Source: an uncultured Candidatus Saccharibacteria bacterium
GTDB lineage: Bacteria > Patescibacteriota > Saccharimonadia > Saccharimonadales > 2-12-FULL-41-12
Assembly (NCBI GenBank): GCA_964648105.1
Contig: CAZYMH010000003.1
Location: 91,172-155,171, forward strand
Length of the DNA: 64,000 nucleotides
Reading direction: 5' to 3'
The first letter of the stretch is position 1, and every line of letters begins with the position of its first letter. The translations under genes were made by a program, and so were the position numbers. Below are positions 1-64,000 of this stretch, piece after piece. The notes below the pieces were generated by a model. That model worked only from the letters and a program-made list of their open reading frames with translations. It searched no databases and was not told the origin of the DNA.

Positions 1-297
1 CGGGTCGCCAGCAGATTTTACTAAACCAGATTTTATGCCATCTTTTATTTTATCGGTTTCGATTTTGCCATCATAGCTATCCTTTAACCTTGAGTAAACT
101 TCGTCTACCCCGCTGTAGTCTAGTTTTTCCGAAGCATTATTTTGGACTGGTTTATGGAAAACTGCTTCTGGACCAAATTTAATCTTATCAGAACCAAGAC
201 CATAACCTAACCCAAAAATAATTACCAATATAACAACATTTAGTAAACTACGAATTTTACTTTTTTTAACTCCTGTATCATCTGTCTTCGAACCCAA
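1..297 (-). CDS. C-terminal processing peptidase (S41/Ctp-like), N-terminal fragment running off the window edge
   Basis: Absent from the ORF track because there is no stop inside the window. Manual minus-strand translation from TTG (297-295) gives LGSKTDDTGVKKSKIRSLLNVVILVIIFGLGYGLG (membrane anchor), then LDYSGVDEVYSRLKDSYDGKIETDKIKDGIKSGLVKSAGDP. This resembles the conserved N-terminal region of Ctp peptidases (Y..kl.dGaikGm..slgDP). A GGGAG SD lies at 304-308, 6 nt upstream. Confidence 0.45.
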   Translation of the reverse strand, partial: MGSKTDDTGVKKSKIRSLLNVVILVIIFGLGYGLGSDKIKFGPEAVFHKPVQNNASEKLDYSGVDEVYSRLKDSYDGKIETDKIKDGIKSGLVKSAGDP

Positions 298-364
298 AAC
301 ATTCTCCCAAATTATAGTTTTATAGGAATAAATTATAGCTTAGTTTTTATGTTTAGACTAATTT

Positions 365-1519
365 TTAGAAGTGTATAAAGTCAAGTCGCGAAACTTCACC
401 TGCTCCAACATGCATTCGACTAAATTGACCATGTATGAAATTATATTGACTAACTTCTATTGACCCATCGCCATTGACCACTTCTACGTAGGCTACATGT
501 CCCAACCAGCCAAGTCCATCATTTGATCCCCAAATTGCTGCTGAACCAACTGTTGGCGTGCTATCAACAGGTATATTTGCTCGTCGTGCATTACCTGGCC
601 ACTCATAAGCATTTCCAACTCCGCCCCAGTAAGGCATAAATCGACCGCTACTGGCTACTCGCCAAGCTACATAACTTACACATTCACGATTATACATACC
701 CCAATCATCTAAGATAGTATCTTGCGGGGCATTTGCCCAAACTGATGGATATCCACCGTTACCTGCCTCACCTACTCCGTACGATGAACCACGATTTTTG
801 GCCAAATATGCAGCGTAAGCAGCTGCTTGCTCGGCTCGTAAACGGCTCATTTGACTATTGTTAGCTTGAATTTGTGTCTCAAGTTGATTTTGCTGACTTT
901 GGTTAAGAGACAACACTCGGTCTTTTTCGGATTTTTGGGCGGTTAATTGCGAACGCAAACTTTCTTGCTCGGCTAATGACTTTTCAACTAGTTCTTTTTT
1001 GGTGTTGAGTTCGAGTTTGAGCTGGGTAACTTTATCAAGAGTGTTTTTGATTTTAGTTTTTACGCTGTCTTGATACTGGGTTTTATCAAAAAATTCACTT
1101 AAATCTTTACTGCTAGCTAACATTTCGACTGTCGATACATCGCCCGACACATACATCGCTTTAATTGAGGCTCCCAGAAGTTTCTTTTGTGTGGCTAGTT
1201 CGATCTCAGTTTCGTTAATTTGAACTTTTAGTTTAGCAATATCGTCATTTAGTTGATTGATTCGGCCTTGAGTAGAGTCAATTTGAGCCTGCAACTTATT
1301 GATAGCATCAGATAACGAGTTTGCTTCGACGCTCAAAACACCTTGAGATTGCCGAAATTGGCTATTTTGATCATTAAGTGCATTGATTTGATCTTGATAT
1401 TGATCGGCCCTAACTGCGATCGATGAAAAACTTGAAAAACTAATTGCCCCAACTACCATTAAAATAGCGAGGGCTTTAAGAGGGACTTTTACAGAATTTA
1501 TTGTATTAATTTTTTTCAT
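365..1519 (-). CDS. Secreted coiled-coil + C-terminal CHAP-domain peptidoglycan hydrolase (PcsB-like)
   Basis: Signal peptide MKKINTINSVKVPLKALAILMVVGAISFSSFSSIAVRA starts at internal Met41 of the 424-aa ORF. About 230 aa of heptad-rich Q/L/K/E sequence follow. The C-terminus has a CHAP signature (catalytic Cys in NRECVSYVAWR, His in LGHVAYVE). It lies directly downstream of ftsEX. The alternative start at 1639 sits 10 nt after a TATAAT. Confidence 0.8.
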   Translation of the reverse strand: MKKINTINSVKVPLKALAILMVVGAISFSSFSSIAVRADQYQDQINALNDQNSQFRQSQGVLSVEANSLSDAINKLQAQIDSTQGRINQLNDDIAKLKVQINETEIELATQKKLLGASIKAMYVSGDVSTVEMLASSKDLSEFFDKTQYQDSVKTKIKNTLDKVTQLKLELNTKKELVEKSLAEQESLRSQLTAQKSEKDRVLSLNQSQQNQLETQIQANNSQMSRLRAEQAAAYAAYLAKNRGSSYGVGEAGNGGYPSVWANAPQDTILDDWGMYNRECVSYVAWRVASSGRFMPYWGGVGNAYEWPGNARRANIPVDSTPTVGSAAIWGSNDGLGWLGHVAYVEVVNGDGSIEVSQYNFIHGQFSRMHVGAGEVSRLDFIHF

Positions 1520-1684
1520 TTTGTTTTTGAAGTTTTTATTTTTTACTTCTGTAGCTTCATCATAGCACATAATAGGATTAAATTCAACCCCTCTTATGCT
1601 TTGACTTGGTAAAAATTTATATAAAAATTTAAAAACCATACAAACGACTATTATAATAGTTTTTGTCTGAGTAAACGCTGTGAA

Positions 1685-2656
1685 TTACAACCTGTGTTTG
1701 CGTTTTGGATGATAGCGAAGATACTTCTTAGTCGCGATGTATGACGAAATTGCTCCGATCATCATGCCTGCAATAATTTGCAATCCAATAAACTTCCAAA
1801 TATTATCAGAAAAATATTTGCTAGCATATTTAACATCTAGTAGCCCTAGACTACTGGCATCGAATGCTTGTGATTGAATAACAAATAAACTATTACAAAT
1901 TAACAGAGACAAGATTGCCGAAACAACTCCGTAAATCATCGTTTCGACAATAAATGGACCCTTAATAAAGCTAGTACTTGCACCTAGCAGTCGCATAATT
2001 TGTAATTCATCTCGGCGATTGAAAATAGCCATCTGAATCGTGTTAAAAATAATCAGTACTGAAATAACTGCAAAGACAATCACACTAACAAAAACTGCTT
2101 GTTTGAAAAAGTTTGTGGCTTTGGTGATGCGATCGATTGCGTCTTTACGATCACCCGAATAAGATGTCTCGTTAGATTGCAGAGCTTTAACGTCTTTTGA
2201 CTCTAGCAAATCTTTAATGCCACCCAAGTTTATGGGGTCGATTGGCTTAATTTTGATTGTCGCAGGCAAAGGATTATCAGTCTGCGAAATCGCTAATAAT
2301 AACTCTAAATTGTCTTGGTTATCTTTGCGATATTGATCGAGAGCCTGTTGTTTAGATATATATTCGACCGATTTAACGTTGCCTTGGTTTTTTAGATCAT
2401 TAATTAGTTTGTCGGTTTGCTGTTGGTTGACATTATCTTTTAAATAAACCGAGACTATAATTTTGTCGTTGATTTGTTGAATTGTGTTATTAAATGTGGC
2501 GTTAGCAATTAGTGAAAATAAAATAATTGTTAATGTAACCGTCATTACAGCCGTGGCGGCAATCGTTAGGCTAATATTGCGGAAAAAATTAACAAATCCG
2601 CTTTTTATTATTCTTTCAAAGGTAACTAACTTACGATTATATTTCGATGAACTCAT
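1685..2656 (-). CDS. ftsX: Cell division permease FtsX
   Basis: Four-TM topology with a large extracytoplasmic loop after TM1. The FtsX-like C-terminal TM bundle includes RRDELQIMRLLGAS. It is 3 nt downstream of ftsE. Confidence 0.9.
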   Translation of the reverse strand: MSSSKYNRKLVTFERIIKSGFVNFFRNISLTIAATAVMTVTLTIILFSLIANATFNNTIQQINDKIIVSVYLKDNVNQQQTDKLINDLKNQGNVKSVEYISKQQALDQYRKDNQDNLELLLAISQTDNPLPATIKIKPIDPINLGGIKDLLESKDVKALQSNETSYSGDRKDAIDRITKATNFFKQAVFVSVIVFAVISVLIIFNTIQMAIFNRRDELQIMRLLGASTSFIKGPFIVETMIYGVVSAILSLLICNSLFVIQSQAFDASSLGLLDVKYASKYFSDNIWKFIGLQIIAGMMIGAISSYIATKKYLRYHPKRKHRL

Positions 2657-2659
2657 AGA

Positions 2660-3343
2660 TTATAAATTATATGTCCCAATTGCTTTATCACTTACAACTT
2701 TACCACCCTGAATTGTCACAACCCGCCGCTTGAGTTGGTTAACAATCTCTTGGTTATGAGTCGTAAGCAATACAGTTGTGCCATATTTGTTAATCTTTTC
2801 TAGAACTCTTATTACATCCCAGGCGTGTTTAGGGTCAAGATTGCCGGTAGGCTCATCAGCAATCAAAATTTTAGGCTGACGAACAATCGCCCTAGCTATG
2901 GCCACCCTCTGTCGTTCGCCACCCGATAGTTCCCTAGGATAGCTTTTTTCTTTACCCTTAAGCCCTACTATGCTCAAAACTTTTGGTACAGTGTATTTGA
3001 TTTCTCGCTTACCTACACCAACTACTTCCAGGGCGAAAGCAACGTTCTCAAAGACTGTCTTGTTAGGCAAAAGTTTAAAATCTTGAAAAACTACGCCAAT
3101 TCGTCGCCGCAATTTAGGAATTTGACGATCTTTAAGGCGTTCATAATCTATACCACCAACCACAATCTTACCACTACTTGGTTTCTCTTCCCTGGTAAGA
3201 AGCTTAAGTAAAGTCGACTTACCTGCACCACTTTGCCCAACCACAATTACAAACTCCTTCGGTTCGATATGTATGGTTATGCGATCCAAGGCTACACCTG
3301 CTTTTTTGCTGTATGTCTTACTTACCCTATCCAATAAAATCAT
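2660..3343 (-). CDS. ftsE: Cell division ATP-binding protein FtsE
   Basis: Walker A GQSGAGKST, ABC signature LSGGERQR, Walker B ILIADEPT. The 227-aa length is typical of FtsE. Confidence 0.93.
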   Translation of the reverse strand: MILLDRVSKTYSKKAGVALDRITIHIEPKEFVIVVGQSGAGKSTLLKLLTREEKPSSGKIVVGGIDYERLKDRQIPKLRRRIGVVFQDFKLLPNKTVFENVAFALEVVGVGKREIKYTVPKVLSIVGLKGKEKSYPRELSGGERQRVAIARAIVRQPKILIADEPTGNLDPKHAWDVIRVLEKINKYGTTVLLTTHNQEIVNQLKRRVVTIQGGKVVSDKAIGTYNL

Positions 3344-3366
3344 AATACAATAACCATTATAGCAAA

Positions 3367-4059
3367 CTAATTGAGAGAGGCCTTAACAATTATACGGTCA
3401 GCATAGGTTTGACTAGCTCTGTCAAACGTTCCGCCACAAGTTATAATATTTAACTGAGATTTTATAGTCGGATCTTTTTCAAACAGTTTTGCCGATGCCT
3501 TGTCTTCTGGTACTTGAGTGACTGATTTGACGCTAAAGGTTTTGATAGAATGATCACCCATTTCTATCTCAATTGTGTCTCCAACTCTAAGCTTTTTAAG
3601 ATTTTTGAAAACCCCGTCAGAGTACTTTCCAGAAACATGACCATCGATAATACTTAGGCCAACAGAACCAACCGCTTCGGATTGGTTATACCAACCAGCT
3701 ACATTAATATTTGTTGGCACGTCAACTTGTTCATTCTTAAGACCAACCTGCTGAATAAAACCTTGAATCAGATTATTTTTGGCTGTAATTTTGCGTGGTT
3801 TATCGGCTGCAACCTTATAGTTTGAGTTTATATCAATCTTAGTCTCATCTGGTCCATCAGTTAATGGTGCATTGGTATAAACAGTTGGATGTGTGGTAGA
3901 TTTAACGGTTGGATTATTAGCTGCCTCCGTCTTTTTTGGATGCATCGGATAAAGTGAAAAAAATGAGATAATGATTAAACTCGCACCTAAAAGCACACTA
4001 GTATTTAGACTAATCTTCTTTTTTATCTTAGTTGTTTTTTTATCATATTTATATTTCAT
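3367..4059 (-). CDS. Sortase (class F-like), membrane anchored
   Basis: N-terminal TM. Catalytic His in IIDGHVSG, catalytic Cys in LNIITCGG (the TLxTC-type motif), and a conserved Arg in ADRIIV. Confidence 0.8.
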   Translation of the reverse strand: MKYKYDKKTTKIKKKISLNTSVLLGASLIIISFFSLYPMHPKKTEAANNPTVKSTTHPTVYTNAPLTDGPDETKIDINSNYKVAADKPRKITAKNNLIQGFIQQVGLKNEQVDVPTNINVAGWYNQSEAVGSVGLSIIDGHVSGKYSDGVFKNLKKLRVGDTIEIEMGDHSIKTFSVKSVTQVPEDKASAKLFEKDPTIKSQLNIITCGGTFDRASQTYADRIIVKASLN

Positions 4060-4160
4060 TTTTGTAGTGGTTTTTTTCTTTTTCGTGTTTTTTGAAAAAG
4101 TTTTTTAGAACTTAAGCTAAGCTTAAGCAATTTTTTTATTTAATTTTTAAAGTTATTTTA

Positions 4161-5297
4161 TTATTTTGATCGATTAAATACGTATTTTTGCTTAAGTCTA
4201 CTAGAGATTAAGTAAAATGACGTACCTACTAATATCAAACTACCGGCGGCTATGCCTATAAATGCTAGTCTAGAGTCTTTGGCACCATAGCCAGTATTTG
4301 GAGCAGCTGGATTTGTAGTAGCTGCAGGTGTGGCTGGAGTATTACAATCAGTAGTTTTAGCACCGCCCATAATCGTACCTTCATCATCGATCCCAGCAGA
4401 ATTGGTCAGCCGCTGCACATTTGTACCATCGATATTCATACTATAAAGCTCAATATTCCCTGGGCCATCGTCACCATAAGTAATCTTGCTGCCATCAAAT
4501 GAAATATTTGGATATGTTTGCTGAGAGGCAGTGGTTGCTAGACGAGTTTTATTAGTGCCGTCAATATTCATAATATATAAGTTATATACTCCGCCGCCAA
4601 CATCTTGGGTGTAAACAATTTTTGTGCCCTCTGGGTTAACTGATGGGTGCCGTTGTTCGTCAGAATCGCTAGTAAGTCGCTGCACATTTGTGCCGTCAAT
4701 ATTCATACTATAAATATCGACAGGACCATCACGATCAGATGTAAAAATCACCTTACTGCCATCAGCAGTAATAGTTGGGTACGTTTCACTGGCTGCATTA
4801 TTAGAAATATTTGTCGATCCGCTGCCATCACCATTTACAACAAAAATTTCTGGATTTCCAGATACATTTGCCATATAAACTACTTTTGCACCATTTTCAC
4901 TAACTGCAGGAAAATCGTCGTAAGAAGCGTTACTAGTTAGTCGAACAAGACCATTACCATCAATATTTACCATATATATTTCGCTATTTCCATCACGCAT
5001 TGAACCAAAAACTACCTTACCACCATCAAACGATACATGACCATAGGCATCTTGATTACCGGTACTTTTAGATAAATTTACATCATTTGAAATAGTCCCC
5101 GTCGTTCTGTCGTAATCAGCACTATAAATTTCATAATCACCTGATTTTCTGGACTTATAGACTATTTTATTATTAACACCAGGGCAATACACATAAGCAC
5201 TCGCCATGCTACTTTGAGCCAAAAAAATAACAGCTGATAAAACAGCAAAAACTATCAAGCTTAGCTTTTTGATATTTAAATTATGAACGATTTCCAT
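4161..5297 (-). CDS. Secreted PD40/TolB-like beta-propeller protein with a C-terminal cell-wall sorting signal
   Basis: Signal peptide. Repeated PD40-type blades (SEIYMVNIDGNGLVRLT, VDIYSMNIDGTNVQRLT, YNLYIMNIDGTNKTRLA, IELYSMNIDGTNVQRLT). A Pro/Thr/Ala linker, then PNTG (4290-4301), a hydrophobic span and an RLKQK basic tail. Confidence 0.8.
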   Translation of the reverse strand: MEIVHNLNIKKLSLIVFAVLSAVIFLAQSSMASAYVYCPGVNNKIVYKSRKSGDYEIYSADYDRTTGTISNDVNLSKSTGNQDAYGHVSFDGGKVVFGSMRDGNSEIYMVNIDGNGLVRLTSNASYDDFPAVSENGAKVVYMANVSGNPEIFVVNGDGSGSTNISNNAASETYPTITADGSKVIFTSDRDGPVDIYSMNIDGTNVQRLTSDSDEQRHPSVNPEGTKIVYTQDVGGGVYNLYIMNIDGTNKTRLATTASQQTYPNISFDGSKITYGDDGPGNIELYSMNIDGTNVQRLTNSAGIDDEGTIMGGAKTTDCNTPATPAATTNPAAPNTGYGAKDSRLAFIGIAAGSLILVGTSFYLISSRLKQKYVFNRSK

Positions 5298-5378
5298 ATC
5301 ATTTTCCTTTTTATTTAATTTTTAAAGTTATTTTATATACTTAACGATTATAATGCTTACGCTTATTCTTTGCAAACT

Positions 5379-6458
5379 TTAGGCAAAATTATCAAGATAG
5401 GCGTCGATAAATTCATCTATTTCACCATTTAAAACTTTTTCAGTCTGCGAAGTTTCGTGATTGGTCCTTAAATCTTTGACCATATTATATGGGTGAAGCA
5501 CATAATTTCGTATTTGGTTACCCCACGCAGCTTGCTCATTAGGACCCTTAATGTTAGAAATTGTATCTTGGTGCTGCTCTAGTTGTAGTTGTGCAAGTTT
5601 TGAGCGAAGAATATTCATAGCAGTCTCTTTATTTTGAAGTTGTGAGCGTTCATTTTGGATACTGACCACAATATTTGTTGGCAGATGCGTAACTCTAACT
5701 GCCGAATCAGTTGTATTTACACTCTGACCTCCCTTGCCACCAGAACGAAAAACATCGACTCTTAAATCTGCTTCATTAATCTCAACCTGATCAGGTGCTT
5801 CAATACTAGGCATAACATCAACTTTGGCGAAACTAGTTTGACGTTTAGCGTCAGCATTAAACGGACTCAAGCGAACCAACCGATGAACACCGTGTTCGGA
5901 TTTGAGTTTACCAAAAGCGTGTGGACCAAACAGCTTAATATCAACACTTTTGATACCAGCCTCATCGCCATTAGAAATACTTATCACTTCTGTTTTAAGA
6001 TTATTATTTTCTGCCCACCTTAAATACATTCGCATTAGCATTTCCGCCCAATCTTGAGCATCGGTCCCGCCAGCTCCGGCGTAAATGGATACAATTGCAT
6101 CATAACTATCATACTGACCGCTAAATTTTAAAACTTTTTTGCTGCTCTCTAGTTGTTTAGTTAGGTTCATAAGCTGGTTTCTTATTTCAACTTCTAACGA
6201 AGAGTCCTCCAGCTCAATTATCTCAATCAGATCTTTCAACTTTTTTTGTATTTCTAGCCAAGGTGATATTTCATCACTTAACTTAGACTGAAGCTTCATG
6301 TGCTGCGAAGCATTTATTGAATTTTGCCAAAAATCTTCGCTAAAAGATTTTTTTTCAAGCTCTTTTAGCTCTACTAACTTTTTATCAATTTCTAACTTTT
6401 TAAACACAGCCAGAAGATCGCTATAAATAACATTGGCTTGTTTCTTTAAGTCCTGCAT
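5379..6458 (-). CDS. prfB: Peptide chain release factor 2
   Basis: SPF tripeptide (RLSPFNA) and GGQ (SGGKGGQSVNTTDSAVRVTHLPT). It is a single uninterrupted ORF. Confidence 0.95.
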   Translation of the reverse strand: MQDLKKQANVIYSDLLAVFKKLEIDKKLVELKELEKKSFSEDFWQNSINASQHMKLQSKLSDEISPWLEIQKKLKDLIEIIELEDSSLEVEIRNQLMNLTKQLESSKKVLKFSGQYDSYDAIVSIYAGAGGTDAQDWAEMLMRMYLRWAENNNLKTEVISISNGDEAGIKSVDIKLFGPHAFGKLKSEHGVHRLVRLSPFNADAKRQTSFAKVDVMPSIEAPDQVEINEADLRVDVFRSGGKGGQSVNTTDSAVRVTHLPTNIVVSIQNERSQLQNKETAMNILRSKLAQLQLEQHQDTISNIKGPNEQAAWGNQIRNYVLHPYNMVKDLRTNHETSQTEKVLNGEIDEFIDAYLDNFA

Positions 6459-6477
6459 AGCTTGAATTATAGCTTAT

Positions 6478-7761
6478 TTACCATAAAGTATTGAGCTTGG
6501 TGACTAGCTCTTCGACTTCGCCTGGTTTTGGATTACCCAAGACTCCTAGACCCCAAACTTTATCGCCGAATAGCCTAACTGCACCCTCTGTAATCTGAGT
6601 TTTGGTCACCGATTTAGTCCAATTAGGCAAAATGCTATAGTCGATAAATCTATCATCGAAAAAGTACTGAGATGAATAATAATTAGCCAACGAACCAACT
6701 GTCTGATAGCCACGCTGGTAGCCACCTAAGCGACGTTGTTTAGCAGCATCAATCTCTTCTTTAGTTAGCTTGCCATCAAAAATTTCCTGTAACTGAGAGG
6801 TCATGATATCAAATAAAACCGGTGCGTTATCGGGCCGAACTTGGGCCCCAAACCACCAGTTAGTTGTCGCTTGGTCATAGCCAATCCCAGAACTCATATG
6901 GTAAACTAGGCCTTTCTCTCTGGCCGTACCCAAAATACGCGAGTATAGAGTTTCGGTTAACATACCATTAAGCAATCCCATAGCAGCCAATTCTTCATCA
7001 CTCATACGTTCTTTCAAAAATGTATCAAAATAAAAATAATAATTGTCGACTGTTTTATTGCGAATAATTAGTGGGTTATCTAGAGTCTTTGGCACTTCTA
7101 GGGGCAGGGCTTTACGGCCACGTCCTTTTGGTAATTTTATATCTTCAAGCTGGCTCTTTATTTTTATGCGTCGGCTTTGTGGCATTTTGCCAGCAACAAC
7201 AAACCGCATATTGCTAGAGGTATGTGTGTTTTTATAGTGATCTTTGATGTCATCAAGCGTAACATTTGCCATCAACTTCAAACGTTCTTGATCTGTTACA
7301 CTAATAAAACCATACTTTTCCCTCAAGGCAATACTAAGATGCCGAAAATGATTATTAGATCTAGCTGTTAGCTCCTCGCGAACGTTACCCACTTCTGCCT
7401 TAAACTCAGACTCCAAGAATAATGGCTCAGTTATCGCAGTAATCAGCAGGTCTAAAATCCTATTCCATTCAAAGTCGGCACACTCTGCTTCATAGATAAT
7501 ATCGTGGATTCCAGTGCTGGCATTGCAGTAAGCTCCGTTCTTTTCAAACTCTGCCTGAAATTCACGTGATTTCGGGATTTGTTTGTTGGCTCCGAGTAGC
7601 AGATGCTCCATTATATGCGGAGCTTCCCAAATATTACGCTCGACTAAATACTCACCTGCCCTAAAATTAAACTCTAATGACATTACAGTGGCATCAGGCA
7701 TGTCAATAAATAGCCCTTTTGCTCCATTTTCTAACGTAATTTCATATACGTAATGCTTCAT
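6478..7761 (-). CDS. M16-family (pitrilysin/insulinase-like) zinc peptidase
   Basis: Inverted zinc motif HxxEH (HIMEH) near the N-terminus. The roughly 430-aa two-lobe length fits the family. Confidence 0.8.
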   Translation of the reverse strand: MKHYVYEITLENGAKGLFIDMPDATVMSLEFNFRAGEYLVERNIWEAPHIMEHLLLGANKQIPKSREFQAEFEKNGAYCNASTGIHDIIYEAECADFEWNRILDLLITAITEPLFLESEFKAEVGNVREELTARSNNHFRHLSIALREKYGFISVTDQERLKLMANVTLDDIKDHYKNTHTSSNMRFVVAGKMPQSRRIKIKSQLEDIKLPKGRGRKALPLEVPKTLDNPLIIRNKTVDNYYFYFDTFLKERMSDEELAAMGLLNGMLTETLYSRILGTAREKGLVYHMSSGIGYDQATTNWWFGAQVRPDNAPVLFDIMTSQLQEIFDGKLTKEEIDAAKQRRLGGYQRGYQTVGSLANYYSSQYFFDDRFIDYSILPNWTKSVTKTQITEGAVRLFGDKVWGLGVLGNPKPGEVEELVTKLNTLW

Positions 7762-7767
7762 GTAGTC

Positions 7768-10371
7768 TTATTTGCGTCCTTTTTTGCGACGAGTGCGTTC
7801 AGCCTTACGTGCTTTACGCCTCTGTTTTACAACTCGATTATTCAAGTTTTTTTCGTGTTTTTCAGTTTTGAAGTCTGTTTCATGAAATTCATCGGCTTCG
7901 ACAATTTTGTCGGCATTATCGACTGAATGACGAGCCGCTTTAGTAAGTTCAGTTTCGACTGATTGTTGCATTTCTCTATCGGTTAGTGGCTGAGCATGGA
8001 ATAGCATATGGACTACATCGTGTCTAAGATCAAGCTGCATTTTTAGGAACAATTGTTGGGCTTGACGACGATATTCAACCAATGGGTCACGTTGTCCAAC
8101 GCCCATCCAAGTAATTCCTTCCCGAAGGTGTTGCATGTTCTCAAGATGTTGCATCCAGTAATTATCAAGCGTCTGTAAGTATATATCACGCTCAACTTTA
8201 CGCAAAATTTCTTCGCCAAAAAGCTCTTGTTGCTTCGCATAAAGTTTGTGGGCTTCTTTTTTTAGAGCTTTTTCGAATAAATGTGATGGTGTATCAAATA
8301 ATTTATCTAGTGTTTCATCATTAAACGGAAATACTGATTTGATCATATCTTCGTATTTATCAGTTGTAGATAGTGGTGACTTAGCTAAATCACTTGCTTC
8401 AGAATCGATAAATTCTTGAACACGCTTACTTATATCGGCTTGCTTAAGAATTTCTGACCGCATACTGTATGTAGCCATTCGGTGACGGTTCATGACGTCG
8501 TCGTATTTAACGACATCTTTCCGCGAATCAAAATTAAAGCCTTCGATTTTTTTCTGGGCCGCTTCTAATCCTTTGGAAATTACTCTGTTTTCAATTGGAG
8601 TTTCATCTTCTACTTTGAGTCTTTGCATGACTCGGCCGATTCTGTCACCACCAAAAATTCGCATCAAGTCATCTTCGGTCGATACGAAAAATCTGGTTTC
8701 GCCTGGGTCACCCTGACGACCAGATCGTCCACGCAGCTGATTGTCGATTCGCCTTGATTCATGCCTTTCACTACCTAAAACATACAGCCCGCCAGCTTTT
8801 TTGGCGGCTTCGTCCAAAATAATATCGGTACCACGGCCAGCAATATTAGTCGCCAAAGTTACGGCACCTTTTTGGCCCGCTTTGGCAATAATGCCAGCTT
8901 CGCGTTCGTTATTTTTGGCATTTAGAACTTGATGAGCGATACCAGCTTTATTCAAATAATTACTCAGTAGTTCGTTTTTAGCAATCGAAACACTACCGAT
9001 TAATATTGGCTGACCCTTCGCATTTTTCGCCTTAACTTCTTTGACTATTGCCTCAAATTTACCCTTTTCACTCCGATAAATTCGGTCATCTTGATCAAGC
9101 CGAGCTAGCTTTTTGTTTGGTGGAATTTCGATTACGTTTAGTTTATAAACTTGGTGGAACTCTTCGGCTTCAGTCGAGGCTGTACCAGTCATACCAGATA
9201 ATTTTTTGTATAATCTAAAATAATTTTGGAAAGATATGGTCGCTAGGGTCATTGATTCTTCCTGAATTTCAATGCCTTCTTTGGCCTCAATTGCTTGGTG
9301 CAAACCTTCGTTATAGCGACGGCCTTTTAATAGCCTACCAGTGTGTTCATCGACGATTACTGCTTCGCCGTCGACAGTTACAACGTAATCTTTGTCACGC
9401 TTAAATAATGCTTCGGCTTTTAGGGCTTGTTCAAGATGATAAATTGTTCGGATATTTGTTGAGGAGTACAAATTATTTATACCAAGCACTTTCTCAACTT
9501 GATCGATTCCTTCATCGGTCAAAACTACAGATTTTCGCTTTTCATCGACCTCATAATGAGTATCTTTTATTAATCCCCGAGTTACTTTTGCAAATTGAGT
9601 ATATGCTGATCCACTAGCCGAAGATGGTGCCGAAATAATCAGTGGCGTTCGGGCTTCATCGACCAAAATCGAGTCGACTTCGTCAACAATTGCGTAATTT
9701 AGTTTACGTTGGCGTAGTTGATCAACTTCTCGAACCATATTATCTCTCAAATAATCGAACCCGAACTCGTTGTTTGTGCCATAAGTAATATCAGCGTTAT
9801 AAGCTTCTTGACGAGTACACGGTTTGAGTACTTTCATCCGCGGATCTTCGTGGTCTTTATTGTCGTAATCTCGGTCAAAAATAAATGACTCATCGGCGAT
9901 AATTACACCAACACTCAGCCCCAAAAAGTCATAGATTTGCCCCATCCACGATGCATCACGTTGGGCCAAATAATCATTAACTGTAACTACGTGGACACCT
10001 TTGCCTGTTAGGCCGTTTAAGTATACAGGCAAAGTAGCAACTAAAGTTTTACCTTCACCAGTTTTCATTTCGGCAATCGAACCTTCATGTAGAGCCATTC
10101 CACCGATCAGCTGAACATCAAATGGTCGCATCTTCATCTTTCGCCAAGCTGCTTCACGAACAACCGCGAAAGCATCAGGCAAAATTTTGTCGAGACTTTC
10201 GTTATTTTTGAGCCGTTTTTTTAGCTCATCTGTCTGTTTACGTAGCTGAGCATCAGACATTTTCTTATACTTTGCTTCTAGCTCATTTATGGACGCAACT
10301 TTTTTGGTCAAACGCTTGAGCGTTCTTATCTGAGGATCACCAAGTACACGTTTCAACAACTTATTTTTCAT
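7768..10371 (-). CDS. secA: Preprotein translocase ATPase SecA
   Basis: MKTGEGKT Walker A, DEVDSILVDEARTPLIIS, TNIAGRGTDI. The 867-aa protein ends in a basic C-terminal tail with no Cys zinc finger. Confidence 0.97.
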   Translation of the reverse strand: MKNKLLKRVLGDPQIRTLKRLTKKVASINELEAKYKKMSDAQLRKQTDELKKRLKNNESLDKILPDAFAVVREAAWRKMKMRPFDVQLIGGMALHEGSIAEMKTGEGKTLVATLPVYLNGLTGKGVHVVTVNDYLAQRDASWMGQIYDFLGLSVGVIIADESFIFDRDYDNKDHEDPRMKVLKPCTRQEAYNADITYGTNNEFGFDYLRDNMVREVDQLRQRKLNYAIVDEVDSILVDEARTPLIISAPSSASGSAYTQFAKVTRGLIKDTHYEVDEKRKSVVLTDEGIDQVEKVLGINNLYSSTNIRTIYHLEQALKAEALFKRDKDYVVTVDGEAVIVDEHTGRLLKGRRYNEGLHQAIEAKEGIEIQEESMTLATISFQNYFRLYKKLSGMTGTASTEAEEFHQVYKLNVIEIPPNKKLARLDQDDRIYRSEKGKFEAIVKEVKAKNAKGQPILIGSVSIAKNELLSNYLNKAGIAHQVLNAKNNEREAGIIAKAGQKGAVTLATNIAGRGTDIILDEAAKKAGGLYVLGSERHESRRIDNQLRGRSGRQGDPGETRFFVSTEDDLMRIFGGDRIGRVMQRLKVEDETPIENRVISKGLEAAQKKIEGFNFDSRKDVVKYDDVMNRHRMATYSMRSEILKQADISKRVQEFIDSEASDLAKSPLSTTDKYEDMIKSVFPFNDETLDKLFDTPSHLFEKALKKEAHKLYAKQQELFGEEILRKVERDIYLQTLDNYWMQHLENMQHLREGITWMGVGQRDPLVEYRRQAQQLFLKMQLDLRHDVVHMLFHAQPLTDREMQQSVETELTKAARHSVDNADKIVEADEFHETDFKTEKHEKNLNNRVVKQRRKARKAERTRRKKGRK

Positions 10372-10430
10372 AAAAGTCTTTAAAAAACCTCTCTTCTCTC
10401 TAATAGAATTAACTAGTCTAACTTATTATA

Positions 10431-10468
10431 CACTAAAAACACTTCTACAAAAATAAATTGAGAGGTGT
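10431..10468 (-). terminator. Candidate intrinsic terminator after hpf
   Basis: Minus-strand RNA ACACCUCU...AGAAGUGU forms an 8-bp stem with one mismatch, followed by UUUU. Confidence 0.4.
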
Positions 10469-10472
10469 AATT

Positions 10473-10859
10473 TTAACTCTCGTCTGTCTCGGACGTAAAG
10501 CGATTTGAACGCAACTTGATTTTAGCAAAAATGTGTCTTACTCGTTTGGGCGAGTTGTGAGTTTCTTTATATTTTTTTAGCTGTTTTTTGAGGTTTTCTT
10601 CTACTTCGTCGATTGCTGCCATAAAACTTTCTGCTCCTCGATGAGACGTTATTTTAGTTTTAGGCAAACTCATTACTGTTTCACATTCGAAAGAATTTTG
10701 TTTAGAATTTTTCTTCTTAAACTTTATATCAACCATGGCTGACTCTCGAGCATTTTTCGGTATATATTTATCCAACCCACCGATCTTCTTTTCGGCATAT
10801 GACTTGATCTTATCGGTAACTTCACTATGAATGTTGCTAATCTGGACTTTTTTTACCAC
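10473..10859 (-). CDS. hpf: Ribosome hibernation promoting factor / RaiA family
   Basis: N-terminus (VKKVQISNIHSEVTDKIKSYAEKKIGGLDKYIP) is typical of the S30EA/HPF family. GTG start, with an AGGAGGA SD upstream. Confidence 0.8.
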   Translation of the reverse strand: MVKKVQISNIHSEVTDKIKSYAEKKIGGLDKYIPKNARESAMVDIKFKKKNSKQNSFECETVMSLPKTKITSHRGAESFMAAIDEVEENLKKQLKKYKETHNSPKRVRHIFAKIKLRSNRFTSETDES

Positions 10860-11003
10860 TGAATCTATCCTCCTAGAGTTTTAAAGCTTATTTTAGGTTA
10901 AGTAAAGCTACTTTAACCTACTTTTATTATACTCTCTTTTTCAATCTGCAACGGCCAGTTGTTGTTGGATTTGCTTGAGTAAAGTATCCGTAAGAATAAT
11001 AAG

Positions 11004-12305
11004 TCAGATAAGTTGCTGGTTAGCCATATATGGCAATAAAACTTCTGGCACCATCACATCACCATTAGCGGTTTGAAAATTCTCTAAAATAGCGATAAGT
11101 GGTCGCTGTGAAAATGCCGTAGCATCGTTGGTGTGCAAAAATTCAACTTCTCCACTATCTCGACGTAGGCGTGTCTGCATCCCGCGGGCTTGAAAGTCGG
11201 TGATATAATCTGCGGTATGAGTTTCGCGGTACGTATTTTGGCTCGGGATCCAAACATTTATATCTACTCCCTTTGCATTGGGGCGGCCTATGTCGGCTGT
11301 ACATTTTTCGATTACCTGATAAGGCAAACCAAGTTGACTCATAAGATATTCTTGGATGGCCACCATTAGTAAATGCTCATCCAACGATGTTTCAGGTGTT
11401 GTAAAGCTCTCCATCTCTAGTTTATTAAATTGGTGCAACCGAAAAAAGCCTTCGCTGTCTTTGCCGTAAGTGCCTGCCTCTTTGCGAAAAGCCGTAGTGT
11501 AACCGATATAACGAATTGGCAAGTCAGCTTGATCAATAATTTCTTTATAATAAATTGGGGCAATAGTGTGTTCGGCACTGGCGTTTAACCAAAGATCTTC
11601 GTCATCAATTTTATAGGTTTGCTCTTCTTTATTAAGTCGACCCGTTGCTTCAAAAATCTCTTTTTTAGCGACCGCAGGTGGCAAAATTGGCATAAACGGT
11701 TTATCTGATAAATTTAAGTTATTTTCGGCTATTAATTGTGCTAATATTTTTTGGTCGGTCACAACAGAAATCGCATAATGCCATAAGGCCATTTCTAATC
11801 TAACTAAATCACCCTTCAAGTAGACAAATCTGGCACCCGCAATTTTGGCACCACGATCTTTATCGAGCCAACCTTTGGCGGTGGCAATTTCGGCGTGATT
11901 TTTTGGCTCAAAATCAAAAACTGGTTTTTCACCAACAACCTTGATAACTACATTTTGATCTTCATGATCACCAATTGGTACCGATTCAAGCGGCATATTT
12001 GGTACTGATTTGAGAAGTGGCCAAAATTCTTGTTCGACTTGATCTAGATATCCTTCTCGCTCGGCCAACTCGACTTTGAGCATCCGACCCTCTTCTATTG
12101 CTTGTTCGTCAGGTTTGCCATGTGAATTTTTGATAGCATCGGCAATCATATTACGCTTGGTCCGTAGTTCATCGACAGTTTGCTGTAGCTCACGTCGTTG
12201 ATTATCTAGCTCCAAAAGTCTATCTACATCAATCTGGTAGCCTTTTTGGCTAGATTTTTGTTTAACCAAATCTGGATTGTCTCGAATAATTTTTATATCA
12301 ATCAT
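11004..12305 (-). CDS. serS: Seryl-tRNA synthetase
   Basis: N-terminal coiled-coil arm (MIDIKIIRDNPDLVK...) and class II motifs (FRKEAGTYGKD, RLHQFNKLE, NDATAFSQRPLIAILEN). Confidence 0.95.
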   Translation of the reverse strand: MIDIKIIRDNPDLVKQKSSQKGYQIDVDRLLELDNQRRELQQTVDELRTKRNMIADAIKNSHGKPDEQAIEEGRMLKVELAEREGYLDQVEQEFWPLLKSVPNMPLESVPIGDHEDQNVVIKVVGEKPVFDFEPKNHAEIATAKGWLDKDRGAKIAGARFVYLKGDLVRLEMALWHYAISVVTDQKILAQLIAENNLNLSDKPFMPILPPAVAKKEIFEATGRLNKEEQTYKIDDEDLWLNASAEHTIAPIYYKEIIDQADLPIRYIGYTTAFRKEAGTYGKDSEGFFRLHQFNKLEMESFTTPETSLDEHLLMVAIQEYLMSQLGLPYQVIEKCTADIGRPNAKGVDINVWIPSQNTYRETHTADYITDFQARGMQTRLRRDSGEVEFLHTNDATAFSQRPLIAILENFQTANGDVMVPEVLLPYMANQQLI

Positions 12306-12321
12306 ATTGTTGTATTATAGC

Positions 12322-13116
12322 TTATTTGTTCAGATGTTTTAAGGTGAGTTCAGTGCGACTACGAGCATAAGTACAATAACTGCACGGTCCACCCATAATA
12401 TCTATGCCAACGGGAGGCATGTCGTCTGAGTCCATGGATTGCTTCATTTTGATGATTGTCTTATCTACCCAGTCAGTTTTGCCAGTATAAGGAATTACTT
12501 TGGTTCTAAATTCTAGCTTGTCATTAAAGCTATCCAAATCGAGCCGACCATTGGTGTAAACAAAATAACCAGTATCGCTAACATCAAAATCATTTGCTCG
12601 CAGTAGCCACTGATAAATTTCCATTTGTCTTTTATAGCTAACTTGCCAATCAGCACTTATACTAACCTCGCTGGCTTTGGCAGTTGCTTTATAATCTACC
12701 ACGATTAATTCGCCGCTTTTACTAACCCAAATGTCATCTACGGCTCCAAAAATATGCAGATTTGTTGGCTCATGCAAACAAAAAACTCCTACAAAATTCT
12801 CTCGCCACTGATTAAGCTCATCATGTTCAAACGGAGTAGCTTCAATGCCAAATTCTATCATCAGAGGGTGCGGTTTTTTGGCCGTGCGATAAGAATCGAA
12901 TTCTTTTTTTAGCAGTTCATCAATTGCTTGGTTAATTCGAAATGGTGGAGTGTCTGGCCGTTTAATTTTGAGCCTGACATCGAGCCAAAAACACCTTGGG
13001 CATTGCACAAACAGCTCAATTTTGCTTCTACTTAATTTGTACGGCGTTTTTTGGCCAGGTTTGTACGGTAAATTTCTTTGCTGATAATAACTCATACTCA
13101 TTAATAATTTTATCAA
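12322..13116 (-). CDS. PD-(D/E)XK nuclease superfamily protein with paired Cys motifs (Cas4/RecB-like fold)
   Basis: D...D/ExK core in GAVDDIWVSKSGELIVVDYKA, a QxxxY-like motif (RQMEIYQW), an N-terminal CPRC and a C-terminal CSYC. The start is uncertain (TTG 13116, or ATG 13101/13095). Confidence 0.6.
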   Translation of the reverse strand: MIKLLMSMSYYQQRNLPYKPGQKTPYKLSRSKIELFVQCPRCFWLDVRLKIKRPDTPPFRINQAIDELLKKEFDSYRTAKKPHPLMIEFGIEATPFEHDELNQWRENFVGVFCLHEPTNLHIFGAVDDIWVSKSGELIVVDYKATAKASEVSISADWQVSYKRQMEIYQWLLRANDFDVSDTGYFVYTNGRLDLDSFNDKLEFRTKVIPYTGKTDWVDKTIIKMKQSMDSDDMPPVGIDIMGGPCSYCTYARSRTELTLKHLNK

Positions 13117-13127
13117 CTAGCCGAGTT

Positions 13128-13805
13128 TTATACTAATGAACTAGCGACTATCGCGGCTGTTTCGGCCCGTAATGTAAAATCACCTAAAGCAATAGTTTGA
13201 AAATTTTCATTTGCAAAAATTGCAAGCTCATCATCTGACCAACCGCCTTCAGGCCCAATTATCAAACCAACTTTATCGCCTTCAATTAACGTTTTCTCAT
13301 CACTTTTATGACAAACGTACATTTGGATTTTATCTTTGTAGTCAGCTATAGCGGTAGTAAGATGCATCGGCTCACGTATATTCGGGATATTAAATCTTCC
13401 GCATTGCTCGCTTGCCTCGGTAACAATTTTTGTAGCTCGTTCGTGATTAAAATCTTTTTTGATAGTTCTGGACGAAATGAGGGGTACAAAAGTCGACACC
13501 CCTAGCTCAGTCGCTTTTTGTAAAATTAATTCATTATTATCTTTTTTTAGTAAGCTCCAAAATAAATAAATATGTTTTTTTGGCATTTGCGGTTCTAGCT
13601 CGGTCACCATTACTAAATGAGCTTCGGTTTTTTTGAGATTTTCGATGTTGTATAATCGCTCGGTTTTAACACCGTCAAATAAAATTATTTCTTGGCCACT
13701 ATGAAACCTCAAAACTTTATTCCATTGCCAAAGCATCGCCTCATCATGAAGCCAAAAATCCTTTTTTAATTGAATATCGCGAACAAAAAATCTATGCAAT
13801 CTCAT
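13128..13805 (-). CDS. rsmE: 16S rRNA (uracil1498-N3)-methyltransferase RsmE
   Basis: MRLHRFFV N-terminus and a GPEGGWSDDE SPOUT knot motif. Confidence 0.88.
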   Translation of the reverse strand: MRLHRFFVRDIQLKKDFWLHDEAMLWQWNKVLRFHSGQEIILFDGVKTERLYNIENLKKTEAHLVMVTELEPQMPKKHIYLFWSLLKKDNNELILQKATELGVSTFVPLISSRTIKKDFNHERATKIVTEASEQCGRFNIPNIREPMHLTTAIADYKDKIQMYVCHKSDEKTLIEGDKVGLIIGPEGGWSDDELAIFANENFQTIALGDFTLRAETAAIVASSLV

Positions 13806-13809
13806 TAGA

Positions 13810-15075
13810 CTATTTTCGCACGAGAAGTACTAAACTTTCAATATGAGGTGTCCGTGGAAAGAAGTTATAGCCGATGATTTTTGTAATTTTATAATTTTCT
13901 AACAAGTGCTTGACGTCTCGACTTTGAGTTGAGGGATTACAGCTTAAGTATGCTATTAATGGCGGTTTTTTGTTTAATATTTCGGTGATTAAATCTTTGT
14001 GTAAACCTGCTCTAGGCGGATCAACTACTAAAGCCATAGTGCTATCAATTTCGGCAACTGCTTTTTCGCTGGCGGCATGAATTAGCTTAGTGGTCTCATT
14101 TTTTATGTTATACTCAGCCATTTTTATATTGGCTTCGTCTACTTCGACTAATTTTGTAGTGTTTTTTAAACATAAGCCGATTGTGCCGACACCAGAGTAC
14201 ATATCGACAACTGGCATGTCAGCTACGAAAACTTTTATTTTGCTTAACGCGGCCTCAAAAATGTCTAAATTCACCTGAAAAAATGAAAAAACATCATATG
14301 TTATGTCATTATCAAGTAATCTGTCGCTTAATTTAATATCCCCATAACTAAACAAATCTTTGGTCCTGACACTTGCGGGACTTTTGGGGTTAGAAAAAAC
14401 CACTACCAACCCTTTACATACTTGCTCTAGTTCTTTGATATGTAGAAAGTTATTATCTTTTACATATAAGGCCGCGGCAGATTCGCCTTTTTGATTACAA
14501 CGAATTACTAGGCTTTTCAAATCACTAGCTCGGACTTTATGTTTGTCTAAAATCTGGCAGATTTTGTTAGCCGCATTATCGATCTCATTCATGGCAATAC
14601 TACTGCCGTTTACAATTTGCTTTCGGTGCGTACCTCTGTTATATAGAGCTAGATGCAGGCCACTTTCATCACCAAAAAAGCTATACTCCATTTTATTACG
14701 ATAGTTCCAAAACTTGGTTGTTTTGCGAAATTCTATATCACTATATGCAACTTTTTCTCGCTCGAAAGTTTCTGATAATATTTGTTTTTTGTAGTCATCT
14801 TCCTTATTTTCATCCAAAATCTGCCACGGACTAGTACTTAAATATATGTCGTCTTTAGGCTTAACTCGGTATTCTGATGCAATCAAAACATTAGTAGCAA
14901 TTCCCTCTACATAATCTTTTCGGTTTTTTGTAACATCAAATTCGATTTTTTCATCTGGTAAAGCATTCCAAACAAACGCTTTTCGGCCATCATCGAGTGT
15001 ACCTATGCCTTGGCCGCCGTGAACTAATTTGTCAATTTTAACAGACAAAGTTTTTTTGTTTGGGTATGTGGGCAT
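13810..15075 (-). CDS. 23S rRNA (uracil-5-)-methyltransferase, RlmD/RumA (TrmA) family
   Basis: N-terminal TRAM-like region (VHGGQGIG). SAM-MTase motifs DMYSGVGTIG, DPPRAG and a catalytic SCNPSTQSRD. Confidence 0.85.
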   Translation of the reverse strand: MPTYPNKKTLSVKIDKLVHGGQGIGTLDDGRKAFVWNALPDEKIEFDVTKNRKDYVEGIATNVLIASEYRVKPKDDIYLSTSPWQILDENKEDDYKKQILSETFEREKVAYSDIEFRKTTKFWNYRNKMEYSFFGDESGLHLALYNRGTHRKQIVNGSSIAMNEIDNAANKICQILDKHKVRASDLKSLVIRCNQKGESAAALYVKDNNFLHIKELEQVCKGLVVVFSNPKSPASVRTKDLFSYGDIKLSDRLLDNDITYDVFSFFQVNLDIFEAALSKIKVFVADMPVVDMYSGVGTIGLCLKNTTKLVEVDEANIKMAEYNIKNETTKLIHAASEKAVAEIDSTMALVVDPPRAGLHKDLITEILNKKPPLIAYLSCNPSTQSRDVKHLLENYKITKIIGYNFFPRTPHIESLVLLVRK

Positions 15076-16119
15076 TTATTTTTGTATGCCAGCAAGCAAA
15101 ACTAATAGTACAAAAAATTTAGTAGCTACATCTGTCCAAAAATATCTTTGTTCTGTTACAACGTAGCTAAGTTTGTTATTTACATTAGCTGCTTTTACCA
15201 AAGTACGTAGTTGCATAAATACTGACAAAGCCAAAATTACTCCAAGCACATAAACATACCACGCAAATCTTTGGCCGCCATATAAATTTGTTGTCACTAA
15301 GTTGCCTACCATAGGTATAAACGCCAAAATAAAGGCAAACACACTGCCATAAAGTGCAATCTTAGAACGTCCAACTTGATGAAAATTCTCTCGTTCGTAT
15401 ATCCATGCGAATAAAGCGCCAGTCAAAACCAATCCACCAATTAATTTAAGAGTAAATAATTCGGTAATGCCAGTCATGAAACTAGCTAATTCTAACGTTA
15501 ATGCTAAGCTAATACCGATTAAAAGCCATTTTGCACCTGATAAACCGCGGGTTACTTTGGTTTCGTAATTTCGGCGAAGTCTGGTAGCTAGTAATAAAGA
15601 ACCAACCGCTCCGATTATTAATAAACCAGCTAGAACATAACGATACTGTAGATTCATCAAAAAATGATACGACGGTGCTAGCGAAACCTCTGGTGTATTG
15701 GCAAAAATGTCTTGAGTTTGCTTGCTAACAATCAGTTGAGCCGAGGCTTTACTCAAGAAAAACAAACTTAGTCCTGCAAAAACTAAATGACCAAAGAAGC
15801 TAGTAAAATGAAGGCTTCGTAACTTATCTAAAGGTGAAACACTGGTAACTTTTTTATCGACTCTACTCCCTATAGAAACACTTTGGATTTTAGATGATTT
15901 AACTTCAGATTCACTTTTGCTAGATTTTTTTACTGAAGCAACTTTTGGACTTTTTTTAGTTGAACTCACCGCAACTGTTTTCTTCAATGAAATATTTTTT
16001 TTGGCATCTGAGCTATGACTAACTTTTACAGTTGGTCTTTTAGGGGCAGGTTTATTAACTTTTTTAGTTGATTTTTTATTTTTTGTAGATACAGGTTTCT
16101 TCTTTACGGTAGAAGCCAT
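15076..16119 (-). CDS. Polytopic membrane protein with a roughly 110-aa Lys/Ser-rich basic N-terminal tail (unknown function)
   Basis: The likely start is ATG 16119, with a GGAGGAA SD 8 nt upstream; the ORF-track TTG at 16137 lies inside that SD. The tail (KKKPVSTKNKKSTKKVNKPAPKRP...) is followed by about 8 hydrophobic spans. Confidence 0.6.
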   Translation of the reverse strand: MASTVKKKPVSTKNKKSTKKVNKPAPKRPTVKVSHSSDAKKNISLKKTVAVSSTKKSPKVASVKKSSKSESEVKSSKIQSVSIGSRVDKKVTSVSPLDKLRSLHFTSFFGHLVFAGLSLFFLSKASAQLIVSKQTQDIFANTPEVSLAPSYHFLMNLQYRYVLAGLLIIGAVGSLLLATRLRRNYETKVTRGLSGAKWLLIGISLALTLELASFMTGITELFTLKLIGGLVLTGALFAWIYERENFHQVGRSKIALYGSVFAFILAFIPMVGNLVTTNLYGGQRFAWYVYVLGVILALSVFMQLRTLVKAANVNNKLSYVVTEQRYFWTDVATKFFVLLVLLAGIQK

Positions 16120-16181
16120 GATGGTATATTCCTCCAATTAAATATATTCTACACTATACCATAAGTTCAACAAGTTCGATA

Positions 16182-16679
16182 CTACTCATAATTAAAATTA
16201 ACAGCACTACCTTTATTTTTTTCTTCGATAATGGCTTTTTCGTCGCTATTTATTTCGGTGAAATTTTTTGATTGGATAATTTTGGTAAGTATTTTTTTTA
16301 CGTACTTAGCCTGCAATTGATCAATAATAATTTGAGCCATCACACTTTGATCGTTGTTATTCCATAAGATTATAGATTCAAAATCTTGTGAATCATTCGT
16401 AGTTTGAAGATGAGGTGGTTTGGTGGGGTCATGTGTCCGAAAATAATGCTTGATCAAAGTATCGTAATTTATCAAATCTGGGTCATATTCAATTTCTAGA
16501 ATATTTTTTTTGCTTGATCCGTCGCCACAATATCCCATAGTTGTACGGATTACGCCCGGAACTTGATCGAAATAGTACTTTATACGCCAAAATTTATCGG
16601 CACCAAAACTGGCTTTTATCAATCCAAAATCCCAATCCATGGCCATTTTACGAACTTGCTCTTTCTGCTGAAAATCCAT
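16182..16679 (-). CDS. MsrA-like protein lacking the catalytic cysteine
   Basis: Aligns by eye to MsrA: FGADKFW against GCFWG, PGVIRTTMGYCGDG against PGV..t.vGY.GG, EIEYDPDLINYDTLIKHYFRTHDPT against v.YDP..isy..LL..F...HDPT. The start may be an internal Met (M12/M14). Confidence 0.7.
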   Translation of the reverse strand: MDFQQKEQVRKMAMDWDFGLIKASFGADKFWRIKYYFDQVPGVIRTTMGYCGDGSSKKNILEIEYDPDLINYDTLIKHYFRTHDPTKPPHLQTTNDSQDFESIILWNNNDQSVMAQIIIDQLQAKYVKKILTKIIQSKNFTEINSDEKAIIEEKNKGSAVNFNYE

Positions 16680-16775
16680 CTGTCTGATGCAAAACCCACT
16701 CCCGCTAGTTAATTAAATACTTATGCTTTAATTATTATTTTACACCACATGAGACTATTTTCGATTATTAGTTAG

Positions 16776-18305
16776 CTATTTTACTAATTTTAATCGAGCA
16801 ATTAGCCAATCTCTTGGTAAAATACTCAAAAACCAACCTGCTCTCGGACCAGCATCTTTGCCGATTAACACTTTGTACAAAGTAGTAAAAAGAAATTTTG
16901 GAGGCATATCATCGCTCTTGAATTCGTAAATCGCTTTATGGAACCATTCACCATCTGCTTCTTTGGGGGCGTTGGTGATTTTTTGGGCCAGAGACGATAG
17001 AAATTGTTTTTGGATATTATCAAAATCATCAGGATTTACTGACTGTTGAAGCGAAAATTTAACATCTTCAGATGCCCATTTTTCGAGCCAATTATCGATG
17101 TATTTAAGCTCATCAATGATAATATTTTTTTGATCTTCAGCAACCGCTGAATGCTCAGTGAGTTTAATTAGTTCAATAGTTTGTTGGGGGTCTTTTAAGG
17201 CCGCCTGATAACAGGCTACCAAATGAGAAAATGGGATATTCGAAATAGTGTTTTTTTCTAAATTACTGCTACAAATATCAATCAGGGTTTTGTCTTCTGG
17301 TGTTTTGTCGGGCTTAGCGAGCAACTCAGCATATTCATCGATAAGTCTAACAACACCTTCGTTTTGGTCGAAAACTAACTGTTTTCCAGGACTAAATCTT
17401 AATACAAAATATCGGACTATTTCAGGAGGTAATATGTTTAATAAATCAGTGATTGTAACTGTATTGCCAGCACTTTTGCTCATTTTTTTGGTATCACCTG
17501 CCCGATTAATAAATTCGTACATTGTCGGAACTGGTGGCTCTCCACCGAAAACTTTTTTGACTAATGCTTTACCTGTATCATAAGAACCACCTTTGGTGCC
17601 ATGCTCTCGCCCAAACGGCTCGAAATCGACCTTCATTAGCCACCATCGAGCTGGCCAGTCTAAACGCCAATCTAATTTGACTAACCCACCGTCATATTTT
17701 ATCTCAGCAGGATTATTATTTTTATCAAGATATTGAATGGTGTTGTTATCGGTATTAATTGCTATAAATGGACGTTTTTTTAAATATTTGCCCTCAATTA
17801 TTTGAATTGGCGACCACTGTTCATCGAGTTTTCGGCCCGAAACAGATTCTAGGCAATATTTTGTATCTTGAATATTAATTAATGTTTTCTCGATGGCAGG
17901 TGCAAAATATCCTGCTTGGTATTTTTGATGAGCTCGGACTATTTCTGCATCGACTCCCAAAATTTTCAAATTCGGCAAAAAATCTGCTAAATAATAATCA
18001 GCATAAGAATTATACCCATCAACAGGCGAAGGTACAGAACATAATGGTATTCCTAAGTACTGTTCAAATGACGAGTCTAACCCAAAAGGAATTTTACGCA
18101 AAAAATCTAAATCATCTACTACATGTATGTGTTTGACGTCACGACCACGTTTTTTTAACTCCATAGCCACAGCGTCAGCAGTCAATACTTCGCGTAACGT
18201 GCCAACATGATATTTTCCAGATGGTGACACGCCAGAACTAACTATAATCTCGCCAGATGGGTGAGCCTTCTCTACTTCGTCGGCTTTTTTTTGAGTCCAA
18301 AACAT
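16776..18305 (-). CDS. lysK: Lysyl-tRNA synthetase, class I
   Basis: Class I architecture: SSGVSPSGKYHVGTLREV (HIGH-type region) and KMSKSAGN (KMSKS). No class II motifs are present. Confidence 0.88.
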   Translation of the reverse strand: MFWTQKKADEVEKAHPSGEIIVSSGVSPSGKYHVGTLREVLTADAVAMELKKRGRDVKHIHVVDDLDFLRKIPFGLDSSFEQYLGIPLCSVPSPVDGYNSYADYYLADFLPNLKILGVDAEIVRAHQKYQAGYFAPAIEKTLINIQDTKYCLESVSGRKLDEQWSPIQIIEGKYLKKRPFIAINTDNNTIQYLDKNNNPAEIKYDGGLVKLDWRLDWPARWWLMKVDFEPFGREHGTKGGSYDTGKALVKKVFGGEPPVPTMYEFINRAGDTKKMSKSAGNTVTITDLLNILPPEIVRYFVLRFSPGKQLVFDQNEGVVRLIDEYAELLAKPDKTPEDKTLIDICSSNLEKNTISNIPFSHLVACYQAALKDPQQTIELIKLTEHSAVAEDQKNIIIDELKYIDNWLEKWASEDVKFSLQQSVNPDDFDNIQKQFLSSLAQKITNAPKEADGEWFHKAIYEFKSDDMPPKFLFTTLYKVLIGKDAGPRAGWFLSILPRDWLIARLKLVK

Positions 18306-18355
18306 TATAGATATATTAACTTAAAACAGATCAGTTTGCTATTAGAAACTTATTT

Positions 18356-18817
18356 TTAAGCTATTTCAATGATCTTAAAAATGCTAGTTTCTGCTGGCGT
18401 AACAATCTCGACTTGATCATCGAGTTTTTTGCCCATAAGAGCTTTACCAATTGGCGATTCATCTGAAATCTTACCACTTAATGGATCAGCCTCAACAGTT
18501 CCGACTACACTAAATTCTTTTGTTTGGCCGTTTTCGGATTTTAGTTTGACTGTGCTACCTAGCTGAACTTTATTATCGCCTTTAGGTTTTTTGATTAGCT
18601 CTACGTTACCCAATATATTTTCTAGTTCTGCGATTCGACCTTCATTACGTTCGTGATCGTCTTTTGCAGCATGATACTCAGCATTTTCACTTAAATCACC
18701 TTGTTCACGAGCCAATTTAATACTTTCGGCAATCTCTCCACGTCGAGCTATTAAACTATCAAGTTCTGTTTTTAGCTCATCTATTCCTGCTTGGGTTAAT
18801 CTGTACTGTTTTTTCAT
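18356..18817 (-). CDS. greA: Transcription elongation factor GreA
   Basis: LTQAGIDELKTELDSL..., the acidic tip region GDLSENAEYHAAKD, and a C-terminal FKBP-like domain. GGAAGGAGAG SD. Confidence 0.93.
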   Translation of the reverse strand: MKKQYRLTQAGIDELKTELDSLIARRGEIAESIKLAREQGDLSENAEYHAAKDDHERNEGRIAELENILGNVELIKKPKGDNKVQLGSTVKLKSENGQTKEFSVVGTVEADPLSGKISDESPIGKALMGKKLDDQVEIVTPAETSIFKIIEIA

Positions 18818-19101
18818 TACCTTCTCTCCTTCCTTTCAAAACCAATTAAAATAGTTAATAAACTTAATTTACCTCTGCTTTTAGTACTTGAATTAAGTTT
18901 ATCACACTTTTTAAAATGAATTTTAGTTCATTTTATTCTTCGCTAACTGCTTAGCCGTTAAATGTTAGTGCAATAAGCCAGTATGAGGCATCCCCGAGCT
19001 AACTATTGCTAAAAAATAGCTTTATAGTTCGCATATCGGCCATAATAAGTTACATCAATATTAAACTTATGTAAAGTGTGATTTAAATCATCTTTACTTT
19101 T

Positions 19102-20520
19102 CTAATAACTCTGAGCAAACAGCCAAATGTCACTAGCTGGTTCACCAGTATAAAAATCCACGCTATCAGCTCTTGAGCCAATTTTACACCTGCTGACAGC
19201 TTTAGTTTCTTGCTTTATCTTGGCTTCAATTTCAGGATTATCATTCCAGCAAACTTCTACAAATCCTTTATTATCAGAAAGTATTTGTTTCATTTGTTCA
19301 TAATTTGTAGCTTGACGAGTACCATTTTTATTTATATTTTTAGATTTTTCTAATAAGTCGGTTTGGATTTGGTCAAGTAAGTTAATGATTTCTTGAGCCA
19401 AATTATTGCTTGGAAAGATTTTTTCCTCAAAATTATCACGACGTTTAATTAGACATGAATTTTCGTCTACTTCTTTATTGCCAATTTTGATAATTAATGG
19501 CACACCTTTTACTTCCCATTTGTTAAGCTTATAACCAAATCGTTCATCATCAGAATCATCTAACTGCACTCTAATATTATTATCGATTAATAATTTTTCT
19601 AGATTCTTAGAGTATTGAACAATGTTGTCATCTGTTTTAATCGGCACAATGACTACCTGAATCGGTGCAAGTTTTGGCGGCAAAACTAACCCATTATCAT
19701 CTCCATGAGCCATAATCAAACCACCAATTGACCTTGTGCTAAATCCCCAGCTGGTTTGCCAAACAAATTGTTCGCTACCATCGTTAGCTTGGTATTTAAT
19801 ATCAAAAGTTTTGGCAAAATTTTGGCCCAAATCATGAGAAGTGCAACTTTGCAAAGCTTTACCTGATGGCATAAGTATTTCGTAGGTTAAGGTGTCATCG
19901 GCTCCAGCAAATCTTTCGCTTACAGATTTTTGGCCAACATAACCATCTAATGCAAACACGTCACGATAAATTTCTGAATACATACTCATTGCCCATTTTT
20001 GCATGTCTACAGCTTCGTCGTGAGTTGCATGAGCAGTATGTCCCTCTTGCCACAAAAATTCGCTAGTCCTGAGGAATGGCAAAGTTCGCTTTTCCCAACG
20101 TACAACATTGCACCATTGATTTATCTGCATCGGTAAATCACGCCATGACTGTATCCAGTCAGCGAACGAATTGTACATAATTGTTTCACTAGTTGGACGA
20201 ACAGCTAAAGATTCTTCAAGCTTCTGACCCCCACCATGAGTTACTACGGCTAGTTCAGGGGCAAAGCCCTCGACGTGTGAAGCTTCTTTTTCGAGAAAGC
20301 TCATCGGGATAAATAACGGAAAGTAGCAATTCCCTATGCCTTTTTGTTTGATTCTAATATCCATTTCTCGCTGAATATTTTCCCAGATTGCATAACCATA
20401 TGGCTTAATTATCATGGTTCCTTTAGTCGGACCATAGTCTGCTAAATCAGCTAGTTGGATAAGTCTAGTGTACCATTCGGCTGGTTGAGTTTTTTTATCT
20501 GGTAATAAAGCTTTGGCCAT
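19102..20520 (-). CDS. proS: Prolyl-tRNA synthetase, archaeal/eukaryotic type (no INS editing domain)
   Basis: EWYTRLIQLADLADYGPTKGTMIIKPYGYAIWENIQ N-terminus, class II motifs, and a 472-aa length with the type-specific C-terminal domain ending in SY. Confidence 0.92.
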   Translation of the reverse strand: MAKALLPDKKTQPAEWYTRLIQLADLADYGPTKGTMIIKPYGYAIWENIQREMDIRIKQKGIGNCYFPLFIPMSFLEKEASHVEGFAPELAVVTHGGGQKLEESLAVRPTSETIMYNSFADWIQSWRDLPMQINQWCNVVRWEKRTLPFLRTSEFLWQEGHTAHATHDEAVDMQKWAMSMYSEIYRDVFALDGYVGQKSVSERFAGADDTLTYEILMPSGKALQSCTSHDLGQNFAKTFDIKYQANDGSEQFVWQTSWGFSTRSIGGLIMAHGDDNGLVLPPKLAPIQVVIVPIKTDDNIVQYSKNLEKLLIDNNIRVQLDDSDDERFGYKLNKWEVKGVPLIIKIGNKEVDENSCLIKRRDNFEEKIFPSNNLAQEIINLLDQIQTDLLEKSKNINKNGTRQATNYEQMKQILSDNKGFVEVCWNDNPEIEAKIKQETKAVSRCKIGSRADSVDFYTGEPASDIWLFAQSY

Positions 20521-20606
20521 TTTAGTTCTCTCGCATTAATTTAGGATTAATTTTTAAAATATTTTTAATTTTAACCACAGTAATCATTACTGATATTTTA
20601 CATGTC

Positions 20607-21416
20607 TTAAGTGGTGATAACAAATAAAAACAAAAATGCCAACGAATTTTTCAGTGCATGAATTATCATTCCAGACCACAACGAACCTGTTTTTTCTCTT
20701 AAATAAATCAAAAATATAGATAAAATCATAGTATCAATGGCTGCGGCCCACAATGGAGCCGAGCCGCTACCAAGCTGAAGATGAGCCAAACCAAAAATTA
20801 CTGAGGTTAATATTGTTGCAATGTATAAGCTAAGTCGAGACTTCAGGGCCGAATACAAAAAACCACGCATCATAACTTCTTCGACTATAGCTGGCAAAAT
20901 CACTATACTTGCAAAAATAACCACTAATTCGATTGGTGTTTTATAGGTTGCACTAAAGCCGATTTCTTGTTTTTGATCCAAATCTATTGATGGTATATAC
21001 AAATTAATCAAGCCCATTACACTTAATAGAACCACGTAATAAACAATGAGTATAATAATTGCCCAACCTAAGTTAGAAATATTAAATTTTTTGATCAATC
21101 CAATATCTTTTTTGGTGAGCTTAAATAATTTTAGGCCAGCAACTACTGAAATTAACATTCCACCATATGCAACCAGCGAAAAAATAAAGCTTCCAAACGT
21201 GTCATTTTCGATATTGGCTAAATATTCTTCAACATTATGTCCCGTGCTTGCGGCATAAATACCGAGTACAACTCCTCCGATAATTTGCCAAATCAAAAAA
21301 AGACCAATCGCAAAAATTATTGCCAACAAAATATACCAGAAATTACTAAGCCTCCTATTTGTTTTCGCAGTTTGGTTAGTTTTTTCTGGCAATGGTGATT
21401 TGGTGTGGTTATTCAT
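20607..21416 (-). CDS. CPBP family intramembrane glutamic endopeptidase (CAAX protease-like)
   Basis: Motifs EEVMMRGFLY, FGLAHL and HALKN in a multi-TM protein. Confidence 0.8.
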   Translation of the reverse strand: MNNHTKSPLPEKTNQTAKTNRRLSNFWYILLAIIFAIGLFLIWQIIGGVVLGIYAASTGHNVEEYLANIENDTFGSFIFSLVAYGGMLISVVAGLKLFKLTKKDIGLIKKFNISNLGWAIIILIVYYVVLLSVMGLINLYIPSIDLDQKQEIGFSATYKTPIELVVIFASIVILPAIVEEVMMRGFLYSALKSRLSLYIATILTSVIFGLAHLQLGSGSAPLWAAAIDTMILSIFLIYLREKTGSLWSGMIIHALKNSLAFLFLFVITT

Positions 21417-22541
21417 TTACAAAATAAAGCGTTTAATGTCAACGAATGTGATCAATACAAAAAGTAACATCAATACAACAAATCCAATTCCATGAATTAA
21501 ATCTTCTTTCTCTTTGCTTAAGCGTTTGCCAAAAGCTCTCGACCCTAAAATTGTAAATAATCGGCCACCATCAAGAGCTGGAATTGGCAATACATTCATT
21601 ATGGCTAACGACAAAGAAATAAGGGCGATTATCATTAACACAAAATTAAAGCCAACTTTACTAACCGCATTTAAAATGTAAGCGACTCCGACTGGACCAG
21701 TTACTTGTTCGCTGGCTTTTTCGCGGTCGCCTCGTGCCAAACTAGATAAAATATTACCCAAACCCTGAAAAGTCATTTTAGTAAATTGCCCTGTCAGCCC
21801 AGCAGCTACTATTGGAGCCGACCAAGTTGAACGACGGATTTCATAGCCTTCGGAAGCCGATTCGCTCGATATTCCAAGGTAACCTTGACCCTTATTTTGG
21901 CTGTTTAATTTTACGGTGTAAGTAGCTGTTTGATCGCCACGCTTGATGGTAATTGGCACTTCTTTGCCTGCATTTGCTTTAGAAATTTCGCCTACTTTAC
22001 TGAGTTGTTTTATTTCTTGTCCCGCGAAACTAACAATCACATCATTAGTTTTTAGCCCTGCTTTATCGGCGGGCGAATCTTTGGTGACATTAGATATTTT
22101 GATTGTATTAGGATTTTTGACCTGGCTAACTAACTTAGTATCGCTAGCAACCATAAATTGGTTGTCTACCATTTTTGGCATGCCAATTAATGCTAAAATC
22201 ATGAATAAAAACAAGGCCACAACCAAATTCATAAATACACCAGCTAAAATTATTTTAACTTTTGTCTTCAGGCGAGCGGCTCCAAAGCTACCAGGACGAT
22301 CATCATCATCGTTTTCGCCTTTTAATTTTACAAAACCGCCTAGCGGCAATAAATTAACTGATAACAAGAACTTACTTTTGTCGGTTTTTATTTTTTTGCT
22401 CCAAATTTTTGGCGGAAAACCTAGCCCATATTCTTCGACTTCGACGCCACCACGCCGTGCCGCTACAAAATGCCCCCATTCATGAATCAATACCAACCCA
22501 ATAAATAAAATAACTGCGATAATCAAATAAAAAACTGCCAT
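21417..22541 (-). CDS. rseP: RIP metalloprotease RseP (M50 site-2 protease) with a PDZ domain
   Basis: HEWGH zinc motif, a central PDZ (DSPADKAGLKTNDVIVSFAG), and an NVLPIPALDGG motif. Confidence 0.92.
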   Translation of the reverse strand: MAVFYLIIAVILFIGLVLIHEWGHFVAARRGGVEVEEYGLGFPPKIWSKKIKTDKSKFLLSVNLLPLGGFVKLKGENDDDDRPGSFGAARLKTKVKIILAGVFMNLVVALFLFMILALIGMPKMVDNQFMVASDTKLVSQVKNPNTIKISNVTKDSPADKAGLKTNDVIVSFAGQEIKQLSKVGEISKANAGKEVPITIKRGDQTATYTVKLNSQNKGQGYLGISSESASEGYEIRRSTWSAPIVAAGLTGQFTKMTFQGLGNILSSLARGDREKASEQVTGPVGVAYILNAVSKVGFNFVLMIIALISLSLAIMNVLPIPALDGGRLFTILGSRAFGKRLSKEKEDLIHGIGFVVLMLLFVLITFVDIKRFIL

Positions 22542-22593
22542 ATATACAAACTATTATAACTTAAAAATTTATGCCCACCTAAAATTTATTAGA

Positions 22594-23157
22594 TTAAACG
22601 GTCATTATTTCTGATTCTTTAGCTTTAGCCAAATCATCAACTATTTTTTTGTATTTACTCATCAAATCTTCGACTTCTTTGCTTAGACGTTTGTGATCAT
22701 CTTCAGAAATATCTTTGTCTTTTTTGGCCAAATCCAAATCAGCAATTACATCTCGTCTTATGCCTCTTTGCGAAATCAGACAATCTTCAACTTTTTCGCC
22801 AAGTTGTTTGGTGATTTGACGTCGACGCTCTTCGTTAAGAGGCGGAATTGGTACCCTGACTACTCTGCCATCATCGCTTGGATTCAAGCCCATCGTCTGA
22901 TTATCACGAATCGCCGAAGAAATAGCCTGAATATTGCTTGGATCAAAAGGGCTAAGTTGCAAAAGTTGCGGTTCGGGAGTAGTAATTGTCGCCAATTGAT
23001 TAAGTGGCATCGGCGTGCCGTAAGCCTCAGCCATAACACCTTCTAACATTGATGGGTGAGCCCTACCTGTTCGTAGTTTTTTAAGCTCATTCTCGAAATG
23101 TTCGCAAGCTGCTTTAAGTTTAGTTTCTGTTTGTCTAATTAAGTCTTGTGGATTCAT
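22594..23157 (-). CDS. frr: Ribosome recycling factor
   Basis: 187 aa. LRTGRAHPSMLEGV..., PFDPSNIQAISSAIRDN..LGLNPSDDG..VRVPIPPLNEERR. Confidence 0.96.
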   Translation of the reverse strand: MNPQDLIRQTETKLKAACEHFENELKKLRTGRAHPSMLEGVMAEAYGTPMPLNQLATITTPEPQLLQLSPFDPSNIQAISSAIRDNQTMGLNPSDDGRVVRVPIPPLNEERRRQITKQLGEKVEDCLISQRGIRRDVIADLDLAKKDKDISEDDHKRLSKEVEDLMSKYKKIVDDLAKAKESEIMTV

Positions 23158-23197
23158 AAGTATAAGTATATTTCAAAACTACAAGTAAAAGAAATAT

Positions 23198-23791
23198 TTA
23201 AGCTTCGACTTCGCCGACAGCCAATCGACTAAACCGTCGAACTACAATATTTTCGCCCAATCGAGCAATACCATCTTTGACAAATTGATTGACTGTTTGA
23301 TCTGGATTTTTGACAAATGGTTGATCTAGTAAACATTGTTCGGCAAAGTATTTTTTGACCATTCCATCGACGATCTGCTCGATCATGTTATCTGGCTTGC
23401 CATCACTTTTAGCTTTAGCGCTAAATTCTTTTATCTTTAATTGCTTAACATCTTCAGGAATTTGATCATTGGCAACATACAGCGGTGCAGTTGCAGCAAT
23501 GTGCATAGCGATATCTTTAACTAATTCCATAAATTCTTCAGTTCGAGCCACAAAATCTGTCTCACAATTTACTTCTAAGACGACACCAATTCGATTATCG
23601 TGATTATAAGTACTCACAATGCCAGCTCGAGCTTCACGCTCACCACGTTTTTCGGCCTTGGTTAAGCCTTTTTTTCGCATTGCCTCTAGAGCTTTATCAA
23701 AATCACCTTTAGACTCAACTAAAGCGTTCTTGGCATCTGTTATGCCGACTCCAGTTAGTTCACGCAATCTTTTAATTTGTTCAATATCCAT
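23198..23791 (-). CDS. tsf: Elongation factor Ts (short form)
   Basis: IKRLRELTGVGITDAKNALVESKGDFDKALEAMRKKG UBA-like N-terminus. It overlaps the rpsB stop (TAATG). Confidence 0.95.
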   Translation of the reverse strand: MDIEQIKRLRELTGVGITDAKNALVESKGDFDKALEAMRKKGLTKAEKRGEREARAGIVSTYNHDNRIGVVLEVNCETDFVARTEEFMELVKDIAMHIAATAPLYVANDQIPEDVKQLKIKEFSAKAKSDGKPDNMIEQIVDGMVKKYFAEQCLLDQPFVKNPDQTVNQFVKDGIARLGENIVVRRFSRLAVGEVEA

Positions 23792-24540
23792 TATTTATCA
23801 CCCTCATTTTTTTGATTATTTTCATCGACAGATTTAGTAGGCTGTTTAACTTTAGCCTTACCTGCTAAAATTGCTTCTGACATATAATTTAATATCAGTT
23901 CTAATGCTTTAATCGCATCATCGTTAGCTGGGATTGGATAATCAACCAAACTCGGATCAGCATTGGTATCAACAATTGCTACAACTGGAATATTGAGTTT
24001 TTTAGCTTCTTTTATGGCATTTAGATCTTCGTTGAGATCAATTACAATCACAACTCCAACCCGTTGGTGCATTTCTTTTATTCCACCATAAAGATGATTC
24101 ATATGGTCGATTTCATCTTGAAATCGTTGAATCTCAAGCTTATTGTATTTTGATTCGAAGGCTCCACTAGCCATTTTTGTTTCAAGATCTTTTAGATGTT
24201 TAATTCGTTGGCTAATGGTATTTGAGTTAGTCAACATACCACCTACCCATCGCTCTACTGCATATGGCATATTATTGTCTTCGGCAGTTTTTTTGACTAG
24301 TTCTTTGGCTTGACGTTTAGTACCAACAAACAAAATTTGTTTGCCTGTACTTGCCGTACTTTCAATAAACCTTAGTGCATTCTCTAGACTTTCAACAGTT
24401 TTGGTTAAGTCAATTATGTGACTACCGCCCCGTTTGCTATGAATATATTGAGCCATTTTAGGATGCCAACGGCTAGTTTTGTGACCAAAATGGGCCCCAG
24501 ACTCTAATAATTTTTTAATATCTACTTCGTTAGAAGCCAT
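23791..24540 (-). CDS. rpsB: 30S ribosomal protein S2
   Basis: LLESGAHFGHKTSRWHPKM, ILFVGTKRQA, ERWVGGMLTN. GGAGA SD. Confidence 0.97.
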   Translation of the reverse strand: MASNEVDIKKLLESGAHFGHKTSRWHPKMAQYIHSKRGGSHIIDLTKTVESLENALRFIESTASTGKQILFVGTKRQAKELVKKTAEDNNMPYAVERWVGGMLTNSNTISQRIKHLKDLETKMASGAFESKYNKLEIQRFQDEIDHMNHLYGGIKEMHQRVGVVIVIDLNEDLNAIKEAKKLNIPVVAIVDTNADPSLVDYPIPANDDAIKALELILNYMSEAILAGKAKVKQPTKSVDENNQKNEGDK

Positions 24541-24642
24541 GTTTTCTCCTTGTTCGTCATTAGCAGTACCATTTGTAATTACTCGAAAGAAAGTAATTAA
24601 TGGAGGAAAAACCTACTAATTGTTTAATTTATAATACTAAGT

Positions 24643-24671
24643 ATTCTAACAGATAGATCAATCTGTTGCAA
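24643..24671 (-). promoter_or_regulatory. Candidate sigma70-type promoter of rpsB-tsf
   Basis: Minus strand: TTGCAA (24671-24666), 17 nt, TAGAAT (24648-24643). The spacer contains the inverted repeat ACAGAT..ATCTGT. Confidence 0.5.
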
Positions 24672-24694
24672 ATTATTTAATTTTAGGTTAAAAT
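24666..24694 (+). promoter_or_regulatory. Candidate sigma70-type promoter of rpmE
   Basis: Plus strand: TTGCAA (24666-24671), 17 nt, TAAAAT (24689-24694). The -35 hexamer is the same palindromic TTGCAA used by the rpsB promoter. Confidence 0.5.
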
Positions 24695-24789
24695 TATATC
24701 TAAATAAACCAACTCAGAACTAACGCCTGCTAATGATTGCTCACTTTAGCTAACCGTCTGAGGGGATAAAGAGCATCAAGGATAAATAA

Positions 24790-25134
24790 ATGAAAAAAGA
24801 TATTCACCCCCAAGATTATCGCCCTGTAGTCTTTAAGGACTTATCAAATGGTCACACGTTTTTGACCAAATCTACAGCCAAAACCACTGACACAATTAAA
24901 CTAAATGGCACAGAGTATCCATTAGTCAACGTTCATATTTCAAGTAGTTCTCACCCTTTCTTTACTGGACAAGAAAAATTAGTTGATATCGAAGGCCGTG
25001 TCGACAAATTTAAAGCACGACGTGAAGCCGCCAAAAAAGCACTCGAAACACGCAAAGCTGCCGCCCAAAAATCAACAAAAACTAAAGATAAAAAAGCAGA
25101 ATCAGATACTACTGTCCAAAAAATGGGCCGATAA
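24790..25134 (+). CDS. rpmE: 50S ribosomal protein L31, type B (Cys-less), with a Lys-rich C-terminal extension
   Basis: [17 protein letters not shown]...SSSHPFFTG. There is no CxxC zinc ribbon. The C-terminus is about 35 aa longer than usual. Confidence 0.92.
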
Positions 25135-25147
25135 GCTAGATTAAAAT

Positions 25148-25354
25148 TTATAGTTCTTCTAAACCAGCCAAATGCAATACTGCTGCAGCTGCTTGATCTG
25201 ATAAACATCTAACAGGCTTTGAAGTTTCTTGATGATTGGCTGGGTGAGCTGCTAGAAATGTACCTTCGTGCGAATAATCAAATTCTTGAGACGAATTTAG
25301 TTCGTTGCTCTCGATTTCGTATGATTCGCCTTGTGAAGTTAATTGAAATGTCAT
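25148..25354 (-). CDS. Small acidic hypothetical protein (68 aa), or possibly a non-coding transcript
   Basis: ORF with a consensus promoter upstream but no SD. I recognised no family. Confidence 0.35.
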   Translation of the reverse strand: MTFQLTSQGESYEIESNELNSSQEFDYSHEGTFLAAHPANHQETSKPVRCLSDQAAAAVLHLAGLEEL

Positions 25355-25381
25355 TTTTTTGTTTTTAAGTTAGTAATAAAT

Positions 25382-25410
25382 AATATAGCAAATTTAGTAC
25401 ATTTTGTCAA
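25382..25410 (-). promoter_or_regulatory. Near-consensus sigma70 promoter driving the 25148-25354 transcript
   Basis: Minus strand: TTGACA (25410-25405), 17 nt, TATATT (25387-25382). Confidence 0.55.
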
Positions 25411-25413
25411 TAG

Positions 25414-25442
25414 TTGAGAGATTTTAACAGAGGTGATATAAT
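25414..25442 (+). promoter_or_regulatory. Extended -10 promoter of prfA, placed for a leaderless transcript
   Basis: TTGAGA (25414-25419), a 17-nt spacer containing TG (25434-25435), and TATAAT (25437-25442). The ATG at 25450 lies 7 nt downstream. Confidence 0.6.
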
Positions 25443-25449
25443 AGATTTA

Positions 25450-26502
25450 ATGGAAGAAAAAATCAATACATTGCGGAGTGAGCTAAATAATATTCAGACT
25501 AAACTGCAGGAGCCTAGTATTTTTTCTGACCCAACCTACCCCAAACTCGCTAAACGCCAAAAATATCTAGAAGATACTTTGAATATTCACCATGAATTAA
25601 CAAAAGTTAATCAAAATTTGGCAGCTGCCAAAAAACTAACTGATTCTAATGACGAGCTTGCCGAGCTTGCCATGATTGAAATCGAAGAATTATCTGCCAA
25701 GAAACTTTCTCTAAACGAAGAGTTAGAAGAAGCCTTAACGCCTAAAGATCCGAATAATGACCGAGATGTAATCATCGAGATTAGAGCAGCTGCTGGCGGA
25801 GATGAAGCCAGTTTATTCGCTGGAGAATTGTACCGCATGTATGCCAGATGGGCCGAAAATCATGATTATAAGACTGAGCATATTAGTGAATCAGTCAATG
25901 ACACTGGTGGATTTAAAGAAGTATGTTTTGAAGTTCGCGGTGATGAAGCATACAAAATGCTCAAATTTGAAGCTGGCGTTCATCGTGTTCAAAGAGTACC
26001 TGTCACAGAGAGTCAAGGTCGAATCCACACCTCTACCGTGACAGTCGCAGTTATGCCCGAAGCTGAGGAAACTGATTTAGAGATCAATCCGAGCGACTTA
26101 AGAATCGATGTATTTCGCAGTGGCGGACACGGTGGCCAAAGTGTAAATACCACTGACTCTGCTGTGCGAATCACTCACTTGCCAACTAATACAGTAGTTA
26201 CTTGCCAAGACGAAAAATCACAAATCAAAAATAAAGAAAAAGCTATGGGTGTCCTCCGCTCTAGACTTTTGCAAGCTAAAATCGATGCCGAACATAAAGA
26301 ATTGTCTGATGCCCGCCAAAAATTAATTGGCAGCGGCGATCGGAGTGAAAAAATCCGCACTTATAACTTCCCGCAAGACCGTATTACCGATCATCGAATT
26401 GGCTATAGTCGGTCCAATATTCCAGCTGCCCTAGCTGGTGATATTGATGATTTAATAGAAAATCTTCACACCTACGAACGCGAACTAATAAATAAAGAAT
26501 AA
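25450..26502 (+). CDS. prfA: Peptide chain release factor 1
   Basis: PVT tripeptide (RVPVTESQGRIHTS) and GGQ (SGGHGGQSVNTTDSAVRITHLPT). The ORF-track TTG start at 25414 coincides with the -35 box, so ATG 25450 is preferred. Confidence 0.95.
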   Translation: MEEKINTLRSELNNIQTKLQEPSIFSDPTYPKLAKRQKYLEDTLNIHHELTKVNQNLAAAKKLTDSNDELAELAMIEIEELSAKKLSLNEELEEALTPKDPNNDRDVIIEIRAAAGGDEASLFAGELYRMYARWAENHDYKTEHISESVNDTGGFKEVCFEVRGDEAYKMLKFEAGVHRVQRVPVTESQGRIHTSTVTVAVMPEAEETDLEINPSDLRIDVFRSGGHGGQSVNTTDSAVRITHLPTNTVVTCQDEKSQIKNKEKAMGVLRSRLLQAKIDAEHKELSDARQKLIGSGDRSEKIRTYNFPQDRITDHRIGYSRSNIPAALAGDIDDLIENLHTYERELINKE

Positions 26503-26528
26503 AGATTAGTTTATCAATTTCAGTATTG

Positions 26529-27335
26529 TTACTGAGTAAAAACCTGAACTAGACCAGCTGTTTTAAGCAACTTATAGTTAGCAGATTTGGCCAAATTTTC
26601 CATCGGAAAATGTTGTGTGCTTAAACTTTCAGTAATTACTGTTTGTGGATTATTGGCGAGCATATTGATTTGGTTCCAAAACTGCTCATAAACATCAAGT
26701 CCCTGTTTACCGGCGAATAAAGCTTGGCTAGGTTCTTTGTTAATTTCTGGGCTGGTAACTAAATCATCTGGTACATAAGGCAAGTTAGCGATTAGACACG
26801 TACTTTCGGTTAAGTATTTATTGTCAATTTTTAATAAATCAGCCTCCAAAAAAATTATCTCATTGGCTCCAAGTTTTTCAGCGTTTTTCTTGGCAACATC
26901 TAGTGCCTTAGTAGAAACATCAGTAGCAATTACCCGAGAATTAGCAATCTCAAGAGCAACTGTAATTGCCAAGCAACCTGAACCCGTACCAATGTCGATA
27001 AAATCTTTACAAGCTAAACTTTTAACAAAATCGATTATATCTTCAGATTCTGGGCGAGGTATAAGTACACTGTTATTAACTATAAATTCACGGCCATAAA
27101 ACTCTTTTTTACCCAAAATGTACGCTAGTGGCTGCCGACTAAGTCGTTTTTTCAAAATTTGATTTAATGTTTTGATCTGAGCATGAGTTAACCTTTCATC
27201 ATTATGACTCAGAAGCCATGCTTTATTCTGGTTAATCACCGATTCTAAAATTACATAGGCTTCTATCTGAGAAGTCTCTATACCAACTTTTTTTAGTTGG
27301 TTATCGGCATTTGAAATCCAGTCATCAATAGTCAT
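26529..27335 (-). CDS. prmC: Release factor glutamine (N5) methyltransferase PrmC/HemK
   Basis: SAM motif DIGTGSGCLAI. The catalytic motif is present as NLPY (IANLPYVP) rather than the canonical NPPY. Confidence 0.88.
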   Translation of the reverse strand: MTIDDWISNADNQLKKVGIETSQIEAYVILESVINQNKAWLLSHNDERLTHAQIKTLNQILKKRLSRQPLAYILGKKEFYGREFIVNNSVLIPRPESEDIIDFVKSLACKDFIDIGTGSGCLAITVALEIANSRVIATDVSTKALDVAKKNAEKLGANEIIFLEADLLKIDNKYLTESTCLIANLPYVPDDLVTSPEINKEPSQALFAGKQGLDVYEQFWNQINMLANNPQTVITESLSTQHFPMENLAKSANYKLLKTAGLVQVFTQ

Positions 27336-27407
27336 TATTAGACCAAGTATAACAGTTCATAATGATGATTTTATTTGAATTAATAAATTTAGTGTATCTA
27401 GAGAGTT

Positions 27408-28613
27408 TTAATCTTGAGGTGCGGCTTCTAAGGTAACCTGAATTTTTTGTTCATTTTTGTCGCGAATAATCGTTAAGGTTACTTTGTCACCTACAGCATG
27501 TCTCCCCAGTACCGAAACTAGGCTGTTTTTTTCATCTATAGTTTGGTCGTCGACTTTGGTGATAATATCTTTTTCTTTTAGACCCGCTTTTTGGGCTGGG
27601 CTACCATCTACAATCGAGCTTGCACCGTTATTTGCTGGCATAATATAGGCTCCTCTTTTTGTGTCTAGATTGAAGTTATAAGCGTATTCATCATTTAAAA
27701 TTACGTAGCGAACTCCAAGATATGGACGAAGTAATTTGCCGTCTTTGAGAACACTCTTAATTAAACCTTGGACGTCATTAATCGGTATCGAAAATCCAAT
27801 ATTCTCGGCATTGCCAGCTACTGCAGTATTAATCCCAATTACCTCACCATTAATATTTACCAAAGGTCCACCAGAATTTCCTTGGTTAATCGCTGTATCT
27901 GTTTGGAAAAGGTTTTGTAGAGTCTCTGAACTGTTGGAATCGCCTGCTTCGACACTTCGACCATAGCCAGAGATAATGCCGCTAGTAACAGTATTTTGGA
28001 ATTGACCTAGGGCATTTCCAATTGCCACTACCTTATCGCCAACTTGGACTTTTGATGAATCGCCTAGTTTGACAGCTTTCAGTGTTTTATTTTTTTTGTC
28101 TTTTACTTTTAGGAACGCAATGTCGAGCGAATCATTATCATTCGTACGACCAATTACTTCAATACTGTCTAAGGTTGTGCCATCAGATAAAGTAACCGAT
28201 ACTGATGAAGTTCCAGATGCCACCACGTGACGATTAGTGACAATAATACCTTTGTCAGCATCTACGACAAAACCTGTACCTGCACTTTTTTGCTGGTATG
28301 ACCTTGTGCCAAAAATCAAATTTGATGTGGCATTAGAAGTAACATTAACTGATACCACAGCTTCGCCAACATCTTTGGCAATATTTGTAATAAGTTGACT
28401 CTCGCTATTAATAACTTGTCGGTTGGCCTGAGTGTTTGCGGTATTAACATCAATTTTGCGTTGAGAACCACCATAATAGCCACCAAAAAATCCAGCTACA
28501 ACACTGGTTAATAATAGCAATAAAACTTTTGGTGATAGGCTTTTATTTTTAGGTTTTTGATCTTTTACTTTTTCAACTGTCGAAACAGATTTTTGTGAAT
28601 TTTCTTCTTGCAT
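27408..28613 (-). CDS. htrA: HtrA/DegP-family serine protease with one PDZ domain, membrane anchored
   Basis: N-terminal TM. Catalytic triad context TNRHVV, D..LDIAFLKV, GNSGGPLVN. C-terminal PDZ (GSPAQKAGLKEKDIITKVD). Confidence 0.92.
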   Translation of the reverse strand: MQEENSQKSVSTVEKVKDQKPKNKSLSPKVLLLLLTSVVAGFFGGYYGGSQRKIDVNTANTQANRQVINSESQLITNIAKDVGEAVVSVNVTSNATSNLIFGTRSYQQKSAGTGFVVDADKGIIVTNRHVVASGTSSVSVTLSDGTTLDSIEVIGRTNDNDSLDIAFLKVKDKKNKTLKAVKLGDSSKVQVGDKVVAIGNALGQFQNTVTSGIISGYGRSVEAGDSNSSETLQNLFQTDTAINQGNSGGPLVNINGEVIGINTAVAGNAENIGFSIPINDVQGLIKSVLKDGKLLRPYLGVRYVILNDEYAYNFNLDTKRGAYIMPANNGASSIVDGSPAQKAGLKEKDIITKVDDQTIDEKNSLVSVLGRHAVGDKVTLTIIRDKNEQKIQVTLEAAPQD

Positions 28614-28655
28614 AATTATATTATAGTCCTACTCTTACTTAGAAAATACTGAGAA

Positions 28656-29417
28656 TTATTTGATTACCCCTTCGCCTCGCCAATTGGAGAAAAACAGCAT
28701 AATAAAAACTACTATCAAGGTAGCAAAAATAATTTGGCGTCGTACCATATCTGTTAATCGATCGTGTTCATGCATATAATACAATCCACCTAATCCATAA
28801 CCAATAACCCCTACATAAGCTGCTGGCTGAGCAACAGGCCCGTAAAAAAATAGCCAGTGATTCAAAATCCATAGCAAGCTACCTACAAAAAATACCCATA
28901 AATAAACGTATTTTTTGGCCGCAGGTTCATCAAAAGTACCAAAATAATGTCTACCCACAAAATATGAGATCAACATACCGACAATAACATAAATTATTAC
29001 CTCAATTTCACGGAAGCATAAATACATTGCCACTAGACCCATAAATTGGGCGACTAAAGCTTGTAGAGTAACATAAAAAACTGACTCGCGAGGCTTGATA
29101 ACTAGCACCCAAAATTCGTACAAAGTTAGCCAGATTAACTGCCAATACATGCTGTCTCGAACCGCCACCATAAAACCCACAAAAGATAATCCGACAATAA
29201 TATCAACTGCATTAGTACGTATGTGCGATAACCAATAACGTGGATTGATCGCAAAAATCCGCCATTTACTAATAATCACTATGCCGATTGCTAACAAAAT
29301 AAAGTCTAAACGAACAAAAATATAAGCTAAAATCGGAAAGATAATTACCAAAAGTAAATGAGCAACATGTGCATAACCTTTAGCAGGCTTTACTTTACCT
29401 AAAGCTTTTTTGACCAC
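28656..29417 (-). CDS. Polytopic integral membrane protein, unknown function
   Basis: About 8 hydrophobic spans. GTG start with an AAGGAG SD 8 nt upstream. Family not recognised. Confidence 0.6.
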   Translation of the reverse strand: MVKKALGKVKPAKGYAHVAHLLLVIIFPILAYIFVRLDFILLAIGIVIISKWRIFAINPRYWLSHIRTNAVDIIVGLSFVGFMVAVRDSMYWQLIWLTLYEFWVLVIKPRESVFYVTLQALVAQFMGLVAMYLCFREIEVIIYVIVGMLISYFVGRHYFGTFDEPAAKKYVYLWVFFVGSLLWILNHWLFFYGPVAQPAAYVGVIGYGLGGLYYMHEHDRLTDMVRRQIIFATLIVVFIMLFFSNWRGEGVIK

Positions 29418-29440
29418 TTTAGAACTCCTTTATAAACTTT

Positions 29441-31114
29441 TTATCTAGCTTGGTCGCTGCCAAGTATTATAACAAAATCTGAATCACCTGGCGATATAGA
29501 GGCATCTGGCAAATTACTTTGAGTTGATACATTGAATCGCTTTTCTAAATAATTTTTTGTGTATTTCTTTTGTCCAGAACGCATATCGACGATGATTGTC
29601 GTGGTCAGATTTTTGATTGGTGAGTTAGCCACCCCTGTAATATTATACCCAAAAGATTTTAATTCTTCGGCTTTTTTGGACGCTAAACCAGCTGTAGCAG
29701 TCCCATTAAGTACCATAATTGATGCATTTTCATTACGTATATAACTATCTTTAAGCACATTTCTGAGATAGCTTTGAATTTGAGAATAATCATTCAAGCC
29801 TGCCGTTGGCACAACATATGAAATACCCGCAATTGACTGTGTAGACACATAACTATTCGGCGGATCAGACAGTCCAACGGAAGCAATTTTATTACCAGGA
29901 ATTTGTTGACTTAATTGATACAACCTTTGTAAATCTTGAGTGTTGAAGTTGGTTTGAACATGGTCGCCAAATGTTGTAAGCAAATTAGAAATTTTTTGTG
30001 GATTACTGAAGGTTGATGGAGACATAATTTTGTCTTTGAGTGCCGTGATCATCACTCGTTGCCGCTCAGATCGGTCAAAATCGCCGCGAGGACTAGTGTG
30101 ACGTGACCGGGCATAAGCCAATGCTTTAAAGCCGTCCATATGTTGCTGGCCAGTTTTTACATCTAGAAAATAATTTTGGCCATTAATTCTCATTTGTTCT
30201 TGAACAGATGATGGTGCATTAAAATCGATCCCACCAACGTTGTTAACTGCCTGTTCAAAACCATTAAAATCCACCATTAAATGATAATGAACAGGAATTC
30301 CTAGAGTGTCCTCAACTGTACTTTCCAACAGATTAAAACCTGCATTTTCGGCATCTTTTTTAGATAATTTATTAAGATTGGTTGATTTGTTATAAGCTGC
30401 TTCTTTACCTTCCGAAAAAACCGAATTTATTTTTGTGTAAGCACCACTGTTGTTGGCTTTTACCCTTAGGTCTCTAGGTATACTAACCAAAGCTGCATCT
30501 TTAGCAACTGGATCAATACTAGCTAGAATTATTGTATCTGTTAAATCAGCCCCGTCATGACCTTCGCCGCCTCTCCCAAGTAGCAAAATATTCACTCGCC
30601 CGTTGCCTTCTCCATTCAGTTTAGAAGGATCAACATTTTCCTCTAAGGCCGCAGCACTACCGCCACCTTGCAAAACTTTACCTAGTGCAATGTATCCTTT
30701 ATAAAATAAAAAGCCAGTAATCAGAGCAACAATAATAAATAGGATAAGTATTACTCGGAAAATTTTCTTCTTTTTGCTTGCAGGTTTTTTGTTACGACGC
30801 CTAAATAGACCTCTTTTTGGCTTAGGTTGCTCGCTATTATTAGCATTGTTAGAATAATTCGGTTGATTTATTTTTTGGTTTTGGTTGCTAGTTCTTATCT
30901 GTTTTTGCTGAATTGGGTAAAATCCACCAGGCTTAATAGTATCAGCTGATTCTCTTTTTGTTATATCGCCAATTGGGGTTTGGCGACGGTTGTTAACTCC
31001 TATGGGTTGATTGTCGGCGGTTCTGCCAAAGCGATTTTTTGATGAACTAAAACCATCGACAGACATGCCTCGTCCACTAGTATTACGACTATTTAAATTC
31101 GGATTTTGATTCAT
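29441..31114 (-). CDS. LytR-CpsA-Psr (LCP) family cell-wall polymer transferase
   Basis: A basic/disordered N-terminus and a single TM, then the LCP core NILLLGRGGEGHDGADLTDTIILASIDP...VSIPRDL...R.R....GDFDR..RQ. The ORF could start at 31168; ATG 31114 is preferred. Confidence 0.88.
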   Translation of the reverse strand: MNQNPNLNSRNTSGRGMSVDGFSSSKNRFGRTADNQPIGVNNRRQTPIGDITKRESADTIKPGGFYPIQQKQIRTSNQNQKINQPNYSNNANNSEQPKPKRGLFRRRNKKPASKKKKIFRVILILFIIVALITGFLFYKGYIALGKVLQGGGSAAALEENVDPSKLNGEGNGRVNILLLGRGGEGHDGADLTDTIILASIDPVAKDAALVSIPRDLRVKANNSGAYTKINSVFSEGKEAAYNKSTNLNKLSKKDAENAGFNLLESTVEDTLGIPVHYHLMVDFNGFEQAVNNVGGIDFNAPSSVQEQMRINGQNYFLDVKTGQQHMDGFKALAYARSRHTSPRGDFDRSERQRVMITALKDKIMSPSTFSNPQKISNLLTTFGDHVQTNFNTQDLQRLYQLSQQIPGNKIASVGLSDPPNSYVSTQSIAGISYVVPTAGLNDYSQIQSYLRNVLKDSYIRNENASIMVLNGTATAGLASKKAEELKSFGYNITGVANSPIKNLTTTIIVDMRSGQKKYTKNYLEKRFNVSTQSNLPDASISPGDSDFVIILGSDQAR

Positions 31115-31200
31115 AAAGTTATTTAATAAGTATAGCTTTTTATATTTTATTCGTAAACCCATAAACATAAGTATTTTTTTATGATAATCTATATAAGACT

Positions 31201-31881
31201 ATGTACCCAGATACCTATAAACAGTCAGATAACTCTGATAATCAAACACCCAGCTATCAAAATTTCCCAGTTAGTCCACCACCTGAATATCGTCAATCAA
31301 TATTCGGTAGTATTAAAGATAACTTAAGCACGATTTTGATTCTTTTAGCTGCTCCTACTTTGGCTATTTTAATCACTATGTTTATGTTTCGGACATATCA
31401 AGTTGATGGCCCGAGCATGGAGACTACTCTTCAAGATAAAGATCGATTGATTGTTAATAAACTACCTGTTTCAATATCTAAAATTACTCATCATACTTAT
31501 GTTCCTCATAGATATGACATAATTATTTTCAATCACAAAGGCCAGTTTAATAGCTTTGGTGTTATCCAAAAAAAGCAACTTATCAAACGCGTAATCGGCT
31601 TGCCAGGTGACAGAGTAGTTGTAAAAAGCGGTTCAGTATCAATCTTTAACAAAGAACACCCCAATGGTTTTTTAGTCGATAAATTTGGTCCTGAAGATGC
31701 TGTGATCGACACTACTGAAGGTAATATTGATCAAACTGTTGGCCAAAATGAAATATTTGTTATGGGCGACAACCGACTTAGATCATTAGACTCTAGAGCT
31801 TTAGGAACAGTCAGTACCAAAGATATTGTTGGCAAGCTCGAAGTTAGAATATATCCATTTTCGAAATGGCAAACTTATTAG
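31201..31881 (+). CDS. lepB: Signal peptidase I
   Basis: Catalytic Ser box GPSMETTL, Lys box KRVIGLPGD, and GDNRLRSLDSR. Confidence 0.93.
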   Translation: MYPDTYKQSDNSDNQTPSYQNFPVSPPPEYRQSIFGSIKDNLSTILILLAAPTLAILITMFMFRTYQVDGPSMETTLQDKDRLIVNKLPVSISKITHHTYVPHRYDIIIFNHKGQFNSFGVIQKKQLIKRVIGLPGDRVVVKSGSVSIFNKEHPNGFLVDKFGPEDAVIDTTEGNIDQTVGQNEIFVMGDNRLRSLDSRALGTVSTKDIVGKLEVRIYPFSKWQTY

Positions 31882-31897
31882 TCTATAAAGAGTTAAA

Positions 31898-32764
31898 TTA
31901 TCGAACTTCGTCTAAAAACTGAGTAAATTCTTTGTTCGTTTTGAATGAAAAGGTTACTTTATGCACTTTACCCGAGTGAGATATTTTAACCGAACCACCG
32001 TATTTATTTTTGAGGCTGTCTTGATAGTTTTTGTCCTGTGCTTGTTTGGATACCGAAGTAACCTTTTTTGAATTAGGTTTTTTTGGATTGGAAGTTTTAT
32101 TATCTCTAGCAAATTCTTCTGCCTTTCGTACGCTCCAACCTTGATTGACTATATTATCTACCAACATTTTTTGCATTGATTGATTGCCAGTGAGCGATAA
32201 GACTGAGCGAGCATGACCTTCTGATATCTTACCTTTATATAAAGCCTCGCGAGCAAAATCAGGCAATTCCAGAAGTCGTACAATATTTATTACAGTGGTG
32301 GTTGCTTTGCCTAATCTCTCTGCAATTTGTTCAATGTTCATACTAAATTGTTCATTTAACCTAGCTATCGAGAGAGCTTGATCAAGTGGGTTTAAATCTA
32401 CTCGTTGCATATTTTCGACAAGTCCAATTTCTAGTCGCTCAAGTTCTTGGAGTGAGCGAACAATAACTGGTAAATGGCTGAGTCCAGCATCAATTGCTGC
32501 TTTATATCTTCTTTCACCCGCAACAATAATGTAATTATTATTGTCTTGAATTACCACCAGTGGTTGCAAAATACCATATTGTTTAATTGATTGGGCTAGC
32601 TCTGATATTGATTGAGTGTCAAATGATCTTCGAGGTTGATTAGGGTCAGGCTTAATATCCTGAATTAGTACTTTTTGTATTCGCTCATCTTTGTTGAGTA
32701 AAACACTGTTATCAAAATCATCAGGTAGCAAGCTTCCGAATCCTTTGCCTAAACCTCTTTTCAT
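31898..32764 (-). CDS. parB: Chromosome partitioning protein ParB
   Basis: KRGLGKGFGSLL N-terminus, the ParB box IVAGERRYKAA, and an HTH region. Confidence 0.93.
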   Translation of the reverse strand: MKRGLGKGFGSLLPDDFDNSVLLNKDERIQKVLIQDIKPDPNQPRRSFDTQSISELAQSIKQYGILQPLVVIQDNNNYIIVAGERRYKAAIDAGLSHLPVIVRSLQELERLEIGLVENMQRVDLNPLDQALSIARLNEQFSMNIEQIAERLGKATTTVINIVRLLELPDFAREALYKGKISEGHARSVLSLTGNQSMQKMLVDNIVNQGWSVRKAEEFARDNKTSNPKKPNSKKVTSVSKQAQDKNYQDSLKNKYGGSVKISHSGKVHKVTFSFKTNKEFTQFLDEVR

Positions 32765-33555
32765 TACTTATTCCCCTTATTATTTACAGTTTTTTGCAAT
32801 ATTTCTTTAGCTAATGACTTATAGGCTCTTGCACCTTTGCTCCATTTATCATATTCATCTATCGACTTGCCATAGCTAGGTGCCTCGGCTAAACGCACAT
32901 TTCGTGGAATAGTAGTGGTAAATAATTTGTTACCAAAATGTTTATTCACTTCATCATATACTTGCCGTGATAATGAATTACGTTTATCATACATGGTTAT
33001 CAATACTCCCAATAATTCTAAATTGGAATTGAATTGAGCTTGAACATGTCTCATTACTTGTAATAATTGGCTCAGGCCTTCGAGGGCGTAATACTCTGAT
33101 TGAACTGGTATCAAAACTTTATTTGCTGCTGTTAGTGCATTGATAGTTAGCAATCCGAGAGCTGGCGGACAATCAATAATAATAAAATCGTAATCCGAAA
33201 TAATATTTTGTAGAGAGTTTTTTAGGATTTTTTCCCTGTCTTTTAGATTAGATATATCGATTTCGGCACTGGCCAATCGAGCGTTAGCTGGGAGTAAAAA
33301 AAGATTATTAACATTCGTTGGTTGGACTACCTTTTGTGGGTCGAGACCCGAAACTAGTACGTCGCACAATGTTTGGTTAATTGTCTGTTTGTCAATCCCG
33401 ACTCCACTTGTTGCGTTAGCTTGAGGGTCAGCGTCAATCAATAATACCTTGTTTTTTGATTTGGCCAAAAGTGCCGCCAAATTAATAGCGGTGGTAGTTT
33501 TACCTACACCTCCCTTTTGATTAAGTATAGCAATTATTTGATTTGACATTACCAT
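32764..33555 (-). CDS. parA: Chromosome partitioning ATPase ParA/Soj
   Basis: Deviant Walker A NQKGGVGKTT and DCPPALG. It overlaps the parB start by 1 nt. Confidence 0.94.
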   Translation of the reverse strand: MVMSNQIIAILNQKGGVGKTTTAINLAALLAKSKNKVLLIDADPQANATSGVGIDKQTINQTLCDVLVSGLDPQKVVQPTNVNNLFLLPANARLASAEIDISNLKDREKILKNSLQNIISDYDFIIIDCPPALGLLTINALTAANKVLIPVQSEYYALEGLSQLLQVMRHVQAQFNSNLELLGVLITMYDKRNSLSRQVYDEVNKHFGNKLFTTTIPRNVRLAEAPSYGKSIDEYDKWSKGARAYKSLAKEILQKTVNNKGNK

Positions 33556-33603
33556 AAGTATATAAATAAATTATACCCTAAAGCTTAAGTGTTAACTAAT
33601 AAA

Positions 33604-35100
33604 TTATATGTGACGCCGCATAATTAGTGCGGCCAATATACCAGCGACAGACAATATTTGAGCCGTACTAAAAATAATGAAAATTGGTTTAGAAACTTTA
33701 GTTTTAGGTAACGGCCCCAGACCAATATCGATATAATTAGCCTGTTTAGCCATAGGATTTGGGTAATTTTGTATATTTGTATAATCATTAATATCGGATT
33801 GCGTGATCTCGCTTTGATCAATCACGTTATCACCATTTTTGTCGATCGCTATATCATCTTTACCATCTCCATTGAAATCGGCTTTGAGTTCACCACTGTT
33901 TCCAACTCTTTGAATATCACTAGTGATTCTTGTTGTTGTTTGAGAATTATTGGACGAAGTGGGCGTAGGCGTCGGAGTTGGGGTCGGAGCTGGGGTCGGC
34001 GAAGGAGTTGGGGTTGGTGTAGGTGTCGGAGTTGGGGTGGGAGCTGGAGCTGCAACTTGTGGTCCATAACCTGCACATGGACTACCTGATTTAAGTGTAA
34101 AATCTTTGCCAGCTCGATTGTTATACATCGGATCCGCCACCACTTTGTTGCCAGAATAACTAAAGCCACCATTTACAGCACTAATATTACTATTCGATGA
34201 ACTAGCTAAACAATTATTATTGGCAACGTTGCCAGAACCAACTGGTCCGCCCCACCATGACTCGATATTTGCACCAAGGCCATTGTTATAGGTAATGATA
34301 TTATTTTGGACGATATTGTTACTGGAAGGTTCTGACGATTCACCCGAAAAAGTAACTCCCCGTTTGAAACCATCTACAACATTATATTCAAATACTACCC
34401 CTTGTGAATAAGGATAAAATTGAATGCCAAAATCAGGTCCATCATATAGGTAATTGTTGGTGATTTTAGTAACAGGACTGCTGGCCGTGTAAGCAACATA
34501 AATTGCCTGATCATGAACTACACTACCGCAGTTGTGAATTTTGTTACCATCGACTATCAGCCCTGAGACTTGGTAAACATAAGTAGGTGGAATTCGTGTA
34601 CCAATATTAAGACAAATGCCACGGCTGCCTGGATTGGTAATGTCATTAGACTGGATCGTGACATTATTTGAATTAACCAAAATGCCAGCTTGACCTTGTC
34701 CTCTTCCCTGTAGTCTTAGATATTGCAAACGTGAATTATCTGAACCAGGCTTGAATTCGATCTGGCCATAAATGTAAGCTTTATTATTAGGATCTTTGGA
34801 AGTAATATTGATATTTTTGTTAACAATCAAATCCTCACTGTAGCTTCCGCCGTTGAGGCATAGCATGGCACCAGGCGAGATCGAATTAAGAGCAGTATTA
34901 ATCGACCCACTCGATATTTCTTTGGCACAAGCTATTGGTGCTACCGCCGCTCGACTCGAGCGAGATTTTAAGACAATAAAGCCTGAAATCAAGCCCGAAA
35001 AACTTATTACTCCCAAAACAAAAATAATAAAAAACCACGAATTATATAACATTACTTTTTTATCGACTTTTTGGTGCTGACTAAATGATTCTTGTTGCAT
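33604..35100 (-). CDS. Membrane-anchored right-handed parallel beta-helix protein (polysaccharide lyase/hydrolase-like)
   Basis: N-terminal TM. About 300 aa of beta-helix coils (NVTIQSNDITN, IVDGNKIHNCG, IVQNNIITYNNG, NVANNNCL). A (P-T/S/A)n linker. A D/N-rich Ca-binding-like stretch (FNGDGKDDIAIDKNGDNVIDQSE). The C-terminus carries LPKTK, a hydrophobic span and RRH. A GAGGTAAG SD begins 1 nt after the giant gene stop codon; the two ORFs are separated by a 9-nt gap. Confidence 0.75.
   Translation of the reverse strand: MQQESFSQHQKVDKKVMLYNSWFFIIFVLGVISFSGLISGFIVLKSRSSRAAVAPIACAKEISSGSINTALNSISPGAMLCLNGGSYSEDLIVNKNINITSKDPNNKAYIYGQIEFKPGSDNSRLQYLRLQGRGQGQAGILVNSNNVTIQSNDITNPGSRGICLNIGTRIPPTYVYQVSGLIVDGNKIHNCGSVVHDQAIYVAYTASSPVTKITNNYLYDGPDFGIQFYPYSQGVVFEYNVVDGFKRGVTFSGESSEPSSNNIVQNNIITYNNGLGANIESWWGGPVGSGNVANNNCLASSSNSNISAVNGGFSYSGNKVVADPMYNNRAGKDFTLKSGSPCAGYGPQVAAPAPTPTPTPTPTPTPSPTPAPTPTPTPTPTSSNNSQTTTRITSDIQRVGNSGELKADFNGDGKDDIAIDKNGDNVIDQSEITQSDINDYTNIQNYPNPMAKQANYIDIGLGPLPKTKVSKPIFIIFSTAQILSVAGILAALIMRRHI
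33958..34050 (-). repeat. Low-complexity (Pro-Thr/Ser/Ala)n linker-coding repeat
   Basis: Encodes APAPTPTPTPTPTPTPSPTPAPTPTPTPTPTSS. The DNA consists of GGNGTN-type dinucleotide-codon repeats. Confidence 0.9.
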
Positions 35101-35109
35101 ACTTACCTC

Positions 35110-38100
35110 TTATTGTACCGCCAAGTAATCGAACTCGTATATTTTATTTGGAGCAAGTTGATTAGTAATTTTAATTGTAAACTCAGTTTGACTGATGTCT
35201 TTAAAGACAGTTATGTTTTCTGCATTGTTATTTGATGGCTCTAAGAATATTTTTGGCTTTTTTAAGTATGGAGTATGGAAAGTGATTTTTACCGTCTGAC
35301 CTGGTGTAAATGCCGAAGTCATGCCAGTAGTATCAATCTTTACTGTACCAGATATATCATTGCCTTCAACTGATACAACTGGTGGAGTTGTATTGCTACC
35401 CAAATTTATGCCTGTTGCAAGTTGAGCAGCTGGAGTATTGCCATCAGTTATAAAGTGACCGAAGACTATGATATTTCCATTAAATACTGCATTATTAGAT
35501 ACTTCGAGTGAATTAGCTTTTAAGGTGCCACCGATTGTTAAGTTAGATAATTGTGCAAATTCTGTGCCTTGTAAATCTACCATTGGAACGTAATATTGAG
35601 TTTGCACAAAGATTTCTACAGTTGCGCCCGTAGAACTAGTTAAGGCTCGTCCAACAATTAGACCTTCTTTGGTTGCTTTTTCGCCTACCCCATCACTGGC
35701 TGAGATAGTTATTGGATCTCCAGCAGTAACTGTGCCTTTTATCTTGAGAGGCACTCGACCAACTAATGCCACTAATCGTGTATCTGTGCGATTGGCCTCG
35801 TAATCTCTTAATGCTAGCCCTGGTGATGTAGACACAATACCAAGAATATTTTCTCTATCACTTGATGAAGCTCTCTTGAGTTTGCCGCTAGCAGGATTAA
35901 TAGCTACTATTTCACCAGCCATGATACTTTGATCTTCAACTGTATACTCTTCCGCAAGGTCAAAGTTAGCAATCGAGAAGCTCTTTCCGTAATAGTTAAC
36001 AGCGTACACATTGTTGAAGTAGTTGCCTACACTACCAATGTTTACGCCACCGGAAAATACACCACCAGAGGTTTGAGAACACAAATTATTTGCACAAAGA
36101 GTAACCCTTAAGTCATCATTAGTCTCGTCGTTATATACCAATAGTGGAAGACCGTTAGGCATTATAGCTATGTCTGACTCTTGACCTACATCATTAGTAG
36201 TTTCTACTGTTGTAGAAGTATTCCCAGTTGAACAAGCTAAGTTTCCACATTTGAGAACCTTTACATCATTCCCTGATTCATCTTGATGAATAATAATTGG
36301 GAAGCCGTCTGGGCCAACTGCTACTCTTGGGAAGTAGGCCACATTGTTAGCAACATCATCAACCGTTGTACTAACATTGCCAGAAGCACAAGCTGTGTCT
36401 CCACATTTTGTAACTCTAAGAGCTCGGTTAGTAAATAAGTTGTAAGCTATAAATGGCAATCCATCAGATCCTATTACTATGTGCGCATACTCACCTGTAT
36501 CGTTAGTTGAGTCATAGGCACTTGCTGTATTACCGGCAGTACAATTTAAGTTACCACATTTAAATACCCTACCGTCACCATTTGTCTGATCGTAGTGAAC
36601 AATAATTGGTAATCCATCTGAACTGATGGCCACATTTGAATCCCAACCTACATCATTTGTAGTCTCAATTGAAGTAGTTGTGTTGCCAGAGGAGCAGGCT
36701 GAATTACCACATCTTGTATATCGTAAGTCTCCAGAAGTTGCCAATCTGTAAGAAATTACTGGGTTACCGTCTGGCGCAATAGCAATTGATACAAATTTAC
36801 CTGTATCGTTAGTTGTATCAACAGAAGTTATTGTAACTGTTCCCGAACAATCAGCAGTACTACACTTTGCAACTTTTAAGTCGTCGTTGGTGTCATCATG
36901 GTAAGCAATAACCGGATATCCGTCAGCACCAATTGCAACATCATTATATGTTCCATAGTTGTTAGAACTAGAACCACCATCGATTGTCACTGAGGTAGAA
37001 GTGCTACATGCTGTATTTGAACATTTTGTAAGTATCATGTCTGCCTCTGTGGCACTTACGAATGAATAGTGGGAGATCACTGCAAACCCATCTGTTCCAA
37101 GTGCTACCCTAGTCTGATTACCAACATCACCGGTCGTCTGTGTGCTTGTAGTGGTTTGAGTAGAAGATGATTGTGTTGGAGCTACACTAGCAATCAAATC
37201 GCCGTTAAATGTACTCTTCCCAAGTACGCTAATATCACCTTGGAATTGCGCAGCGCCAGCTACAGTTAGAGAGCCCCCAATTGTAGTGTTGTTATAAATA
37301 GTTACATCTTGAACGTTTATTGTTGTACTCTGGATTGCACCTGTTTCCAATTGCTGGACATAAGCTTCTCCCAAGTCAAAAACTTGAAGCTGGTCATTAG
37401 TATAGTTTGGAACATACGCATATCTTCCGCTTATAGCGAAATGCCATGGATCATTACCAGTAGTAACTGATTCTATCAAAACTGGAAGCGCTGGGTTAGA
37501 AATATCAAATGTTACTAACTTGCTTGTGGCACCTTGGTTGCTAATACCATACATCCGTCGCCCTTGGACTACTAAATCTTCTACGCCAGCATCAGAAAAT
37601 ACACTGGTTACTTCTACTATTGCTGATGGATTGCTTATATTCATTACATAGATACTAGATACATCATCAGAAACATATGCATAAGAACCGTTAACCGCAA
37701 GTGCTAAACCAGCAGTTGCAGTCGCCTCAACATCAACACTTGCTAGGGCGGATGGGTTGCTAATATCAATTATGTTTAGTGGGCTAGTAGCATTATTTTG
37801 TGCCACATACATGTATTGGCCTTTTATAAATGCTTTTTTAGGGTTGTTAATATTTGTTGAAAAAGTACTAACAAGTGATATGTTTGTTGGATCGGCAATA
37901 TTATAAACATAGATAGAATCACCTAAAAAGTCATTAAGTACGAATGCATACTGACCAGAAACTGCCACGAATGTTGGATAATCTCCTGTGGCTATAGAGT
38001 CCACCAAAGTTGGTGCATAAGGATTAGAAATATCTATGACTGCCAAAACGTCAGATGAGCTCATTGGCATGTAGGCGTAGTTACCCTTTACGGCTACGTG

Positions 38101-41100
38101 TTCTGGATTTATTCCAGCAGCAGAAAAATCAGTACTGCTAATAACTACTGGGTTCTTAGGATCCGTAATGTCTACTACGTCCAAGTCCGATTCATCATAA
38201 CTAGCGACATATGCATACTTACCTTGGATTGCTATGCCTTCAACTCCGTTACTCAAACCGCCACCCGTAGTAACTGTAGCAATGGCGCTGGTTATAGTTT
38301 TGCCAGAAACATTTATTCCTCCTACAACGTTTACAGAGCCGTTTACAAATAAGTTATCCCAGAAATTAGCTTGCTGCTGAACATCTAGCGTGCCAACTAT
38401 ACTTGTATTTCCAGCAGTTAAGGATCCACCAGTTCCACCTTCGCTTAAGTTTTCTCCGCTTAGGCTAACTAAATCGAGTCCCCCGCCCAGTGTTATTCTT
38501 GGAGTACTTACGTAATAAACCGCAGATGTAGAACCTCCTAGAGAGTAAAGATACCCGTTGTAAGCAAATGACATCATATCAGATCTAGTAGCAGGTAAGT
38601 TATTGGTATTAGTAGTCCACGCTGTTGTTGTTCCATCGCTGTTAAGCTGAGTGTAATAAACAGAGTTAGTTGCTGCAGCTCCATCCCAACCACCATAGTA
38701 GTAAAGGTAGCCATTGGCAACTTGTAATGCACCCCAAGCCCTATTGCCTGGAAGTAAGTCTGCTTCTGCAGTCCAAGTCCCGATTGATCCATTTGTTGTT
38801 GAGATTTTTGAATAATAAAGATCATCTTGTGAGGTAGTTCCTGATTGACCACCAACTGCATATAGATAGCCGTTAGCAACAGTTACGTTAACCCCTCTTC
38901 TTACTGCAGCAGCCGGGAATACATTAGCGCTTAAAGTCCAAGCACCTAGAGTACCATCAGCATTTTGCTTAGCATAATATGTATCACCTACGGCAGAAGC
39001 TGTGCTCGAACCACCAACTATGTATATATAGCCGTTGTATGCAACAACACCGGAAGCATACCTTCCCGCAGGTAAAGCAGTTGTTGCAACCCAGTCACTT
39101 ATAGTTCCATCTTTATTTAGTTTAGCAACATAAGATGTTGTTTGAGCTGTTGCCGAAAGATTACCCCCAATTGCGTACAAATATCCATTACTTGCAACAA
39201 CCATAATATCTTCTCTGGCTGCCGGCAAAACCGTTGATGTAGCAAATGACCCCAATGATCCGTTAGCATTAACTTTTGCGTATTCAACTTTTGTTGTTAT
39301 TCCAGCACTATCGCCACCAACAACATAAACATACCCGTTTGCGTAGGCTGTTCCAGCATTAGAAGTTGATGCTGTTAGACTATTGCTGTTTGTAGTCCAT
39401 GTATGCAGTGCCCCGCTATTATTTGCAAGAAGAGAGATGCCCCCTCCGTTTGTAGAGTCTATATTAAATAACGATCCTGATGTGGCGTTTTGAATAGCAA
39501 ACGCTGTTGTTGTGTTCGTTACATTTCTAAATAATGCGTTACCTCTGACATCCAGCTTGGCAGTGTTGGTTCCACTTGTTCCAAGGCCCAAGTTTCCGCT
39601 TGCATCAAATGTCATAAGTTCAACACCATTGTTTCGTAAGTTAAGTATTTTACCCGTAGTTCCGCCATCTGTTGCATCAATGAATATGCCTTGTGCAGCC
39701 GTTCCAACACCCTGCAAGTCTATTGATATAGCCGAAGCGTTACCATCAGTACCGGTTCCAGTGTGAGATACTTTTATAGTTCCTCGTCCAGTTTCGCTTC
39801 CAGAAACTTTTAGGGTGCTTTCGCTAGCATTAGAGCTAGTGACATTAAGCGCACCATTTGAAGCACCAGTTCCTGTATTTACAATATTCACAGCATTTGC
39901 AGTACCGTCGTAACTTGTGTAAATGGCAGACTGACTAAAGCCAACGTTATCTGCTCTTACACTTAGAAGCGGGCCTGTTGGTGCGGCTTGGTCGGAATAA
40001 ATTACAAGTCCAGCTCCAGTATTATTCGTATTATTAAGATTAATTGCACCACCTGTTGAACTTGAGTTAGAAGTATTACCACTTGGAGTAACCTGCAAAG
40101 TAGCTCCTGTGCCTGAGTTCTGTAAACTCAACACGCTTGCAGCCCCTGCATTGGTATTAGTAAAGCTATATAAAGTTCCTAAGAAGCTAGCAGAAGATGT
40201 GTCATTTGAATTCTTTGCCAAGTAAGCCGTGCTTCCAGAAACAGTTCCAGAACAAGTTAAATTACCATTAGCACCATTTATAGTACAACCTGTCGAAGCA
40301 GAACCGCCCGCAAATAATATGCCAGTCGCATTTACATCTCCTCCAATATTTAGCCCAACAGCATTTGTATTAAATAGGTTTGCTGTACCAGTACTAGTAG
40401 TGGTTATACTTGCACCGTTAACAGCCAAGTTACCAGAAAACGTTCCAGCTCCAGTAACCGATATATCTTCACCAAAGGCTACGGAACTATCATTCAAATC
40501 CGTAATAACTCCAGCAGTAGTTATATTAATTCCATTAGCTCCACCAACTTGCACTTGATCATTTAGTACTATGTCTCCATTGATGTCAGATATTGATCCG
40601 GCTGTATCTATTCTTATTCCGTTTGCAGAGCTACCTATATCTACTGTGTCATCAAGGACTAGATTGCCTGTGGAGTTAAGTATTGTTCCGGTCAAAGTAA
40701 AGTTACCAGTTAAAGATGCTGTTGTTGCAGTAAGACCGTATGTATTTACGGCTTGTTTAACTGAAGCGCTATCTGCTCCCGGGTCAGCAACTGAGCTAAA
40801 TGCGTTAGTCCATGTGCCTCTTGAAGTTTGAACATGCACAGAATGCATTGAGAAAGTTCCAAAATTAGCATATACATCGTATGTGTTGCGAGAACCGTTT
40901 TCTACAAATTTAACATCTGTAACTATTCTGTTCCCACCTACTGAATACCAAGATCCTTGAATGTTTGCTACTAGAGCACTGCTATTATTTGCTATCGAAC
41001 CGATAATTGTTGTTTCACCGTGATCGGTTTGGGCTTGACCATATCCTGATGAACCAAGTATGTCTATCTTAAATCTTGCGCCACTTCCGGTTCCAGCAAA

Positions 41101-44100
41101 AGTACCTATGTTTCTCCAACCCGATGACGCTGCAGAATCTTGCTCGCCAGCATTATTTCGAGTATAGATTGTGTTCAAACCACCATTTGCACTTGTGACA
41201 CCCGTGACTGCAAGTGTGGTGCTTACTGTTGTAGCCCCATTCAAACTAACAGCCCCAGTTCCTGTGCCAAAAGTTCCTGTGCCGTTTTGCACAAAGTTAC
41301 CAGATGCCATAGTCAGACCAGTAATTCCAGAGAGTACACCTCCTGAAGTTACATCAAAGTTAGATGAATCTAATGAGAAAGCTCCAGCTCCGCTGAAAGC
41401 AAAGCTTCCACTTGTTTGTGAGTATCCAGTTATATTAGTAAGACCACCACTGTTGGTAATACGGTCTGTAGAATTAGTCTGTAGTGCTCCACCTGTTGTA
41501 TTGATGGTTGAGCTAGCTGTGATTGTTGATGCTCCAGAGACAGCGCCAGCTTCTGTTATTCCTCCAGAATTATTATCAATACCGCCAGTAATAGTAGCGC
41601 CGCCAGAAGATATAGTAAGGTTTTCACCGATAGTTACACTTGCGTCATTCAAATCCGTAATAACTCCAGCAGTAGTTATATTAATTCCATTAGCTCCACC
41701 AACTTGCACTTGATCATTTAGTACTATGTCTCCATTGATGTCAGATATTGATCCGGCTGTATCTATTCTTATTCCGTTTGCAGAGCTACCTATATCTACT
41801 GTGTCATCAAGGACTAGATTGCCTGTGGAGTTAAGTATTGTTCCGGTCAAAGTAAAGTTACCAGTTAAAGATGCTGTTGTTGCAGTAAGACCGTATGTAT
41901 TTACGGCTTGTTTAACTGAAGCGCTATCTGCTCCCGGGTCAGCAACTGAGCTAAATGCGTTAGTCCATGTGCCTCTTGAAGTTTGAACATGCACAGAATG
42001 CATTGAGAAAGTTCCAAAATTAGCATATACATCGTATGTGTTGCGAGAACCGTTTTCTACAAATTTAACATCTGTAACTATTCTGTTCCCACCTACTGAA
42101 TACCAAGATCCTTGAATGTTTGCTACTAGAGCACTGCTATTATTTGCTATCGAACCGATAATTGTTGTTTCACCGTGATCGGTTTGGGCTTGACCATATC
42201 CTGATGAACCAAGTATGTCTATCTTAAATCTTGCGCCACTTCCGGTTCCAGCAAAAGTACCTATGTTTCTCCAACCCGATGACGCTGCAGAATCTTGCTC
42301 GCCAGCATTATTTCGAGTATAGATTGTGTTCAAACCACCATTTGCACTTGTGACACCCGTGACTGCAAGTGTGGTGCTTACTGTTGTAGCCCCATTCAAA
42401 CTAACAGCCCCAGTTCCTGTGCCAAAAGTTCCTGTGCCGTTTTGCACAAAGTTACCAGATGCCATAGTCAGACCAGTAATTCCAGAGAGTACACCTCCTG
42501 AAGTTACATCAAAGTTAGATGAATCTAATGAGAAAGCTCCAGCTCCGCTGAAAGCAAAGCTTCCACTTGTTTGTGAGTATCCAGTTATATTAGTAAGACC
42601 ACCACTGTTGGTAATACGGTCTGTAGAATTAGTCTGTAGTGCTCCACCTGTTGTATTGATGGTTGAGCTAGCTGTGATTGTTGATGCTCCAGAGACAGCG
42701 CCAGCTTCTGTTATTCCTCCAGAATTATTATCAATACCGCCAGTAATAGTAGCGCCGCCAGAAGCAACCGTTAATCCAGTTAATCCTGAAAGTGTGCCCG
42801 ATATTGTGCTGTTGCCGGTCACTGATATGCCGCCAGACGAAACAGTAAGAACACCTGCAGAAGTTATAGTACCCGAACCTGTAGTAGATAAATTGCCTGA
42901 AGTTGTAATGTTATCACCGGCGTTTGCAGGCGATAGTGTAGTACCGGTTCTACTAAAGTATCCGTTGGTTCCAGTGGAACCGCCAGTTATATTTCCGGTA
43001 CATGTAAGGTTGCCATTTGACCCATCTATTGTACAACCCGTTGATGCCGAGCCTCCAGCAAAATCAATTCCTGTTGCATCAACAGCACCACCGATGTCTA
43101 TACCTACCGCATTAGTATTAAATATAGTCATAGTGCCAGTGCTGGTCGTTGTAATAGCACTTCCATTAACCGCCAAATCACTGGTGAGAGTTAGTCCACT
43201 AAACTGCGGTGAAGCTCCAGTATTAATATTTTGAGGGGTGGAAAGCGTAATTGTATTCGTACTGTTTGAGACATTTATTTGGTTAGTTGTGCCCTGTATT
43301 GTTATTGAACCAGTGAAAGTATTAAGATCAGATACACTACCACCTGAGCCAGGACAGGCAGACCAAATAGGCGCACCAGCAGTAGAAGTTAGACACAATC
43401 CCGAGCCACCTGCAACCAAAGAGCTAATTGCACTTGTCCCATTACCTAATAGCACTCCATTTGCTCCTAGTGTTGTAGCACCAGTTCCACCATTTGCAAC
43501 TGTTAATGGAGAGCTTAATGTTACTGCACCAGTAACATTAAGAGCACTGCCTATTGTAACTGTTGTCCCGTTATCACTGATGTTGGAATCGCCAATTGCT
43601 TGAGAACCAGTAAACTTAGCAAGTGCGTTAGTAGTACCGCCTGCAGTAGTTACGCCAGTACCTGAACCTGCACAGTTGCCAGTTGAGAGACAAATTGTAG
43701 CCGTTCCAACACCTGGATCAGGTAATGTGTATGCAGTCGCCTGGCCAAGGTTGGCAACTTGTAAAGTACCGTTACTACCTGCCCCTGTCATTATTAATTG
43801 AGCAGTTGTAACGCTAGTTGTAAATGTTGGGTTATTAACTATAGAAATATTCCCACATGTTCCACCGCTACCTAGAGTGATTGTATTACCGCCACCACTC
43901 AAATTTCCAGTTCCAGAAGCACACACCAATGAAGTGTCACCCTGAACTGCATTTCCTGCGCTAGAACCATAAACTACATTAAGCGTTGTAGAAGAACCAA
44001 GGGCTACAGAGCCACCACCCGAAAGACCAGTTCCAGCAGTTACAGTCAAAGAAGAATTAACAAGATTTGAGTTTGCTACCGTACTAGATGCAATATCAGT

Positions 44101-46698
44101 CCCAGTAACTGTTCCGTTAAATATCTCTGCTGATGTAACACCACCCGTTGCAATAGTTACGGCACCAGAAGTTACTGAGAAGTTAGATGAGCTAAAGCTA
44201 GCAATACCTTTAGCAGCCGTTGTTGCATCATCAATTGTTATATTACTGCCAGAGCCAGTTGCATTAGAGATTGTCAAACTACCAGACAGCCCATCCAAAC
44301 TTACAACTCCCCCACCGCCTCCACCACTTCCGGAGAGACATGTTCCAAAACTAAGATTACCAGCACTATCAGTTTTTAAACAATCTCCGTTCGAACCATC
44401 TGCATCCGGCAATCTAAATACTAAATTCGATGATGGATTAGAGTTAGGCGATTGAAGAGAAACAGTGTTAACTCCCGAGTTGTTATAAAAAGTAACAGAG
44501 CCATCGTTTGTGCTAGCCGTTCCAACCGCCAAGCTATTAGCACCTTGTAAAATCAAGTTACCGTTAGCAGTTAAAGTTGAGCCACTTTGGCTCACTATCG
44601 AGTCACCAATTGAACTGGCGCCACTAAATAACGCAAGATAGCCCGTGGTTCCACCTGCCGTAGTTACACCGCCACCTGAGCCAGCACAGTTGCCAGTTGA
44701 GAGACAAATTGTAGCTGATGCTAGACCAGGATCAGGAAGAGTGTAGGTAGTGTTTTGTCCAAGTGCAGCCGTCTGTAAAGTCCCAGTATTACTTGACCCA
44801 TCATAAATAACCACACCACCGGCAACAGACGTTGTGCCAAAAGTTCCTGTGCCGCCTTGCGCTGTAAGATTACCTGTCAAAGTTAAATTACTAAATTGTG
44901 GAGAAGATGTAGTATTTAGGTCCTGAGGTAATGAAAGTGTAATTGTATTTGAACTGTTATTTACACTAACCTGGTTTGCTGTTCCTTGAATTGCTACTGC
45001 TCCTGTAAATGTATTTACAGAGCTTACTCCACCAGAACCAGGACAAGCAGACCAAGTAGGTGCACCAGCAGTTGATGTTAAACAAAGACCAGTTCCACCA
45101 GCAACAACAGAACTAATTGCTCCCGTTCCGTTTCCAATTAGCACTCCATTTGCACCTAGAGTAGTAGCACCTGTTCCACCCTGTCCAACGCTTAGTGCTG
45201 TAGTAAGCCCAGTTAAGCTTGTTATATCTGAGTTAGCTCCAGAAGCTGCAGCACCAAGATTACTTCTTGCTCCAGAAGCATTACTTGAACCTGTACCACC
45301 GTTTGTTACAGAAAGATTATTTGTAAATAATGTAGCACTGTTACGATCAACAGATCCAGAAGATAGGACGCCTCCGGAAGAGCTTTGAACTAAGCCGGCA
45401 CCAAATGAGGTTAATGTTAGACCGCTAAAAGTAGGAGTTGAATTTGTATTAATATCTTGGGGTAAAGAAAGGGTTATGACTCCAGAGTTATTATTAACAT
45501 TTAGTTGGTTGGTTGTTCCGTTAATAGTTACAGCGTTAGTAAAGGTATTTAGGCTAGAAACCCCGCTGGCATTAGCCGTTAGGGTATTACCAGAAAGCGT
45601 TAAGCCAGAACCAATAGTCACAGAACCAGTAGCTGTGTTCGCACCTTGAGTAAGATTGTTAATCATCGATGGCACTCCAGTTAATCGAGCAAAAGGTACA
45701 TTCCCGACAGTCAAGATACCTGAATTATTTACTACCCACCTATCAGTGCCGTTTTGTTGAATCTGAAGTAAATTACCTGAGCCTGTTTTGTCGATGAAAA
45801 TACTCGAAAAATTAGAAGCATCAGTTTGAGCAACTGTTGGCCCTAAGGCTACGGAACCAGAAGTACCAGAACCTACTTGAGAAATTGTATAGTTACCATT
45901 GCCATCTTCTGTTATCGTCAACAAACTAGGTGAACCTGAGACTAAAGTCATAGATGAGGCTACGGCACCGCTGTTTACAGCTAGTCCTCTGCCAAGCGGA
46001 ACATTGCCAGTTAGTCCACCAACACTAGTAACGCCGTTGTTAGATATTTGGGTACCGTTAATTCCGATGCCATTGCCGCCTGTAAACACTACATTGCCAG
46101 ACTGACCTTGCACTGAAGTTACTGGACTGGATGTTGGAGTAGAGTTGAGAGTTTCGGCAGACAGTAAATTACCTTGAAGTCGAAGACCAGAACCAATCAC
46201 CACTCCTCCTGCTACCCCTGCTATATAGCCGTTATTTCCACCCGAAGATATCTCTTTGAAGTTTTCCCCATCGTAGTAATAAATTTTCTTGTCTTGGTTG
46301 TTTAAATAAATCTGGCCAGAAATCGGAGAATTTGGAGTATTCGATGGCTTTAAAACTAGACCTCCGTTAACCGTCAAATTGCCATTCACATCTAACTGAC
46401 CTAATTGACCTAAATTAAGCTGATCAAGAGCAACTTTTGAGAATTGCGATGATGCTTGTTTGCTAACGGTATTTTTGTTGGACTGACCGTTATTAAACGT
46501 CTTCATAACAATCCAGCCAATTCCTGAAATAAGAACTAATGCTAGTACTGCGGCTAAAGTGGTATATACCGAAAATCGCGTCTCATTTTTTTTCGATAAA
46601 TTAAGATCTTGTTGAGTATAACTTGCAATATTTTTATCAAGTACTTCCGAATCGAGGGTAGTTTCTAGGCTATTAAAACCGTCCTTGTTATCAAACAT
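35110..46698 (-). CDS. Giant (about 3,862 aa) membrane-anchored mosaic surface protein with tail-fibre-like repeats and three beta-propeller-type arrays
   Basis: One uninterrupted ORF (the track gives 3,870 aa from TTG 46722; ATG 46698 is preferred). N-terminal TM (YTTLAAVLALVLISGIGWIVM). Gly/Thr/Ser/Asn-rich fibre repeats include NGGTGSSNASGARSNLG and GANSDITSLTGL motifs. See the sub-features and findings. Confidence 0.9.
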   Translation of the reverse strand: MFDNKDGFNSLETTLDSEVLDKNIASYTQQDLNLSKKNETRFSVYTTLAAVLALVLISGIGWIVMKTFNNGQSNKNTVSKQASSQFSKVALDQLNLGQLGQLDVNGNLTVNGGLVLKPSNTPNSPISGQIYLNNQDKKIYYYDGENFKEISSGGNNGYIAGVAGGVVIGSGLRLQGNLLSAETLNSTPTSSPVTSVQGQSGNVVFTGGNGIGINGTQISNNGVTSVGGLTGNVPLGRGLAVNSGAVASSMTLVSGSPSLLTITEDGNGNYTISQVGSGTSGSVALGPTVAQTDASNFSSIFIDKTGSGNLLQIQQNGTDRWVVNNSGILTVGNVPFARLTGVPSMINNLTQGANTATGSVTIGSGLTLSGNTLTANASGVSSLNTFTNAVTINGTTNQLNVNNNSGVITLSLPQDINTNSTPTFSGLTLTSFGAGLVQSSSGGVLSSGSVDRNSATLFTNNLSVTNGGTGSSNASGARSNLGAAASGANSDITSLTGLTTALSVGQGGTGATTLGANGVLIGNGTGAISSVVAGGTGLCLTSTAGAPTWSACPGSGGVSSVNTFTGAVAIQGTANQVSVNNSSNTITLSLPQDLNTTSSPQFSNLTLTGNLTAQGGTGTFGTTSVAGGVVIYDGSSNTGTLQTAALGQNTTYTLPDPGLASATICLSTGNCAGSGGGVTTAGGTTGYLALFSGASSIGDSIVSQSGSTLTANGNLILQGANSLAVGTASTNDGSVTFYNNSGVNTVSLQSPNSNPSSNLVFRLPDADGSNGDCLKTDSAGNLSFGTCLSGSGGGGGGVVSLDGLSGSLTISNATGSGSNITIDDATTAAKGIASFSSSNFSVTSGAVTIATGGVTSAEIFNGTVTGTDIASSTVANSNLVNSSLTVTAGTGLSGGGSVALGSSTTLNVVYGSSAGNAVQGDTSLVCASGTGNLSGGGNTITLGSGGTCGNISIVNNPTFTTSVTTAQLIMTGAGSNGTLQVANLGQATAYTLPDPGVGTATICLSTGNCAGSGTGVTTAGGTTNALAKFTGSQAIGDSNISDNGTTVTIGSALNVTGAVTLSSPLTVANGGTGATTLGANGVLLGNGTSAISSLVAGGSGLCLTSTAGAPIWSACPGSGGSVSDLNTFTGSITIQGTTNQINVSNSTNTITLSTPQNINTGASPQFSGLTLTSDLAVNGSAITTTSTGTMTIFNTNAVGIDIGGAVDATGIDFAGGSASTGCTIDGSNGNLTCTGNITGGSTGTNGYFSRTGTTLSPANAGDNITTSGNLSTTGSGTITSAGVLTVSSGGISVTGNSTISGTLSGLTGLTVASGGATITGGIDNNSGGITEAGAVSGASTITASSTINTTGGALQTNSTDRITNSGGLTNITGYSQTSGSFAFSGAGAFSLDSSNFDVTSGGVLSGITGLTMASGNFVQNGTGTFGTGTGAVSLNGATTVSTTLAVTGVTSANGGLNTIYTRNNAGEQDSAASSGWRNIGTFAGTGSGARFKIDILGSSGYGQAQTDHGETTIIGSIANNSSALVANIQGSWYSVGGNRIVTDVKFVENGSRNTYDVYANFGTFSMHSVHVQTSRGTWTNAFSSVADPGADSASVKQAVNTYGLTATTASLTGNFTLTGTILNSTGNLVLDDTVDIGSSANGIRIDTAGSISDINGDIVLNDQVQVGGANGINITTAGVITDLNDASVTIGENLTISSGGATITGGIDNNSGGITEAGAVSGASTITASSTINTTGGALQTNSTDRITNSGGLTNITGYSQTSGSFAFSGAGAFSLDSSNFDVTSGGVLSGITGLTMASGNFVQNGTGTFGTGTGAVSLNGATTVSTTLAVTGVTSANGGLNTIYTRNNAGEQDSAASSGWRNIGTFAGTGSGARFKIDILGSSGYGQAQTDHGETTIIGSIANNSSALVANIQGSWYSVGGNRIVTDVKFVENGSRNTYDVYANFGTFSMHSVHVQTSRGTWTNAFSSVADPGADSASVKQAVNTYGLTATTASLTGNFTLTGTILNSTGNLVLDDTVDIGSSANGIRIDTAGSISDINGDIVLNDQVQVGGANGINITTAGVITDLNDSSVAFGEDISVTGAGTFSGNLAVNGASITTTSTGTANLFNTNAVGLNIGGDVNATGILFAGGSASTGCTINGANGNLTCSGTVSGSTAYLAKNSNDTSSASFLGTLYSFTNTNAGAASVLSLQNSGTGATLQVTPSGNTSNSSSTGGAINLNNTNNTGAGLVIYSDQAAPTGPLLSVRADNVGFSQSAIYTSYDGTANAVNIVNTGTGASNGALNVTSSNASESTLKVSGSETGRGTIKVSHTGTGTDGNASAISIDLQGVGTAAQGIFIDATDGGTTGKILNLRNNGVELMTFDASGNLGLGTSGTNTAKLDVRGNALFRNVTNTTTAFAIQNATSGSLFNIDSTNGGGISLLANNSGALHTWTTNSNSLTASTSNAGTAYANGYVYVVGGDSAGITTKVEYAKVNANGSLGSFATSTVLPAAREDIMVVASNGYLYAIGGNLSATAQTTSYVAKLNKDGTISDWVATTALPAGRYASGVVAYNGYIYIVGGSSTASAVGDTYYAKQNADGTLGAWTLSANVFPAAAVRRGVNVTVANGYLYAVGGQSGTTSQDDLYYSKISTTNGSIGTWTAEADLLPGNRAWGALQVANGYLYYYGGWDGAAATNSVYYTQLNSDGTTTAWTTNTNNLPATRSDMMSFAYNGYLYSLGGSTSAVYYVSTPRITLGGGLDLVSLSGENLSEGGTGGSLTAGNTSIVGTLDVQQQANFWDNLFVNGSVNVVGGINVSGKTITSAIATVTTGGGLSNGVEGIAIQGKYAYVASYDESDLDVVDITDPKNPVVISSTDFSAAGINPEHVAVKGNYAYMPMSSSDVLAVIDISNPYAPTLVDSIATGDYPTFVAVSGQYAFVLNDFLGDSIYVYNIADPTNISLVSTFSTNINNPKKAFIKGQYMYVAQNNATSPLNIIDISNPSALASVDVEATATAGLALAVNGSYAYVSDDVSSIYVMNISNPSAIVEVTSVFSDAGVEDLVVQGRRMYGISNQGATSKLVTFDISNPALPVLIESVTTGNDPWHFAISGRYAYVPNYTNDQLQVFDLGEAYVQQLETGAIQSTTINVQDVTIYNNTTIGGSLTVAGAAQFQGDISVLGKSTFNGDLIASVAPTQSSSTQTTTSTQTTGDVGNQTRVALGTDGFAVISHYSFVSATEADMILTKCSNTACSTSTSVTIDGGSSSNNYGTYNDVAIGADGYPVIAYHDDTNDDLKVAKCSTADCSGTVTITSVDTTNDTGKFVSIAIAPDGNPVISYRLATSGDLRYTRCGNSACSSGNTTTSIETTNDVGWDSNVAISSDGLPIIVHYDQTNGDGRVFKCGNLNCTAGNTASAYDSTNDTGEYAHIVIGSDGLPFIAYNLFTNRALRVTKCGDTACASGNVSTTVDDVANNVAYFPRVAVGPDGFPIIIHQDESGNDVKVLKCGNLACSTGNTSTTVETTNDVGQESDIAIMPNGLPLLVYNDETNDDLRVTLCANNLCSQTSGGVFSGGVNIGSVGNYFNNVYAVNYYGKSFSIANFDLAEEYTVEDQSIMAGEIVAINPASGKLKRASSSDRENILGIVSTSPGLALRDYEANRTDTRLVALVGRVPLKIKGTVTAGDPITISASDGVGEKATKEGLIVGRALTSSTGATVEIFVQTQYYVPMVDLQGTEFAQLSNLTIGGTLKANSLEVSNNAVFNGNIIVFGHFITDGNTPAAQLATGINLGSNTTPPVVSVEGNDISGTVKIDTTGMTSAFTPGQTVKITFHTPYLKKPKIFLEPSNNNAENITVFKDISQTEFTIKITNQLAPNKIYEFDYLAVQ
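35584..35976 (-). other. Module near the giant protein C-terminus, paralogous to residues ~35-144 of ORF 46963-47739
   Basis: FDLAEEYTVEDQSIMAGEIVAI...ILGIVSTSPG...VALVGRVPLKIKGTVTAGDPITISASDGVGEKATKEGLIVGRALTSS. It aligns by eye with the upstream gene product. Confidence 0.6.
36075..37110 (-). repeat. Seven ~45-aa repeats with a DG-P-I...dL.v.kC....C motif (propeller-like, Cys pair per blade)
   Basis: For example DGYPVIAYHDDTNDDLKVAKCSTADCSG, DGNPVISYRLATSGDLRYTRCGNSACSS, DGLPIIVHYDQTNGDGRVFKCGNLNCTA, DGFPIIIHQDESGNDVKVLKCGNLACST. Confidence 0.7.
37360..38262 (-). repeat. Seven LVIVD-type repeats (beta-propeller)
   Basis: GKYAYVASYDESDLDVVDITDPKNP, GNYAYMPMSSSDVLAVIDISNPYAP, GQYAFVLNDFLGDSIYVYNIADPTN, GQYMYVAQNNATSPLNIIDISNPSA, GSYAYVSDDVSSIYVMNISNPSA, GRRMYGISNQGATSKLVTFDISNPAL, GRYAYVPNYTNDQLQVFDL. 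Confidence 0.7.
38484..39420 (-). repeat. Six Kelch-like blades
   Basis: Six NGY[VIL]Y..GG cores (ANGYVYVVGG, SNGYLYAIGG, YNGYIYIVGG, ANGYLYAVGG, ANGYLYYYGG, YNGYLYSLGG), spaced about 50 aa apart. Confidence 0.7.
40490..42764. repeat. Perfect in-frame tandem duplication, unit 1,155 bp (385 aa), about 1.97 copies
   Basis: 40490-41609 matched 41645-42764 (offset 1155) at every spot I checked. Antisense ORF peptides are identical (40571-40831 = 41726-41986; 41140-41346 = 42295-42501). Confidence 0.9.
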
Positions 46699-46962
46699 TT
46701 CGGACCCCTGTGAAAATAGCAAAAAATCCGATTTTTTTATGCAAAGCGGGTATATTAATTTGTATTATTTTTGCGAGATTTTTCACTTTGTTTTTTCAGT
46801 GCTTTGGTTTATTTTGCTGAAATTAGCTTACGCTTAAGTATTAATATACCCCTAAACAATATATTAATCAAATAATATAAAACAAGTTATCCACAACCAA
46901 AAAAAGTGTTCAATCAGGTCAAAAATTATATTTTTTGCTCTTCAATTTTGAATTATAAATTT

Positions 46963-47739
46963 TTACAATCTTAGAATAAAAAACATCAATCCAAAACTTA
47001 CAATCGCAACGATACAAACCATGATCATCACCTGAAACAAAACTCGTAAAATCGCAGGTTTAGCCATCGGGTTACGACCTGCCGCAACAAAGCTATTTTT
47101 TATTGATGAATAAGTCAAAACAATGATCGAAATAACCGCAATTATGGCTATTAGAAACAAAAATGCCATTTGCATAGCACTAACATTTTTTCCAGCTACA
47201 CTGCTTATCCAACCTGAATTAACATCGGTAACAGGAGCTATTCCAACCGCAATCAATAAAGCGACTTCACCTTCATTTTCGCTTGGTTTAGTTTGCTTTT
47301 CGCCGAATGAGCTTTCTGCAACCCCGATCACTGGTTGACCTTGCTTGGCCTTCGCTCCAATACCCGATTTATCACTAACACCAACCAAATCGCCTTGGCT
47401 GATTGGCCCATTCGATAAATTCACCCTCACTTTACTTCTACCAGCGATAGTTACTTGAACATTTTTTTCGTCCGAATTTCTGTCAATCGACGCTAATGCA
47501 TCGCCATCTTCGGTCGATACTCCTAACAGAGAGTTATTTAGTTTAGTGCTTGCAAGCTCAATCTTATCTGGTTGACCTGCAGAAATCGACACAATTCGAT
47601 TATTCTCGATTGGACTATCAGCTCTATACCACCGAGCTATATCCGAAGTAATTGCTAAAGCAAATGATGAGCTAAAATAGGCAAAAAGACCTAAAAAGCC
47701 AAAAATAAAGTATTTATTAGCTCTAACTTTTCTTAACAT
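46963..47739 (-). CDS. Membrane protein with an extracytoplasmic module paralogous to the giant protein's C-proximal module
   Basis: Signal/anchor (YFIFGFLGLFAYFSSSFALA), a module spanning 47308-47637 (WYRADSPIENNRIVSI...LLGVSTEDG...VTIAGRSKVRVNLSNGPISQGDLVGVSDKSGIGAKAKQGQPVIGVAESS), and two C-terminal TM spans. Confidence 0.65.
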   Translation of the reverse strand: MLRKVRANKYFIFGFLGLFAYFSSSFALAITSDIARWYRADSPIENNRIVSISAGQPDKIELASTKLNNSLLGVSTEDGDALASIDRNSDEKNVQVTIAGRSKVRVNLSNGPISQGDLVGVSDKSGIGAKAKQGQPVIGVAESSFGEKQTKPSENEGEVALLIAVGIAPVTDVNSGWISSVAGKNVSAMQMAFLFLIAIIAVISIIVLTYSSIKNSFVAAGRNPMAKPAILRVLFQVMIMVCIVAIVSFGLMFFILRL

Positions 47740-47846
47740 GCTAATGCGATTCCCATTAGCTTATAGTACCAAAAAACACTTCAAGTATAAATCTAGATTT
47801 TTACATAAATACTAGCCATTTAATACCAGTACTGTAATGCTTTTTA

Positions 47847-47878
47847 GTATAAAAAATACCAGATATATGTCTGGTATT
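47847..47878 (-). terminator. Intrinsic terminator after rplU
   Basis: Minus-strand RNA AAUACCAGA-CAUAUA-UCUGGUAUU forms a 9-bp stem (arms 47855-47863 and 47870-47878), followed by UUUUU. Confidence 0.6.
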
Positions 47879-47896
47879 GATTTAAACAAGTAAAAT

Positions 47897-48205
47897 TTAC
47901 TTTATCGATTCGATTTTGATTGTAGTCATTCGTTGACGATGTCCTTTAACAGTATGGACACGTTTTTTTGACTTATAGCGGATTGAAGTTACTTTATCTT
48001 GCATTACATCTTCTTCCACTATCTTAGCAGCAACGCTCACTCCACTGACATTTGGAGTACCGACGGTTGTTTTTTCTCCGTCGATTACTAACAATGCCTC
48101 AAATTTTAACTTCTCATTGGTGTTTTTAAGAAGTTCTACTGATAGAGTCTCACCTTCTGTAACAATGTACTGTTTGCCGCCAGTAGAAATTACTGCTTTT
48201 TTCAT
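47897..48205 (-). CDS. rplU: 50S ribosomal protein L21
   Basis: MKKAVISTGGKQYIVTEGETLSVE and a C-terminal KGHRQ. ACGAGGAAAAA SD. Confidence 0.95.
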   Translation of the reverse strand: MKKAVISTGGKQYIVTEGETLSVELLKNTNEKLKFEALLVIDGEKTTVGTPNVSGVSVAAKIVEEDVMQDKVTSIRYKSKKRVHTVKGHRQRMTTIKIESIK

Positions 48206-48295
48206 TTTTTCCTCGTACTTTATTGATTTAACAAATAGCTAACAATCATATTAACAGATTAGACACGTCTTGTAAAGGTATGTGATAAATCTATT

Positions 48296-48565
48296 TTAAT
48301 TGCGTAAGTAAGATATTACTTCATTAACTAAAGGTAACTGAGAGCCTTCAAAACTCTTTTGTAATTGTCCGTCATCTTTCAACACCAATATGGCTGGATA
48401 TTGAATTACGTCGTACAGCGAAGCTATAGACCAGCCATCTCTAGTGTCAATACTTATCATTTCTGGCTGTTTTACATCAGAAGCCCTCGAACTAAATTCT
48501 CTGATAAAAGAATTTATTTGAGTATCATGTTCAGAATTTGGTCTGTAAAGGACTACGATTTTCAT
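48296..48565 (-). CDS. Small thioredoxin-fold-like protein with no cysteines
   Basis: 89 aa with a beta-alpha-beta pattern (KIVVLYRPNSEH...YPAILVLKDDG) resembling Trx/Grx/NrdH. PNSEH occupies the position of CxxC. The protein contains no Cys. It lies downstream of nrdJ. Confidence 0.45.
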   Translation of the reverse strand: MKIVVLYRPNSEHDTQINSFIREFSSRASDVKQPEMISIDTRDGWSIASLYDVIQYPAILVLKDDGQLQKSFEGSQLPLVNEVISYLRN

Positions 48566-48616
48566 AGTTATTAAGCCAATTATAGCTTAATAACTACCAA
48601 ACTTTCAAATTCTATA

Positions 48617-51388
48617 TTAAGAACACCCTGTAGTGCTGCCACAAGAAGTACAAACGTAACAACTACCTGCTCTTTGAGTTTGATTACCACAGTTGTAGCA
48701 CATTGGGGCTACTTCATGAGACTCACCAGTGTGCTTTGACTCGTTGGGAATAACTTGTGGGACATTTTTGACACTTGTACTATTAAGACTTGGCATTTTA
48801 TCAAGTTGATCATCAATTTTAGAATCATCTAATAAACTCGTTTGCTCAGTTGGCATGTCATCGATCGACGCTAAGCCTAATTCCAAGCGATCATCAAAGC
48901 TTAAATAATCAGTAGCAAGCCGACGAAATATGTAATCAATTACTGACGAAGCAGTCCGAATCTCTGGATCATCAGTTATACCAGATGGAGAAAAGCTACT
49001 ACTAAGTAAACTCTCGACATAGCTCTTAAGAGGTACACCGTACTGCAAGCCGTGGCTAATCGAGCGAGAAAACGCATCCATGAGACCAGACAAAGTTGAT
49101 CCTTGTTTAGAAACTTGAACAAATAGCTCACCTGGTGTTCCATCGTCATATTCGCCTACTGTGAAGAATCCTGACAAATCAGCGACTCGAAATTTATAGG
49201 TTTTGCTATTGCGGCGACGTGGCAACAATCGTCTAACCGCACCTTTAACTACGATTTTATCGGTTAAATCACTAATTTGGTCTTTGGCTTCAGATGATTT
49301 TTCGCCATCTTTTTTGGCCATTGACAGTGGTTGAGCAACCTTACAATTATCACGGTAAATTGCCACAGCTTTAAGACCCATTTTCCATGAATCGATATGA
49401 AGCTGTTCAATATCTTCAATTGTAGCTTCTTCGGGCAAATTAACAGTTTTGCTGATTGCTCCAGACAAGAATGGCTGGACAGCAGCCATCATCTTAACAT
49501 GACCTAAGTAGTGAATTGCGTTGTCGCCCATCGAGCAAGCAAAAACATTTTCATGCTCTTTTTTTAGATGAGGAGCATCAATAATTGTTTTTTCATCATC
49601 TATATATTTAACAATTTCATTGATCTGTGATGGCGAATAACCAAGACTTTCTAAGGCTCTTGGAACAGTCTGATTAACAATATTCATCGTACCGCCACCA
49701 ACAAGTTTCTTGATCTTTACTAAGCCTAAATCTGGTTCGATACCAGTTGTGTCACAGTCCATCATAAGTCCAATTGTGCCAGTTGGTGCTAGAACACTAG
49801 CCTGTGAGTTACGTACACCGTACAGCTCCGATAGTTCAATTGCCTCATCCCACACGTTTGTAGCTGCATTTAGTAAACTTTCCGACACTAAAGAAGCATC
49901 TATTTGATTAACTGCACTACGATGTTTTTTGATAACTCTTAACATGCCTTCGCGGTCTTTATGGAAACCTGAAAATGGACCAACTCTTCGAGCTATTTTG
50001 GCACTTGTAGCATAAGCATGACCAGTCATAATAGCAGTAATAGCAGCTGCTTGAGCTCGACCTTCTTCAGAATCGTATGGTAAGCCTTGAGCCATCAACA
50101 TTGCTCCTAAATTAGCGTAACCGAGTCCAAGCTCGCGGTATGCTCGAGCGTTTTTACCAATGTTTTCAGTTGGATATTCTGAATACCCGACCAAAATTTC
50201 TTGAGCAGTGAAAATTATTTCAACCGTATGCTTAAAACCTTCCACATCAAAATTGCAATTCTTGTCTAGATATTTTAATAGATTTATTGAAGCTAAGTTA
50301 CAAGCGGAATTATCTAGGTGCATGTATTCGCTACATGGATTTGAAGCGTTAATTCGTCCAGCATTAGGAGTTGTGTGCCAATCGTTAATAGTTGTATCAA
50401 ATTGCATACCTGGGTCAGCACATTCCCATGCGGCTTCAGAAAATTGTCTAAATAAATCTCTAGCCTTGACTGTTCTAACTGTTTCACCTGTTTTTACTGC
50501 TTTTAGTGGCCAATCTTTGTCATCTTCTACGGCCTGCATAAATTCATCAGTTACTCGGACTGAGTTATTAGCGTTTTGATACTGCACAGAGTGAATATCT
50601 TTACCATCTAAACTCATATCCCAACCAGCGGCCTGCAAATCTCGAGCTTTTCGCTCTTCCAGTGCTTTGCACCAAATAAATTCTTCAACGTCAGGATGAT
50701 CAATATTCAAAATTACCATTTTGGCTGCCCGCCGAGTCTTGCCACCGCTCTTGATTGCTCCTGCTGAAGCATCGGCTCCACGCATAAAACTCAACGGACC
50801 ACTAGCAGTGCCAGCACTCTTGCCTAACGGCTCGACTGACGACCTAATAGTACTAAGATTGACTCCTGAACCAGAACCGCCCTTAAATACCATGCCTTCT
50901 TCTTGATACCATTTAAGAATCGCTGGCATAGTATCTTCAATCCCTAGTATAAAGCAGGCACTTGCTTGTTGGGCTCTATCTGATGCACCTATATTAAACC
51001 AAACTGGGGAGTTGAAGGCAGCTCGCTGAGTAGCTAAAATATATTTTAATTCTTCTTTAAAATCGTCAGCTTCTTGCTCACTTTCAAAGTAATTTTCTTT
51101 TAAGCCCTGCCTAACTATTGTATCGGCTACCCGATTAATCAGTTGTTTAAGCGAACTCTCACGATCTTTGGTGCCAGGTGTACCTGTAAAATACTTTTGA
51201 GCAACGATGTTAATTGAGTTTTGTGACCAAAAATCAGGAAACTCGACTCCATATTGTTCGAACACATTCTTACCTGTCATCGGATTAGCGATCACTGAAT
51301 CGCGTTTGACCCAAGTTAAATTGTCGTAGCCTTTAGTTTTAGGCTTGGTAAATAACCTACCTGAAGTTAAATTTGTTGTTTTTCCCAT
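48617..51388 (-). CDS. nrdJ: Adenosylcobalamin-dependent ribonucleotide reductase (class II, NrdJ)
   Basis: NSINIVAQKYF, AFNSPVWFN, SACFIL, GGSGSG, and the active-site NPCSEY. The Cys-rich C-terminal tail is CYNCGNQTQRAGSCYVCTSCGSTTGCS. GAGGGAG SD. Confidence 0.93.
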   Translation of the reverse strand: MGKTTNLTSGRLFTKPKTKGYDNLTWVKRDSVIANPMTGKNVFEQYGVEFPDFWSQNSINIVAQKYFTGTPGTKDRESSLKQLINRVADTIVRQGLKENYFESEQEADDFKEELKYILATQRAAFNSPVWFNIGASDRAQQASACFILGIEDTMPAILKWYQEEGMVFKGGSGSGVNLSTIRSSVEPLGKSAGTASGPLSFMRGADASAGAIKSGGKTRRAAKMVILNIDHPDVEEFIWCKALEERKARDLQAAGWDMSLDGKDIHSVQYQNANNSVRVTDEFMQAVEDDKDWPLKAVKTGETVRTVKARDLFRQFSEAAWECADPGMQFDTTINDWHTTPNAGRINASNPCSEYMHLDNSACNLASINLLKYLDKNCNFDVEGFKHTVEIIFTAQEILVGYSEYPTENIGKNARAYRELGLGYANLGAMLMAQGLPYDSEEGRAQAAAITAIMTGHAYATSAKIARRVGPFSGFHKDREGMLRVIKKHRSAVNQIDASLVSESLLNAATNVWDEAIELSELYGVRNSQASVLAPTGTIGLMMDCDTTGIEPDLGLVKIKKLVGGGTMNIVNQTVPRALESLGYSPSQINEIVKYIDDEKTIIDAPHLKKEHENVFACSMGDNAIHYLGHVKMMAAVQPFLSGAISKTVNLPEEATIEDIEQLHIDSWKMGLKAVAIYRDNCKVAQPLSMAKKDGEKSSEAKDQISDLTDKIVVKGAVRRLLPRRRNSKTYKFRVADLSGFFTVGEYDDGTPGELFVQVSKQGSTLSGLMDAFSRSISHGLQYGVPLKSYVESLLSSSFSPSGITDDPEIRTASSVIDYIFRRLATDYLSFDDRLELGLASIDDMPTEQTSLLDDSKIDDQLDKMPSLNSTSVKNVPQVIPNESKHTGESHEVAPMCYNCGNQTQRAGSCYVCTSCGSTTGCS

Positions 51389-51451
51389 ATTCTCCCTCTC
51401 TGTAATGGTTTTGTTTTATTTTTTCTAGTTTATTGACACTAAATTATCGAA

Positions 51452-51925
51452 TTATCTTAAATTTTCGGCTGTTTTTCGTCTTCGCATATCAGACAGTTCT
51501 TTTTCGAAACTGCTGATATCTTTAAATCGGCGGTAGACACTAGCAAAACGCACATATGCTACTTCGTTAAGGCCTGCTAATTCTTCCATGATTAACTGTC
51601 CAATCTTGTTAGATTGTACTTCGCAGTCTCCGCCCTCGTATAAAGCTTGTTCAACATTGCTAACTATTTGCTCGATGTCTAGACTTGTAACAGATGTTTT
51701 TTCGCATGCCCGATGAAGTCCAGCAATCAATTTACTACGATTGAAAATCTCTCGTACTTCATTGTTTTTAATGACAATTAATTGTGGTTGCTCAATGCGT
51801 TCATACGTCGTAAATCGATGTTCGCATTTACTGCATATTCGCCTGCGTCTAATCGATTTACCACCCGTAACTTCTCTTGATTCAATAACTTTAGTATCGG
51901 CAGTATGACATTTGTTACAATGCAT
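51452..51925 (-). CDS. nrdR: Transcriptional repressor NrdR
   Basis: Zinc ribbon (MHCNKCHTADTKVIESR...RRRRICSKCEHRFTTYE) plus an ATP-cone. Confidence 0.95.
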   Translation of the reverse strand: MHCNKCHTADTKVIESREVTGGKSIRRRRICSKCEHRFTTYERIEQPQLIVIKNNEVREIFNRSKLIAGLHRACEKTSVTSLDIEQIVSNVEQALYEGGDCEVQSNKIGQLIMEELAGLNEVAYVRFASVYRRFKDISSFEKELSDMRRRKTAENLR

Positions 51926-51963
51926 TTTACCCCTTTTCTTAAAGTTTTTTATTTAATGTACTT

Positions 51964-51977
51964 CGCTATATATAGCG
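51964..51977. promoter_or_regulatory. Candidate NrdR box
   Basis: The perfect 14-bp palindrome CGCTATATATAGCG has a core matching the published NrdR-box core C-w-A-t-A-T-a-T-w-G. It lies between the predicted -10 and the nrdR ATG. Confidence 0.5.
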
Positions 51978-51989
51978 TACGTATATACT

Positions 51990-52018
51990 ATCATAGCCCT
52001 AGTGCTAGCGTAATGCAA
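51990..52018 (-). promoter_or_regulatory. Candidate sigma70 promoter of nrdR-nrdJ
   Basis: Minus strand: TTGCAT (52018-52013), 17 nt, TATGAT (51995-51990). Confidence 0.5.
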
Positions 52019-52052
52019 ATGCTTTTTGGTGTATTAATTACAAGTAATTTGG

Positions 52053-53387
52053 CTACTTGTCGGAGTTATTTTTTTTGTCACCCCTACGAGTAAGTCGTCG
52101 TAAAAATGACGGCTTTTCAATTTCTTCGTCTTCATAAATCGAATTTGTTTCATTGTTTTTTGGCAATTGATTATTGGCACTTTCGTTAGTTGTCTCATTA
52201 TCAATGTGAGACCATATATTAGGAACCTTATTTTCTTCATAAAATTCATCTTTGGCTAATTTTGGCTGATTGTCTTCAAGTTCCATATTTATATCGCTCG
52301 GCACATCTTCACCAATTTTTGCGGTGTCGTCACTCGCTGGACTCTTTGCTTTTTTGTCCGATGAATCGTCAGTAGAAGTTTTTACTTGATGAGCAGGAGC
52401 TTGGTAAGTATCTGCATTTTTATTAGTAAAGTATGACTCATCAAATCCAGTTGCTACAACAGTTACTATTAGTTCACCATCAAGTTCTGGGTTAATTGTA
52501 GCTCCAAAAATAATATTTGCGTTGCGGTCAGCAGAAGCCGTTATTGTCTCGGCCACAGTGTTAATTTCGTGCATTGACATATCGTTGCCACCGATCACAT
52601 TAAACAAAATTCCTCTTGCACCATCGATAGAAACTTCTAACAATGGCGACTCCACAGCTTGCTGAGCAGCTTCTACTGCACGGTTATCGCCACTCGCCCG
52701 TCCAATACCCATCAAAGCCGAACCAGCCTTACTCATAACTGCTTTAACATCGGCAAAGTCTAAGTTAATGAGTCCATGAACTGTGATCAAATCAGATATA
52801 CCCTGAACTCCTTGTCTTAAGACATCATCGGCAACTTTAAAAGCTTGCATAATTGGAGTAGAACGATCAATTGTTTGAAGCAACCGATCATTTGGCACAA
52901 TAATTAATGTATCAACGCAGTGGCGAAGATTTAAAATAGCAATATCGGCATTAGCTCGACGTTTTTCGCCTTCGAATGCGAATGGACGAGTTGCAAAACC
53001 AACTACTAATGCTCCCGCATCTTGAGCAATCCGTGCAACAATATGACCAGCTCCACTACCTGTACCGCCACCAGCACCGATGGTTACAAAGACCATATCG
53101 GCACCCTCTAAGGCTTGGCGAATTTCGTCATATGATTCCTCGGCAGCTCTCTGACCGACATCTGGATTTGCACCTGCCCCTAAGCCACGAGTCGAATCTT
53201 TACCAATATGAATCTTGGTATTTGCTTTCGAATAATGCAAAGCTTGAGCATCGGTATTGACCGCAATAAACTCTACACCGTCGACGCCTGCTTCGACCAT
53301 ACGGTTAATTGCAGCACCGCCAGCACCGCCAACGCCAACTACTTTTATTCGAGCAAATGTTTCAATTGCAGGTGTTACTTGGGGCAT
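52053..53387 (-). CDS. ftsZ: Cell division GTPase FtsZ with a long acidic disordered linker
   Basis: [13 protein letters not shown] and GGGTGSGAG tubulin signatures. A roughly 110-aa D/E/N-rich linker precedes the C-terminal peptide [17 protein letters not shown]. Confidence 0.96.
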
Positions 53388-53456
53388 TAAAAAAATCTCC
53401 TTTTATATAAACAATATACACTAGTATCAAAAACTAAACAAACCAACCTATTAAAG

Positions 53457-54695
53457 CTACCTAAACTTTTTTAGTAAATTATCCAGTCCACCCAAAATCG
53501 ATCCACTTACCATTTTTTTGGCTTTGTTATCAGACATAACTTGTTCAGCAAATAACATGTCTAAATACATTAATCCGACAGCCGATACATATTGCAGCGA
53601 CTTCACTTCATCAATCAAACCAGATAAATTCTCTAGTTTACCAACCCGACAAGCTAGTTCTAATTTATCTCTGGCAAAATTCGCGATACCTGGTATGTTA
53701 GCTGTACCGCCAACCAATACTATACCGCCTGGTAGTTTACGGGATTTGTTGATTTTTTTGAGTTCTTCATCGACGAATTCAAAAAGTTCTTCTATCCGTG
53801 CTTCGACGATCATATTGACTTCTACCGCGTTGAAAACATGGTTGCGTTTTTCATATTCAACGCTTACCCGACCGTCTTTTGCCGCATCGGCTAAAGCTGC
53901 ATGTTTGATTTTAACTGCCTCGGCAATTTCTAAATCTGTTTTCAGGCCAATCGCAAGATCATTGGTAACATTATTGCCACCCACTGGTATAACTCCTACA
54001 AATTGCACTTCGCCGTCTTCGATAATAGCCATGTTAGTAGTGCTTGCACCAATATCTAGTACAAGAGTCCCTGCTTCTTTTTGCTTACGATTCAAAACTG
54101 CCTCAGCCGAAGCTAAACCAGACACTGTGTGATGCGACGGTTGAATTCTCGCTCGCTCTAAAACGGCATCTAAATTTCTGATATTAGGTGAAGCTACGGT
54201 AATAATATGAGTATCAACTTCTAGCCTAACTGCTTGCATGCCAACTGGATCTTTTACACTATCTTGACCGTCGACTCGATAATTTTTTGGGAAAACTTGG
54301 ATTATTTCGCGGTTATTAGGAATTTGCATAATTGTTGCGGCATCTTCAGCACGGATTTTATCATCAACAGTAACTTCTTTATTAACTGAACTTATGGCGA
54401 TCACTCCCCTAGAATCTATCCCTTGAATGTGACTACCATTTATATTTACCGTAGCCTGCCTAATCGATAGGCCTGTTATACGTTCTGCTTCAGCAACCGC
54501 TTGAGAAATCGCATTTACCGCATCATCGATATGTACAACCATCCCTTTTCGCATACCCAAGTTTGGTGCTGAGCCATGACCAATAATCGATATCATTGAG
54601 TCTTCGTTATTCAGATCTAGAGAGCCAACAACACATCTTACATGCGATGTGCCAATATCAAGCCCCACATAATAATTGGGCTGTGTTTCATTCAT
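53457..54695 (-). CDS. ftsA: Cell division protein FtsA
   Basis: Actin-fold motifs (VGLDIGTSHVR, LDIGASTTN, VLVGGTANIPG) and a C-terminal amphipathic helix (GGLDNLLKKFR). Confidence 0.95.
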   Translation of the reverse strand: MNETQPNYYVGLDIGTSHVRCVVGSLDLNNEDSMISIIGHGSAPNLGMRKGMVVHIDDAVNAISQAVAEAERITGLSIRQATVNINGSHIQGIDSRGVIAISSVNKEVTVDDKIRAEDAATIMQIPNNREIIQVFPKNYRVDGQDSVKDPVGMQAVRLEVDTHIITVASPNIRNLDAVLERARIQPSHHTVSGLASAEAVLNRKQKEAGTLVLDIGASTTNMAIIEDGEVQFVGVIPVGGNNVTNDLAIGLKTDLEIAEAVKIKHAALADAAKDGRVSVEYEKRNHVFNAVEVNMIVEARIEELFEFVDEELKKINKSRKLPGGIVLVGGTANIPGIANFARDKLELACRVGKLENLSGLIDEVKSLQYVSAVGLMYLDMLFAEQVMSDNKAKKMVSGSILGGLDNLLKKFR

Positions 54696-54702
54696 GCATA
54701 AA

Positions 54703-54732
54703 ATTATAACGCTTATTCTTGCTATTTGGCAA
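54703..54732 (-). promoter_or_regulatory. Candidate promoter of ftsA-ftsZ, placed for a leaderless ftsA mRNA
   Basis: Minus strand: TTGCCA (54732-54727), 18 nt, TATAAT (54708-54703), 7 nt, ATG (54695). Confidence 0.5.
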
Positions 54733-54757
54733 ATTCAGCTTGTAACTACCATTGAAG

Positions 54758-55516
54758 TTATAGAGTTAGTATTTCGTGACCGTGTTTGGTGATAAGTATT
54801 GTATGTTCAAAATGAGCTGCAAACGAACCATCATTTGTTTTGATTGTCCAGCCATCACTGTCTAAATAAACTCCATAATTACCTAATGTCGCCATCGGTT
54901 CAATGGCTATGGTCATGCCAGCAACTAATTTCGGTCCTTTGCCTGCTAAGCCAAAATTAGGAATATTTGGATCTTCATGTACTTCATGACCTACCCCATG
55001 GCCAACCAAATCCCTAACTATACCGTATTTTCCTTTGTCTAAAACTTTTTGAACTGCCGCCGAAATATCACCGACTTTTACGCCATCTTTGACTACTGCT
55101 ATCCCAGCACTTAATGATTTTTTGGTTTGTTCAAGTAATTTTTTTAGTTCGTCGGATATCTCGCCACAATAAGTAGTTATGGCTGCATCGGTAATCATAC
55201 CCCTGTACGTCACTCCCAGATCCAAACTAATAATATCGCCATTGTTAATTATCCTACTAGGAGATGGTAAGCCATGGACTACTTCATCATTAATTGATAT
55301 ACATATAACACCTGTAAATGGGTTAGGTGAACCATAGCCTAAAAATGCTGGATCGCCACCCAAAGCTTTTATTTCCTTTTGTGCAAAATTATCAATATCT
55401 AAAGTCGACATTCCTGCTGACAAATGTTGGGATACGGATTTTAAGACCTCGGCCAAAATTTTGCCAGAAGTTCGCATATTTTCGATTTCTTCAGGAGTTT
55501 TGATTCTTGTATACAT
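54758..55516 (-). CDS. map: Methionine aminopeptidase type I
   Basis: VVHG, D..SLDLG and HGVGHEVHE metal-ligand motifs. 252 aa. Confidence 0.95.
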   Translation of the reverse strand: MYTRIKTPEEIENMRTSGKILAEVLKSVSQHLSAGMSTLDIDNFAQKEIKALGGDPAFLGYGSPNPFTGVICISINDEVVHGLPSPSRIINNGDIISLDLGVTYRGMITDAAITTYCGEISDELKKLLEQTKKSLSAGIAVVKDGVKVGDISAAVQKVLDKGKYGIVRDLVGHGVGHEVHEDPNIPNFGLAGKGPKLVAGMTIAIEPMATLGNYGVYLDSDGWTIKTNDGSFAAHFEHTILITKHGHEILTL

Positions 55517-55534
55517 ACTACTAAGCTCAAATAA

Positions 55535-56089
55535 TTAACTTGTTTGTGACGATTTAATGCCTAACTTACTCAAAATCTCTTGCTGTATACTATCAATTTC
55601 GGCGTCGGCATCAATTCTAAGAACTTTTACGCGGTTTCTCTCGAACCAATCAATTATCGGTAAAGTTTCATTCAAATAACTATTATACCTACGCTCGATA
55701 ATTTCTGGTTTGTCATCGTCTCTACCTCTGGTGGCTAGTCGTTTCATGATCAATTCTTTTGAAGCTTCCAAAAATACTACACTACTTACCATAAATTCAC
55801 CTTCTAAATGTCGCTCAAGTAGCCATTTTGCTTGATTTAATGTGCGTGGAAAGCCATCGATAATAACCTTCGATTGATCTTTAATATCACCAAAAAAATC
55901 TTCCATAACATCGAAAAGTTCTTCATCAGCTAGTAGTTTCCCAGCTTTCATCTGAGCTTCACGCTCAGGACTTAAGTGACTACGTAGATATTCACCAGTC
56001 GATAACCATTTATACCCACTATTTTTTGACAATAATTGACCTTGGACACTTTTACCTGCCCCATTTGGACCCATAAAAAGTATCATCAA
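55535..56089 (-). CDS. adk: Adenylate kinase (short-LID form)
   Basis: P-loop GPNGAGKS and DGFPRTLNQA. It overlaps the upstream gene by 4 nt (ATGA). Confidence 0.88.
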   Translation of the reverse strand: MMILFMGPNGAGKSVQGQLLSKNSGYKWLSTGEYLRSHLSPEREAQMKAGKLLADEELFDVMEDFFGDIKDQSKVIIDGFPRTLNQAKWLLERHLEGEFMVSSVVFLEASKELIMKRLATRGRDDDKPEIIERRYNSYLNETLPIIDWFERNRVKVLRIDADAEIDSIQQEILSKLGIKSSQTS

Positions 56090-56544
56090 ATTTTCTTATC
56101 CAATTTCTGCGTAACTAAATTTGCTAATTCACTTCCATCAACTTTTGGTCCTGCTTTTTGTTTAACATTACCAATAATTTGTCCCATTGATTTCATGCTT
56201 GGATCTTCGATATCTTTCATAGCTTCTTCAATCAATTTCAAAACTTCGTCGGTACTTAACATCTCTGGTAAATATTTTTGAATGATAGAGACTTCGTATT
56301 TTTCATTGTTTGCTCGCTCTTGATCGCCAGCTTTAAGATACATTTCTGATGCTTCATTTCGCTTTTTTAACTCTTTTTGAAGTAATAGCATTACCACATT
56401 CTCTTCAAGACCTTTATCTCTAAGCCCTTGATTCACTTCTTCGTTCAGAATTACACTTTTAAGAGTCCTTAAGGTAGTGACAAGTTTTTTGTCACCATCG
56501 AGCATTGCAGATTTTATATCATTATCAATATTTTGCTTAATCAT
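56086..56544 (-). CDS. GatB/YqeY domain-containing protein
   Basis: IKSAMLDGDKKLVTTLRTLKSVILNEEV and KQKAGPKVDGSELANLV are typical of YqeY. The rpsU-yqeY adjacency is seen in Firmicutes. Confidence 0.85.
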   Translation of the reverse strand: MIKQNIDNDIKSAMLDGDKKLVTTLRTLKSVILNEEVNQGLRDKGLEENVVMLLLQKELKKRNEASEMYLKAGDQERANNEKYEVSIIQKYLPEMLSTDEVLKLIEEAMKDIEDPSMKSMGQIIGNVKQKAGPKVDGSELANLVTQKLDKKI

Positions 56545-56553
56545 ATTAAGAAT

Positions 56554-56763
56554 TTATGATAATTTTAGCTTCTTTACTTTTACAGCACGACGTTCTTGGC
56601 GAACAATTGCTTTTTTACGCCTCTCACGCTTACTAATTGGTTTTTCATGACGTTGAGTCTGTTTGGCAATAGCAACTACTCCCGACTGTTGAACCTTACG
56701 CGAAAATCGTCTTAATAAATTCTCTGTTGACTCTTTAGAATCTTTTCTTGTAACTTGTATCAT
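56554..56763 (-). CDS. rpsU: 30S ribosomal protein S21
   Basis: 69 aa, basic. ESTENLLRRFSRKVQQSGV...HEKPS.KRERRKKA. Confidence 0.9.
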   Translation of the reverse strand: MIQVTRKDSKESTENLLRRFSRKVQQSGVVAIAKQTQRHEKPISKRERRKKAIVRQERRAVKVKKLKLS

Positions 56764-56819
56764 CTCTATTAATAGTACCTTATTTTATATTTTCTAACAA
56801 GACTTTGTTATCTGTTATA

Positions 56820-57104
56820 TTATCTTTGCTTTTTTTGGCTCATTCGCTGTGATTTTAGAACAATACTTTGAAGCTCTTTAAATATAACAAATTGCTTATT
56901 GGTGTAATAAATCTTGGTGTTTGCTTGTTTTTCGCTCATCAAAAAACCGATTTTTTCCAGTCGCTTAAGTTCACGCTGAATATTGCCCGCGTCTTCCTTG
57001 ATTAATTTTGCAAGCCCACGAACGTGTGTCTTAAAATCTGGATATTTTGCGTATACCACGATTATTTTTCGTCTGACTCTTGATGTAATAAATGCGTCTA
57101 ACAT
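56820..57104 (-). CDS. Small winged-helix (ArsR/PadR-like) transcriptional regulator
   Basis: HTH-like LAKLIKEDAGNIQRELKRLEKIGFLMSEKQANTKIYY. ATG 57104 with a GGGAAGTGG SD is preferred over the ORF-track TTG at 57131. Confidence 0.65.
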   Translation of the reverse strand: MLDAFITSRVRRKIIVVYAKYPDFKTHVRGLAKLIKEDAGNIQRELKRLEKIGFLMSEKQANTKIYYTNKQFVIFKELQSIVLKSQRMSQKKQR

Positions 57105-57131
57105 AACCACTTCCCGATGTTGTTGTAACAA

Positions 57132-57165
57132 CGTCTAGTATAGACGGTCTTATATTTTTTTTCAA
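57132..57165 (-). promoter_or_regulatory. Promoter of the wHTH gene with an embedded palindromic operator candidate
   Basis: Minus strand: TTGAAA (57165-57160), 17 nt, TATACT (57142-57137). The -10 lies inside the palindrome CGTCTA-nnn-TAGACG (57132-57146). Confidence 0.5.
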
Positions 57166-57207
57166 TCTTTTTTATAAATATTTATTATAAAGTTTATATA
57201 ATAAGGT

Positions 57208-59172
57208 ATGGCCAACATAAAGTACTACGATATTATGCCTTGCGACAAAGCTTACCATGGCAAAAATTTGCTGACATATAGCAGCAATGAATCGTTAAAA
57301 ATAGGTCAACTTGTCGTTGTAAAAATCCGCACAAAAACTATTAACGGATTGGTTATTCGACAAGTTCCAAAAACGCAATTCAGTGTTAAAAATATCGATT
57401 TTGTTTTGCCAAATATAGTTTTACCTAACAACTTAATCGAAACTATAGACTGGATGCGTAAATATTATCCAGACAACCTAGGCGTAATCGGAAGTTTATT
57501 TTGCCCTATTCTATTGCCGCAAAATATAATACCAAGTAAAATAATTACAACAACTCCTAATGATAGTGCTGTTAGTAATGTTAAAGAGGTACTGCCTACA
57601 AATGAACAAAAAAGTATTATATCGAGCATTTTAAAATCTGATAATACTACTCATATCCTGCATGGTGATACAGGTACTGGTAAAACATATGTATACCAAA
57701 AATTATGTGAACACATTTTTTTATCTGGAAAGTCAGCTATCGTCTTAACTCCAGAAATAAATCTTCTACCCCAGTTAGTTGAGACATTCAAAGAAAGCTT
57801 TAGCAATGTTTATCTAGTTCATTCTAAGCAGTCAGTATCTGAAAGAAGAAAGATTTGGCTTAATATTTTACAGGCTTTGGAGCCTGTAATTGTAATCGGA
57901 CCAAGATCTAGCCTTTTTTATCCAGTTAAAAATCTAGGAATGATTATTATTGATGAATTTCATGAAAAATCATATAAACAAGAACAATCACCACATTACA
58001 ATGCCCTTAGAGTGGCTGGTTTTTTATCAAAAGCTAGCTCCGCAAAACTTGTGATGGGGTCTGCCACACCGCCAATTGAAGAATATTTTTATGCAATTAA
58101 TAAAGGAGCTGAGTTACATCGCTTAACCAAAAAACCTAATTTAGTAAACCATAAAAATAATGTACTCTGTGTCAACATGACGGATGATAAGGAGCGAACC
58201 CAATACCCCATGTTATCAAAATCATTATTGAGTAATATCAAACATACACTATCAAATAACCAACAAGTTTTACTTTTTTTGAATAAACGCGGAAGTTCTA
58301 GACTTGTCCTATGTAAAAACTGTGGTTGGACTGTCGAATGTATACGTTGTAATATTCCATACGTTTATCATCATGATATCCACTTACTAGTCTGTCATAG
58401 TTGTGCCTTAAAAAAGCCAGTACCAACTAATTGTCCTGAATGTGGTAACGATGATATCATCTATAAAAATCCAGGAACTAAGCAAATCGAACAAGCTATC
58501 AATAATTTATTTAAGGGCTATAAGATTGGCCGTTATGATAAAGACAACAAAAAAAATGAAAGTTTTATAACCAACTACCCAGAAATTGCCGCAGGAAATA
58601 TTGATATATTGATTGGAACTCAGACACTAACCAAAGGTCATGACCTGCCGAATTTAGGATTGGTCGCAATATTAAGTGGCGACTCGAGTTTGAATTTTCC
58701 TGACTATAACGCTCATGAAAAGACATATCAAATTTTACATCAAGTGGCTGGTCGAGTTGGCAGACACCAGTCTCCTGGAACAATAATACTTCAGTCATAT
58801 TCAATGCTTGAGAGCTTAAAAGAATACGTGAGCCACACTCAAAACTCTTGGATAAATTTTTATCACAAAGAACTTAAACAGAGAGAAAAATATAATTTTC
58901 CACCATATTGTTTTATTTTAAAAATTGAACTAAAGCGAAAAAACAATAAATTGGCTCAAGAATTTATGCAAAAAATCTACATGGACTTAACCAATAATAA
59001 GTACCCCAATACAGTAATCACTGAACCAACTAGTAGCTTTATATCCAAACAAAACGCCTTTTATAACTGGCAAATAATAATACGCAGTAAGAGCCGAAAA
59101 ATATTATTAGACATAATAAACTCTCTACCTAAAAGTTGTACTTATGACATCGATCCGTCTTCGCTACTTTAG
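57208..59172 (+). CDS. priA: Primosomal protein N' (PriA helicase)
   Basis: Walker A HGDTGTGKT, DEFHE, Cys-rich zinc region CKNCGWTVECIRCN...CHSC...CPECG, and a QVAGRVGR motif. Confidence 0.93.
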   Translation: MANIKYYDIMPCDKAYHGKNLLTYSSNESLKIGQLVVVKIRTKTINGLVIRQVPKTQFSVKNIDFVLPNIVLPNNLIETIDWMRKYYPDNLGVIGSLFCPILLPQNIIPSKIITTTPNDSAVSNVKEVLPTNEQKSIISSILKSDNTTHILHGDTGTGKTYVYQKLCEHIFLSGKSAIVLTPEINLLPQLVETFKESFSNVYLVHSKQSVSERRKIWLNILQALEPVIVIGPRSSLFYPVKNLGMIIIDEFHEKSYKQEQSPHYNALRVAGFLSKASSAKLVMGSATPPIEEYFYAINKGAELHRLTKKPNLVNHKNNVLCVNMTDDKERTQYPMLSKSLLSNIKHTLSNNQQVLLFLNKRGSSRLVLCKNCGWTVECIRCNIPYVYHHDIHLLVCHSCALKKPVPTNCPECGNDDIIYKNPGTKQIEQAINNLFKGYKIGRYDKDNKKNESFITNYPEIAAGNIDILIGTQTLTKGHDLPNLGLVAILSGDSSLNFPDYNAHEKTYQILHQVAGRVGRHQSPGTIILQSYSMLESLKEYVSHTQNSWINFYHKELKQREKYNFPPYCFILKIELKRKNNKLAQEFMQKIYMDLTNNKYPNTVITEPTSSFISKQNAFYNWQIIIRSKSRKILLDIINSLPKSCTYDIDPSSLL

Positions 59173-59204
59173 AAATATTCAATCATTTAAGTTATACTGG
59201 CTAC

Positions 59205-59780
59205 ATGACTAAACTACCGCTTATTGTCTTGCCAAATAAAAATTTGCGTAAAAAATCTAAAAAAGTTCATTTAATTGACACTTCTGTAGTAAAATTGGTT
59301 GAAAAAATGGAAAAGACAACTCTAGATTGGGAAGCCTCACGCGAACATGAACTGGGAGTAGCTCTAGCTGCCGCTCAGATTAATGACCTAAGGCGTGTGG
59401 TAGTAATCAGAAACAATTTCGAAGATAAATCAGATAAGACATTCAAAATACTTATAAATCCAAAAATAACTAAATTAGAAGGAAAAGTCGAAGATGATTA
59501 TGAAGGGTGTTTAAGTATATCTGATATATATGGATTAGTACCAAGGCATACGAAAGTCAGAGTCAAGGCTCAGGATTTGAATGGAAATGAAATAAACCTA
59601 AAAGCCGAGGGTTTTTTAGCTCGAGTACTCCAACATGAGATTGATCACACTAACGGCATTGTGTTTATTGACCATATAAAAGACAGCCCAGATAGCTTTT
59701 TTAGGCTTGAGACAGACGGCAAACTAAATCCTTTAGAATTCGATAAAGAGATTAAAGGTAATAAACAGCTATGGGGTTAG
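59205..59780 (+). CDS. def: Peptide deformylase
   Basis: The three motifs GVALAAAQI, EGCLS and HEIDH. Confidence 0.94.
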   Translation: MTKLPLIVLPNKNLRKKSKKVHLIDTSVVKLVEKMEKTTLDWEASREHELGVALAAAQINDLRRVVVIRNNFEDKSDKTFKILINPKITKLEGKVEDDYEGCLSISDIYGLVPRHTKVRVKAQDLNGNEINLKAEGFLARVLQHEIDHTNGIVFIDHIKDSPDSFFRLETDGKLNPLEFDKEIKGNKQLWG

Positions 59781-60637
59781 TGTTCTTTGGTAGTGGACCA
59801 GTAGCTCTTGAGAGTCTTAAGCTGCTCATTAAGCATCAAACTATTGAAACAATAATCACCAAACCTTCTACAAAAGATCAGTTTGAATCACAATTTCCGA
59901 ATATACCTGTGCTAGTGGCCAGCAATAAATTAGAGTTAGATAAACTCATAACTACTTACAAATTTCAGTCAGGAATTGGTGTGTTGATCGATTTTGGAAT
60001 AATTATTAGTAATCGGGTTATTAATTATTTTCCAAAAGGTATAATTAATAGTCATTTTAGCCGACTGCCACAGTGGCGAGGTGCAGACCCGATAACTTTC
60101 GCACTTTTGTCAGGCCAAAAATCTACAGGTGTTTCGTTGATGCTAATTGACGAAGGCATGGATACAGGTAAAATATTAGTTCAAAAAAGTGTTAAGATCC
60201 CTAACGATGCTAATTCAATTACCTTAACTGATATATTAATCAAACTAAGCGATGAACTTTTGAACATATATTTAGATAAATATATCAAAAATGAGATAAA
60301 ACCACGTAACCAATCTCACCCTGATCGAGCAACTTATTCAAAAAAGCTTGAAAAAAGCGATGGCAGGATCGATTGGACAAAACCAGCTATTGAAATCGAA
60401 AGAGAGATAAGAGCCTATTACTCTTGGCCTAAATCATATACTAAAATCAAAAATTTTGATGTAATTATCAAGTCAGCGGATGTAGTTAACTTTCAAGGCA
60501 AATCTGGCGATTATAAAGTTGATAAGAAGAGTTTAATCATATATTGCGGACAAGATGCACTAAGTATCACCTCTCTTCAGCCAGTTGGCAAAAAACAAAT
60601 GCCTGTCTCTGCATTTTTAGCTGGCTACAAAATATAG
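59771..60637 (+). CDS. fmt: Methionyl-tRNA formyltransferase
   Basis: FFGSG N-terminus and NSHFSRLPQWRGADP (the SLLP/RG.AP motif). It overlaps def by 10 nt. Confidence 0.9.
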   Translation: MGLVFFGSGPVALESLKLLIKHQTIETIITKPSTKDQFESQFPNIPVLVASNKLELDKLITTYKFQSGIGVLIDFGIIISNRVINYFPKGIINSHFSRLPQWRGADPITFALLSGQKSTGVSLMLIDEGMDTGKILVQKSVKIPNDANSITLTDILIKLSDELLNIYLDKYIKNEIKPRNQSHPDRATYSKKLEKSDGRIDWTKPAIEIEREIRAYYSWPKSYTKIKNFDVIIKSADVVNFQGKSGDYKVDKKSLIIYCGQDALSITSLQPVGKKQMPVSAFLAGYKI

Positions 60638-60638
60638 T

Positions 60639-61112
60639 TTAATTTTGCTGCTGATTACTCTGATTGCCGTTTATTTCGGCAATTATTTGTGGTGCAACTT
60701 GTTTTATTTCGTTTTTTAGACTTTCAAGTTCTTGGGTAACTACGTTTTTGTAATCAGGAAAGTTGGTTTCAAGCCATTTTAGAGCTGCGTATTCTGCAGT
60801 AACAGCATTTGGGTTAGATGGTAAGTTTTTACTTTGTGTGTAGTTTCTCTCATTTTCAATCGATTTGAGATAAGTAGGATCTTGATGCCAATTAGGAAAA
60901 ATTTTATCTAAATAATTTTCGGCGAGAGTTACATCACCAGTAGTAAAACTTTCGAACTCCGATAATTGAGCGTCAGACATTCCGCTAGCTAATTTCGTAC
61001 CGACTCTCATTTCCAAAGTTTCATAGATATGAGTTCTGAGTTTAGCTTTCTCTTCTTGAGGCAAATCACCTAAACCTAATTCTTCTAAAAATTTATCGTC
61101 AATCTGTAACAT
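60639..61112 (-). CDS. Hypothetical cytoplasmic helical protein
   Basis: 157 aa (DDKFLEELGLGDLPQEEKAKLRTHIYETLEMRVG...). I think similar small proteins occur in CPR genomes, but I cannot name the family with confidence. Confidence 0.5.
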   Translation of the reverse strand: MLQIDDKFLEELGLGDLPQEEKAKLRTHIYETLEMRVGTKLASGMSDAQLSEFESFTTGDVTLAENYLDKIFPNWHQDPTYLKSIENERNYTQSKNLPSNPNAVTAEYAALKWLETNFPDYKNVVTQELESLKNEIKQVAPQIIAEINGNQSNQQQN

Positions 61113-61162
61113 TCTTTAACACTCCTTATTAATAATTATACATTTTTTCCTTTAAAATCTCA

Positions 61163-62818
61163 CTACCTTGTCATCAAATAAGCTATCATACTAAAAATTA
61201 AAATAAAAATTGCCATCGCCATACCAAACAAGATTGGCTGAGTATAATTTAGTGAACTATTATCTGATTTAGGTAGGATATTTTGAGTTTCATTTATATG
61301 TTGTTCAACTATTTTATCTTTATCTAGTTGATCGACAGAGCCATCTGGCTGAAGGCTGACAGCTGCACTAGATTGTTTTTTCGCAGCTTCTTTATCGACT
61401 AATTCATGATTTTTACGATCAATAATTTCAAAGTTTTTTTCATTAGACAATCGATTTTGGTTATCCGAATCTTGGTTACTAATAGTTTCGGCTTGTCGGC
61501 TGTATTTGATAGCGGTTTTATCTTTGTCGGCAGATCGGTGAGTGCTAGTTTCGAGCATTTCAATATGCTGTTGCTGCGATGATTTTTTATCGATACTTTC
61601 TTCTTTTTGCTTACTGTTTATAAAAGCTGGTGTAGCTAAAATTTCACCTATGCTTACGGCTGATTGAGATAAGTCATTATTTTTATTGTCTAGATCTGTG
61701 TTACTTAACTCTTTTTGATTTGGCTTTTGAGAAGATAAGGGTGGTTTCTCATTTTTATCTTTGTCGGCCTGTTTAATTTCTTGTTTGATACTTAGTGCGG
61801 CCTCTTTTCTAATTTGTTCAGCTGTTTTTTGATAGACTCCTGCTAGTTTTGCCGACTGATTTTCTTCGAGACGATCGATAGTTTCTGTTTTGGATAATTG
61901 CGGATTATTGAGATGATCGATATGATTACGAATACTACTTACTTGATTTCTTACTTCACGGTTTATTTTGCGATCTCGACGGCGACTTAATAAATCAGCA
62001 CCCAAAAATGCCAATAATGCACCTCCGCCAGAAACCCTTTCGACTACTTTTTCTTGGTTTTTGGCAGAATTTACAGGTTGGTTATTATAATTTTTGGTTG
62101 GGATCTCTGCGTTAGCAGCTGATTTAGCAGCATAATTCTCATAAATATTTTGAAGAGTTGATTCGGTTATTGGTGGAGGCACATTGGGAATTTTTGATGT
62201 TTCAATCTTATTAATATTGTCCTTCGTACCATCGATTTGAGTTTTTTGATCATCGACTTCAATATCAACTAAATCTTCCCTGATGCCTTCAATGATTGGC
62301 TCTTCGATTTTCTTATCCTTAGCTACTTCTAGTGTTTTAGGTAAATTGATTTCTTCTGGCTCAAGACTGGCATTGTTCTCAGGTAAATTATTATCTGACT
62401 CAATTTTATTATCTTGATTAGTAGACTTATCAATCTTAGGTTCAATCACTTCGAAATCAGATTGAGCAGTATCAGCATCTTCGATAGACTCAACTATTGG
62501 TTCTTCAATCGACGCTGACCGATCATAGGTATGTTCGGTCGTATTAGTATCCAAATCTGCACTACTTTCACTTGTGGCTAGTTCAGGCAAGATGGTTTTC
62601 GAACTTTTATCTTCAGTCGGATCAGTTGGCTTGTCTTCTTTAAATATAGACGCTAAGAACCCTTCGCCTTTTTTAGCTTGTGACTTAAATATATTGCTTA
62701 AAGAAACAACTGGTTTTTCTTCTTCGTCATCATCGTCTTCATCTAATAACTCATTCTTCTCATGTTTAGATTTATCTTCTTCATCCTCTGGTTGCCAACT
62801 AAAACTATTAGGATTCAT
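61163..62818 (-). CDS. Highly acidic, low-complexity, tail-anchored hypothetical protein
   Basis: 551 aa rich in D/E/K/N/Q/S. Poly-acidic N-terminus (EDEEDK...DEDDDDEEE). One C-terminal TM (ILFGMAMAIFILIFSMIAYLM). Confidence 0.5.
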   Translation of the reverse strand: MNPNSFSWQPEDEEDKSKHEKNELLDEDDDDEEEKPVVSLSNIFKSQAKKGEGFLASIFKEDKPTDPTEDKSSKTILPELATSESSADLDTNTTEHTYDRSASIEEPIVESIEDADTAQSDFEVIEPKIDKSTNQDNKIESDNNLPENNASLEPEEINLPKTLEVAKDKKIEEPIIEGIREDLVDIEVDDQKTQIDGTKDNINKIETSKIPNVPPPITESTLQNIYENYAAKSAANAEIPTKNYNNQPVNSAKNQEKVVERVSGGGALLAFLGADLLSRRRDRKINREVRNQVSSIRNHIDHLNNPQLSKTETIDRLEENQSAKLAGVYQKTAEQIRKEAALSIKQEIKQADKDKNEKPPLSSQKPNQKELSNTDLDNKNNDLSQSAVSIGEILATPAFINSKQKEESIDKKSSQQQHIEMLETSTHRSADKDKTAIKYSRQAETISNQDSDNQNRLSNEKNFEIIDRKNHELVDKEAAKKQSSAAVSLQPDGSVDQLDKDKIVEQHINETQNILPKSDNSSLNYTQPILFGMAMAIFILIFSMIAYLMTR

Positions 62819-62831
62819 CTAAATTGTCCTT

Positions 62832-64000
62832 CTACAGTGTTCGCTTAATTACTTCCTGAGTAAAGACTTCTATAACGTCGCCTTCTTTAAGATCGACACG
62901 AGATTGAGATTTGAAACTCAAGCCACACATTTCGCCCGATTGAACTTCTTTTGCTTCTTGAGGACCTCTTTTTAGACCAATTATTTCAATTGAAGCAATT
63001 TCTTGGTTATCTCTTAAAATTGTGGCCATTGATGGTACAACGATTTTTCCTTTGGTTACTTCTCCGCCACAAATAACTTCGTTTTTGGTAATTTTGAAGA
63101 CGCCGCGCACGATTAATCTACCTATATCTGTCTTAACAATTTTTGGTGGCAATAGCTTTTCAAGTTCAATTTTGACATCATCAATTAGTTCGTAAATGAT
63201 TTTGTATAAATTAATTTTTAGCTTGTCTCTTGAGGCTAACTGCTTAATACCTCGGGGGCTATCAACATTAAAGCCATAGATAATCGCTTCACTTGATTGA
63301 GCCAGATGTAAGTCATTCTCAGTTATCGAACCAACTCCTGAACTAACAAGTCTTATAGCTACTTCCTCTGTATCAAGAGCTTTCAGGCTGTCTATAACAG
63401 AAGTTAGAGAACCTTGAACATCTGCCTTAACTATTATATTTAGCTCCCTAAGCTCACTTTTGCGATTCATAATTCTAATTAATTCAGTGCCGCTAATATT
63501 TTGGCTTTTTGCTTTGGTTCGGCTTTCTAAATTGTTTTTATTAGCTAATTCACGGGCTAATTTTTCAGTCTTAACAACCTCAAACTCATCACCAAATTCT
63601 GGTAGTGATTTAAAGCCAGTAATTACAACTGGTGTCGACGGTGTAGCAAAATCAGTTGGTTGGCCGTCAGTAGTTTCAAGATTCCTGAGTTTAGCATACG
63701 TTGTATTTGCTACTACATAATCACCTTTATGTAGTGTTCCCGATTCTACCAATGCAATTGCTTCTGCTCCACGTCCTTTTTCCATGTGAGCTTCAATAAT
63801 TAAACCTTTGGCAGGAGCATTTTTATCAGCTTTTAACTCTTCTACATCTGAAACTAACAAAATCATGTCTAGGAGTTTATCAATATTTGTACCTTCTTTG
63901 GCTGATACTTCGACGGCAATAACATCGCCTCCCCAATCTTCAACTAAAAGTTCGTGTTCGGCTAATTGTTGTTTAACTCGGTTAGAATCAGCTCCTTCTT
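62832..64000 (-). CDS. infB: Translation initiation factor IF-2, C-terminal part (gene continues beyond the window)
   Basis: ELKADKNAPAKGLIIEAHMEKGRGAEAIALVESGTLHKGD (domain II) and the C-terminal beta-barrel. The reading frame stays open upstream of the track's Met (63867-64000 encodes ...EDWGGDVIAVEVSAKEGTNIDKLLD). Confidence 0.93.
   Translation of the reverse strand, partial: EGADSNRVKQQLAEHELLVEDWGGDVIAVEVSAKEGTNIDKLLDMILLVSDVEELKADKNAPAKGLIIEAHMEKGRGAEAIALVESGTLHKGDYVVANTTYAKLRNLETTDGQPTDFATPSTPVVITGFKSLPEFGDEFEVVKTEKLARELANKNNLESRTKAKSQNISGTELIRIMNRKSELRELNIIVKADVQGSLTSVIDSLKALDTEEVAIRLVSSGVGSITENDLHLAQSSEAIIYGFNVDSPRGIKQLASRDKLKINLYKIIYELIDDVKIELEKLLPPKIVKTDIGRLIVRGVFKITKNEVICGGEVTKGKIVVPSMATILRDNQEIASIEIIGLKRGPQEAKEVQSGEMCGLSFKSQSRVDLKEGDVIEVFTQEVIKRTL

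Follow-up and report, generated by a model that had tools for sequence, protein, structure and literature searches.

How one gene comes to carry two stretches of more than a kilobase that agree at every nucleotide is the question raised by this locus, since such a pair could record a recent duplication, an exchange between older repeats or a fault of the assembly. The gene lies on the minus strand of the window (the whole stretch of DNA analysed, 64,000 nt), and its features are collected in Table 1.

The exact repeat pair and its linkers

An exact comparison of 40490-41609 with 41645-42764 gave 0 mismatches (1120/1120 nt) at an offset of 1155. The identity breaks off exactly at both ends of the block, and no further identity run of at least 15 nt occurs at that offset within 38000-44000. 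In gene order, on the minus strand, copy 1 (42764 to 41645) is followed by a junction (41644 to 41610) and then by copy 2 (41609 to 40490). As the offset equals 385 codons the repeat is in frame, and the copies encode 373 identical residues, with 0 differences across about 285 synonymous sites; chance is not an issue for an exact match of 1120 nt. A preliminary description had seen here a perfect, in-frame 1,155-bp tandem duplication whose units match everywhere and differ only in a 35-bp junction. The match and the singular junction were borne out, and 1155 stands as an in-frame period, whereas the perfect stretch measures 1,120 bp. The same description held that repeats elsewhere in the gene have diverged, as indeed they have: the remaining intragenic repeats show 62-77% protein and 70-79% nucleotide identity. 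The only exact repeats of at least 31 nt in the 64-kb window are the repeat pair and one 32-mer within the giant gene. TRF, whose period limit is 500, returned nothing.

The 35-nt junction, j, has no second occurrence in the window with up to 3 mismatches allowed. Compared with the prefix of the 3′ flank it matches at 15/35 positions and with the suffix of the 5′ flank at 8/35, so that neither flank is its source. A diverged paralogue, the linker j′, follows copy 2; j and j′ are identical at 15/35 nt and have a G-E core in common, and beyond the identity block the protein alignment of the copies goes on at 53%. The stalk with which each cassette begins has the 3′ end …GGTGCTGTTAGTTTGAATGGGGCTACAAC.

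Two plus-strand ORFs (41171-41713 and 42326-43234) also fall inside the repeat and are treated as presumed antisense by-products of composition. A DGR template/variable-repeat pair was considered as well and dropped, the copies being 1120 nt long, perfectly identical and without A-specific differences.

Table 1. Features of the giant gene in the window, in gene order.
Feature	Position	Strand	Residues (aa)	Basis or remark
Giant gene, 3870 aa, TTG start	35110..46722	-		ORF list, translation; identical to P0005
F1, diverged 70-aa repeat, upstream of copy 1	42982..43191	-	1178-1247	71% aa identity to F2
Cassette copy 1 (stalk + beta-sandwich knob + tail)	41645..42764	-	1321-1693	1120/1120 vs copy 2
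Knob 1, jelly-roll beta-sandwich	41881..42324	-	~1467-1614	AF2, Foldseek, HMM
Junction/linker j, peptide ASVTIGENLTIS	41610..41644	-		Unique in window; orthologous to L002 linker
Cassette copy 2	40490..41609	-	1706-2078	Exact comparison
Knob 2, identical to knob 1	40726..41169	-	~1852-1999	Two stretches found in P0005
Linker j′ past copy 2, peptide SSVAFGEDISVT	40455..40489	-		Diverged paralogue of j
F2, partner of F1, downstream of copy 2	40234..40443	-	2094-2163	
HylP-type domain (phage hyaluronidase, triple-stranded beta-helix)	39586..40053	-	~2224-2379	Pfam PF07212 Hyaluronidase_1, E 2.8e-35

Build of the giant protein and fold of the knobs

Near its N terminus the protein has a hydrophobic stretch (aa ~52-75), identified as an anchor from the sequence itself. 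It is followed by a long fibre rich in G, T, S and N, by the cassette pair and by a set of distal domains. Directly distal to the cassette pair lies the HylP-type domain, and beyond it Pfam recognises Kelch and LVIVD propellers, a Peptidase_G2 intramolecular chaperone (PF11962, 26.9 bits at a cutoff of 25) and a weak H-lectin match; this part also holds Cys-containing repeats of ~51 aa. Given the N-terminal membrane anchor, the C terminus would be the distal end of the fibre.

Each cassette carries a knob of ~150 aa, for which there is no Pfam model. An AF2 model built on a 39-sequence alignment (pLDDT 83.5, query start aa 1443) places strands at residues 25-172, while a single-sequence model of the whole 385-aa unit reached a pLDDT of 40. 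The knob matches residues 518-641 of WceF (6tgf) in an HMM comparison (E 7e-6), and its model matches the same structure in Foldseek (E 3.5e-7, TM 0.53-0.55), in a region that has been described as a jelly-roll sandwich within a trimer (PMC7949094). Moreover, tblastn found 31% identity to the APK127v phage tailspike (E 5e-8), and BFVD gave 41 matches at E<=1e-3, including gp37 fibres and EPS depolymerases. The predicted fold thus resembles the jelly-roll beta-sandwich that follows the helix in WceF, tailspikes and tail fibres, and the knob family, of ~80 clusters at 50% identity, has distant relatives, in both fold and sequence, in phage tailspikes and tail fibres. The modelled sandwich agrees with the earlier proposal of a globular domain in each unit. 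As for its being the sole globular head, it is the only recognisable one within the fibre region that makes up the N-terminal 2,200 aa but not in the gene, in view of the folded domains distal to it. Nor are the heads terminal: both are knobs that sit mid-shaft in the 3870-aa chain. They are probably glycan-binding or trimer-stabilising modules. By analogy with its WceF and HylP relatives the fibre may be homotrimeric, in which case the knobs would form two trimeric knobs, and it may have a role in binding host surfaces.

The window also encodes SecA, FtsZ, PriA, aminoacyl-tRNA synthetases, a class II RNR and LytR, by which the organism is identified as cellular; no tRNA or Rfam elements were found in it. 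The closest loci belong to Saccharibacteria/Saccharimonadales MAGs with FtsZ-RNR synteny. With cellular neighbours and a locus that is syntenic in other Saccharimonadales MAGs, the fibre gene shows no phage, prophage or virion context. The best explanation of its product is a fibre on the surface of a Saccharibacteria-type (CPR) bacterium, anchored in the membrane and with a phage-tail-fibre-like build. Like phage tail fibres, tailspikes and WceF (PDB 6TGF; PMC7949094), it combines a jelly-roll knob of tailspike type with a HylP triple-beta-helix, fibrous segments and a C-terminal Peptidase_G2 intramolecular chaperone, and like tail-fibre genes it is a modular mosaic with conserved linking segments. 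Unlike phage fibres, it lies among core genes of a cell (FtsZ, RNR, SecA) and reaches 3870 aa with an N-terminal membrane anchor; and whereas the sandwich of WceF and tailspikes occurs once per chain, after a catalytic beta-helix, here it is found twice, mid-shaft between fibrous segments.

Age of the cassette layout and origin of the identity

The only close relative found is a contig (L002) of a Candidatus Saccharibacteria MAG (JALHOM01). When proteins were searched with the complete unit, the sole matches were four to stalks, at low coverage (a search with the knob missed even its own protein), and in JGI metagenomes matches were found at the stalk level only, with no close knob-carrying relative. 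More distantly, a further contig (L003) holds a syntenic 2194-aa gene in which stalk-start motifs recur 5-6 times. Relative to the window, L002 has reached synonymous saturation (pS 0.72-0.93), with a dN of 0.08-0.15 in every partition, j included. The junction aligns gap-free with L002 at ~70-75% nucleotide identity, the same as the surrounding head, tail and stalk, and it has there the same length and the same tail-junction-stalk order. Residues 201-350 of L002 show 90-92% amino acid identity to the end of copy 1, j and the start of copy 2, as against only 64-80% to the end of copy 2 and j′. With a junction that is orthologous in L002 and diverged to synonymous saturation, the two-cassette layout is old and only the identity recent; likewise, an orthologue with the same neighbours indicates that j is biological. 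The shaft is best explained as a long-standing series of cassettes, each running from stalk through central module and tail to linker.

These data bear first on the possibility that a single ancestral cassette was simply duplicated in tandem de novo, through replication slippage or illegitimate recombination, the junction being filler made at the time or having diverged later. Two copies only, perfect identity and a period that is a multiple of three speak in its favour, but the junction is not a j′ prefix joined to an upstream-flank suffix, the identity spans 1120 nt of a 1155-nt period, and the saturated relative has the orthologous junction with equal length and neighbours. A junction at 43% beside 1120 unchanged nucleotides is incompatible with neutral divergence, and ~70% nucleotide identity argues against a recent transfer of the L002 junction from the lineage of the window. 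This origin, which the preliminary description had allowed for, is therefore highly improbable. The options listed there (a recent event, conversion or unequal recombination, an artefact) were the right set, and its interpretation overall is supported in part.

The explanation favoured here, with a probability of roughly 60%, is that recent homologous recombination, through unequal crossing-over or gene conversion, has erased the differences between two adjacent cassettes of an old array. Neighbouring cassettes would pair through their conserved stalk and tail segments, and the exchange would homogenise both cassettes across their full homologous length of 1120 nt. The identity tract would stop at the diverged linkers, where homology stops; a tract ending exactly at both cassette edges has only this presumed limit of homology to explain it, which counts against the reading. 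The result would be two identical jelly-roll knobs 385 residues apart, mid-shaft. Recombination between cassettes is also seen in L002, which has a 91-nt exact repeat (1-91 = 1243-1333) ending exactly where the central modules differ, and patches of 88-96% identity between the stalks of its cassettes against a background of ~70%. The identical pair looks like ordinary recent recombination among adjoining modules within a surface protein made of repeats, and not like a new type of system.

The second stalk of L002 is followed by a different central module (rel 446-583), which is absent from the window, as is any trace of modules B or C in its 64 kb. Either the lineage of the window copied its knob (knob A) over another module, or L002 replaced a second knob A. 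The direction of the change cannot be polarised without an outgroup, and the L002 contig starts in the 91-nt exact repeat and is cut inside its first cassette, so that its knob number and 5′ cassette boundary are lost. The latter direction would suit a related but unlikely explanation, that an old duplication of knob A has been kept identical by continual concerted evolution, with selection for two identical knobs (avidity), and that L002 secondarily replaced its second knob. The old cassette-j-cassette layout is consistent with it, the exact and near-exact patches between the L002 cassettes imply that conversion recurs, and sharp tract edges at the homology limits might be expected under long-term conversion. 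Against it, only 1 of 80 other knob-carrying representatives has two knobs, which are 34% identical, the second knob-like module of L002 is ~26% identical, and the change is unpolarised.

Recent homogenisation could also be viewed on a larger scale, in a tentative and rather doubtful proposal. Stalk and tail segments would serve as recombination handles with which this epibiont lineage swaps, duplicates or deletes receptor-binding cassettes within one giant fibre gene at a conserved FtsZ-RNR-fibre locus. It would thereby alter its avidity or host range, in a chromosomal counterpart of tail-fibre mosaicism; the identical pair would have been caught in the midst of that process, in a population whose members differ in the number and content of their cassettes.

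Copy number, assembly support and comparable surface proteins

The giant protein is a singleton from one 164,215-bp NCBI contig, and no independent assembly spans the repeat. Of the giant protein, tried with two different starts, and five genes next to it, contig records contained a single one, the 498-aa downstream gene, in Logan contig L001. This contig is 100% identical and ends at 40262, inside F2 and 228 nt short of copy 2, with no cause visible in the window; the strain is present, at 100% identity, in run SRR13355620. As the two-copy count rests on one assembly, both a mis-traversed assembly graph and more than two copies have to be considered.

In the first case, the true gene would consist of knob A, j, a second stalk, a different module and a tail, and an assembler would have walked the shared nodes through knob A twice and dropped the other module. 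L002 has exactly that layout, the full gene is present in one assembly only, and the abrupt end of L001 points the same way. The gene family, moreover, clearly troubles assemblers: two related MAG contigs break in stalks, L002 and another (L017) that ends 43 aa into one. Against such an artefact, the tail-to-j and j-to-stalk adjacencies are both confirmed by orthologous L002 sequence, the 3870-aa ORF runs through without a break in frame, and modules B and C leave no trace in the window. As it would also need the reuse of ~450 nt of unique knob sequence and the discarding of a covered branch, which is unusual, a mis-traversal seems distinctly improbable. In the second case, the array would be real and two copies a minimum, the loop between the repeats having been traversed once where there are at least three cassettes or mixed copy numbers. 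A de Bruijn graph would collapse (A-j)n-A to one loop for any n>=1, a perfect direct repeat of 1120 nt lends itself well to unequal recombination, and the number of repeats differs from strain to strain in surface proteins whose repeats are identical in DNA (PMC8201768). Positive evidence for further copies is nevertheless nil, and other family members carry one knob or two strongly diverged ones, which makes a longer array quite unlikely. In any case, stalk repeats break or mislead MAG assemblies in this fibre family, for which reason fibre gene lengths and module contents in short-read MAGs are untrustworthy without long reads.

Among known systems the closest kind is that of the Periscope proteins, surface proteins of variable length whose tandem repeats match exactly in DNA (SasG/Aap, Rib/alpha C, Esp, CdrA and Sgo_0707 are examples; PMC8201768); a general literature search for adhesins with identical repeats brought up nothing specific. 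In Periscope proteins the repeats form a rod with a binding domain at its far end, an arrangement that the giant fibre, with its N-terminal anchor and its distal propeller, lectin-like and HylP domains, may or may not share. Like them, the giant protein is predicted to lie at the cell surface and has DNA-identical tandem units encoding folded domains, so that, with an in-frame period, whole units would be gained or lost by unequal recombination; owing to the 1120-nt direct repeat the gene may now readily shed or acquire 385 aa at a time without a change of frame. Unlike them, its array has only two units, each a composite of fibre, sandwich and fibre (385 aa) rather than a single small domain, neighbouring cassettes in relatives hold different central modules, and an N-terminal membrane helix takes the place of LPXTG anchoring. 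If the two-copy structure is real, the fibre gene is currently recombining and is probably variable in length or valency in an uncultivated, host-dependent bacterium, and surface genes of that kind are candidate host-recognition genes. In Vampirococcus lugosii, giant proteins of the membrane or cell surface (1392-4163 aa) have been proposed to act in host-cell recognition and attachment, and the fibre resembles these CPR/Patescibacteria proteins in being very large, membrane-associated and multi-domain; the portions of that report drawn on here mention WD40, TPR and PKD domains, and neither exact intragenic duplications nor tail-fibre cassettes (PMC8080830).

An identical cassette pair with an old junction

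The giant fibre gene of this Saccharibacteria contig runs along positions 35110-46722 of the minus strand and encodes 3870 aa, a protein (P0005) that is a singleton at 90% identity. On exact comparison, 40490-41609 and 41645-42764 are identical at 1120 of 1120 nt and lie 1155 nt apart; the match breaks off abruptly at either end, and the encoded stretches are identical as well. The preliminary description of a perfect 1,155-bp duplication was right about the period, but the identity spans 1120 nt, as the 35-nt junction between the copies (j) differs; its statements that the two units are identical and that repeats elsewhere in the gene have diverged (62-77% protein and 70-79% DNA identity) were both borne out. 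Within every 385-aa period, a G/T/S/N-rich stalk opening with SGGATITGGIDNNSGGIT leads into the knob (about 150 aa); behind it come a tail, built of periodic segments of roughly 23 aa and closing with GVITDLND, and finally a linker of 12 aa. Besides the pair, the sole exact repeat of at least 31 nt in the whole 64-kb window is one 32-mer (43670-43701 and 44684-44715), located within an older ~70% identical repeat pair of the giant gene; this 32-mer may represent a small conversion patch.

Features of the giant fibre gene and its protein
Feature	Coordinates	Strand	Protein residues	Remark
Copy 1	42764->41645	minus	1321-1693	identical to copy 2
Junction j	41644->41610	minus		35 nt
Copy 2	41609->40490	minus	1706-2078	identical to copy 1
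Linker j'	40489->40455	minus		directly after copy 2
HylP-type phage hyaluronidase (triple-stranded beta-helix), PF07212	39586-40053	minus	~2224-2379	E 2.8e-35
~51-aa repeats, seven or eight	~36070-37200	minus	~3173-3550	one C-x(4-5)-C pair each
Peptidase_G2 intramolecular-chaperone autoproteolytic domain	~35650-35790	minus	~3644-3690	26.9 bits, cutoff 25

A simple tandem duplication leaves an identity as long as its period, and a junction composed of a prefix of the 3' flank and a suffix of the 5' flank. Such an origin, one of those initially considered for the pair, was discarded: identity falls short of the period, j matches the downstream linker at 15 of 35 positions and the upstream flank at 8 of 35, resembling neither, and the tail-j-stalk order is orthologous in the closest relative found, the Candidatus Saccharibacteria contig JALHOM010000002.1 (L002). 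This contig carries a partial orthologue with the order knob A (the central module of the window cassettes), tail, junction and stalk, showing 90-92% protein identity to the end of copy 1, j and the start of copy 2, versus 64-80% to the end of copy 2 and its linker. At the DNA level, the L002 junction aligns with j without gaps at ~70-75% identity, the same as the surrounding head, tail and stalk, and most differences fall at third codon positions. In every partition, j included, Nei-Gojobori estimates between window and L002 show saturation at synonymous sites (pS 0.72-0.93) and a dN of 0.08-0.15, versus 0 differences across about 285 synonymous sites between the two copies. Together, the orthologous junction, this saturation and the lack of differences between copies show that the tail-j-stalk adjacency is ancient; what is recent is solely that the two cassettes have the same sequence.

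The observed pattern is as would be expected from recent homologous recombination between adjacent cassettes, either gene conversion or unequal crossing-over through the conserved stalk and tail segments, with the recombined tract bounded by the diverged linkers. In L002, a 91-nt exact repeat (1-91 and 1243-1333) ends exactly where knob A and another central module, B, start, and the stalks contain patches of 88-96% identity over a background of ~70%, both of which would be independent signs of the same process. The comparison with L002 fits either direction: in the window lineage, a copy of A may have overwritten another module, or a second A may have been replaced in the relative. In any case, a 1120-nt direct repeat should permit in-frame gain or loss of 385-aa units, in parallel with the length variation of Periscope proteins, surface proteins with DNA-identical repeats (PMC8201768), a type of repeat also found in the window gene.

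Cassette arrays in relatives and reliability of the assembly

In L002, the second stalk leads to a different central module (446-583 of the relative), followed again by tail, linker and stalk and then by a third module; neither the second nor the third module was found in the window. The related locus L003 contains 5-6 stalk-start motifs. These differing modules and recurrent stalk starts suggest that the shaft is built of successive stalk-X-tail-linker cassettes whose centres can be exchanged. Residues ~1546-1784 of L002 hold another knob-like cassette, its second, which is strongly diverged (~26% identical to the window cassette across 270 aa). Two knobs per protein are rare, being found in one other representative, whose knobs are 34% identical.

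No independent assembly across the repeat was found, the protein being known from one NCBI contig (164,215 bp). An independent Logan contig of the same strain (SRR13355620, k=31) is 100% identical to 32844-40262 and stops inside a diverged repeat past copy 2 (residues 2094-2163), 228 nt short of that copy. No k-mer of at least 20 nt at this end is repeated in the window and no cause for the stop is visible there, a hint that strains vary or that the genome has a paralogue at another place. A copy number above two, hidden by loop traversal during assembly, is regarded as unlikely. Two related MAG contigs also end within stalk repeats, L002 at its initial 91-nt repeat and L017 at ~10186; the fibre gene family systematically breaks short-read assemblies. 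Such breaks would also be compatible with a misassembly in which the second stalk actually leads to a module other than knob A, and L002 does not establish knob A at this place in the window genome, but its orthologue confirms both the tail-to-j and the j-to-stalk adjacencies, and an error of this kind is likewise regarded as unlikely.

A knob of phage fibres in a surface protein

Searched alone against 1.84 billion cluster representatives, the knob has 81 relatives at E<=1e-3; it matches no Pfam model, and in PHROG it weakly matches families of tail fibres and EPS depolymerases. Its AlphaFold model (39-sequence alignment) is confidently all-beta (pLDDT 83.5, pTM 0.79), and WceF (6TGF) is matched by both the knob profile (residues 518-641, E 7e-6) and the model (6TGF chains, E 3.5e-7, TM 0.53-0.55). 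Residues 531-667 of WceF, a native trimer, form an eight-stranded jelly-roll sandwich after a short triple beta-helix (PMC7949094). The tailspike of Acinetobacter phage APK127v shows 31% identity to the knob (tblastn, E 5e-8), and matches at E<=1e-3 extend to 41 models of BFVD, with gp37 fibres and EPS depolymerases among them. The knob is thus a module common to phage tailspikes and long tail fibres.

The HylP-type domain suggests that the surface fibre may cleave polysaccharides; Pfam detected it only when its segment was scanned alone, and missed it in the scan of the whole protein. Kelch and LVIVD propellers lie distal to the cassette pair. The ~51-aa repeats, also present in L002, follow the pattern …DG.P.I.Y.D.TN.DL.V.KC….C… with 30-50% identity among themselves. 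They match nothing in Pfam and probably form a propeller whose repeat type is undescribed. The extreme C terminus (60 aa) weakly matches an H-type lectin; judged by eye, the C-terminal end of a 2525-aa relative (P0006) resembles that of the giant protein. The knob matches, together with the HylP, propeller, Peptidase_G2 and H-lectin domains, point to a membrane-anchored, tail-fibre-like surface fibre with duplicated knobs mid-shaft. It shares fold and domains with tail-fibre-like proteins, but it is not phage-encoded. In function and genetics it resembles known surface proteins with identical repeats and, in its mosaic evolution, tail-fibre genes. Giant surface proteins have already been noted in CPR epibionts (PMC8080830). 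The more interesting reading, a cassette-exchange system for host recognition, is unproven.

A conserved cellular locus

The giant gene sits among cellular core genes (SecA, FtsZ, PriA, class I LysRS, ProRS, class II ribonucleotide reductase and LytR-CpsA-Psr), and no tRNA or Rfam elements were found in the window. The closest loci in a collection of species-representative genomes belong to Candidatus Saccharibacteria/Saccharimonadales MAGs. The order FtsZ-157aa-RNR-fibre is common to the window and L017, the window and L003 agree in what lies downstream of the fibre gene, and the length of the fibre protein differs, from 2194 aa (L003) to 3222 aa or more (L002). This shared gene order and these differing lengths mark the locus of this CPR bacterium as conserved and its giant gene as hypervariable. 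Directly downstream of the giant gene lies a gene (33604-35100, minus strand) for a right-handed beta-helix protein of 498 aa (PF13229), absent from the syntenic position in L003; at 33971-34049 this downstream gene includes a short, G-rich tandem repeat of 12/18 nt.
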